Positions 1-64,000 of a stretch of DNA of 64,000 nucleotides are shown in pieces. This stretch comes from Chrysemys picta bellii (taxonomy: Eukaryota), in NCBI RefSeq assembly GCF_011386835.1, contig NC_088792.1, positions 265,546,001-265,610,000 of the forward strand, read 5' to 3'. Under the pieces are notes generated by a model. The model was given only the letters and a program-made list of their open reading frames with translations, ran no database searches and was not told the origin of the DNA. The position numbers and the translations under genes were made by a program. Positions within the stretch are counted from its first letter, which is position 1, and each line of letters opens with the position of its first letter.

Positions 1-292
1 CATGTAACAACTACTCATGACTGTCAATGGGTGTTTTAATCCACATTCAAAACCTAGCTATTCGCTTTCTCCCAAGTGGAACAAAAACATATGAAACTCC
101 TATGCAACTACTGAAGTATGAACATTATATGTATGGCTTTATACCTGGAGGCCACAGCTCTGCTGTGCTAGGCACTGTGCAAACTGTATCAAAGAGGTAG
201 TCCCAGAACCAAACAGCTTACAACTGAAGTTGAAGAGGAGAGACAACAGAGGGACACAAACAAATGGGGGGGGGGGGGGGAGATGAGAAAAG

Positions 293-660
293 CTGATCCT
301 GTGGTTCGGATCCTAGTCTAGGGTGACCAGACAGCAAGTCGGAAAAATCGGGACGGGGGTGGGGTAATAGGAGCCTATATAAGACACAGCCTCAAATATC
401 AGGACTGTCCCTATAAAATCAAGACATCTGGTGACCCTATCCTAGTCTCAGACTAGGGTTCAGATCCCTTCTTCGCCACAGACTCCCTGTGTGACCTTGG
501 ACAGGTCACTGAGTCCCTCAGTGCCTCAATTTCCCCTCTGTAAAATGGGGATAATACCACTGCCCTACTTCCCAGAATGAGGATAAATGCATTAAAGATT
601 GTGAGGGACTCAGACACTATGGGAATGGCAGGGAGATTAAGTATCTGAGACAGACAGAGA
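293..660 (+). mobile_element. Core-SINE (MIR-like), split by the MITE at 319-439
   Basis: CTGTGTGACCTTGGACAGGTCACT..CTCAGTGCCTCAATTTCCCCTCTGTAAAATGGGGATAATA core. Confidence 0.8.
319..439. mobile_element. hAT-type MITE (121 bp) inserted in a SINE
   Basis: TIR TAGGGTGACCAGA / TCTGGTGACCCTA and a perfect 8-bp TSD TCCTAGTC (311-318 and 440-447). Confidence 0.88.
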
Positions 661-2008
661 TAGGAATCACAAAGTAACAACAATGATACTGCCCAAGCAT
701 TGCTGAGTTTTGTATAGCCCTCACAGCAGAAAAGGGTTTAAGGAGAGATCTGGAAGAGGACAATAAGGGGACTTGGAGAATAGTTACACAAAAGAGCTTG
801 TTGGAAAACTTGACAAATGAAGTAAATACACATACCAGACTTCTGAAACTTCATAGAATGGCTCAGATGAATTAATCTGAAAATGGCCTCTTTCATATAT
901 ACCAACAGAGTAAAAAAAAAACCTGTTGTGTAACAGTTATGGTTGCTCAAATGCAACCGCTAAAATGCACTTGACAAAGGAAAGCATCTCAGGAAAGAAG
1001 AGAATTAGGTTCCTCAGCTTTATGGTACCTCACTCAGTTATTTCTAATACAGCAACCCAATATACTGGCCTTAAAAGATCTGCTTGCTGAAGACTGCACG
1101 CCCAGTTGTGCTAGTACAGTTTAAATGGTGAGCCAAAGCTCAAAGATTGATTTACCAGTGGCAATTTACTGGCCCACTATGCTATTTTCCACTGTGGTAG
1201 CCAGCTGAAGACTGGAAAATATTAATAAGGTGCTCAAGAGAGATGCAGCAATTCTGAAATATTCTGGTAACCAAGATGATTGGAAAGATGACTATAAGCT
1301 CTTTGGGGAAGGGACCATCTCTTGAAACTTCTGTGTGCTGCTGCAATAACCACCACCACAGGAGGGTGTGGAGGGGAGGACAGAACAACAGTCTTTTGAT
1401 AAAATGCTTTACAAGGCAGTGGGAACTAAAGCCAAACCTACCCCAAAAATCCTTGAGTAGAGTAACATCACTTTTGTTTAAACCTTACAGTCATAAACTG
1501 GTTTCATTTTAGCTTCCCATAAAAGTTCCCACCATTAAGACCCAAACTTGCATGGTTTCAAATGCCCTTAAAAACCAACTGCCCAACATACAGTTTTCTA
1601 ACTAGCACTCAACTCGCCTAGAAGCCCACAATCTCTGGGCTTAACCCAGTTTTTGTGGCTAGAAGCACTGACCAAAGTCCACACAATGTGTCCAAAACTT
1701 GTATGTGGAAAGTTAGGTGCCTCAGTCCATAATGAGGCATCTAAACAAGTGGCCTGATTTCCAGAGTGAAGTGTGTACCCTTCAGATCAAGTTTAGTTAA
1801 GGGGAAATACAGCTAACCTCCAGCAGAAGAGGGGAGGGGGATTTGGAAGAAGAATGGGTAGTGGCCACCAAGCTTTACATGGCAATTGATCACATAACCT
1901 TACAGCAGCATTCTACAAAAAACATGGAAACAGATTTCTAAATCTCCTGTTTGAAGCTGTGACTGAGGTTGTGTTTGTTTTACAGCCAAAAATGAGAGTA
2001 AATTAGAA

Positions 2009-2123
2009 GTATCAGCAGGGTAGCCGTGTTGCATCTGAAGAAGTGAGCTTCTTACCCACGAAAGCTTATGCTCCCAACACTTCTATTAGTCTTAAAGGTG
2101 CCACAGGACCCTCTGTTGCTTTT
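2009..2123 (+). mobile_element. Penelope-like pseudo-LTR fragment with a short inverted piece at its 5' side
   Basis: Hammerhead followed by the tail TTAGTCTTAAAGGTGCCACAGGAC, shared with the 5765 and 9356 copies. GTATCAGCAGGGTAGCCGTGTT (2009-2030) is the reverse complement of the family 3' tail. Confidence 0.7.
2031..2071 (+). ncRNA. Minimal type-I hammerhead ribozyme motif (Penelope-like element)
   Basis: GCAT-CTGAAGA-A-GTGAG[CTTCTTA]CCCAC-GAAA-GC-TT-ATGC: stem I GCAT/ATGC, intact core, stem II with one mismatch, palindromic AAGCTT stem III. Confidence 0.72.
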
Positions 2124-4633
2124 TAGTAAATTAGAAAAATCACAAGAAAATCTAAAAGATTATTTATTGTCTGTTTTATACCCCTCGAAGCTGTCTGTTC
2201 CTCTGCGTGCCTGCATTACAAAGGGATGCAATCAAAGAGGGGCTGGAGAAGAAAATGCATCATTCCAGGCCACCCCATCTATTTTAACACTATCCTTATG
2301 ATCACTGTCATTGTTCAAAAGCATGTCTTCTTTATTGTAAAGGAAAGGTCAAGGAGAGAAGGGAAATCCTCTCACCCAGCACCAGGAGGGTTTGACAGTT
2401 TCCATATTCAAATTTCCACAGGGTAACAAGCTTCATCTCAAAACCTTTCCTTCATCTCATCAGACAGAGGACGAGTTTTTGCTTGCAAGTGCACAGCTCA
2501 AAATGCAACCACATGTGCTTACCAGGAAGCGTGACTAGAGCAAAAATACAACCCAAATATCCCACAGAGCCCACGTGACCACAGGCTTCCAGTTCAGTTC
2601 CCCCCTTTGGTGCTGTCATAGCCACATATGGTAACAACATGACAAGTCTTCCTCGCTGCATCATGCCTAAGGTTTGCTCATCTAGGTGGTTTGTCTTCTG
2701 TGTAACCCAGAAAGATGCTGCTGCATTTGCAGGAGGTGGGAGCCGACTGGTTCCATACTCACAGCAGGCAAAAAATGCCACATCATCTCTTCAGCTGCCC
2801 TAAGTTAAAATAATGGAGAAGTTTGTCAAAGACACTAGGAAGGGGGAAAGCACAGAGAGGAAATTCACAAGAAATCAAATCCCACCCACACCCACAGAGA
2901 CTGAATCTCACATTCTGATTAACTGCATCTGAAATCATTGTATCCAGCTATGAGGTGTTACTGCTAAACACAACAGACACCAAAATAAACCAGGACAAAC
3001 AAACAGCCACAGAAGAAAGCCAAGAGGGGGAGAAAACAAACCCTCAGGGGCGAAAAATAAAAAAATAGAGCAATAGTGTCATGGGAATTAGCTCTCATAA
3101 AATGTTCAGCATGTTGTAGTTTAATGCAAATGTAAATTTTACTTAAAATCTAATCAATTTATTTTGCTTGCATTTTTCTTAAATATACAAAACAAGCAAG
3201 TTTTTGCTGGTGGGCTCACTCAGCTATGAACATTATACTAACAGTATCAGTAAGATCAATCATGCGCTAAATTGCTACTGAAAATATACTCTCTCTTCTG
3301 GCTTTATTTCTCCACATGGCTGACCTGCTATTTTCTGCTATACATTCCTTACGTAAAGTGTAACTGCATTTCGAAACTGTATATGGCCTTGCTACCGGCC
3401 TTTGCAAAGGGGTCAACATAGAACATATTTTCTGTACTCTGATGGTATTTGCCTGTGATACTATGGTGGATATCTATCTAAGTTAAAAACAAAAAACCCC
3501 AACCAATAAGATAATTGGATAGATAGCTAGATATTGGTTGGTGTGTTGTTGTTTTTTTAAACTTAGAAACTAACATACAATTATGTGACTGAGTACTGTG
3601 CAGGAATGCATTAGCAGTGCTAGAGGCTGGGAGCTGCACTGTTGCCTACGATTCACTTTGGCCATCCCTACATTAAAGTAATAGAGAGTCATGACAGCCT
3701 TACATATCAGGCCCCTGGCACATCTCTGTAGAATGGAGAGGGGAGAAAATGCATTGGGTAATTACAGCCCAGACCTGGCAGCTCCTACTTGGAAACGGTT
3801 TTACAACCTTAACTGCAACATCAGATCATTTTATTCCACTTACAACTTTCCAAAGCTTTAACCTTCTGCTTCGGTTTCTGCCTGAAGGTGAATGAGCAAG
3901 ATCCCACTCAGCTGTTTTTGAGATCAGCAAAAGTTGAAATAAATGATAACCACACTTTTAAAAGACATGGCTACCAACCAAATATGGCTGCCATTTGTAA
4001 CTTGAAACACTTGAAGCTTGGACTTACTCCTCACGAAGGGATCGGGCCCCCCTGCTTGGCTTTGATTTACCATAGTTATGACTATTTGAGATCAGCACTC
4101 AAAAAAAAACCCATACACACAGTGAACAGTTTTGTTACATCGACAGGGTGAAGAAAGATGCCCTGCAACAGTGTGTAGCTAGATAAGTGCATGCACCCTT
4201 TCCAAAATCTGTTCTCTGTAAGTGGCGCCGACACTAAAACTACTGAACCAATTTTGGACTGCTGTGGTGCAACCTGGAACTGCCATTAAAGGTTTCCAGC
4301 TGTGTCAAGGGGAGAAGTATGGAATGAACATGGGTTTCAAGTGACTGGAAAAGAATTCTGCAGCAAGGAGTTTGGAAGCTGTGAGAGCATTTAAAATTCG
4401 CAGACCCTGAAACTACCTTAAAAGTGACCCGGAAATGATTTTGTTTTATTGGACTTGTGTACTTTTTGCTTCTTTATGATGTTTAAAGTAGATCTGAAAG
4501 TTTGCTGTTGCATTGGTTATTTTTTTTGTTTATTTGTTTTTGGTTGGTTGTATCTTTACTTTAGAACCATAAGGAATGACTTATGTCTGGTTTCCCCTGG
4601 ATTTTCTGGAAGTCTTTTGGGATTTCAGAGTAG

Positions 4634-5275
4634 TGTGACAAAGTTCCTCCTCTATCTTGGTGGGTCCTGCACTTATTGGCGGATTTTCTTGCCTCAGAGA
4701 TTCACCATGTGGGTTAGGGAACAGCCCAGAGACCTTCCCCTCTGGAAGAGCCCACAGTCCAGGTCAATTGGGAGGTTTGGGGGGAACCCAGGCCCGCCCT
4801 CGGCCCTGTGGACTGCAGCTGTCTATAGTACCTCCTGTAACAGGTGCATGACAACTACAACTCCCTGGGCCACTTCCCCATGGCCTCCTCCATACACCTT
4901 CCTTATTCTCACCCCAGGACCTTCCTCCTGGTGTCTGATAACACTTGTGCTCCTCAGTCCTCCAGCAGCACACCCTCTCAGCTTCTTGCACCTCTTGCTC
5001 CCAGCTCCTCACACTCGCACCACAAACTGAAGTGGGCTCCTTTTTAAAACCCAGGTGCCCTGATTAGCCTGCCTTAATTGATTCTAGGCGCTTCTTCTTA
5101 ATTGGCTCCAGGTGTCCTAATTAGCCTGCCTGCCTTAACTGGTTCTAGCAGGTTCCTGATTACTCTAGTACAGCCCCTGCTCTGGTCACTCAGGGAACAG
5201 AAAACTACTCATCCAGTGACCAGTATATTTGCTCTCTACCAGACTCCTGTACCCCACTGGTCTGGGTCTGTCACA
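4634..5275. mobile_element. Solo LTR (Gypsy/ERV type), 642 bp
   Basis: TGTGACA...TGTCACA inverted termini (TG..CA). Flanks GTAG/GTAT form a near 4-bp TSD. Internal duplicated GGTGCCCTGATTAGCCTGCC motif. No gag/pol coding. Confidence 0.75.
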
Positions 5276-5764
5276 GTATATGTATTGTGAGTTTTCTCAC
5301 TTTCATTAAAAGAATTGGGGTGCTTTACAAAGACGTCTCCTCTCCAGAATGTTTATTAGCCATTGAAGTTAAATGAGTGTTAACAAACAAGTTGTCAGCA
5401 TTTTAAAAATCTCTTCTCCCCTCAACAGCTCAATTCTCTTGACACCTGTAATAATATCTATGACATTTGTGATAATTTACTAGGCCTCCGGACATCCTGG
5501 GCCCTGCCTAACAGTTTCCCACCGTTGCTAACACTGGTGTTCTCACTATGTCTCCCAACATTGTTAGTGGCTTCCACTATTAAAGGCATTTCTTGAAACT
5601 GTTTCACAAACTATCTGTGAGGCAGTTAAGAATAAATACAGGGATCACATCATCCACTGAAGAACTGCAATCATCATTGGGTTGGAATACAGTAGCTTAC
5701 AACAGTATACAAGGAAGTATTACATCCAACTGAAGCTTGAGAGGTAACTTTATATAGGTATCAG

Positions 5765-5887
5765 GGGGTAGCTGTGTTAGTCTGTATCCACAAAAAAACC
5801 AAGGAGTTTGGTGGCACCTTAAAGACTAACAGATTTATTTGGGCATAAGCTTTCATGGGTAAAAAACCTCACTTCTTCAGATGCATG
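5765..5887 (-). mobile_element. Short Penelope-like unit (hammerhead plus tail) with target-site duplication
   Basis: Same family as 2009-2123 and 9356-9569. Flanked by the direct repeat TATATAGGTATCAG (5751-5764 and 5904-5917), which extends imperfectly to about 25 bp. Confidence 0.78.
5843..5884 (-). ncRNA. Minimal type-I hammerhead ribozyme motif, sense to EXT1 pre-mRNA
   Basis: Minus strand: GCAT-CTGAAGA-A-GTGAG[GTTTTTTA]CCCAT-GAAA-GC-TT-ATGC. Confidence 0.72.
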
Positions 5888-6714
5888 GAGAGGTATCACT
5901 TATTATATAGGTATCAGTTTTAATTTGGGCTGACCCAGGATTAGCAACCCTGCTCTAACAACAAAAGATATCATAGCATCTTTCATAACTCTAAGCACTC
6001 AGGACCTCACCACTGTATTCTTTAACCTCATGGTGGAGAATTTTTTCAGTACTGATTCAGAGGGCAAAATACTAAAATCATTTCCCACAACCAACAGGTT
6101 GCAAATAATTTTGCAGTCCCTTGGTAGTCTCCCACCTTAGTACTAATCCAGCCTCCACACATTTACCTTATCAAGTCTGCTGTGATCACAACACAAAATA
6201 GGATGAAATAAGTGGATGACTCCCTTTTCACAAAGGAAGTGTTCAGAGAAAGAGACTGAGTCAGGAGTTCTGCTTTCTACTCCGGACTCCGCAGAGGATG
6301 GTGTAATCCACATGCTTCACTCACCCATCTGCAACATCGGGACAATTCTTATCCACTTCAAAGGGTTCTTGGAAGAGTTATTTAATTAACATCTGCAAAG
6401 TGCTTTGAGATTTCTTGTGTGAAAGGCACTATAAGTGATTAGCACAAAACAGGAAACTACGATTACCATTAATGTGGCAAGAAGGAGAAATCTGACATTT
6501 CAGAATAGCTCAGATAGCATTGCCACCCTATAGAGAACAATAGTTTCCTATGGGGAGAAAAAAATTCCCAGGAAACAAAAGTGAACAGGACATGTTGTAA
6601 CACCTAATTATGCATTTCAAATCTACATGCCTATGCAGGCATATATATATAGCCCCTATTATACTATCCCAGCACCTCAATCATTGACAGAGTTTACTCA
6701 GATAACACCTCTCT

Positions 6715-6855
6715 GGGATAGGGAAGTATCACCCTATTTTACAGAGAGGAACTGAGGCACAAAGGAGATTAAGTGACAGGCCCAAAGTCACAAAATTTTG
6801 TCCCTGAGCTAGGATTTGAACCCAGGGCTCCTGAAGCACAGTCCATGTCCCTGTC
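6715..6855 (-). mobile_element. Core-SINE (MIR-like)
   Basis: CCTATTTTACAGAGAGGAACTGAGGCAC..TAAGTGAC..CCCAAAGTCAC..GGATTTGAACCCAGG. Confidence 0.75.
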
Positions 6856-7379
6856 TACTCTAGATAATTCTTTCTAGAAGATAATCTCCTGACTCCATCT
6901 TCTCACTGAAGAGCTTCTCCATTTTGATGTCTTTCCATAATTACTTAAATCGCTTTCCTTCTCACAATGGCCTATATTCTTGGAAACATCACAGAATGCT
7001 ATTGTGAATACTATTTGCGTTTGCATTGCTATTCGCAGGTCCCCTCTGCAATTCTCATCAGATCCCATAAGCCAAAATTACATAGATATATACGTTTAAA
7101 ACACATGTTTTTAAGGAAGAAAATAATATCCCAAGCAGTTTTTCCCTCAAGCCTTGGTCACTGAGAAAAAGAAACAGTAGACCCAACAACCAGCTTTGTA
7201 TTATGGATACAGAATACTAGGAAATCTGGTAAATCCTAAAGAAGTGATTTTCAAAGTGTTCTCTGAAGAACACTGGTAGGTGACAGAACACTTACTGATA
7301 GTCCATGGATGGTCAGGCAGGGTGGATGAATATTATAAAAAAAAAAAAAAAGGTTGTAATCAGATTTTTGTTTTAAATT

Positions 7380-8095
7380 GGAATTCTTTTATTTGAATTA
7401 AATACAGGCTTACTTTTAAAAAAATAAACCTATTTAAAATTACATTTGAAATTGTGACAACCTATATTAAGGTCTAATCTATTAATCCCATTTAAATTAA
7501 TTAAAAATAATATTAAGCAGTACGTTTGCTGCCATGTTTTAAAGAAAATTAAATCAGTTCATTCAAATTTAAGAAACCAACAGGCAGTTGAAAATGCAGA
7601 AAAGATTGTTTTCCTCTCCCAAACTATGAATACAAATGGGGTGTCAGAGGATGAGAGCTACTAGTTCTAAAACCTTGAAGGACAGAGTGACCTAGAAACA
7701 ATCAGTTCAATTCACTAGCTACAGATAATGTTTCCTTTGTTTAATAAATGTTAGTTTATATGCAAAACATGTTTTGATAAAACTTTTTTTCTTATGTATC
7801 GAGCACCTCAAGGTAGTTTTATTTAAATAAAAACTATTTTAAAATGTTTTTGTGCATTTAATTGAATTTTAATTTCCATCCAAATAGAGTTGGACACAAA
7901 TCACATATAAAAATTAATCATAATCTGGTAAATAAGAAATGTATCATTCACCATTTTCTAACAATGTAAAAAAATTAAGACTCTGAACAAATGTGAATTA
8001 AGTAGTTGCTTAAATAAACTTACATAAATATATAGTCTATCCTCCTGGTTAGCAAAAACAAGGACCAAATTTAGTGTAAAGAGTATTTATTTATT
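7380..8095. mobile_element. Very AT-rich decayed DNA-transposon (hAT-like) fragment
   Basis: Abrupt AT-rich block with repeated TTTAAATAAAAA motifs, resembling reptile hAT interiors. No termini identified. Confidence 0.35.
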
Positions 8096-9355
8096 ACAAT
8101 ATTTTTATACTGGCAAAAGCCTTAGTGTAGGCAGACACAGTTACATCAACATAAGAGTCCTTTGGCTGGTAGAGCTTATTTTGTTTGGGGAAATACTATC
8201 AGCTACAAAGCCAAGTACAAAACTCAAAAAGAAGACATTTCTTGTTTTTTCAATTTTCTTATAAAAAGAAGACAGCAGAATATAATAATTGTGCCATCTA
8301 ATTTCTCTGTGTCAAGGGTGACCCTGCTCAATGGCATGCACATGCTTATTATTCACCCGATCACGTTGTGACGGGTTGGATCACAGAAACCCCATTGGGA
8401 GCTGCCACCCGATGTGCAAAGACTACCCCTGCTCCTGTTTTCCCTGCCAGCTCAGGACTCCAGCACCCTGTCTTGCTGAGCCAGACACTCCCGTCTGGCT
8501 CCAGACACAGACCCAGGGTCTGAATCACTTGTCCCAAAGCTGCAAGTTTATCTGAAAACAGCTCACAGGAGTGTGCTTGTCTTTAGCACTCAGATGCCCA
8601 ACTCCCAATGGGGTCTAAACCCAAATAAATCCGTTTTACCCTGTATAAATCTTATGCAGAGTAAACTCATAAACTGTTCGCCCTCTATAACACTGATAGA
8701 GAGATATGCACAGTTGTTTGCTCCCCCAGGTATTAATACATACTCTGAGTAAATTACTAAATAAAAAGTGATTTTATTAAATACAGGCAGTAGGATTTAA
8801 GTGGTTCCAAGTAGTAACAGACAGAACAAAGTAAGTCACCAAGCAAAATAAAATAAAATGCACCTATTTATGCCTAATCAAGCTGAATACAGATAATCTC
8901 ACCCTCAGAGATGCTTCAGGAAGTTTTTTCTCAGACTGGACACCTTCCAGGCCTGGGCACAATTCTTTCCCCTGGTACAGCTCTTGTTGCAGCTCAGGTG
9001 ATAGCTAGGGGATTCTTCATGATGGCTCCTCTCCTGCTTTGTTCTCTTCCACCCCTTTATATATCTTTTGCATAAGGCAGGAACCCTTTGTCCCTCTGGG
9101 TTTCCACCCCCCTCCACTGGAAAAGCACTAGGTTAAAGATGGATTCCAGTTCAGGTGACATGATCACATATACAGGAAGACTCACAGGTAAATACAGCCA
9201 TCTGCAGACAATGGGAGTCTGCAAGATTCCAAACCATCCTTAATGGCCCACACTTTACATAATTACAATAGGCCCTCAGAGTTATGTTTTATATTTCTAG
9301 TTTTAGATACAAGAGTGGTACATTTATACAAATGGGATGATCACACTCAGTAGAT

Positions 9356-9569
9356 TGCGGATACAGACTAACACGGCTGCTACTCTGAAACCTGTCATTA
9401 TGCAAGGCACTGCATTTAACCGTATGGAGAAAGCACTCTATATGCATCCGAAGAAGTGGGCAGTAGCCCACGAAAGCTTATGCTCTAATAAATTTGTTAG
9501 TCTCTAAGGTGCCACAAGTACTCCTGTTCTTTTTGCGGATACAGACTAACACAGCTGCTACTCTGAAAC
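9356..9569 (+). mobile_element. Penelope-like/retrozyme-like unit: 178-bp monomer plus 36-bp terminal redundancy, inserted in a solo LTR
   Basis: Direct repeat TGCGGATACAGACTAACAC(G/A)GCTGCTACTCTGAAAC at 9356-9391 and 9534-9569. TSD CTCAGTAGATT at 9346-9356 and 9569-9579. Internal hammerhead. Confidence 0.82.
9444..9483 (+). ncRNA. Minimal hammerhead ribozyme motif with a core substitution (CCGAAGA)
   Basis: GCAT-CCGAAGA-A-GTGGGC[AGTA]GCCCAC-GAAA-GC-TT-ATGC. Perfect 6-bp stem II; U4 is replaced by C. Confidence 0.68.
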
Positions 9570-11032
9570 TCAGTAGATTATAAGCTTTGTAATGATACCT
9601 TACAAGAGACCTTTTGCATGAAGCATATCCCAGTTACATTATATTCACTTATATTTTTATAAAACCATATAGACTGCATAACGTCACACACGTGTGTACA
9701 AAAGTTATCATTCTATACTATGTACATAGACCTGAATCTCAACATAACCACGTTTATATCTAACAATAGAACTAGTGAGGATTGGAGAAGCTTATGTCAG
9801 ATGCATTTCAAGAGAGAACGTAAAGGAATATTTCAGATGATCTTCTCCTATGTTTTCCCGGCCTTGAGTCTGTGCTCCAGCACCTGAAGATCACGCTGAA
9901 AAGCACAGATGTAAATATGAACAAATGCTTCAGTTACATTGCACAGAAGAGGATAAGTACTTTGAAGTCTGCAGGTCTCTAGTTCTGATGAACTGCTTGT
10001 TGTTCAAAATGTCCCTAAATAGCTAAGCTAAGAAGCCAAACGATTTACTCGCTCTATCATCGCTCTCTTTGCAGGCAGGTAGGAGGGAAAGTGAACCTGT
10101 TCAAGGGAAGGATTGGAAAGATGCACATATCTAAGCTCTAAAAGAATCCTTTTAACTGATGTACTGCCAGGAAATTCCCTTCAACAGAACACTAAAGAAT
10201 TGGTAGAATTAGAATCTTCTCATAAAGATGATTGAAACATTCCTATCTTCTGTCTGGTGCCAAAATCTTTTAACTCTGGATGCACAAAAATGCCATAAAA
10301 TTCCTTCATTCAAAAGCATAAGAAAGATGCCAGACTTTCTTCTGCATATTAAGGAGGCCTGGATACTGAAGCATGCATTGCTGTAATCCCCTATGAACAT
10401 CACATCTTCTGTGTCCTGTTCGGTCCTGAACATGCACCCGCACCCCACATAAGCACGCTGGCATCCTCTCTCACATATACACATGCACGCTGTTAGTTAA
10501 AACTTCTTCCCAGCCCTGCTTCACCACACGCACACACACACACACACACACAGCCACACCTTGTTTTACGTTGGCAGAGGACAGCTTAAACCTTATTTAA
10601 AACAGGAATGATTGAGAGGAGGTGCATACCTCTGACAGCAGACTTGTTGCTCTGACATGTCCAGAAACAAGCTACATCATCAGTTTGGATGCCTGATAGG
10701 AAAACTGCACGGTCCCCTGCCTGGGTGAACAGAAGGTCTGGTCTCTTCACCAGACAGTGTCTGTTCATCTAGGAGACTCAGATTTTCTTCCTTTTCCCAA
10801 CACATTTCAAGTCAAGGAGGCCATTTTACTGCCTCTTTATCTGGGCCAGAGGCAGCAAGCTGCACAGAGGAATCAGTCTGTTCAGCAGTGAAACACTTAT
10901 CTCAGCTGCATATTTCCTGCTTTATTCTTTGGGAAGTCCATGAGAAGGGTGTTACAGAAACACAAGTGACTGAGCAACTGAAATGAGGACACTTAACATT
11001 TCAGCTCCTTCAGATTTTCATAGTACGGTCCC

Positions 11033-11165
11033 GGGGTAAAACTCATCCCGGTGCAGATGGCCAGCACAAGGCCCAGATGCCACTAAGTGCAACTTCTGCA
11101 ATACTTTAAGGCTTTAAGTGGGATTTAAGCCTTGTCCTTGTGCTGCACAGGGGCAAATTTCACCT
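11033..11165. repeat. Palindromic repeat (about 130 bp)
   Basis: GGGGTAAAACTCATCCCGGTGCAG..CAGCACAAGG and CCTTGTGCTGCACAGGGGCAAATTTCACC are imperfect inverted arms. Confidence 0.6.
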
Positions 11166-12147
11166 CCTGTGGCGAAAACCTCTATTCCAGAAGTTCACCA
11201 TTTCCCTATGTAGCCCAGAACTACTGCTCTTCAGAACAGGGAGTTTTATCTGTTTGGCAGAGCTGACAGTACAGCACCAGACACATTTATGGTGCTCTAC
11301 CATAATATATCATCACTATCAAGCAAACAACAGCACTCTTCCAAGAAATAGCCAATTAATGAGAAGCTGCAGCTTCCCGCAGCTGTGCCAGAGAGGCTCT
11401 TTTTAAAACTCTAACTTTGCTGTAATGGGAACTGTAATAAGGCTCCAGAATTCAGTCTTTTTAATCAAAATTAGAAATCTGAAGGAGCCCTGCAGAGCTG
11501 TGTTGGAGAGAGGAAGAGAGCTAATAGGCTCTGGCTACTTTTGCAAGGAAACGGGAGAAAGATACAAATAATCCCCCCCCCCCCCCCCCCCGACATCTTG
11601 GGGATGCGATCCCAGCTTTGCACCATTTGGAGTCAGTTCTCAGGCAACCACCCAATCAAATCATGGCTTTGAACAATGAGTGAATCTGCGTCCAAACCCT
11701 CTCCTGCTCCGCCCCTCAACCCTCCAGCAGCCTCCTGGAGGAAAATAATGAAATGTACAATATATAACCTGCCAGTTAAAACCACAGCTCTGTGTGTGGG
11801 AAAATCAGCACAGAGAATTGTTTTAACTCGCTTGTTTGCTTTTCTTTCACTGGGGGGATGGAGGGAGGGAGGAGAGTAGGTTGCTGTAATCTCGTATGCC
11901 AACTAATCACTGAAATATAACAGCTACAAATGAGGTTCAAGTTTATATTTTAGCAGGTGAAACAATGAAGCATTAAGCAAAAGGCAGATGGAAAAATTCT
12001 AGCTTCTAAAGACAGTAGGTCAAATTCTGTTCTCATTCACAATGGGATGTATCTGGAGCACTCATCAATTTCAAAGGAATTCACTCTGGTGTACCCACAG
12101 AACAGAATCTGTATATTTATAGTGGTGACGTGCACAATGGTTAACAC

Positions 12148-12237
12148 TTTCAAAAGTGCTTAAATGATGTAGGAGCACAAGTCCCATAGAAAGTAAATGA
12201 GAGTTGGGCTCCTAAATCACTTGGGCACATTTGAAAA
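12148..12237. repeat. Palindromic repeat (about 90 bp)
   Basis: TTTCAAAAGTGC..AGGAGC..TCCCA / GAGTTGGGCTCCT..GCACATTTGAAAA arms. Confidence 0.65.
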
Positions 12238-12704
12238 TTGTATTTTACTCAATGTAATCACTAAACCCCATTCAGAGTTATCAACCTTTAAATGGTTTCT
12301 GTCTGAAAGATGAAGAGGCTTACTTACAACTGGGGAGGGAGGTGGGAGGAAGGACAGGCTAACCATCTCCTTTCCCTCTTGCTACCCCTCCTTCCAAGGT
12401 TAATGGGTTATTATAGCATTTTTGGTGCTCCTCAAGTCAAAAACAGCTACATTTTTCAAAAGCTCAGCTCTGCTCATAACTTCAACAACATCCAGTTTAA
12501 ATGATCCATCTGGGCAACCTCTTTTTTGATCTCTACATCTGAATAACCATCACAAGGGTCTCCCAAATCAGACACATATGCAAAAGCAAAATCTCCATCT
12601 TGCACAGGCAGAGGAAGCTCTGCTAGACATTTTAGCATTAAGGCAGGGCAGTCAACTTGCTATTGGCCCTAATTAGCACTTCTGCAAACTGTTTAGAGAG
12701 TCAT

Positions 12705-13095
12705 ATATTCATAGTTATAGATTTTATGGCCAGAAGGGACCACTATATTTTCTAGTCTGACCTCCTGTATAACACAGGCCATTAAATATTACCCACTTAC
12801 CCCATATTGAGCCCCATATTGAGCCCCAAAACTTGTGTTTGTCTAAAGCATAACTTCCAGGAAGTCATCCAATCTTAATTTGAATGCATCAAGAAATGGA
12901 GAACTTACTCTTCCCTGAGGAGTTTGTTCCAATGGATAATAATTCTGATTGTTACAAATGTGTGTCTTATTTCCAATTTTAATTAGTCTGCCTTCAGCTT
13001 CCAGCCATTGGTTCTTGTTCTGCCTTTCTCTGCTAGATTAGAGTCCTTTAGTAGCCAGTATCTTTTCCCCATGATATTCTTTACCTGTAGCCAAG
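12705..13095 (-). mobile_element. Older CR1 LINE 3' fragment
   Basis: CATAG..GGCCAGAAGGGACCACTAT..TCTAGTCTGACCTCCTG 3'-end signature. The minus frame shows KDSNLAEKGRTRTNGWKLKAD. Confidence 0.8.
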
Positions 13096-14479
13096 CAAAA
13101 TTCAAAAGGGTGAAATTCTCTCCTACTTTCAAAAATAAGAAAATGAAAACCCATCTTAAAGCCAAAAGCCTCACTGATCAGGACAGCAAAGGCTACAGCA
13201 AAAATAGGAATTTGCTTTAGAAAAAAAGATCTGCTCCTTTTACCTGAACAATCTTTACTCAGGCCCTAACCCTGTATCAACATCTGCTAGCACAGTCCCT
13301 CATGCACATTCAGTTACCATCCAAGGCTTATTAGAAAAAGCACAATTAATTTCCTTAGGTGTAATTTTGGTTTCTTCTGAATTGGATTCATCAACCGGGA
13401 CTGATGTCATAACTCATGGCAAATAGCAAGGAACAAACATTACCTCCTGTTCCTGAACTTCTCTGCAGGCTTTGTGGATCGATGCAGGTTCAGGGCTCTG
13501 CTCTGGTCCCTACAACCAATTTGCCAGTGAAGTGCTGGGCAGCCTCCCAGTGGAGAGGCAAAGACAGGTTGGAGTCAGGTGTTGAACTGCCTGGCACAGC
13601 AATCACTGGCTACCAGAGTATGTGAAAAGTCTCTGAACTGAACACCGCTGCTGGGCAATGGAAACATGGAGAATCTCTGGTGCTAAGGGAATTTGGAATT
13701 TACCCCCAGCTGCGAACTCCATTCCAAATGCAAAATTCCTGGGTGGGGAAGAGGGAGGGAAGCTCATTTCACACAAGAACATAATCCCTTGCAAAAGGCT
13801 CTTTCACAGGTAGCAGAAGTGGAAACATCTGCTCTCCTGCATGGGGACAAAGCCTGGGAAGGGCACAGTCAGTGTGAACAAGGCAGCAGGGAGAGTATCC
13901 CATTCCCATAACAAAACCCTCTGCCTCTATTCTGCTGGACTGGAAGACACACACAGGCACAAATTGTAATCTCTAACACAAAATAAATCTTATCTTCACC
14001 CATCTAAATGTAGCTCAGCTACAGATACAAGAATATGAAGTCAGTGAGACTTTGCATAGGTGTAGGGCCAGCACTGACGGATCCCAAGGCAGAAAGGAAG
14101 CCTCAAAACTCAAGCCCTCTGTCATCTAAAATGCTGACTTCCATCTTTCACTATTTTTCTTTTCTGTTTAATTGATCTCTGCATTTTGGTAGTGACAAAA
14201 TGATAGCGCTCCTTTGGCATGCTACTGTGTTACTTGTTACTGTATTTTGTAGTCTAATAGCTTGTACGGCACCTCTAGAACCTGGCAGGAGCATGAGAAT
14301 TATTATATTATATGTGCCGCTTGGGAACGTGCAATATGCAAGGAACAGAGAGAATATAAATATGGCAGAGGACAAGCTGCCACAATAATTAGAGTATGCC
14401 CAAATATGCATGCTAAGCCCCACAACTGACATGACAATGGGAGGGCACGGGTATGGAAAGGAAAGTAGATCTGTAAGTG

Positions 14480-14505
14480 GTGTGTGTGTGTGTGTGTGTG
14501 TGTGT
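14480..14505 (+). repeat. (TG)n microsatellite
   Basis: Directly visible. Confidence 0.93.
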
Positions 14506-16316
14506 TTCCATCAGCACGTGCACAAGGATTCTCAGCACACATATTTCCGAGCCCCAATGACTCATTATCTCCAGCTATTGATCCACTAATTAAAAAAATT
14601 CTGCAGGAAATTACTTCCTCTTTGTAGGTCTACACTGACCCAGCTAGTGCAATTTTAACAGGTCACACACATGCTGCAAACATCTCTTACCACTTTCATC
14701 AGGTCATTCCTTGCAATACATTATTACCTACCATTCACATTCACTATTTGATCCACTGCTGGGATCTCATTCTCTCTTTGTTTGAGGATACTTTTTGAGG
14801 GGGAGGGGGAGAGGACTAGTAACAAAGGTCGGACTGAAAATACACAAAAGCCAGGAAACTCAGAGTTCAGGCTGAAAATGTGTGCTGACACTGCAGCATT
14901 ATCTCCCATCATTAAGCCTTTTCTGGATCTTTTGGCACAAGTGCTAGAGTTAAGGCCAGGGTGTCAGCAGAGATTTTCAGGCTTCCTGATGAATTTCTTT
15001 GCTTAAATCAAATGCTTAATGTCACTTAGACATACTATTCGTTAACACCAAATCAATCTTTAATGAAAATTGTGCGCGCACACACACTTTTATATATGCC
15101 ATTAGCTATATTCTTCGCAGTGGCCGTGAATTCTGTATGAGCAAACTTGTAAAGTCCCAGCTATCCAAAGTGGACACAGAGGCGGAGTAAGCAAGTGGCT
15201 GAATGGTACTGACAAACAGACCAGAGTAACCGTAGCAATCAAAATTTCACAGAGTAGTGTCATATAGCAAGTATCGGTCTCTCCCCTCCAGCCTGAAATC
15301 AGGAGGAAAAAAGGTTGTGTTTTTTTAAAAATGGATTCTGAAGCTTCACTGTAGAGCAGTTCCACAGGAGGTTGGCTACAAGCTGGCATTGGAGGTTTCA
15401 GACTGTACTTGTCTATGGTATTGTAGAAAACAAGAAAGCGCACACACACACTCTTCAATCTCAAGGTCCTTTAGTTATGGAACCTGGGCTCATGGAAGTT
15501 CTGCTGATTTTATTCCATGAAACAAAAATGCTTTACCAGACTCACAAAACGTATCCTACAGATGACAATATTTGGGCTAGATCACAGCAACCCTCACTGA
15601 AACTGATGATGACTTACTGAGGTAAGTAAATCCATTTAATTTTTCCAGAGTAAGAACTCATAATCAAGGTGAGTATGGCTGGTGTATTTTACTCCCTTAT
15701 GTTTTGCATATTTGAGTTTATGAGGAAACGTCATCAACTAATAATTTGAAGGAAGGTTCAATAAAACAGTTCAGTATTCTCAAGTTCTAATTGTCACAGG
15801 GTGATGATCAAGAGCAAATTCTGATTAGCAGCCTAATGAAAATGAGAACCTGGCTCAACTGCGAGTATTGATTAACTAGTGGGAGCCACCAGTTTTAAAG
15901 GGCAAGATTGTTGCAGTGTAATACTTATTGTGTTACACTATATAAGGTGGACACCTTTTACTGAGGCCTTGGCTACACTTGCAGATGTACAGCACTGTGA
16001 GTTAAACCTGACTTCGTGCAGCTGAGTAGGGAAAGCGCTGCAATCTGTCCACACTGACAACTGCCCAGCGCACTGTCGTGGCCACATTTGCGGCAATTGC
16101 AGCGCTATTGGGAGCAGTGCATTATGGGCAGCTATCCCACAGAGCACCTTTTCTCATTCTGGCGCCACGGGTTGTGAGAAGGGGAGTGTGGATGCGGGGG
16201 GTCCTGTCCCAATGTCCCGTGATGCATCGCTTCGCATCACAGAAAGCCCTTTGTTTCCGTCCACCTTTGGCACCATCTTTCAACGGTTTCTGTGCAGCAC
16301 AATCTGTCTGCGGGAA

Positions 16317-17596
16317 ATGGAGTCCGAACTGCTGAGGCATATGCTGACGAGTCTCGCCAGTACGTCATGTTTGGCTGTCGAACTATTCCTTAAGATTGAG
16401 AGTGAGGAGTCCGACAATGCTATCGAGCCACGTAACGTGTACGACACGAAATTGCTTGTGGCATTCACGGACACGTTCAGCACCGTGGAACGCCGCTTTT
16501 GGGCTTGGGAAACAAGCACCGAGTGGTGGGATCACATCGTCATGGAAGTCTGGGATGATGAGCAGAGGCTGCAGAACTTTCGGATGAGAAAAGCCACTTT
16601 CATGGGACTGTGTGAGGAGCTCGCCCCCACCCTGCGGCGCAAGGACACATGAGGGCTGCCCTGCCAGTGGAGAAGCGGGTAGCTATTGCAATCTGGAAAC
16701 TGGCAACTCTAGACAGCTACCGGTCAGTCGCAAACCAGTTAGGAGTGGGAAAGTCGACCGTTGGAATCGTGTTGATGCAAGTTTGCAAGGCCATTAATCG
16801 CATCCTACTCAGAAAAACCGTGACACTGGGTAACGTGCAGGAAATAGTGGATGGCTTTGCACAAATGGGTTCCCTAACTGTGGAGGGGCGATAGATGGGA
16901 TGCACATTCCTATTCTGGCATCACCCCACCTAGGATCCGAGTACGTTAATCGGAAGGGATATTTCTCTATGGTTCTCCAGGCGCTTGTGGATCACCGTGG
17001 GCGTTTCATTGACATTAACACAGGCTGGCCCGGAAAGGTGCATGACGCACGCATCTTTTGGAACACTTGGCTGTTCAGGAAGATGCAGGCCAGGACTTTT
17101 TTCCCCAGAGCGAAAGATCACGGTAGGGGAAGTTGAAATGCCCATTGTGATCCTTGGAGATCCCGCTTACCCGTTAATGCGGTGGCTCATGAAACCCTAC
17201 ACAGGGAGCCTTGACAGCAGCAAGGAACGGTTCAACTACAGGCTGAGCCAGTGCCGAATGACTGTGGAGTGTGCCTTTGACCGTTTAAAGGGCCGCTGGC
17301 GATCTCTGTATGGGAAGCTGGACTTGGCCGAAAACGGCATTCCCGCGGTTATATCCGCGTGCTGTGCCCTCCATAATATTTGTGAAGGGAAGGGTGAAAG
17401 CTTCACTCAGGCATGGACCTCTGAGGTTCAACAACTGGAGGCTGAATTTGCACAGCCAGAGAGCAGGGCTATTACAGGGGCCCAGTGCGGGGCTGCAAGG
17501 ATTAGGGATGCCTTGAGGGAGCAATTTGAGGCTGAAAACCAGCAGATATATCTGGTGCCCTGCACGGGAGTGAAGTGCAGTAGTTCCAATCTTTAG
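16317..17596 (+). pseudogene. Harbinger DDE transposase (HARBI1/DDE_Tnp_4-like), disrupted by three frameshifts
   Basis: Four ORF-track pieces join into FRMRKATF..LCEEL, HTH-like VAIAIWKLAT..SYRSVANQLGVGKSTV, GAIDG(M)HIP (D at 16894), NRKGYFS, WPGKVHDARIF, LGDPAYP (D at 17159), FNYRLS..RMTVECAF (E at 17267) and CCALHNIC. Frameshifts lie near 16648, 16871 and 17100. An alternative upstream ATG is at 16188. Confidence 0.94.
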
Positions 17597-17676
17597 GAAT
17601 CAGTGTTTGCTAAGCAGACAAACAGACTTGCAGTGCCTGTTTATTTCCTGGGCTAAGGAGTCTTTTACTTTAATGC

Positions 17677-17720
17677 AATAATAAAGAATGTTTTCAAAGC
17701 CAAAAAAATCCATTTATTGA
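17677..17720. terminator. Back-to-back poly(A) signals of the convergent Harbinger genes
   Basis: AATAAA on + at about 17680 (downstream of the transposase) and TTTATT (AATAAA on -) at about 17713-17718 (downstream of the Myb gene), in an A/T-rich spacer. Confidence 0.6.
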
Positions 17721-17775
17721 AAAGAAAAAAAAATTATTGGAGAGAAACAAGGGGGTGGAGTGGGGAACAGTACAA

Positions 17776-18337
17776 TCACAGATTCGCGTATGTCCTGTCT
17801 GGTGTGCTGTGCAGTGAGTGCTGCACTTCAGGACATCTATACTGCATGGTGATGGGGGTTGAGTGCAGAGGGTAAGGGTCATGGTTTTCAGGGCTGGGTG
17901 ATGAAGATACTGGTGTTGGAGGCAGCGGGTGGCGTGAAGAACACGGAAGTTGGGGAAAGTGGGTCGGAGGTGACAGTGGGGCACAACGGAAAGAGTTTTG
18001 GGACAAGGGCTGTAGGGGGGGTGGCGTTTGCAGTACTGCTCCTCTTTCTGCATGGCTACCAGCTCCTGGATAGCATCTGCTTGGCGCTCCAGGATGCTTA
18101 TGAGCCTATCAGTGCTTTGCTGCCGGTGCGCGGTGCTTTGCCGCCGGTGCGCTGCATTTTCCTGGCGGATCCTGCTTTCTCTCTCCCTCCAGTTCTGTGC
18201 TTTCTCATTCTCTTTAATAGATTGCCACATCACTTCTTGCAACATGTCGTCTTTGCTTTTTCGCGGTTTCTTCCTGAGTCTTTGCAGTCTCTGAGCAGGC
18301 GATAAGAGGGACGGCTGAGGTCTCAAGGTTGATGCAG
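17776..18337 (-). CDS. Harbinger Myb/SANT protein, exon 2 (basic NLS-like segment, coiled coil, Pro-rich tail; probable frameshift near 18020)
   Basis: Acceptor TTTTGCCTATACAG|CT at 18338 is phase-compatible with exon 1 (G|CT = Ala). It reads AASTLRPQ..RLRKKPRKSKDDMLQEVM..ERQADAIQ. The Pro-rich tail continues in the 17776-18006 frame. Confidence 0.75.
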
Positions 18338-18498
18338 CTGTATAGGCAAAATGCAACATTTAACAGAGGCAGCATTGTTTATACCTGACAGAGTAATGAT
18401 TCCCCCCGCACTTAAGGAGTAGAAAACACACAGGGTCTACACAATAGCATAATTTTCCCGTCCGAAACAGAGCACACATATCCCACAGGAGCCTCAAA

Positions 18499-18923
18499 AT
18501 GGTGAGTAAGGGGGACTGATTGTTTCAGGGCTGCACTGTCCTCTGGGTTTCTGTGCCTTGGGGAGAGGCAACAGCTGCAGGGGGCCGCTATACTGAACAC
18601 TGTCCCCACATTTTCCATAGGAGTTCGTCCTGGACGATATCTCGCTGCTGAGAGTGACCTGGGAAGCAAGGGAGGGTCTTCCACTGCAATGCGGCTTCCA
18701 CCCTGGCCCATATGCAGCTTGCCTGTGTGCAGCAATGGTCCCCCCGCCCCTTGCGGCACAGTGGCGCGGACACGTTAGCCTGGCTGGGACAAGGACCATG
18801 GTGGCTCCCCCAATAAACCTGCACAAGCGCATTGCACACGTTCTGGATGAGACATTCGAGGAAATTACCAAGGCCGATTACCGCGATGTGATAAACCACA
18901 TCAATGCACTATTCCGCATCTAG
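18499..18923 (+). CDS. Candidate third Harbinger gene nested antisense in the Myb intron (ATG exon 18499-18501 plus exon 18621-18923; 101 aa, unknown function)
   Basis: AAAATG|GTGAGT donor, 119-nt intron, TTTTCCATAG|GAG acceptor, then an open frame EFVLDDISLL...LHKRIAHVLDETFEEITKADYRDVINHINALFRI-stop. Confidence 0.45.
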
Positions 18924-19006
18924 GCATGCATGCCTAACCCTCCTCTCCCAAAGAGCCCGCACCCGAAAAGGGAAAAAATCCCTTCCCGAAAAAAAAAAAC
19001 GCTTAC

Positions 19007-19538
19007 CGGGAACCTGCTCTTCTGTTTGTCCTCCACCAAGTACCAGCCGCTGCGACTGGCTACCTTCCTCCTGGCTCAAGAAGAGCTCCTGGCTGCACGG
19101 CTCCAGGGATTCTGGGGTGTCTCCATTCGGCCCACCACCATCACTCCCGTTTTCCTCCTTCTCCTCCTCTTCCTCCTTCCCCCCCCACACCGGCTCTGAA
19201 GTGTCCATAGTGGTGCTCGGAGTGGAGGTGGGATTAACCCCAAGTATCGCATCCAGCTCTTTGTAGAATCGGCAGGTCGCGGGGGGAGCACCCGAGTGGC
19301 CGTTTGCGTCGCGGGCTTTGCGGTAGGCACTCCGCAGCTCCTTCACTTTAATCCTGCACTGCAGGGCGTCCCGGTCATGGCCCCTTTCCGTCATGTCCTT
19401 TGATACCTTCCCGAAGGTATCGTAATTCCTACGGCTGGAGCACAGCTGGGACTGGACAGCTTCCTCCCCCCAAACACTGATGAGGTCCAGCAACTCGCCA
19501 TTGCTCCATGCTGGGGCTCGCTTGGCGCGTGGAGGCAT
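19007..19538 (-). CDS. Harbinger Myb/SANT-like (trihelix, Myb_DNA-bind_4-type) DNA-binding protein, exon 1
   Basis: MPPRAKRAPAWSNGELLDLISVWGEEAVQSQL...RDALQCRIKVKELRSAY...TCRFYKELDAILG, followed by an acidic tract. ATG at 19538, donor G|GTAAG at 19006. The exon is 532 nt (phase 1). Confidence 0.9.
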
Positions 19539-20544
19539 GGTCACCTGGAAAGATTCGCTGATAGCACTCCACACCACGCCGGGCTGAGCAAACAGGAAGG
19601 GGATTTTTAAAATTCCCAGGGAATGCAAAGGGTGGGTCACATGGTTGGTTACCTGAGGCCAGGGCAGTAGATTTTGAACTGATGACCAGAGTGGCTAGAA
19701 CAGGCATTGTGGGATACTGCCGAATAATTCTGGAGGCCATTCACAGCGCATTGGGCGGCAGCGCAATACTTGCTATTCCTCTCGGAGAGGTGGAGTACAT
19801 GCAGCGCTGCAACCACGGAGATACAGCGCGGCAAATGCCTTGCCAGTGTGGACGGGGAGTGAGTTACAGCACTGGGGGAGCCTTTACAGCGCTGTAACTC
19901 GCAAGTGTAGCCAAGGCCTGAGTTGGATGAAATAGATTTTTAAAAGGCCCAAACAAAGTTATTGCTGGTAACTCAATAGACTTAGCAACCCAAAGCTGAA
20001 ACAACTCCTTTTTACAGAATTAAATATGCCATCAAATAAGGGAAACTGCAATTGATGTTTATGGCTGACATCATGCAAGTAGCAGAGCATGTATGTAGTT
20101 AGCCTGTCCCTTTTAAAATTCAGACCAGGACCGGTTGCAAATTACAAAAATTACTGAAATTACAAAGTGAACTATCAAGAGATCTTAACTCAGCAGGAAC
20201 AAAACTAGCTAATCGCTGGTTAGGAACTTCGGAAATTACAAACTAATCTAATTAGAGACTTTATCTTGTCAGTTACAGTCCACGTGTTAAATATTTATCA
20301 GTAAATCAAAAAATGGAAGGTTAGTTACACTGGCACATGAATTACTAGTTTCATGCTAGAACACTTGCCAGCGTGGATCAACGTTAAACAAAATGACTGA
20401 TTTGGCTTTTACAGTTTTAAAGACAAGTAATTAAATATCATCCATAAATAAATAAAGTTGTACTGAAAGCGAAGGAGGCCACAGATATAATGAAGGCTGT
20501 CAAAAGGGGATGAAACATACACTAAGGTGACATGAATTAAACTA

Positions 20545-21011
20545 CCGTATATACTCGTTCATAAGCCGAATATTTTTGGTAAAAAAGTGACGCATCAAAG
20601 AGCAGGGGTCGGCTTATAAACGGGTCTACACCAAAATTTTATGATTTTAAACTCTATGGACTTGTTGAATTGAATATCTAATACGTTGTCATTTGTTTAC
20701 CTGGAGCGTCTGCAGGCATGGAGCCCCTCAGCTCCCTGTGGCCGCAGTTCGCCGTTCGCCATTCCCCATTGGCTGGGAACGGTGAACCGCGGCCACTGGG
20801 TGCTGAAGGGCTCCGTGCCTGTGAACGCTCCAGGTAAACAAAACGTTCCGACCCACCAGCGGCTTACCCTGATGGGCTGGGAGCCAAAGTTTTCTAACCC
20901 CTGAGACATAGGGTCGGCTTATGAAAGGGTCATACAGTTTATGCTATTTTTACTTATCCATCTTGTGGGGTCGGCTTATAAATGAACGGGCTAATGAACG
21001 AGTATATACAG
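20545..21011. mobile_element. Tc1/mariner (Tc2/pogo-like) MITE, 467 bp
   Basis: TIR CCGTATATACTCGTTCATAAGCCG / CGGGCTAATGAACGAGTATATACAG and TA TSDs (20543-20544, 21012-21013). Confidence 0.88.
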
Positions 21012-22532
21012 TAATTTAAAGTAAGGCCACTTTAATTCTGAATCAGAGTGTCCACACAGGGATTTAGTGAAGTTTAACTGATACATTTTAAATTCACATT
21101 TTTAGTTAATTCGGATTAACTTTCTAGAGTGTCCCCATGTAGGCAAGCCCTAAGCATCTGTAAAAAAAAGAAGGTATTGGTATGTGTCAAAGTATTTTGG
21201 GGTCCATTAATTTGTACACTGGAGGTGCAAGGGACAAGGACTTCATTTTTTCACTTGTCTATAAAGGGATATGCATGCTAAAGGCACTAATATAATAAAG
21301 TAATAGCAACAACTGCGGGAAGATGGAAAGAGACAAGATATTGGTAAGAGTTAAATAAATTTCATTTTAATGTTTGAAGGTGACTAAAGCCCTCTTGGGA
21401 TAAACCAGGTTGTTAGTTGCCCAGAATTTTTAGCCAGATCCCAGAAATTTTGGGCAATAACATCAGGATAAACTTCTTCTCTCTGAAAGTGCCAGGCTAT
21501 GCAGAGCACTGAAGACCTCAAGTGTTTTAAGTGCTTAGCTAAAAGACCTTCTACATACACACATCAGCATGCCCCAGAACTTGGTGGGCCAGATTCTGCT
21601 CTCAGTTGCAGCAGCATAAAATCCATAGCAAATCCATTGACATGAATGGATTTCCTCTGGATAGACAACCGTATAAAATAAAAGAGAGCACAATTTGGCC
21701 CAATTAGTATCCTAGAAGGTTGAGCGACTGAAGTTAACCCTGCTAGGAATTGAATCTGTGCTTCCAAAGAGTCCAGGGATTGCAAACCTGAGGCCAAAGG
21801 CACATTCGCACAATGACGTGAAATAGCAGAGATTGAAATTGGGGAGTGGGGGAGGGAGAGAAGTGGTTTAAAAGGGTAAAATTAAAAGCACTTAAGAAAG
21901 AAATGTTTCGGCCTACAAAGGACGGAGGATTCAGTCAGTCAAAATCTGCAAATTGGTAGGTTGTACATTCTACGCTGTCTGTCAGCAAGGCACATCTTAA
22001 AGGGCTGAATAAATAATTGAAGAATAAATAATTGCGCCAGAGCTCTGTCTCATGGGCCATTTTTATAGATTGCTGTCTAATGATAGCCCCATCTGTGACA
22101 CTTTGCATTAATAGGAGATAAAATTACATAGTGCCTTGTTTGCTCTGACTCTGGGATGTTATGATGTCTCTTAATATTATCGTGAATAAAGGACTAGAGC
22201 AACGAGGGAAGCGTCCTGATTGCTAGGAAATGCTCAGCTGGAAAGAACCAAGTTTTAACAGTCAGAGATGTTTTGCCTCCAAAGGGGGAGGGAGGAAGGA
22301 GAAAACATTATTTCCTGTGTACTTACCATCAGTGTAACAAAAGAAAGGAGGAGCTAGTGAGTGTTCTTGGGTGCAGAAGGAGCATGAGTCCACTTCAAAG
22401 ACTCTGGTTTAGAACGTACCATTTTGGGTCTAATCTCAGCGGCACAACTCAGCGCCAAGGAAATAGCACCCAGACCAAGGGGTCTCGGTGCTCAGTCTTT
22501 CTGGCAGATATCATCAGAGATGCTTAGTTTTT

Positions 22533-23000
22533 CAGTTCTCAAACTGGATTTGTGTCTTCAGAGATAACATGCTTGTTAAAAGCCAAAATGTTTTAAATAA
22601 ATAAATAATACATAACAGGTGAGAAATAACAAACCTCAACCCTACTGTTCCTCTGCAAATTTGTGTACACGGAATCAATCACTTACCTCTCTAAAAGCGC
22701 AAAGTTTCAAAAAGTAGAATGAACAAAAGATTATTGGGGGTGGAATAGATCTGGACAAGGAGAAGAAATCTGGAGATAAATGTGAGAAGAGAGGGACTAA
22801 TCTGAAAAGTTTTCAAAATAAATCACTTTAAAAATGTATAGTGTGTACCTTCTAAAAATGAAACCTACATCTATCTCTGAGTTGTGAAGAATATGTATTA
22901 AGGTTATAACAACCAACAAGAATGCACTTTTATGTAGAAATTATGATTAAATTGAGTCTGACTAGCGATTTAAATCATGATTTAAATCAAATCCAACCTG
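22533..23000. mobile_element. hAT-like DNA transposon terminal fragment
   Basis: Ends GATTTAAATCATGATTTAAATCAAATCCAACCTG (subterminal GATTTAAATC repeats and a CCTG end). Assignment by recognition only. Confidence 0.5.
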
Positions 23001-23119
23001 CTCTTGAGTGAAATCAGATGCCTCAGTGGATACCACGAAGGGATACAGGCAAGCTGCTTTGGAATAACAGATAGATAGGATAGGAAGATCATAGATGTAT
23101 TTTAGAATCACATAATAGC

Positions 23120-23350
23120 AACACTGTATTTCTACAGCATTTTCCATCCTAGAATCACAAAGCACCTTGAGATTACATTCAATAAGTCTCACACTATATT
23201 CTGTGAGGTAGGGAAACATTTTTATCTTCCCTTTGCAGATGATTGGGAAACAAAGGCACATGCAGGTAAAGTGACTTACCCGTGGTTGCACAGCAAGTCT
23301 AGATACAGGCCTCCTGACTTCAGGTCCTGCTCTTTAATCACAAGGCCATT
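23120..23350 (-). mobile_element. Core-SINE (MIR-like)
   Basis: CTGTGAGGTAGGG..TTTGCAGATG..AAGTGACTTACC..CCTCCTGACTTCAGGTCCTGCTCTTTAATC. Confidence 0.65.
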
Positions 23351-23723
23351 CTGCTTCCCACTTCAATCTGAAGCATCCAGCAGGTGAGCAGATCCTGCTA
23401 TGGATCTGGACTGACATTTCTGATGGGTGGTTATTACTCTCACCAGACTAGAATTGCAAGGACTTTAATAAATGTCTCAAATGGTTGTCTGTTTAGCTCT
23501 TTACTTTGTACAACCACTATCCATACCCACTGTTGGGCTAATACAAACGGGGTTTGCAGAAGAGGAGATGGAGTGTAGGGCATTGCTGTCTGAGATGTAG
23601 CCAGCAGCATTTCCTTCCCATTCAAAAAAGCCAGGAGCTGCATGGGATGTCTTTCCCTTACCCTCTCCAACGAGTGACAGGTAGGTAGGGTGGACCGCAA
23701 GGACAGGGAGCTGGCCCACCATA

Positions 23724-23758
<35 letters not shown>
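23724..23758 (+). repeat. Compound (CT)n-(CA)n microsatellite
   Basis: Directly visible. Confidence 0.93.
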
Positions 23759-24254
23759 CCCTCTGCAGTGACAGCAAGTCGTAGCTGCTATCAGGGTAGA
23801 TCCATGAAAACAGATATAAGCAGCTAGAAGGCAATTTGGATCTCAGGGATTTAGAGAAACAGTATTGGCACAGTTTGTTCTATAGACAGATATAGCTATG
23901 GTTTTATATTATATTTAATTAGATTTACAGGATACCTCCACAACTCTGTCACATTCTAGTGATCTAAAACGGGGTGACTTCTGAGAGAAAAGCTCTGTCT
24001 TCTCTGAAGCCTCAAAGCACAAACCAATCAAAACCTTGGTGCAGCTAGTTCACTAAACCACAACTGAATACTTTGTTTTCACTTGCACATACAGCCTGAG
24101 TGAGTACCTCCCAAAAATAGCACAGGAGGCTATGACACTGGCGGTCAAGGCTCCCAATGACATTCTTAATGACATGACTGGACTCATATGCGCTAGGAAT
24201 CAATTTGCAAAAACAAGCAGGTTTTCAGCCCTCCACAGACCGAGATAAGAATCA

Positions 24255-24555
24255 GGGCTTGTCTATATTACCCGTTGGATCGACAGGCAGCAATCAATCC
24301 AGCAGGGGTCAATTTATCGTGTCTAGTCTAGACGCGATAAATCGACCACCGAGTGCTTTCCCATTGACTCCGGTACTCCACCGGAGCAAGAGGCATAGGC
24401 GGAGTCGACGGGGGAGCGGCAGCCGTCGACTTACCACAGTGAAGACACTGTGGTAAGTAGATCTAAGTACGTCGACTTCAGCTAAGTTATTTACTTAGCT
24501 GAAGTTCTGTAACTTAGATTGATCACCACCACCACTCCGCAGTGTAGACCAGGCC
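24255..24555. mobile_element. Non-autonomous Harbinger-type MITE (301 bp), hairpin-bearing family
   Basis: TIR GGGCTTGTCTATATT / AGTGTAGACCAGGCC and flanks TCA/TAA. Homologous to 37531-37833 in the opposite orientation. Confidence 0.85.
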
Positions 24556-24685
24556 TAAGACTAAAAAAGAAATGGAGGAAGAGGGTTTGTAGGGATATGA
24601 GTGCAAGACATTGACTGAACAAAGCCAGTATGTTGACGTATGTGGTTTTATTACATCCAGCTTCCCACAACACACATCCCACAAA

Positions 24686-24686
<1 letters not shown>

Positions 24687-24752
<66 letters not shown>
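24687..24752 (+). repeat. (CA)n microsatellite, about 33 units
   Basis: Directly visible uninterrupted CA run. Confidence 0.97.
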
Positions 24753-24755
<3 letters not shown>

Positions 24756-25774
24756 CAAAAAAAACACACCACACATCGTAAGTCACCTACTCTTAGGTCG
24801 GGTCTAAAAGGACAGAGGTATAATTTTTTTTTTACCAATATAGTTATACTGTACAACAATATAAAGGTGGCTTAGGCACCTTTCCATTTGGGAATAGCTA
24901 TACAGTTATAAAGGCACCTATATACCAATATAAGTGTATCCACACTAGGGTGGCTTAACCACTTTAATGACTTGTGACTCTGCACTGTTTATAGTTCTCA
25001 AACCCCTAACACTCTAATGTGCAGCACAGGTCTTTAAAACATGTAACAAGGAGGCCAAAGAAAGTATACAACAATAGCCAAAAGCACGATGGTAGAAACT
25101 TAAAAGTATATTAAGCTCACTTCTTTAATATTCTTCTGATGATCTCCATTAAAAACCTGTGATATAAATAACTTATAGTTATAAATAGACCTCCTGATTA
25201 GTGTGGGACAGAGGTATATTTGGATATAAAATAAAGTAACACCACCTCAAAATTGGGTACAATCCAGAGGTGTGTTCCACATTTGGTTTAGTGCAGATGG
25301 ACTGATTACAGTTTTCCACCTTCAATATTTTTAGAACTGTATTCTAGATAATAGAGGATGAAACAACATGAACCATCTGGGCTCGCTCTTCCTCTTGAGT
25401 GGTGGCAATTTAAAACAGCACAAATGCCATTAAGTTGTATAATTACTGTTGAACATGCCACAAAAACTGAAACTTGATGAAACTTGTTAGAGGAAAGGTA
25501 ACATGGAACAGTCATTTCATGGCCCTGATGCTGCAAAGACCTATACATGCACTTAATTTCACACACTGTAAGTAGTCCCATTGACTTCAATATCTGCACT
25601 GGGATAGTGATGAACTCCTCTCCAATGAACGCAAGTACCCTTATCAGTGGTACGTACTGCTCAGCCCTCCCTGCTCAACCAAGACACCCTCTTCACATCC
25701 AGAATGAATAAATTCCAACAGTATGAAAGGCAAATGCTTACACCAAGTCTATCAAGGAACGATGGCACCAAGCA

Positions 25775-25985
25775 GGAAGTAATATGGTTTAGTTGGGCAC
25801 TGTCCTGGAATTCTGGAGACCTGGATTAAATTCCCAGCTCAGCCACAGATTTTCTGCATGACCTCGGCAATTCGCTTAATCTACCTTGTGCCTCCATTGC
25901 CCATCAAATAGGAAGCACAACTCCCTACTTCACATGGATATTATCCGTTAATGATTGTGAGGTGCTCAGATGCACATACAGGGAG
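25775..25985 (+). mobile_element. Core-SINE (MIR-like)
   Basis: GGAATTCTGGAGACCTGGATT..CAGCTCAGCCACAGA..TGACCTCGGCAA..TGTGCCTC..GTGAGGTGCTCAGA. Confidence 0.6.
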
Positions 25986-28878
25986 TATTGAGCAAAACTT
26001 TAATTCAGATAAAAAAAAAATCTCCATTCTCTTTGGCCTCCATTGTTATATTGTCAGGAATATTTATTAAGCCTGTCTTTGTTATGTACCCATATTATAA
26101 CCTTTAACTACGGTGCAGTTATATCCTAGTAATCCCTGGCCTGACTCTCAAAGGTGCTGAACTCCCACAACAACCTTTGAAGCCAATGGGAGTTGAGCAC
26201 CTTTGAAGGACGGACAATCAGACCATCCAACTCACTTTATTAGATGTATTTAAGGAGCACCGGGTGAATCAGAGAGAGAGAGAGACTGAACAGGAACACC
26301 AGCTGAAGCCAGGGTTAAAAAAGTGAGCCAAATAAATTACCTAGTGGGAGGGAGAGGCGTGGGCTACAAATAGGAAAAACACATTTTCTATGGCAAAAAA
26401 TAAAAAGTTCAGAGGTTGCCCCAGACACGGTAAATCTTTTAGTGTCCTCAAAAGTCATTCTGTCTTCCAGACATTCCACTGTTTTCTGTGGTGGATAAAA
26501 AGGGGCCAGCGACCCATGAAGTGTCAGGAATTCATCTAACAGAGACCAGGCGAAGTTGCCGGACAGCTATTGTGCTCAAGTGAAGTTCAAACGCAAATCC
26601 TGTCAAGAAATGGCACTGATCATTGGTTCAGCTGGTAGCGAAGGGGGTTGAGAAGGAAAGGGAGGGGGAAGGGGGAAAGTTTAGGCCTTTGCCAAGTAGC
26701 AGATAAAAAAGAAAGAGCAAGGCCACAATGGTATTAGGGTAACTTTCTCACAGCTACAGCTGAAAAGGGGGGCGGAGGGAGGAAAAGGAAAATGCAGGCA
26801 GCTTGATGGTCAGGCCTTTGTACAAAACAGGCCTACTGTTGCTTTTTCAGGGGCTTGGAGGGTAAAGGGGTTTATATATTTACATTTATCAAAGCAGATT
26901 GACAAAAAGGAATTTTGAAAAGTACTGCTCTCGACATTAAATATTCATGCCAGCAGCGATGGCAGGGCTAATGGAAAGTGTTCAACAAAACCCTTAACAA
27001 CTTTGTTAATGCATGGAGACCAACAGGGGTCATGCCACATTTTGAGGAAATCACGTGCCGTTTCCATGTGAATATAACAAAAATAGTTTTCTCTTTTTGA
27101 CAACAGACTTAATAGGTGCCCATTTACTGAACTAAAAACCAAACAGAATTGGAGGCATCAAATTAGGGTTTTAAACACCCATCAAGTGCATGCTTTTAGT
27201 TAACCACTCTGTGTCACAGTCATTAAAACCTACTGCTATGATCTTGCCTCTGGACTTCGGTCATCAGCAGAAATGAAGCTGCCAATGTGATGCACTTACA
27301 TAGACATCTTTGTCCCGATCGAGGAGGATTTTGGCAGTTACTAAGTGGTCATCTATTTAACTTCCACGCTGCAAACAGACTCAAATTTTGTTTGGTGGGT
27401 AAAAAGGGGCTGGAGGGGATGTTATAGTTTTATAGGATGCTGTAATTACAGTTGCCATCTCAATTTCATGGGAGAGAGACAAAGCAAAACTCAGATATCA
27501 ACACCCCCTACCTTTTGGGGAAGATGGGAGCATATTTAAAATGTGAACCTAGATCAGGATCCACATTTTGCAGAAAGCCCCCCACCTCGCACTTACCCCC
27601 AGTCTTTATGATGGGCCAAACCCGCAGGTGCACAAAACCCAAACTTCCTAAACCTGGATCTGAATTTTGCTCCTTTCCTCCTCATTGCCTTCATCAAAAA
27701 GAAGGAGGTGAAGCTTGCTCTCCTCTCCACAATGAGAAAAGTGTTTTTATGAGGAATATACTGGGTCATATCCTCTGGTACAGGATGGCTGCTTTGTACC
27801 ACACACTGGGCAGACTTTGATCAAAACCTAAGTGAGTGGCCTAGGGAGGATTTCCAGGTGTAGAAGTGATCAAGCAGCAGCGTACCATTGATGAAGGGCT
27901 TGTATACCATGCGCCGTAATCACTGCAACGGGGGCGTGATTATTGAAAAGGGAAGGTTATCAGGATGACTTTTGCTAGGCAGAGCTTGGGCTGTTTACCC
28001 CATTGTAGCCAATCTGGACAAGCATCATTTAAATCACATTTAAATTAGGTGGTTCTAAGCGTATAGTGGGAAAATACCCATGATCGGAACAGTGCAGGCA
28101 GAGTACCCAAGGATCTGGCCTGTAAGAGCTTTTTATGCCCCCTTCTCTTCAAATTATCTGTTTAGGACAAGAACCTCATCATTACAGTGCCTATCACACC
28201 GGGAATTCAGTCCTGATTTGAGTCTATGAGCACTACTACAACAATAATATCAGGATGACAAAGCACAAAGTACAGCCACCAACCCAGATTCAAAAGCAAT
28301 TAGAGTCATAACAACCACATGCTGGATTCTGACCACACAGGCAAAATTACGAGTTTAAGGAAAGTGCTGCCTGCAGAAGATCACTATACAAATCACTACT
28401 TGCAGTCTCAAAGATCACACAGACACATGTGCTTAGCTGCTCTTAAATGTATATGATATGGCTTTAAGGTTCAAAAGCTGCTGTCTCTGTTAAACTTTTT
28501 TCCCCCTAGGTCAGCAAGTTAAATCAGTGTGTGGTTCCTGCTATATCAACTCTGCAAGTTAGACATTTTGCTTTGATAGCAGAAGTGAAATCAAGAGGCC
28601 AATTAACTTGGTTTGTTCTGAATTCAAGACAATTTATGGCCCAAGTAAAATGATTTGCAATGCAAGACAAGATCAGGTCAGGGAATCACTTTAGGAAACC
28701 AACATAGTCTTATCAGTCCATTTCTATCAAAGACTTTAGGATATGATTGACTCAGATTCTGTAATTTCTACTAGTTGGTGCAATTAAATTATATCGTCTT
28801 AGAACCTCTTATGACTCATCAAGCTTTCAAAACAGCTTCTACAAAAAGAGCACCAAGGCCTGTCTTCATTCTCTATTC

Positions 28879-29690
28879 CAGTGGTTCTCAGCCAGGGGCC
28901 CGGGGCCATGAGCAGGTTTCAGGGGAGCCGCCAAGCAAGGCCAGTGTTAGACTTGCTGGGTCCCAAGGCAGAAAGCTGAAGCCCAGGGCTCCCAGCCTCA
29001 TAGACTCATAGACTCATAGACTAAGGTCAGAAGGGACCATTATGATCATCTGGTCTGACCCCCTGCATGCTGCAGGCCATAAAACCGTCCCTACCCCTTC
29101 CCTGGACTCTGCTGTTGAAGTCCCCAATCCTGTTTTTAGTGACTGCAATCGGCAGAGACCCTTCCTGCTAGAGATCCCTGCCCCATGCTGCGGAGGAAGG
29201 CGAAAAACCTCCAGAGGCTCAGCCAATCTGCCCTGGAGGAAAATTCCTTCCCGACCCCAAATGTGGCGATCAGTAAGACCCCGAGCATATAGACAAGAGT
29301 CTCCAGCCCGACCCCGTTAGCCATTATACTATTTACCCACCATTGCTTGGCTTTCCTTGACTACTATGTTTTACCATTAAACCATTCCCTCCATAAACTT
29401 ATCTAACTTTATCTTAAAACCAGACAGGTCCGTCGCCCCCACCGTTTCCCTCGGTAGGCCGTTCCAATATTTCACCCCTCTGACGGTCAGAAACCTTCGT
29501 CTGGGGCTGAAGCCGAAGCCTGAGCAACTTAATTTTGTGGGGACCGCTGTGGCATGGACCCTGGACAATTGTCCTGCTTCCTACCTCCTAATACTAGCCC
29601 TGGCTTTTATATGCAGAAAAACAGTTGCTGTGACACTGGTGGGCCGTGGAGTTTTTATAGTCTGTTGGGGGGGGGGACCACTCAGAAAGA
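28879..29690. mobile_element. hAT-type non-autonomous element split by the CR1 insertion
   Basis: Begins CAGTGGTTCTCAGCC. The GC-rich interior GCTGAAGCCC continues on both sides of the CR1. The right end is degraded. Confidence 0.55.
28998..29502 (-). mobile_element. CR1 LINE 3' end with octamer tail, inserted into a hAT-like MITE
   Basis: (TCATAGAC)x3 tail at 28998-29021. The minus frame 29377-29568 gives RRRFLTVRGVKYWNGLPRETVGATDLSGFKIKLDKFMEGMV. Confidence 0.92.
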
Positions 29691-30086
29691 ACCCCTGCTC
29701 TATTCCCTTTAATTAAAAAGGAACAAAAACACGCACACACAGAGAAGAGAAAACCACCATGAGTCATTCGCAGGACACGGACATGTTATTAATCTGAAAA
29801 ATGCATTTCTGATCGGGAAAAATAGGAACAAATACACGTGAACATCTCCTAGAAATCCAACAAGTGTTAGTGGACAATAAGACTGCCTTTTTATGTTCAT
29901 AGGCATGGCATTCCTTACATCCCATTTTACCTAGAAAAGGTACCATTGCATTTTCTACTTTAGGCATCATTAACCCTCTGCATTCTGGACATGAAATACT
30001 GTGGTCATCCGACATTTAGCCTTCACAAAGCAAGCAAGAGCCTTTGCAGAGCTTCCCAAGTTAAAACAGCCTCACAGTCCGAACTG

Positions 30087-30233
30087 AGGCATGTCTACAC
30101 TGAAATTACAGCAGCTGGCCTGAACCCAAACATCTACACCACAATTAAATGGCCCCCTAAGCCCAAGTCCCACCAGCCCAAGTCAGCTGACATGGGCCAG
30201 CCGCTGGTGTTTAACTGCAGTGTAGACATACCC
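30087..30233. mobile_element. Harbinger-type MITE (147 bp)
   Basis: TIR AGGCATGTCTACACT / AGTGTAGACATACCC. Confidence 0.75.
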
Positions 30234-30724
30234 ACACACTCTAGACAGGACATTAGCTGAGGTTTGTTGAATAAACAATTAAAATTAAGTAGCTTCACTC
30301 TTCCTACAGGCATTAGCACGATCATATCAGTTCATGAAATGGTCATGAATATAGACTGCAAAACCTAGCAAGAGTCTAACATTTTCATGCTTTTTATTCA
30401 TTATGACAGGGTCTTTTGTGAGCACCTTGGTTCCATCACCATTTCCATTCGCTTTTAGGGCTATCATATCAGCCCTGCCAGACTTCAAAGAATTTTTGGT
30501 GGCTTAATTACGGTTAAACAAGAGTATTTAAAACTAAAAGAAGTCAGAGTTGATGCAAAGCCATTTTAAGCAATATATATGAACACTAAAGCATAGCTGA
30601 CACTTATTGCTTTTGAACCAAACTAAATGCATCAGTTTAGAACAAAGGCACACAATAAAACGCCACACCACACAAAAGGCCAGATCCAGAACCTCAGCTG
30701 GCATAACACAGTACAACACCCTTT

Positions 30725-30977
30725 GGGTACGTCTTCACTTATCGGAGGGTCCGGCGGCAGGCAATTGATGTTCTGGGATCAATCCCAGAAGTGCTCTCCG
30801 TCGACGCCGGTACTCCAGCTCACCGAGAGGAGTACGCGGCATCGACGGGGGGAGCCTTCCTGCCGCGTCTGGACCCGCGGTAAGTTCGGACTAAGGTACT
30901 TCGAACTCAGCTACGTTATTAACGTAGCTGAATTTGCGTACCTTAGTCCGAAGTGGGGGCTTAGTGGGGACCAGGCC
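30725..30977. mobile_element. Non-autonomous Harbinger-type MITE (253 bp), CpG-rich and young-looking
   Basis: TIR GGGTACGTCTTCACT / AGTGGGGACCAGGCC, 3-bp TSD TTT, internal 68-nt hairpin at 30885-30952. Confidence 0.85.
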
Positions 30978-31349
30978 TTTGAGTTAATGCAAGTATGTCT
31001 GTTTATGCCACCTGATGCCCTTAAAACTCACTTTTAGCACACAAAGGCTAAACCCAGGATAACCGGGGCTATTATTTTTTTAAATATCCATTTGGTCGTC
31101 AGGAGTTAAAGCAATGCCCCAAGCATATTTGAGTGTGTCAGGTTTGTACTTTTCTGGTCTGTAACATGTAATATCACAGATCACTTATTTTTATGCTCAT
31201 CGTGAGCTGTTACATTCATCACTTGACGTCTGATTTTCCTTCTTTGTTTGTTTTTAAAATACTTCCTAATAAAAATCTCAAACTATTATCAATGCATATA
31301 TTTTTCACAAACTATGCTTTTCATATTCTGATGTTAAACAGATGTTAAC

Positions 31350-31525
31350 TACCTATACCCTCTGTGATGCAAGCATTAGCCCTATATTTTAGGTGAGAGA
31401 GCTAAGGCAAAGAGGGTAGGTGAGATGTCTGAGACCACAGAAACAGTTAGTGTCAGCGAGGAATTCACATCTGAGACGTTTCTAGACCTAATCCTGGGTT
31501 CAGGCCATTAGATTACACATTCCTG
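31350..31525 (-). mobile_element. Core-SINE (MIR-like), degraded
   Basis: CCCTATATTTTAGGTGAGAGAGCTAAGGCAAAGAG..GAGACCACAG. Confidence 0.45.
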
Positions 31526-33943
31526 TAATATCCAGCCTTTGTCACGACAACAAATCAAATTCATACAGAGCTAGAAAGCATCAAAGAGATGTAACTCCAC
31601 TTTAGAATTTGACTTGAAGTACCTAGAGGGAACAGGAAAAAAGCATTGAAACTAATATTCATATGCCAGCAACGACTATAACCCTAAGTGTTTAACAGTT
31701 TCTTTAACAAGTCTTTGTTTAAACCAAACTGATTCTATTAATCTCCTACTGAACAAATATGATAAATTTCTATCCAAATTATCCTCCGGTGAGCAATGAT
31801 GAATACCAGCAATATTCTTTAAGTGATCCATTATTTTAATCTGGCTATAAGCAGCTCCAGGTATTTTATATGCATAGATATGAATAATCTTCAATCTGAT
31901 AATCAGGTGTAAAACAGTTTGGTGCTGTGAGGTTTGGACAGAACATGGAAACAGTCAAACCCTCAGTAACAGATCGAGCAACTCAGAAACCTCATCTCAG
32001 CGGAGTTCACATTGTAACAATACAGAACATAATTTACAAGCTACCATGAAATGCTAGAGGTCAAAATTTTCAGGGCATAATTTAAACAAGAAGAACGTGC
32101 ATAGGATATTGTATTAGGCTTTGAGATCTTAAAAAAAAAAAAGTTGGCTAGGGTAAAAATGCAGACAGTGCTTTGTGGTTAGAAAGAAAAAGGTAATTAT
32201 TTGTCAGATGTAACATCCAAATGCTTTTCTCTATTCTTTTTATTAGCAAGCTCATCTATCTACCCACATGCACACACATACACCATCTGACTTTAAAAAG
32301 AAAGTGTAAAGCATTATTTGAAACATGTTCACAAATTATCTTTTTTGTGTCCCATTGCATAAGAGGTACATGGAGTGGTACCTCAACATCTTCCAATGTC
32401 CCCAAACTGCTTACTGGTGGCCCTTAATAATTTGGGTTGTTAAGCTACTTGGATGAACTGCATTTTCAACACGATAAAAGATCAAATCCTTTTGATGTTT
32501 AAGTCCCAGGAAGTTCAAAGGTCAGCCTGCTTACCTAATTTGCTGTTTATGCAGAGTCAAAGCAGGAAATGCCTCATTTCTAAACTTTTCAGTTGAATGT
32601 ATCATTTATTGTGAAGTTTGAAGCACTGTTAATTGTTTAACGTACTGGTGTTTAGTACTATGCTGAACAGTTCATTCAAATGGGTGACAAACGCTTTCTG
32701 ATCACCTAGAGGAAGCACTTTGATTGTGCAAAGTATCTCCCCTTCCTAGGTCACACTTGCAAAAAGGAAAAAAAAAATGGTTTCTACCTTTCCTGGGTAT
32801 ATCCGAATACATTGCACATTTTGCATAGCAACAAAACCAATGAAAAATATTATTGCATAACCTGTTTTTAAAGCGAGCTGTGGTAAATTCTGAGAAAAAG
32901 CACACACAAAAGAATGAAAATAGAATATAAAAATTAGCATAAAAGCAGGAAGGAGACAGTAAAATGGGACAGTTTGAGCAAAATGGTTTAAGTTAACAAG
33001 TTACATACAAATGGATATGTGTTTCAATGAAGGAACCTGTGAAAGCAAACGTACTTTGTTTAAAAAACATATCCAGTTGCATTTTCCTTTAATATGCATA
33101 AAGCATGGGGAGAGAGAGAAAACGCTGATTGGGCTCAAGGGCTTTTTCCTTGTTCTAAGACAAGTCCCCACAGGGTTACCTTTGCCATTTCTAAATTTTT
33201 AACAAAAATTACAAAGTCTTGTATGAATTGCATTCCAGCAAAACAAAACAGGGAGACAGAATCATTGCCCCAGGCCTTGGGCTGTACTGCGGCTGATTTG
33301 CACTGCACTATTGGCAGCAAGCGGCCCTAAAACATCCTGTATCCATCCATGGGACAAATGCACCACTCAGTACAGTTGTATGGAGTCAGAATAATGGCTC
33401 TTAGGCCATTACCTCCCCACCCCCACTTTGCTTGTCCTCCCAAGAGGGAGGTCAGGGCATTAGTGTACCCCAATGATCATCAGTTATAGCTTCTTGGAGC
33501 CACAGACAGCCAGCACTAGTTACAGCAGCCTGAGGTCTGCTCTAACTTATGCCAAGGAACCAGCCCGGCACACAGTCAGCCCCGGATCAGAACCGCCTAA
33601 TTAGGGCAAAGGCCACCCTTGCACATCTTTTACTGGGCTGCACCACGCACTCTCTGCCTACAGTCAAGAACCTGGATCCTTATGCCCCGTCTGGGAGGCC
33701 ACACCTTGCACACGATGGAAAACAGATGTCTAGCATGATTTCTAACTACTACGATCCTATACTTTATTGCTTAAAATGTAAGTTGTTTAGCTGCTACTGC
33801 AATTTTCCTCTTGGAGATTCTTGAGTCTTCATAATCATCTCTGCTTCGTTTCTAGTAAACTGGATCCAGCTTTCAGCAATGTACCGTCATACCAGCTAAA
33901 ATAGTTTGAGATTCACAGAGAAGTATATTCGTCAAAGAGCAAC

Positions 33944-33952
<9 letters not shown>

Positions 33953-33975
<23 letters not shown>
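33953..33975 (+). repeat. (AT)n microsatellite
   Basis: Directly visible. Confidence 0.92.
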
Positions 33976-35332
33976 GCTCCAAGGTAAGCATTATTTTTTA
34001 CTCATCTTTATATCCTCAAGGGTCCTTCAGTATTGTTTTCTATTGCTTACCTTGCAGCTATTTAAAAAGCCACAATAATAAAAAGACCTGTGCAATTGTG
34101 TATCTAGGCAATGTCCATACTTCTAGTATCCCACACACCAAACATCCTCCCCACTAAGCATTAAAAAAAAAGACAAGCCTTTATGTGAAGAAGCTTCCCC
34201 AAAACTATTTTGGCTTCTTATTACTATTAAAACGTACACTGGTTTCACTAAGAACTTTTTTCCTGGAAAGCATTCAGCCATACAAGGAACACAGGCCTAA
34301 AGAAATTTACCAGATTTGCTCATGAGTTTAGATTCCACCCCTGCCCAACTCCCTGTATCTCACTTCCCATTTGTCTTTCTTCCATGTGTATCCTCACCCA
34401 GGAGTTGTAAGAGAAAGCAGATACAAGAACACTCCATTGTTATTAATGAATTGACTCAGTCATGCTGTTAACAGCCCCATTTAATTGTACAGTAGTGTTT
34501 GCTTGGCAGCTCCTCCCATTATAATGTAATAACAATCCTCTACACTGTCCCAAATGAATTACCAAGGTTCAGTTTACCATGTCACTTAACTCTCCACAGC
34601 TACTATCCAAAATACTAGCCACTTGACTCTTTGTGCACTATGATTAAACATACAGTCAAGATTAGCCCAGTCAATATCCATCACAGCTTTCACATGCAAC
34701 CCACAGAAATGAGTGCAAATAAAGAAATACTGCAGCACCAAGATGCTAACTAACAATGCTCTCATTACAGGCAAATCTGCCATTAATCACAGGCTGATGG
34801 GTCTGGGCTGGTGTTTTCAGCTCTCTCCTATTAGAGAAATGAAGTAGTGTTTAGCCTAGTGAATTGTAATGTAGGCATCTCTTGCCTAGCATTAATAAAT
34901 CAAACTTGTAAGTCATTCCCTTTTTTTCTGTGCACCCTTGTATTACTGTAGCTAACCATTCATTTTGAAATACCTAGGCTCCCTGGAACCACAGGTATAA
35001 ACCCCAGCAAGGTCAACCTAGAGACATTCATTGCTAAATAAAATGAGTTCCATGTCGTTTACTATGTGAATAGCTTCTGGATCTGGCCTTAATAAACATG
35101 GCATTAAAAAAATCCCATGACACTTCACTTCCCTTCCCCCCTCCTCCCCCCCAAGACTAGCAGTATGACCCAGTATCTCTGAACCAAAATTCCCTCCCCA
35201 CAGTTCTTCAGTCAGTTCATTCATGGTGTATCAGTGTGTTGCCACCCTCCAGCCCAGAGGTTGCTGCATTTTGATGAAGCTATGTTCAAAGAGCACTTCA
35301 GGAAAAAAGCTCTGTATAGCTGTCAAATAATA

Positions 35333-35620
35333 GGGTACATCTACACTGCAATAAAAGACCCGGGGCATGACCACAGCTGGCCCCGCATCAGCTGACTCGG
35401 GCTCAAGGGGCTCAGAATGGGAGGCAAAAAACTGCAATGTAGACATCTGGGTCCAGGTTGGAGCCCAGGCTTTAAGACCCAACCAGGGTTTCAGAGCCGA
35501 GGACCTCAAACCCCTTTACTGTAATTTTTAGCCCCTCTGCCTGACTCCCGGGAGCCTAAGTCAGTTTCCCAGGCTCTGAGGGCTGATGCTGGGGTTTTTT
35601 ATTTTAGTGTAGATATACCC
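35333..35620. mobile_element. Harbinger-type MITE (288 bp)
   Basis: TIR GGGTACATCTACACT / AGTGTAGATATACCC with flanks ATA/ATT. Confidence 0.8.
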
Positions 35621-35654
35621 ATTGAGGCTGTGCAGGCTTGATGAGCTGAGATTC

Positions 35655-36770
35655 AGAAGTAAATCAATGTATTCATGTCTGAATATTGGTGACATCATAG
35701 CAGAATTTTTGGAAGCCTGACTTCTCAGCAGCTGACCTTCCAGTGATCTGCCACACACTAGCCATCCATCTTCTCACTGGTCGTCCCCTACTACTCTGAC
35801 CCTCCACCATTCCTTCCATGATAATTTTCTCAAGCTTACTTTCCATCTCTGCACCTAATGTGACCAAAGTACATAAGTATGCATCTGCTGATCTCCAACA
35901 TGAGGGCCTACTTCTCTCCAATAATATTTCTAACTTAGGCATTGGCCTTTTTGTTCATAGAGGAGAATCACAGAGTCTTCACCAGCACAACATTTCAAAA
36001 GCTTCAATTTTCTTTTTGTCAGCAGCATTAGCTTCCCACAATTCACACCCATAAATCACTGCAGAAAAAATTAGGCTTTTTCCCCAGTCGCACCAACGTA
36101 CAATTTGAGATGACACAGTTTTTCCGCACTTTCTTAAGGGAGGCCATAGCTGAGTAAGTCATCCCAAGTCGCCTTCTGATTTCTTTGGAATTGCCTCCTT
36201 GGTTGGCTATATATGATCCCATATAATTAAATTCATCTACTGCCTCTACAGTTTATCTATTACTTGCAATGATTGTTTGCATCCTGGTTTTGCTAGTCCC
36301 ATCAATGTACATGCATTTTGTTTTTGTCACATTCAGGAACAGTCCGTATTCCTCATTAATTGTTTTACAGACTCCAACATTTGTTGCATTTCATCAGTAG
36401 TTGTAGCAAAGAGTGTTGTGTCATCAGCATATCTGAGGTCGGTTAAGAAGTATCCGCCAATAGAAATCCTGGCTCCTCCCACTTTGTCAAAACCTTCTAA
36501 GACTTCTCATATAAATCCTGTGCATATGTCAAAGAGGCTTGGGGACAAAAAACACCCTTGTCTCATGCCCTACCCAGTGAAAAACCACTCACTGTCACCT
36601 ACTGCTCTTTATACTGTGATCTGGTGGTGTTGGTAGAGCAAGGAGTTCAATGAGATGCTTTGGAATCCCCATGTTTCCCAGTATCCACCAAAGATGGTTG
36701 TGTGTGTCGGACGGTATCAAACGCTTCTGAGTGGTCAGTGAAGTACATGCCCAATGGTTGAGTGTGTACG
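35655..36770 (-). mobile_element. RTE-clade LINE remnant (reverse transcriptase to 3' end), many indels
   Basis: Minus-strand peptides: EAFDTVRH..MGIPKHLIELL, GMRQGCFLSP (about 36540-36570), DLRYADD (36420-36440) and LEKIIMEGMVEGQSSRGRPVRRW (35673-35942 ORF). Confidence 0.88.
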
Positions 36771-36989
36771 CTTTCTATTGTTTAATCAGGTAACATATTT
36801 GCGACTTGGTCATGTGTGCCTCATCCCTCTCTGAAGCCAGCTTCTTGTGGGGGGTAGTTCTGCTTCTATTCTTCATTACATGCAATCCTAGATTCCATAG
36901 AGCAGAACTTTGCTCAAGTGCGATATTAGGGAGATGGTACGACAGTGCTCTGTTATGTCTCCCTTCTTTGGTAAGGGCAGAAAACTTCC

Positions 36990-37221
36990 CTTCATCCAGA
37001 CCCAGAGCCCATTTCTGGGCATCCACAACCTAAGTCATATTCTCGGCTCTGCCACTGGCTTGCTATGAGATCCTGGCAACTCACTTCACCACTCTGTGCC
37101 TCCCTTTCCCTTGGAATGGGGATAATGATACTGACACCATTGTAATATAATTTGAAATCTAATGATGGAAAAGTGCTATATAAAAGTGCTGGTATTATTA
37201 TTATTATTATTATTATTATTA
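36990..37221 (+). mobile_element. Core-SINE with (TTA)n tail
   Basis: GGCTCTGCCACTGGCTTGCTATGAGATCCTGGCAACTCACTT..TCTGTGCCTC..GGGGATAATGATACTGAC..AAGTGCTATATAA, followed by (TAT)n at 37193-37221. Confidence 0.7.
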
Positions 37222-37530
37222 CAGAAGTCTGATCTGAACCCCAAGTTATTAGCACTGGGAGCTATATTTAAATAGTACCTTTCATCAAAGGATCTCAAAG
37301 TGCTTTTAAAAGTTGGTTTCATCCCAGTTTTGCAGACAAGGAAACTGACATGCTAAGAGTATAAGTTGTAACTTATATTTATGCAGCAGTGTTGTTGTAA
37401 CCATGCGGATCCCAGGATATTAGAGCAACAAGATGGGTGAGGTAATATCTTCTATTGGACCAACTTCTACCAGTGAAAGAGACAAGCTTTAGAGCTACAC
37501 AGAGCTCTTCTTCAGGAAAAGGTACTCAGA

Positions 37531-37833
37531 GGCCTGGTCTACACTGGGGGTGGGGATCAATCTAAGTTACGCAACTTCAGCTACGTGAATAACGTAGCTG
37601 ACGTCGACATACTTAGATCTACTCACCGCGGTGTCTTCACTGTGGCGAGTCAACTGCTGCCGCTCCGCGTCGACTCTGCCTCTGCCTCTTGCAGCGCTGG
37701 AGTACAGGAGTCGACGGGAGAGCACTCGTGGGTCGATTTATCGTGTCTAGACTAGACTAGATACAATTAATCAACCCCCCTCTCCCCGGATCGATCGCTG
37801 CCCGCTGATCCGGCGGGTAGTATAGACATACCC
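37531..37833. mobile_element. Non-autonomous Harbinger-type MITE (303 bp) inserted in the Penelope pseudo-LTR
   Basis: TIR GGCCTGGTCTACACT / AGTATAGACATACCC and 3-bp TSD AGA (37528-37530, 37834-37836). Confidence 0.88.
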
Positions 37834-37880
37834 AGAGTATCACAGCTAAATACAGGGTGGAACAGATTGTTTAACATAAA

Positions 37881-37960
37881 AGGTATGTCTACACTTACAG
37901 CGCTACAGTGGCACAGCTGCCGCTGCGCTGCTGTAGCTCTTCAGTGTAGACACTACCTGC
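37881..37960. mobile_element. Very short Harbinger-type MITE remnant
   Basis: AGGTATGTCTACACT...CAGTGTAGACA with CAGCGCT-like internal motifs. Confidence 0.6.
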
Positions 37961-38715
37961 GCCAAAAGTGATAGAAGACAAAAAACACCCTATCGCCTGT
38001 GGGTGAACTTTCTCCACAAAGCCCTCATTCTAAATCTGCCCTCAGTCCTCATCCTCAAAAGGAAACCTGCACAAAGCCTTCAAAAGACAAGCCTGGGAGG
38101 ATAAATTCATATCTTTGCTAGATACTAAAAATCATGGACTGAACAGAGACACTGGATTTATGGCTTATTACAACAATCTGTAACTCACTAACCCCCCTTT
38201 TTTGGTCCTATGACTGCAGAGGTGTTAATAGTCCACTTCACCCTGAATGGTGTCTTAGAATGTGTGTTAACTATTTATGCTAAACAATCTGTTTCACCTT
38301 TTATTCAGCTGTGACACTCTGAATACCTTTCCAGACCTGAAGAAGAACTCCATGTAGCTCCAAGGCTTGTCCCTTTCACCAACAGATGTTGGACCAATAG
38401 AAGATATTACCTAACCCCCAATGTCTCTCACTCACGTAGCAGTCATAGTGTCAGGAAAACAAATCACATCTCCAGACTCCTCGCTCTACCCGCTACATCA
38501 CACTGCACAGCACTGAAGCAAAAAGGAAAAGATTTGTTATTTGCAACAAATTGTTTTCCCCATTTTTTTACTGGTTACACAACATTTAAAAAGCAAATAT
38601 TTTTAAAAAATTACAGTATTCTAAGTGTTTCTTAAGACTCCTCGGCCCCTGTAGCGTAGACACTTACTACAGAGACAGAAGGGGTTCTTCCATCACTGTA
38701 AATCCACCTCTCTGA

Positions 38716-39109
38716 ACTCTGGTCTACACTACAGAGTTAGGTCAACCCAAGGCAACTTACGTCGACCTAACAATGTAAGTATCTACACTAAAATTTCACT
38801 CCCACCAGTATAACTCAACCGCTACGCCGATTTAATAACTTCCCCTCCACGACCGACACAGAGTCAATGTCAACGTAGTTAGGTCAACACAGAGTGCGTG
38901 TAAATACTGCATTGCTTACATTTACTGTCGCTGGCTCTCACAAGCCATCCCACAGCAATGCCCTATTCAATTGGTGCAAGCGCTCCTGATGAGGACGCGC
39001 GCCGCAACACAAAGAGCAAAGTGTAGACATGCACAAGCGATGTAATTACTGTGGCGGCTGTATGCCAACACTGATTAGGTTGACTTAATTTTGTAGTGTA
39101 CACATGCCC
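38716..39109. mobile_element. Harbinger-type MITE (394 bp) nested in an older MITE (about 38640-39180)
   Basis: TIR ACTCTGGTCTACACT / AGTGTACACATGCCC and 3-bp TSD TGA (38713-38715, 39110-39112). Confidence 0.8.
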
Positions 39110-40084
39110 TGAAAGGCAGTAGCTAGGTCAAAGGAAGAAATCTTCTGTTGTCCTAGCACTGTCTACACAGGTGTACACTGTCTACACAGGCCTTATTCCC
39201 CAATCTCTTACACCAGTGTAATTAAAGAGTAACTCCTCTGAAAATCAATGAAGTTATACTGGTGAGTTGACAATCTAGCCAATTGCGTCTAATAATTAGA
39301 CATTATCATTCACTTTAGGCCTGATCCAACTCCCACTGAAATCAATAGGACTGTTTCTATTGCCTGTTAAGATCATTATCCAATTCCCATTAGAGCAGAG
39401 AGAGAGGAAAATGATCCTATGAAAAGGGATGTGATAAATAGTATGAACTGACAGACAGGTGTTTCCAAGGTCCTGTAGACCAGAAATACTAATAATAATA
39501 ATTTGCAGCTATTTACATACCATGATGTGTCTGAGTACAGAGGTCTGGTACAATTGATCCCAGAACAAGCCACGAAAATTGTTTAGCACCAATATGGGCT
39601 GCTGTTGTTGTTTTTTCCAAACACAATGTAACATGATGTGCTACAAAAATAGCAAAAACTGATAAAAATAGAAAACTTATCCTGAACTGAAGAGCAGAGT
39701 TCTGGAGTCTGTTTATTTAAAGACGCTATTGGCAACCTCACGCACAACATCATGTTACAATAGGAGTTTTACTATTAGCACATGCAATTTCTCCCACCCT
39801 CCCCCATCAGTATCACAATTGATTTCATTGTTCTACACATCTGAAAATTTTGGCTCCAAACTTGGATGTCTTGCCTTACTGGGGGAAGCTTTAGACTACA
39901 GCTTGAAATATTCGACAAGAGTATCTGGGAAACACTGATTTCTTCTTCCTAACCCCCTAGATATTGGTCCTTCCTCACCTTTTCCTTCCAATATTTCACC
40001 TAAACGTTCGGCCATCATGAGGATACTATTAAAAAAAAAAATCAGACTTTGTTAAGGAATGTAAACTGGCATGAATAAGAGAAG

Positions 40085-40640
40085 AAGTGCAGTCTAGTAG
40101 TTAAGGTGCTAGCTTGGGATCTGAGTTTTCTTCTCTACTTGGCCGCAGACTTCCTGCATGATCTTAATAACTCATTCAGGGGTCGTTTCCACGAAGGTGT
40201 TAGCTCGCAGAATAACTTGAGTTTTGCTCCTAAACCTAACTCCCATCCACGCATAAAAATCTCTAGCTCAAGTTAAATGATGCTTTAAACTCCAGCAAGC
40301 CGGCCCGTCAGGGGGCGTGGTTTGAAGTTCAACTGCTGCTGATGCTAGTAATGCAGCGGGGACTCGGCTGCTCCACGCTGCTAATACAATCACTCAGTGC
40401 AGCAGCAGGCTGGTTTTCAGTGCAACTGCTCTCACTCCAGCGAGCCTCTCTCAAGAGGCGTTAACTTGAGCATAGATCACTGACTACAGTAAAGGCAAGC
40501 TCCAAGTCTCTCTGTGCCTCAGTTTCCCATCTGTAAAATGGAGATAATAGCACTTGCCTACCTCCCAGGGGCATTGTGAAGATAAATGCATTAAAGATTA
40601 GGAGGCACTCAGATACTATGGTAACGCATTACAAAGAAGT
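40085..40640 (+). mobile_element. Core-SINE (MIR-like) interrupted by a roughly 320-bp DNA-element insertion (about 40178-40498)
   Basis: SINE head GTCTAGTAGTTAAGG..GATCTGAGTT..GCAGACTTCCTGCATGATCTT resumes at 40500 with TCTCTGTGCCTCAGTTTCCCATCTGTAAAATGG. Confidence 0.7.
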
Positions 40641-41439
40641 ATGATAGATAGATATCTAAGTGCCTTGGGTTTCTTTTAGTAAGAAAGTGATAGGCTAATT
40701 AAAGAAAATGCAGGACTTCAATATTGTGTGTAACAAAAATCAGTCATGCTCCATGTAGATTACAAGCCCAAGGCACTTGAGGCAGAGTAATCAGAGTCAG
40801 CAGGAAATTTGCAGTCATGTGATGATCAGTGTAGTTAAATGAAAACTCCAGTATTGACAAAAGGGTCAAGCCTCTCCCACTTAAATCAGTAGCAAAACCT
40901 CCCCATCGTCTTCCATGGAAGCAGGGTCAGGCCCAAACTTTATACAAATAAATAGAACTTAAAATAAAAAAAGATTAAATTGAGAGATGCCAAGATTTGC
41001 AAAAACAGACCTACGAATGTCCCAGTTACACTGAATGTGGACAGCTTGACTTTATACCATGGAGGCAAACACACCGGTCACACTGGACTGACTAAAATAG
41101 TTCCACATTTTTGTAGCCCTGATGTAACTTCACCAGTGTTAGCTCTAGTGTAGATGCACAGCCAACCACCACAGGAGTTTGACACGGTCAATTAACAGGG
41201 TTACACAGGAAAGCATTAAAAAAAAACAGACAACAGCCAGCAGCCCATCTATCCCAAGACTCTCAATGTTGCTAATGCTGGCAGAGCTGAACCAGTATCA
41301 GCACCGGGGAGAAGTTTTTAGAGTTTCCTCAGCACAGACAAGGTCCTTAAATCATGCAACCTTTTGGACCTCCCCTTCTCCATCATTTTCCCCAGTGGTT
41401 CCTGGCAAAGAGTAGCCCTGTCCCCCTCCTCACCCCTGT

Positions 41440-41455
41440 TTCTCTCTCTCTCTCT

Positions 41456-41501
<46 letters not shown>
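41440..41501 (+). repeat. Compound (TC)n-(AC)n microsatellite
   Basis: Directly visible. Confidence 0.95.
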
Positions 41502-41505
<4 letters not shown>

Positions 41506-42200
41506 GAGTTGGGCCTTGCCTTCTCTTTTCTAGATGTAGTGGTGCAGTCACAAACATTTGCAAATACTTCATGTTCCCCTACTCTGTATGAAGAACCACA
41601 TCTATTGTCATTTCAACTTCCATACCATTTTCCAGCACCTTATCCCCTCACTGAGTCCAGAATGAGATTATCCTAGCAAAGAAATCTGAACCCTTTTGAA
41701 CTCTATGGGAGTTTTGCCATTGATTTCAGTGGAGTCAAGACTTCACCTAGGTGCCTGAGCTAAATTTAAATAACTCAATATTGAATAACCTCAAAGTAGA
41801 GAAGCAGAGGGTATGGGTGTATTAGAGTAGAGCAATCCACTGTATTATACTGTTCAAACTGTTCTGAATCTCTCAAAGGAGTTGGTATGCAAGGCTAAGG
41901 TTCAGGCCAGCCCTTATTTTTTAATTCACACCTGTTTTCCAACCCCTAAACAGCAGCACCATCAGAGTGTTTTCCTTTAAGTTTCCATCCAGGTAAACAT
42001 TGACACAGAAAATCCAAGCAAATTGGCCATAAATCTTAAACTCAGAACATCACAGGGTCAGATCCACAAAGGAGAAAGTGTTTGAGTGCAAAGAGTCATT
42101 TACAAAAAGGGTACCCAAGTATTTTGGTGATGGTGCCTTAAAAATAATATTATTTCACTTTACGTCAAGTTTCAAAAAAGGGAAAATGCACTCTGTTTTA

Positions 42201-42365
42201 CACCTCTACCCCAATACAACGCGACCCGATATAACACGAATTCGGATAGAATGTGGTAAAGCAGCGCTCCGGCGGATCAAAGCAAGTTCGATATAATGCG
42301 GTTTCACCTATAACGTGGTAAGATTTTTTGGCTCCCAACGACAGTCTTGTATCGGGGTAGAGGTG
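42201..42365. mobile_element. Tigger/pogo-like MITE, 165 bp
   Basis: TIR CACCTCTACCCC / GGGGTAGAGGTG with TA TSDs. Confidence 0.88.
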
Positions 42366-44270
42366 TACCACCTTACAGACAATAAAAAGAACCCCTTAAA
42401 ATAAATTAAAAAGAACTGGTGTCATACCGATGGCATAAATTCAGCTAATGGGTACACATTTACACTAGCAAAGTAAATCCCTTTCACTCCAGTGACACAA
42501 GGTTAAAAGCTTTCTTGTGCAAAATCAGAAGCCAGCTTGAGTTTTAAATATAATGCTGCTTTGCATTTACACTGCAACAAGGATGACAAAATGTTTTACA
42601 GACATGAATTAAGTAAGCCTTCCAGGTAGATACCATCCCTGATTTACAAATGGGGAAAGTGGAACCACTGAGACAGGGGACAGGGAGAGGCTCACTTGGG
42701 ATCCTTCATGAAAAACCTAAAAGGAACAATAAACTGCGTGAGAAGAGAATTCATCTTTAAAACTTGGATAATTTGACTTTTAAATGAGAGCTGCTGGGTT
42801 CCATAATCTCTGAAATATACAGCATATTTAGTTTATGTGTGACATGAGACTATGCTGCAAGAAGACACATTTACAAACCAGCACACAGTCTGGCACTCAA
42901 CCCCATTTTTTGCGGGGGATGGGGAGGATTTCTGTCTCAACAGATCAAAGGCTCCTGGCCATGGGAACTGAAACAGCTCACATAACAAGGCAAGGTACCT
43001 TCCATCACACTATCTGCTGATGATGATTATCAGCTGACTAAAGGCACAGAAGAGCCACAACAATTCTGTCCGGAACTATAGCTGGCAGCCTGCACATTAC
43101 ACTAATATCTTCCAGGGAGCTGGGGGAGGACATGAGAGGAGGAATATTCTTTCAAGTAAACCATTCGAGACATAGCAGCAGCCGATTAGACCATAAATGT
43201 GAACAGGAACTGCCTTCAACCTAGGCAAGAATGCCTTGTCCTGGAAGTGCAGTCTGCCCTCAGCAGCGGACCGCTTGTTGTTTTATCTGTGGCTGTTCTA
43301 CGGCATTTTCCTCTCTGCAAAGGGGCTTGCATTAGGAGAGTGATTTCGAGGGGGGAATTCTCTCTGCCAGGGTATCATTTAGCAATTTATTACATGCCCT
43401 CAACCCCATTGTTTCCAAGCCTAGAAGAACAACAAAAGCAGCTGTTAATCAATATTCAAAATTATAAGGCTTGCCTGACAGACAGGAAGCAGCACCTAAG
43501 GCAGATCTGCCTTTGAGAAGGTTACAATTCATGCAAGGGGCAAAAAAGGAACTGAGACTTTTGTATCGGTTTAATTAATTGTGCAAACAAGAATAGGGCC
43601 TGAATCTGTGAGGTGCAACGTGTCACTGAGTTGAAGATGCCCAGCACACCACAGGATTGACCCTATAGCTCTTGTGAACAAGTTCAACAACATTATTATT
43701 ATTATTCAAACTGGTGATTAATAAAAACAGACATGTAGTGCGAATTTTTCATCAACACGGATTCCTTGCAAGGAATTTTCTGATATTTTGCCATTGTAAT
43801 TCTTGTAAAATGTTGGGATACCTAACTTTAATATCTAGCTGGCTTAAGTGCTCTTGTGCCACCTCTTCCTAGTAAAAAACTGGACTTTAATGCAAAAGAT
43901 TGGGTCGATATCACATACAAGGATCTGCAGCATCCTGGAAGCACATAAAACTGTCACTAGTGAAATAGTACGCCATGTGATTGCTACCAACTCTAGTTTC
44001 TTCTTTAATCTTGCAGTAGCGGACGCACCACCATGGGAGGATGTGATCCTCACTTGGCACAGGGTGCTGGATGGAAGCAATGCAGACATGCTCAAGAGAT
44101 CTAGCCCCTACAGGCATAGACACTGTTGCAGAAACTGTTAGCAAAACCTCACGGCGCAACTACTTTTTGATACTGATAAATGGATTTTGCAGGGTTGCAG
44201 CAATGCAAAGCAAAGCAAAGCATCAATGTTGTCTGCTTTAAAAATAAAATCTAAGGGACAGAACAATGTA

Positions 44271-44340
44271 ACCTGATTGAAAGTCTCTTGAAGTCAATGA
44301 TAAGTCTCCAGTTGACTTGAATTGGCTTTGGATCAGGCCC
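44271..44340. repeat. Palindromic mini-element, same family as 56914-56985
   Basis: CCTGATTGAAAG..TTGAAGTCAA..TTGACTTGAA..CTTTGGATCAGGCCC. Confidence 0.7.
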
Positions 44341-44704
44341 ACTATGCTCCAGTGAGGACCAAAATCAAACGAATTCAGCAGCTGAGAAAATTCCATCGAA
44401 AGTAGGGACCAAATCTATGGTGCCAAACCCACATCTAGACTCTTTGCTGGATTTACACTGACGTTAGCGGGAACTACAGGCACCCATGTACCCTGGAAAA
44501 AATAATCAGACCTCTTTTACTTAAGTGCCTAACTTTAGGGATCCAATCCTGAAAATTTTGGCCTTTGTTCCTTATACTTTTAAACTAAGGATTCCCTCCC
44601 TTTCTATACTGTATCCTTTAAACACAAAAAAATTGGAAGGAAATGTTAAAGGACGGTACTAACAATTTCTCCTGCTTTCACCCTTATGGCTGCCCCATTA
44701 AAAT

Positions 44705-45070
44705 TAGGGATGTAAAAGTTAAACCTGTTAATGGGTTAACCAAGAAGCTTGATGTTTATCGGTTTCTGTTATCAATTAAACTCCGCCCGGGGATCCCCAC
44801 TCCTGGCCCCAGGCCCAGAGATCCCCATTCCCGGCCCCATGCCCGGGGATGGACCACGCAGAGCCCCGAGGATGGGCCAGCAGCCAGGACCCGTGGCCAG
44901 CAGCAAGGAGTCCTGGGTGTGGGGCTGGCAGGGAGGAGCACCGCCTAGAATGTGGGGGTGCTGCAGTACCCCCCGCACCCATAATTCCCCAGTTAAACAT
45001 TTAACCACGTAACCGATAGAATTTCAATTGGTTACACAGTTATTGTTTTTACATGTTATTTACATCCCTA
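44705..45070. mobile_element. hAT-type MITE, 366 bp, GC-rich interior
   Basis: TIR TAGGGATGTAAA / TTTACATCCCTA and 8-bp TSD ATTAAAAT/ATTAAAAG. Confidence 0.85.
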
Positions 45071-46043
45071 ATTAAAAGAGTCCATTTTAGACAAATAAGG
45101 AGCACCCACCCATCATTATATGTAAGGAATGGGTTCAAATGTTCTAATCACTGACTCTTCACTAACTGGGAGAAGGGTTAAAAAAAAGGAAAAAGTACAA
45201 AGGGATCCTTTATCCTGTGGGTAGAATTAAAACCAAGTAGAAACGAGCTCATTCTTAGGCTTATAAACCAAGCCTTTACAGATAATTATGTTTTATTACT
45301 CTTCATTTTATGAGCATTGTGTTATACAAAACAAATACCAGATGCCTATTTGTTTTATTCATTTTAGGGGGAGTGGAGAAAAAAATCTCTACCAGCACTG
45401 TTATGAGCAGCGCTGCTTTTAATTAAACTCAATGCACAATGAAGGCATAAAAATTAATACTGTTTGAAACCAGCAGGTAGGAAGCAAATATATCCAACTG
45501 TAACTGCTGAATACCCTCTCCCTTGGCGCCCGCACTGCAAGGGGGAACATTCACAAGCCTATTACTTAGGAGCTGGAATTCGCAGAGCTGGTGCTCTTGC
45601 GCAAGGTCATTTATAGATTTCATTTTTGTGAAAAATTAATGCCAGTCTTCGCAGAAATCAAAAAGCTGGTGGGGAAAAAAATCAATGGGAATTTAACACC
45701 ACCTCTGTTAAAATGACACGCCAAGGCCCACGCAGAAACACACCCGTAATAAGTGAGAGCTGACTCTCTTAAGCCACATTAGGCGACCTGCTGAAATGGA
45801 ACAAATAGGATACGCTGCTGCCACCTTAGAGAAAAGGCAAAGGATGTGCAAAGTGATTTCTGGCTAGCCTGGAGTGAATCACACTGTCTTCTGAAAAAAC
45901 AGTTAACGTGCTGATACCTTTCAAAGCAGGGGTCTAATTCTTCAACCATTTATTCACTGGAATCAGTGGGTGAGTAATCCCTGCTCACATGAGTAAGGCA
46001 TGCAGGATGAGGCCCCTGATTTGAAAGGGGGGCCATGTATCTG

Positions 46044-46129
46044 TAGAGCCCCGCAAATCCACAGATCTCCACAGACCATTTTTGCGGATCGGCTGCAGAT
46101 ACACAGTTTTGTATCGATGCAGGGCTCTA
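46044..46129. mobile_element. Mini hAT-type MITE, 86 bp
   Basis: TIR TAGAGCCCCGCA / TGCAGGGCTCTA. The 8-bp flanks TGTATCTG/TATCTCTG match at 6 of 8 positions. Confidence 0.65.
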
Positions 46130-46547
46130 TATCTCTGTAATTTGAAGAATACCATTGCTCTTTTCAGATTGAGGCAAACAAATCCAATATAACAAAAGCA
46201 AAAATTTGACACATTTTCTCCAGAAAATAAATTAAATCTGACTTTTCAGCAGTCCGATATAAATGATGAGTTGCCTGGAGGCACCAGGAGAAAACTATTT
46301 CCCATTTACGATACTGGTTTCCTTTTTAATTTTAATCGCATTCAGATGTGATTCTGGCAGACCCAAGAGTGACTCCTTAGGTCAGGCTAATGTTAACTCC
46401 ACACTGTAAATCCAGTTTTCAACATCATATCTAGTATTTGTTTAATGTTACCTTCCCCAAAGAGAAGCTGATCTTCCTGAAATTTTGCGTAAAGCATCTC
46501 ATCCCAGAGTAGAGTTTTTCTGGAAAGTTTGGGTGTTTAAAATTATG

Positions 46548-46551
<4 letters not shown>

Positions 46552-46589
<38 letters not shown>
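46552..46589 (+). repeat. (AC)n microsatellite
   Basis: Directly visible. Confidence 0.95.
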
Positions 46590-46591
<2 letters not shown>

Positions 46592-47294
46592 TCAGTTATG
46601 GTGCAACAGTAAATGAAGAGTGAAGTGGGTACATCCTTTAGTTTTTCATTTTTAGAGACTTTCATACTTTACTTTTTAAAGTAGTAGAATTATTGTACAG
46701 AATTTGTAATATGTTATCTGTATTTTAGAGAGAATCTACTGATACCTGCTTTTCAACCTTATCTATTTCCTAATGAAATTTGTTTACAAATACATGCTAC
46801 GTTCTGTATACTTCGGTAATCCAGTCAGTTAATTAATTAATTATAGTCTTTGCCTATAACGAGACCACAAAATGCCATTATAATGATCAGTGTATCGATT
46901 GTGAAACACAGTTACCCTCATAGTAAACTAAGTTAAACTAAATAAAATAATAATATACGATTACACCAACAGGACAATTCAGGATTAAAGTCCGAGTAGC
47001 AAATGTCTTAACATTTCTAGCCCCCTAATTTTACAGACACACACAACACAGCAGAACTCACTTGGAATCATTTCATCATAGCCCAAGTTACAAACATTGT
47101 GGCTAAATTAAATAAATCCTTTAGATACAAGGAATAATCACAAACCACTAAAACTGGAAACAATAAAAAATAAAAAAGTCTATACTCACTGAAGTTCAAC
47201 AATGTTCTTTTGCATTAACCAAAAGAGAGTTATCTGCATTAGTCACTTCATGTCTTATTTTTATCCCTCTAGTATCTCGAGACATCAGTCAAGA

Positions 47295-47420
47295 CTGGAG
47301 CACCACTGTAAAACCACATAATAAGAATTGGTGGTCCCTACTGACAAGGTGCTTACAATCTCAATAGAGATGACAGACAACAGAGAAGCAAGGTGTGGGA
47401 GGAAATAGTATACAAATAAA
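47295..47420 (-). mobile_element. L2 LINE 3' remnant
   Basis: GGTCCCTACTGACAAGGTGCTTACAATCT motif. Confidence 0.4.
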
Positions 47421-62699: not shown

Positions 62700-62900
62700 A
62701 TTCCATTCCCCGACACCACAGCGCTGACCTCATCCATCCACGCAGCCCGGTCCCCCATTGGCTGAGCGTCACGTCCGGGGTGGGCGGTGCTTCCGCTGCA
62801 CCCATTCATAACCCCCCAGCCGGAGGATACAGTGTTGCAGTAGTATATTAAATGGAAACGCTCTGGGGACGGGGTGAGTGAGAGTGTTGCTGGGGAGGGG
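62700..62900 (-). promoter_or_regulatory. Candidate EXT1 proximal promoter
   Basis: Clustered CCAAT (ATTGG 62757-62761), CRE-like CGTCACGT (62767-62774), GC/GT box GGGGTGGGCGG (62777-62787) and ETS-like TTCCG (62791-62795) in CpG-rich sequence. Confidence 0.55.
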
Positions 62901-64000
62901 GGTTCCTGTTTAAGAGATCGCCCGCAGAGCAGCTTGCAGCATCTTTGGGGCACAGTCGCCCCTCCTGCCCTTTCCCTGGCACAGCACTGATGAGCGACGG
63001 TCTAGGAGGGTCGCTCTAGTTTTATGTTAAGCAGCGTCCTTGGGTGGGAGACTGAAATCTGATTGCAACAACATACAAGTACTTTTCAGTGTCCCCACCC
63101 CCAAGTACAGGCAGTAACAAGACTGGCTGCAGCCCACAGGCCGGAGAGGCAGTTGTCTAGGATGGCAGTCATAGGTGCTGGAACTAGGGGTGCTGCTGCA
63201 CTCCCTGGCTTGAAGTGATTTCCATCATATACAGGGTTTACAGATTGGTTCAATGGCTCTCAGCACCCCCACTATACACACTGTTCCAGCACCCCTGGCG
63301 GCAATATTCAATCTTTAGTGACTGTTTATGGTGGGAGTGTCTGTTGGGGGACAGACGCTTTCCAGTTCGCCTAAGGCTAGGAGCTGAGCCAAGGGAGGGT
63401 ATATCTGAAACAGTGCATGACAGTGTTAAGGGCGAGCCACCTTTGCGGGAGAAATCCTCAAGGCTATGTCTGCTGAGCAGCACAGGAGGGATCTTATCAG
63501 CAGCAGCTGGCTCAAGATCCTCTCTGGCAGGCTCATTAAGCCAAGGAAGAAAGCGCGCCTACCCTTTCATCTTTTAACAGCCCGTCACAAGTCTATGCTA
63601 ACTGCAAGCCAGTAATGCAGGAGCTGAGCCAAACACATACAAGAGAAAGTTCCCCCTGAGTAGGAGAGGACCTATTGCTACAGAGGGAAAGGGAGCAGAG
63701 GTCTGGGGAGCGCTGGTGCCAAGGGGAGGAAGAGAGAGTTGCTCAGGTTAATCTGGAATCAGGATTTAAATTGGAAAACTGAGGAAAGGGAGAATCTCTT
63801 TCCCCTTTCAGATGGACTGCTTTACATGTCTCTACTACTGCCCTCTACTGGATGGAATACTGCATTACCTCACATGTATCTCTTCCCTCTGGTTAGTGTT
63901 TGTTCCTACAGCTAAAATGGAAAGAGCTCCTGCACTTTGAATCTCAAAGCCATGAATTATAATTCCATCTGGTACAAATATGATGTTATCTATTGATCTT

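What the first reader, a model, noticed from the sequence alone, without database searches (positions are those of the whole stretch)
18499..18923. Candidate third, spliced gene hidden antisense inside the intron of the Harbinger Myb gene
Seen: the 669-nt Myb intron (18338-19006) holds, on the opposite strand, an ATG immediately followed by a consensus donor (caaaATG|GTGAGT, 18499-18507). A 119-nt intron follows, with a branch-like TACTGAAC (18591-18598) and the acceptor TTTTCCATAG|GAG (18620). The TAG of the acceptor is the in-frame stop that bounds the ORF. The phase-0 join gives a 101-aa protein: M-EFVLDDISLLRVTWEAREGLPLQCGFHPGPYAACLCAAMVPPPLAAQWRGHVSLAGTRTMVAPPINLHKRIAHVLDETFEEITKADYRDVINHINALFRI. 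Its C-terminal 35 aa have clear amphipathic-helix periodicity. It lies beyond the transposase poly(A) signal (about 17680), so it would be a separate unit. Established: PIF/Harbinger elements are normally described with two genes (DDE transposase and Myb/SANT). Inference: a small accessory protein (regulator, anti-silencing factor or transposase partner) that annotation would miss because its first coding exon is only ATG. Against: no AATAAA between 18923 and the right TIR.
Basis: partly seen in the sequence, partly recalled or inferred. Interest (0 to 1): 0.8.

Follow-up and report, generated by a model that had tools for sequence, protein, structure and literature searches.

The report
Hidden BEN-domain gene in turtle Harbinger
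A turtle Harbinger transposon, a kind always described with two genes, carries a third, two-exon gene nested backwards inside the intron of its Myb gene; it evolved as coding sequence and encodes a 101-residue protein with the fold of the BEN DNA-binding domain.

Summary
ATG|GTGAGT lies at 18499-18507, a 119-nt intron follows, the acceptor ends at 18620, and a 100-codon ORF runs 18621-18923.

It is not a chance ORF. Across 12 related copies from eight turtle species the ORF evolved as coding sequence in this frame:
- dN/dS is 0.38; the out-of-phase frames give 0.75-1.28 and the wobble-sharing antisense frame 0.51.
- Internal-branch changes by codon position are 49/43/82, p=1e-4.
- The codon-model test gives p=5e-4.

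Divergent Harbinger families keep the ATG|GT donor, a 107-158 nt intron with unconserved interior, the acceptor and a homologous ORF.

With a 45-sequence alignment AlphaFold gives pLDDT 90. The best solved matches are all BEN DNA-binding domains (BEND3 BEN4, Z 12.2). The closest reviewed protein is the Xenopus germ-plasm protein Pat.

RefSeq host-gene isoforms in turtles end in this exon, which implies its acceptor works, if those models rest on transcripts. AATAAA, missing here, lies about 70 nt after the stop in most relatives.

Not shown: the 18501/18621 junction in RNA, a promoter, or any activity. Every copy examined has a broken transposase.

I found no paper describing this. First readers of this scan noted the same gene at five other copies in this genome.

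The parts
15965..19918 (+). Whole PIF/Harbinger copy. 18-bp terminal inverted repeats GGCCTTGGCTACACTTGC; 3-bp target-site duplication TGA at 15962-15964 and 19919-19921.
   Evidence: Depth in a DNA run falls from tens of thousands to about 10 outside these ends.
16317..17596 (+). DDE transposase gene, broken in this copy into at least four reading-frame pieces. Its AATAAA is at 17680-17685.
   Evidence: Pfam DDE_Tnp_4 8e-17. Longest open stretch 220 of about 425 codons.
19007..19538 (-). Myb/SANT-like gene, exon 1 (ATG at 19538).
   Evidence: Pfam Myb_DNA-bind_4 3.5e-17. Joint 18337 to 19007 in contigs of runs X1 and X2, absent from DNA run X15.
18338..19006 (-). Sole intron of the Myb gene (GT..AG on the minus strand). 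It holds the whole third gene.
17694..18337 (-). Myb/SANT-like gene, exon 2, in phase with exon 1.
18499..18501 (+). Start codon of the third gene. It is the last three bases of its first exon, in the context AAAATGG. The transcription start upstream is not known.
   Evidence: ATG directly before GT in 12 of 13 copies that retain the region (the deleted L008 copy also reads ATGGTGACT), including divergent families L005, L011b and L012.
18502..18620 (+). 119-nt intron of the third gene: GTGAGT donor, TACTGAAC branch-like site, pyrimidine tract and AG.
   Evidence: Introns of 107-158 nt in 13 copies. The ends are conserved, while the interior is only 0.42-0.52 identical between families. An in-frame TGA at 18594-18596 closes the frame upstream.
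18621..18923 (+). Coding exon 2: 100 codons plus TAG. It encodes a complete BEN-like domain.
   Evidence: dN/dS 0.38. Periodicity p=1e-4. Likelihood-ratio test p=5e-4. AlphaFold pLDDT 90.4. Z 12.2 to BEND3 BEN4.
18989..18999 (+). A-run at the place where 7 of 10 main-family copies have AATAAA. This is the probable poly(A) signal of the third gene, lost in this copy.
16034..16106 (.). Left subterminal cluster of CAGCGC(T) motifs, a candidate protein-binding array.
19744..19894 (.). Right subterminal cluster of CAGCGC(T) motifs, including the palindrome CAGCGCTG twice.

Best explanation
This Harbinger family carries a third gene, nested on the opposite strand inside the single intron of its Myb-like gene.

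Structure of the gene. The first exon ends with the start codon. A short intron of about 120 nt is removed. The second exon encodes 100 residues. In most relatives a poly(A) signal follows about 70 nt after the stop, just inside the Myb intron.

Product. The 101-residue protein is essentially one BEN domain, a BEN-solo protein. BEN is a fold known as a sequence-specific DNA-binding module.

What is shown: the gene structure, its conservation, its evolution under purifying selection while the family was active, and the predicted fold.

What is inferred:
- that it is transcribed on its own from within the Myb intron;
- that it binds DNA;
- my preferred guess at function. The protein would recognise the CpG-containing CAGCGC(T) repeats clustered under both ends of the element. 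It would then help or gate assembly of the transposase and Myb-like protein complex there.

This particular copy is a fossil. Its transposase is broken and its poly(A) signal is lost, although the BEN frame and both splice sites happen to be intact.
For: Coding signature across 12 copies from eight turtle species. All but one copy were fetched through their Myb proteins, so the sample is blind to this ORF.
- Nei-Gojobori dN/dS is 0.38 in the + frame 0. The other frames give 1.10, 1.16, 0.75, 0.51 and 1.28. The transposase gives 0.41-0.48 and Myb 0.53-0.62.
- On a tree built without this region, internal-branch changes by codon position are 49/43/82 (permutation p=1e-4) and terminal-branch changes 71/66/86. 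The transposase shows the same pattern. Nine non-coding control frames show none.
- The signal survives removal of all CpG columns, p=0.005.
- The GY94 likelihood-ratio test gives omega 0.65, p=5e-4, and is unchanged without the one copy chosen through the ORF.
- This frame has no stop in 8 of 9 main-family copies. Every other frame has 1-6 in nearly every copy.

Gene structure.
- ATG|GT occurs in 12 of 13 copies that retain the region. The pyrimidine tract plus CAG|G occurs in 13 of 13. Introns are 107-158 nt.
- This includes families whose transposase is only 68-79% identical in DNA. In those families the intron interior is 0.42-0.52 identical and the ORF 0.51-0.68.
- Contig L012 holds an intact divergent copy with a phase-0 join and 104 codons.

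Protein.
- The profile search finds 80 cluster representatives. Among them are the C-terminal domains of zebrafish LOC541387 and Xenopus Pat-like.
- AlphaFold gives pLDDT 90.4 and pTM 0.82.
- All 16 solved chains with Z of 5 or more are BEN domains. BEND3 BEN4 scores Z 12.2, rmsd 2.0 A over 88 residues; BANP 9.4; BEND6 7.8; Insv 7.0.
- AlphaFold DB clusters named BEN domain-containing protein match at TM 0.70-0.75.
- Xenopus Pat matches at TM 0.91.

Use of the exon.
- RefSeq XP_ isoforms of PFKFB4, TEDC1, RAB3C and CDK6 in Trachemys, Chrysemys and Malaclemys end in this exon, starting at its acceptor.
- AATAAA follows the stop in 7 of 10 main-family copies.
Against: - No RNA joint 18501 to 18621 appeared among the 15 listed joints of three probable RNA runs. 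Contigs run unspliced through the donor (18257-18576) and through the acceptor (18517-18730). Those contigs may be DNA or pre-mRNA, and 34 joints were not shown.
- No promoter or transcription start is identified. The TATA-like TTTATAC at 18378 is not conserved.
- AATAAA is absent from this copy, from its two closest relatives and from the divergent families.
- Pfam BEN is reached only below threshold. Seven of 45 family members hit it, best E 0.005, and one full-length relative reaches 4.7e-4.
- A sequence profile finds no BEN chain in the PDB. For helical folds, Z near 12 is not far above background.
- The antisense frame that shares the wobble position also shows omega below 1 (0.51 and 0.70). 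The choice of strand therefore rests on open frames, splice sites, start and stop, and protein homology.
- Gene models in three families join the transposase N-terminus to this exon. The exon may therefore not always be a separate unit.
- No copy with an intact transposase was seen, so a role in transposition is untested.
Confidence: 0.65

Rival explanations
1. The BEN exon is real and selected, but it is not a separate gene. It would be an alternative last exon of transcripts that start at the transposase promoter, giving a fusion of the transposase N-terminal part with a BEN domain. The conserved ATG|GT would then be secondary.
For: RefSeq models LOC128825970 X1 and X2 in Malaclemys join the transposase N-terminus (...STDWWDRIVLQV) to this exon. 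Two Chelonia models do the same in other subfamilies, P0002 and P0133. The exon is readily used as a terminal exon by upstream host exons.
Against: - An ATG in a good initiation context sits exactly at the donor in four separate lineages, within otherwise unconserved sequence.
- The transposase has its own stop and its own AATAAA at 17680.
- The donors used in the three fusion models lie at different places.
- One subfamily carries an ATG inside the exon just before the domain (VTMSDITLL), which points to independent initiation.
Confidence: 0.2
2. The exon is a captured piece of a host gene, the last exon of a Pat-like gene with its acceptor and poly(A) signal. It would be carried passively, with no role for the element.
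For: The domain is C-terminal in fish and frog proteins of 230-445 aa. The turtle exon begins exactly at the start of the domain with a strong acceptor. In the tree the fish and frog group is the sister of the turtle group, so direction is open.
Against: A passenger would decay neutrally. Instead, the internal branches that span several subfamily radiations show codon periodicity and omega below 1 at the level of the transposase. Start, donor and acceptor are also kept. Capture followed by co-option is compatible with the best explanation; only the passive version is disfavoured.
Confidence: 0.07
3. It is a chance open frame in a G+C-rich, conserved intron. The conservation would reflect constraints on the Myb pre-mRNA or on a non-coding antisense RNA.
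For: Three other ORFs of 103-125 aa overlap on the minus strand. Within the main family the small intron is even more conserved (0.90) than the ORF (0.88). No junction reads were seen.
Against: Three-base periodicity, which no RNA-level constraint predicts. The frame is uniquely open. Between families the ORF is conserved but the small intron's interior is not. The fold is confident, BEN-like, and has protein relatives outside turtles.
Confidence: 0.03
4. The coding frame is the wobble-sharing frame on the Myb strand (minus frame 1, window ORF 18494-18871). It would be an alternative Myb exon.
For: dN/dS is 0.51 and omega 0.70 (p=0.004) in that frame. It is open for 125 codons in this copy.
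Against: Sharing the wobble position is expected to give such values. That frame has 1-5 stops in nearly all copies and no ATG. The only Myb-strand joint seen skips the whole intron. Its translation has no relatives, while the plus frame gives a folded BEN domain.
Confidence: 0.02

Closest known systems
Canonical PIF/Harbinger elements, e.g. zebrafish Harbinger3_DR and the source of HARBI1, NAIF1 and the MSANTD genes
   Same: DDE_Tnp_4 transposase, a Myb/SANT-like second gene, terminal inverted repeats and a 3-bp target duplication.
   Different: These elements are described with two protein-coding ORFs (PMC9392472). This family has a third gene, nested antisense in the Myb intron.
BEN-solo DNA-binding factors (Drosophila Insensitive, Elba1/2; mammalian BEND5/6) and the BEN domains of BEND3 and BANP
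   Same: A single BEN-like fold with no other domain. Best structural matches are BEND3 BEN4 and BEN3, BANP, BEND6, Insv and NACC1. [quoted passage not shown] BANP and BEND3 prefer unmethylated CpG motifs (PMC4281564, PMC11472053).
   Different: At 101 aa the protein is little more than the domain itself. Sequence similarity to Pfam BEN is below threshold. It is encoded by a transposon. DNA binding is untested.
Xenopus germ-plasm protein Pat (Xpat, O73622), Xenopus Pat-like, and zebrafish LOC541387
   Same: The C-terminal domain is the closest relative outside turtles. TM is 0.91 at 24% identity to Pat residues 186-282. Profile E-values are 1e-6 to 2e-7 to Pat-like and LOC541387.
   Different: Those are proteins of 290-445 aa with long N-terminal regions, annotated as host genes in the records I saw. 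Pat is a cytoplasmic germ-plasm particle protein (PMC3827131). The direction of descent, domestication or capture, is unresolved.
Turtle hypothetical proteins already in databases (Chelonia mydas UY3_03743 and others; Caretta LOC125632421; Malaclemys LOC128826488)
   Same: The same ORF. UY3_03743 is the same M-plus-exon-2 model of 101 aa.
   Different: They are annotated as isolated hypothetical proteins. The records returned here give no link to the transposon or to the BEN fold.

Membership tests
PIF/Harbinger superfamily (the host element) | DDE transposase of the DDE_Tnp_4 / PIF type | tested here: met
   PF13359 at 8e-17 on the last frame piece. The gene is broken in this copy.
PIF/Harbinger superfamily (the host element) | Second gene for a Myb/SANT-like DNA-binding protein | tested here: met
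   PF13837 at 3.5e-17. Two exons in phase, with the splice seen in RNA-like contigs.
PIF/Harbinger superfamily (the host element) | Terminal inverted repeats and a 3-bp target-site duplication (usually TWA) | tested here: met
   18-bp perfect inverted repeats. The duplication is TGA here, TTA in L003 and TAA/TTA in L006.
PIF/Harbinger superfamily (the host element) | Only two protein-coding genes, as the superfamily is described | tested here: not met
   A third frame under purifying selection with its own start, intron and stop. The element is still a Harbinger; it is the description that is too narrow.
BEN domain (Pfam PF10523) | Sequence match above Pfam's gathering score | tested here: not met
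   The window's peptide gets no BEN hit at E up to 1. Seven of 45 family members hit BEN below threshold, best 0.005. P0155 reaches 4.7e-4 with 20.8 bits against a cut-off of 23.2.
BEN domain (Pfam PF10523) | The BEN fold: a compact, mostly helical domain of about 90-100 residues | tested here: met
   Model pLDDT 90.4. Z 12.2, 11.9 and 10.8 to BEND3, 9.4 to BANP, 7.8 to BEND6, 7.0 to Insv and NACC1, covering 84-91 of 100 residues. No other fold reaches Z of 5. Named BEN clusters in AlphaFold DB also match.
BEN domain (Pfam PF10523) | Sequence-specific DNA binding | not testable with these tools
   Needs a gel-shift, SELEX or protein-binding-microarray assay. The subterminal CAGCGC(T) arrays are only a candidate target.
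Pat / Pat-like family (Xenopus, fish) | Shared C-terminal domain | tested here: met
   Profile E 1e-6 (Pat-like) and 2e-7 (zebrafish LOC541387). TM 0.91 to Pat.
Pat / Pat-like family (Xenopus, fish) | Long N-terminal region before the domain | tested here: not met
   The turtle product is M plus the domain only. It shares the domain but is not an ortholog of Pat.
Nested antisense intronic gene | The whole transcription unit lies inside a host intron on the other strand | tested here: inconclusive
   The start codon, intron, coding sequence, stop and, in relatives, AATAAA all lie within 18338-19006. The transcription start and the poly(A) site themselves were not observed.
Nested antisense intronic gene | Its own spliced transcript | tested here: inconclusive
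   No 18501/18621 joint among the listed joints. The acceptor is used in RefSeq host-gene isoforms. Two-exon gene models exist: P0003 and P0131.

The most novel reading that the evidence does not exclude
The BEN-solo protein is a required third component of the transposition machinery of this Harbinger lineage. It would read the palindromic, CpG-containing CAGCGCTG repeats under both ends, as BANP and BEND3 read unmethylated CpG motifs. The transposase and Myb-like protein complex would then be directed only to unmethylated, unsilenced copies. The vertebrate Pat / Pat-like germ-plasm proteins would be domesticated descendants of such a transposon gene.
Probability: 0.12. Interest if true: 0.9.

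Novelty: new variant of a known kind. Interest (0 to 1): 0.8.

Why it matters
Harbinger is the textbook two-gene DNA transposon, and it is the source of several vertebrate genes (HARBI1, NAIF1, the MSANTD genes).

A conserved third gene changes what counts as a complete element in this lineage. A complete, working element of this lineage might need that gene as well.

It adds BEN to the DNA-binding modules carried by eukaryotic transposons. It gives a compact natural example of a two-exon gene packed antisense into a 669-nt intron.

It gives a fold, and a possible origin, to the C-terminal domain of the Xenopus germ-plasm protein Pat. None of the records or papers I saw describe that protein as a BEN protein.

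It also explains a set of odd RefSeq isoforms in turtles. The exon acts as a ready-made terminal exon that truncates host proteins such as PFKFB4, CDK6, RAB3C and TEDC1 and adds a BEN domain to them.

Tried and rejected
- Self-comparison of the window found no second copy.
- Pfam on the peptide alone gave nothing useful. The UNC45-central hit at 0.048 was rejected as chance.
- The ESM Atlas feature search gave a best score of 0.77, which is uninformative.
- AlphaFold with the first, 11-row alignment was poor, pLDDT 53. Only the 45-row alignment gave a confident model.
- The sequence profile against PDB chains gave only weak TFIIA-gamma and Tet rows (E 0.05-1) and no BEN chain. I treat these as chance.
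- Complex prediction on two copies of the peptide gave no verdict, because the chain itself did not fold without an alignment.
- A search from the divergent stand-alone homolog P0153, meant to learn its organism, returned four unnamed proteins.
- Contig L012 was fetched in the hope that it was a spliced mRNA. It is unspliced, and the M of protein P0138 is a GTG taken by a prokaryote-style gene caller. It still gave an intact divergent copy.
- My first transposase N-terminal control (16319-16648) was two bases out of frame. That gave dN/dS 1.07 and reversed periodicity. In the right frame (16317-) the counts are 42/36/62.
- The bacterial promoter and terminator scan is irrelevant to a eukaryote.
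- Minus frame 1 as a Myb exon, and a micro-exon reading of CCCACAG|GAGCCTCAAAATG, were both considered. The first fails on stops. In the second, the upstream AG is not conserved in L011b.
- Literature searches found no paper that describes a third Harbinger gene or links BEN to Harbinger. The terms were Harbinger with third ORF, ORF3, BEN domain, turtle and Chrysemys, and BEN domain with transposon.

Full report
**1. The observation**

The sequence is as described.
- caaaATG|GTGAGT lies at 18499-18507.
- A 119-nt interval follows, with TACTGAAC at 18591-18598.
- The acceptor ttttccatAG|G ends at 18620.
- An open frame of 100 codons runs 18621-18920, with TAG at 18921-18923.

It lies inside a Harbinger copy, 15965-19918. 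The copy has 18-bp inverted repeats and the target duplication TGA.
- The transposase on the plus strand (16317-17596, DDE_Tnp_4 8e-17) is broken into several frames.
- The Myb-like gene on the minus strand has two open exons, 19538-19007 and 18337-17694 (Myb_DNA-bind_4 3.5e-17).

The Myb intron 18338-19006 is real. Contigs of two runs that are probably RNA join 18337 to 19007 with GT..AG on the minus strand. A whole-genome DNA run of the same organism does not. That DNA run also shows the family has thousands of copies.

Length alone proves little. Three minus-strand ORFs of 103-125 aa overlap the same G+C-rich stretch.

**2. Related copies**

The peptide finds seven turtle proteins at 69-90% identity. 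To avoid choosing copies by the ORF itself, I fetched loci through Myb-like proteins of seven species.

This gave nine main-family copies at 77-93% DNA identity to the window. They come from Chrysemys (2), Chelonia (2), Malaclemys, Macrochelys, Eretmochelys, Chelonoidis and Pangshura. One Chelonia copy, L001, was the one found through the ORF, and the Pangshura copy has most of the region deleted. It also gave three copies of older families in Chelonia, whose transposase DNA is only 68-79% identical (L011a, L011b, L005). A Logan contig, L012, gave a fourth divergent copy.

None of these copies has an intact transposase. All are fossils, so most differences between them are neutral decay after insertion. 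Selection can show only on the internal branches, which record the time when the lineages were active.

**3. Coding signature**

The two other plus frames give 1.10 and 1.16. The minus frames give 0.75, 0.51 and 1.28. The transposase core gives 0.41-0.48 and the Myb exons 0.53-0.62.
- On a tree built from the rest of the element, parsimony changes on internal branches fall 49/43/82 on codon positions 1/2/3 (permutation p=1e-4). On terminal branches they fall 71/66/86 (p=0.054). The transposase behaves the same way (36/39/90 against 89/103/124). Nine frames of non-coding controls show nothing. Both halves of the ORF carry the signal.
- The signal remains after all CpG columns are removed: 0.33/0.35/0.57 changes per site, p=0.005.
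- A Goldman-Yang codon model gives omega 0.65 against 1 (p=5e-4). The result is the same without the one ORF-selected copy. The transposase gives 0.40-0.50 and Myb 0.47-0.69.
- In codon columns defined by the window, this frame has no stop in 8 of 9 main-family copies and one stop in L011a. Every other frame has 1-6 in nearly every copy.

The minus frame that shares the wobble position inherits part of the signal (0.51; omega 0.70). It is closed by stops in almost all copies.

**4. Gene structure**

Of 13 copies that retain the region, 12 have ATG immediately followed by GT. The exception, L011a, reads ATA|GTGAGC. All 13 have a pyrimidine tract and CAG|G, or TAG|G in the window. The interval is 107-158 nt.

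In the older families the interior of this interval is no better than 0.42-0.52 identical to the main family. The flanking Myb-intron sequence is 0.47-0.59 identical, and the ORF 0.51-0.68. The ORF is thus about as conserved as Myb exon 1 or more so (0.50-0.63), and more so than Myb exon 2 (0.45-0.61). Conserved ends with a free interior are what an intron looks like.

In L012 the join is in phase 0 and gives an intact 105-residue product.

Upstream of the acceptor the frame is closed by a conserved TGA with no ATG between. The predicted fold uses nearly the whole exon, from residue 8 onward. Translation therefore has to enter at the start of the exon. This is what the spliced ATG provides.

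One subfamily instead has an ATG inside the exon just before the domain (VTMSDITLL).

Seven of ten main-family copies have AATAAA about 70 nt after the stop, five or six bases before the complement of the Myb donor. The window and its two nearest relatives have an A-run there. The window's TAG at the acceptor is also private; the family has CAG.

**5. The protein**

Pfam, the ESM Atlas and a shallow AlphaFold run said nothing.

A profile of the turtle sequences against 1.8 billion cluster representatives found 80 hits at E up to 1e-3. They fall into three groups.
- Several turtle subfamilies.
- Unnamed ORFs of about 100 aa from Logan contigs.
- The C-terminal domains of fish and frog proteins. 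These include zebrafish LOC541387 (445 aa), Xenopus Pat-like (439 aa), multi-copy catfish proteins and frog KRAB zinc-finger proteins.

With a 45-row alignment, AlphaFold gives five helices at pLDDT 90.4 and pTM 0.82.

Foldseek's best solved matches are BEN domains: BEND3 BEN4 at probability 0.99 and TM 0.68, then BANP, BEND6 and NACC1. On re-alignment, all 16 chains with Z of 5 or more are BEN domains. BEND3 BEN4 scores Z 12.2, rmsd 2.0 A over 88 residues. BEND3 BEN3 scores 10.8, BANP 9.4, BEND6 7.8, Insv 7.0.

Fold clusters named BEN domain-containing protein match at TM 0.70-0.75. Among reviewed proteins the top match is Xenopus Protein Pat, residues 186-282, at TM 0.91.

At the sequence level BEN is only the commonest sub-threshold Pfam family: 7 of 45 members, best 0.005, and P0155 at 4.7e-4. 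I therefore call it a distant BEN-fold domain, not a Pfam-certified member.

BEN is an established sequence-specific DNA-binding domain. BANP and BEND3 prefer unmethylated CpG motifs (PMC4281564, PMC11472053).

**6. Evidence that the exon is used**

RefSeq isoforms of PFKFB4 (Trachemys, Chrysemys), TEDC1 and RAB3C (Chrysemys) and CDK6 (Malaclemys) end in this exon. A glycine-transporter-like model in Mauremys does too. In all of them the exon is entered at its acceptor. I could not inspect the evidence behind those models.

It also contains a variant with the in-frame GAT insertion, which is seen in some copies as well (P0131, place 18620).

Three models join the transposase N-terminus to the exon: P0002, P0133 and Malaclemys LOC128825970. 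This keeps alive the rival that the exon is, at least sometimes, an alternative end of transposase transcripts.

My single read-laying run showed no 18501/18621 joint among the 15 joints listed. It showed unspliced contigs across both sites. This is a real gap, but a weak negative. The runs are stored as contigs, thousands of dead copies are co-transcribed with host genes, and 34 joints were not displayed.

**7. How it probably works**

Shown:
- a conserved, selected, two-exon coding unit nested antisense in the Myb intron;
- a confident BEN-like fold.

Inferred:
- independent transcription;
- DNA binding;
- the target.

The element has CAGCGC(T) motifs clustered under both ends. In this copy ten lie within 16034-16106 and 19744-19894, and one lies in the 3.4 kb between. 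The pattern is the same in most main-family copies. CAGCGCTG is a palindrome.

I guess that the BEN protein reads these repeats and helps or gates assembly of the transposase and Myb-like protein complex. The Myb-like protein is an equally good candidate for that site, so this is only a lead.

**8. Novelty**

Papers in the held library describe Harbinger with two ORFs (PMC9392472). None links it to BEN or to a third gene.

After I had reached the BEN result, a look at the scan's notes showed the same proposal from first readers at five other copies in this genome. Those notes are unchecked and are not independent evidence. They do show that the feature recurs.

Noticed in passing
proteins P0132, P0146, P0143, P0145, P0154 (no window coordinates): RefSeq isoforms of turtle host genes end in a Harbinger BEN exon: PFKFB4 X4, TEDC1 X5, RAB3C X3, CDK6 X2 and a glycine-transporter-like model. 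The exon acts as a ready-made alternative last exon that truncates the host protein and adds a BEN domain.
   Followed up: partly
proteins P0165, P0168, and Swiss-Prot O73622: The C-terminal domains of the Xenopus germ-plasm protein Pat, of Pat-like and of zebrafish LOC541387 belong to the same BEN-like family (TM 0.91 to Pat). Whether these derive from a transposon gene, or the transposon captured a host exon, is open.
   Followed up: partly
window 16034-16106 and 19744-19894: CAGCGC(T) motifs, including the palindrome CAGCGCTG, are clustered under both ends of the element and nearly absent inside it. Most main-family copies show the same. These are probable binding sites for one of the element's DNA-binding proteins.
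   Followed up: partly
L008:8542-9064 (Pangshura tecta): This copy has lost most of the BEN gene by deletion. It keeps the ATG|GT stub, the first codons of the exon and the stop region. Its Myb gene is still modelled as a 311-aa protein.
   Followed up: no
L006:9042-9552 (Malaclemys): About 510 bp of unrelated sequence are inserted in the Myb intron just upstream of the BEN start codon. This is probably a later insertion of another repeat.
   Followed up: no
window 18257-18576: In three runs of three differently labelled organisms, contigs nearly identical to the window (2-4 differences in 260-320 nt, depth 88-228) cover the Myb exon 2 / intron boundary and the BEN start and donor, unspliced. 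I cannot tell whether they are DNA, Myb pre-mRNA or BEN pre-mRNA.
   Followed up: no
window 17640-17685: The poly(A) signals of the convergent transposase gene (AATAAA, 17680-17685, plus strand) and Myb gene (TTTATT, 17640-17645, read on the minus strand) lie past each other. The two 3' ends should therefore overlap by a few tens of bases.
   Followed up: no
L005:8618-8698 and L010:30074-30282: Fragments of further Harbinger copies lie in the fetched loci. Each has a BEN-like piece antisense just downstream of a Myb exon 1, so the association holds in additional subfamilies.
   Followed up: partly
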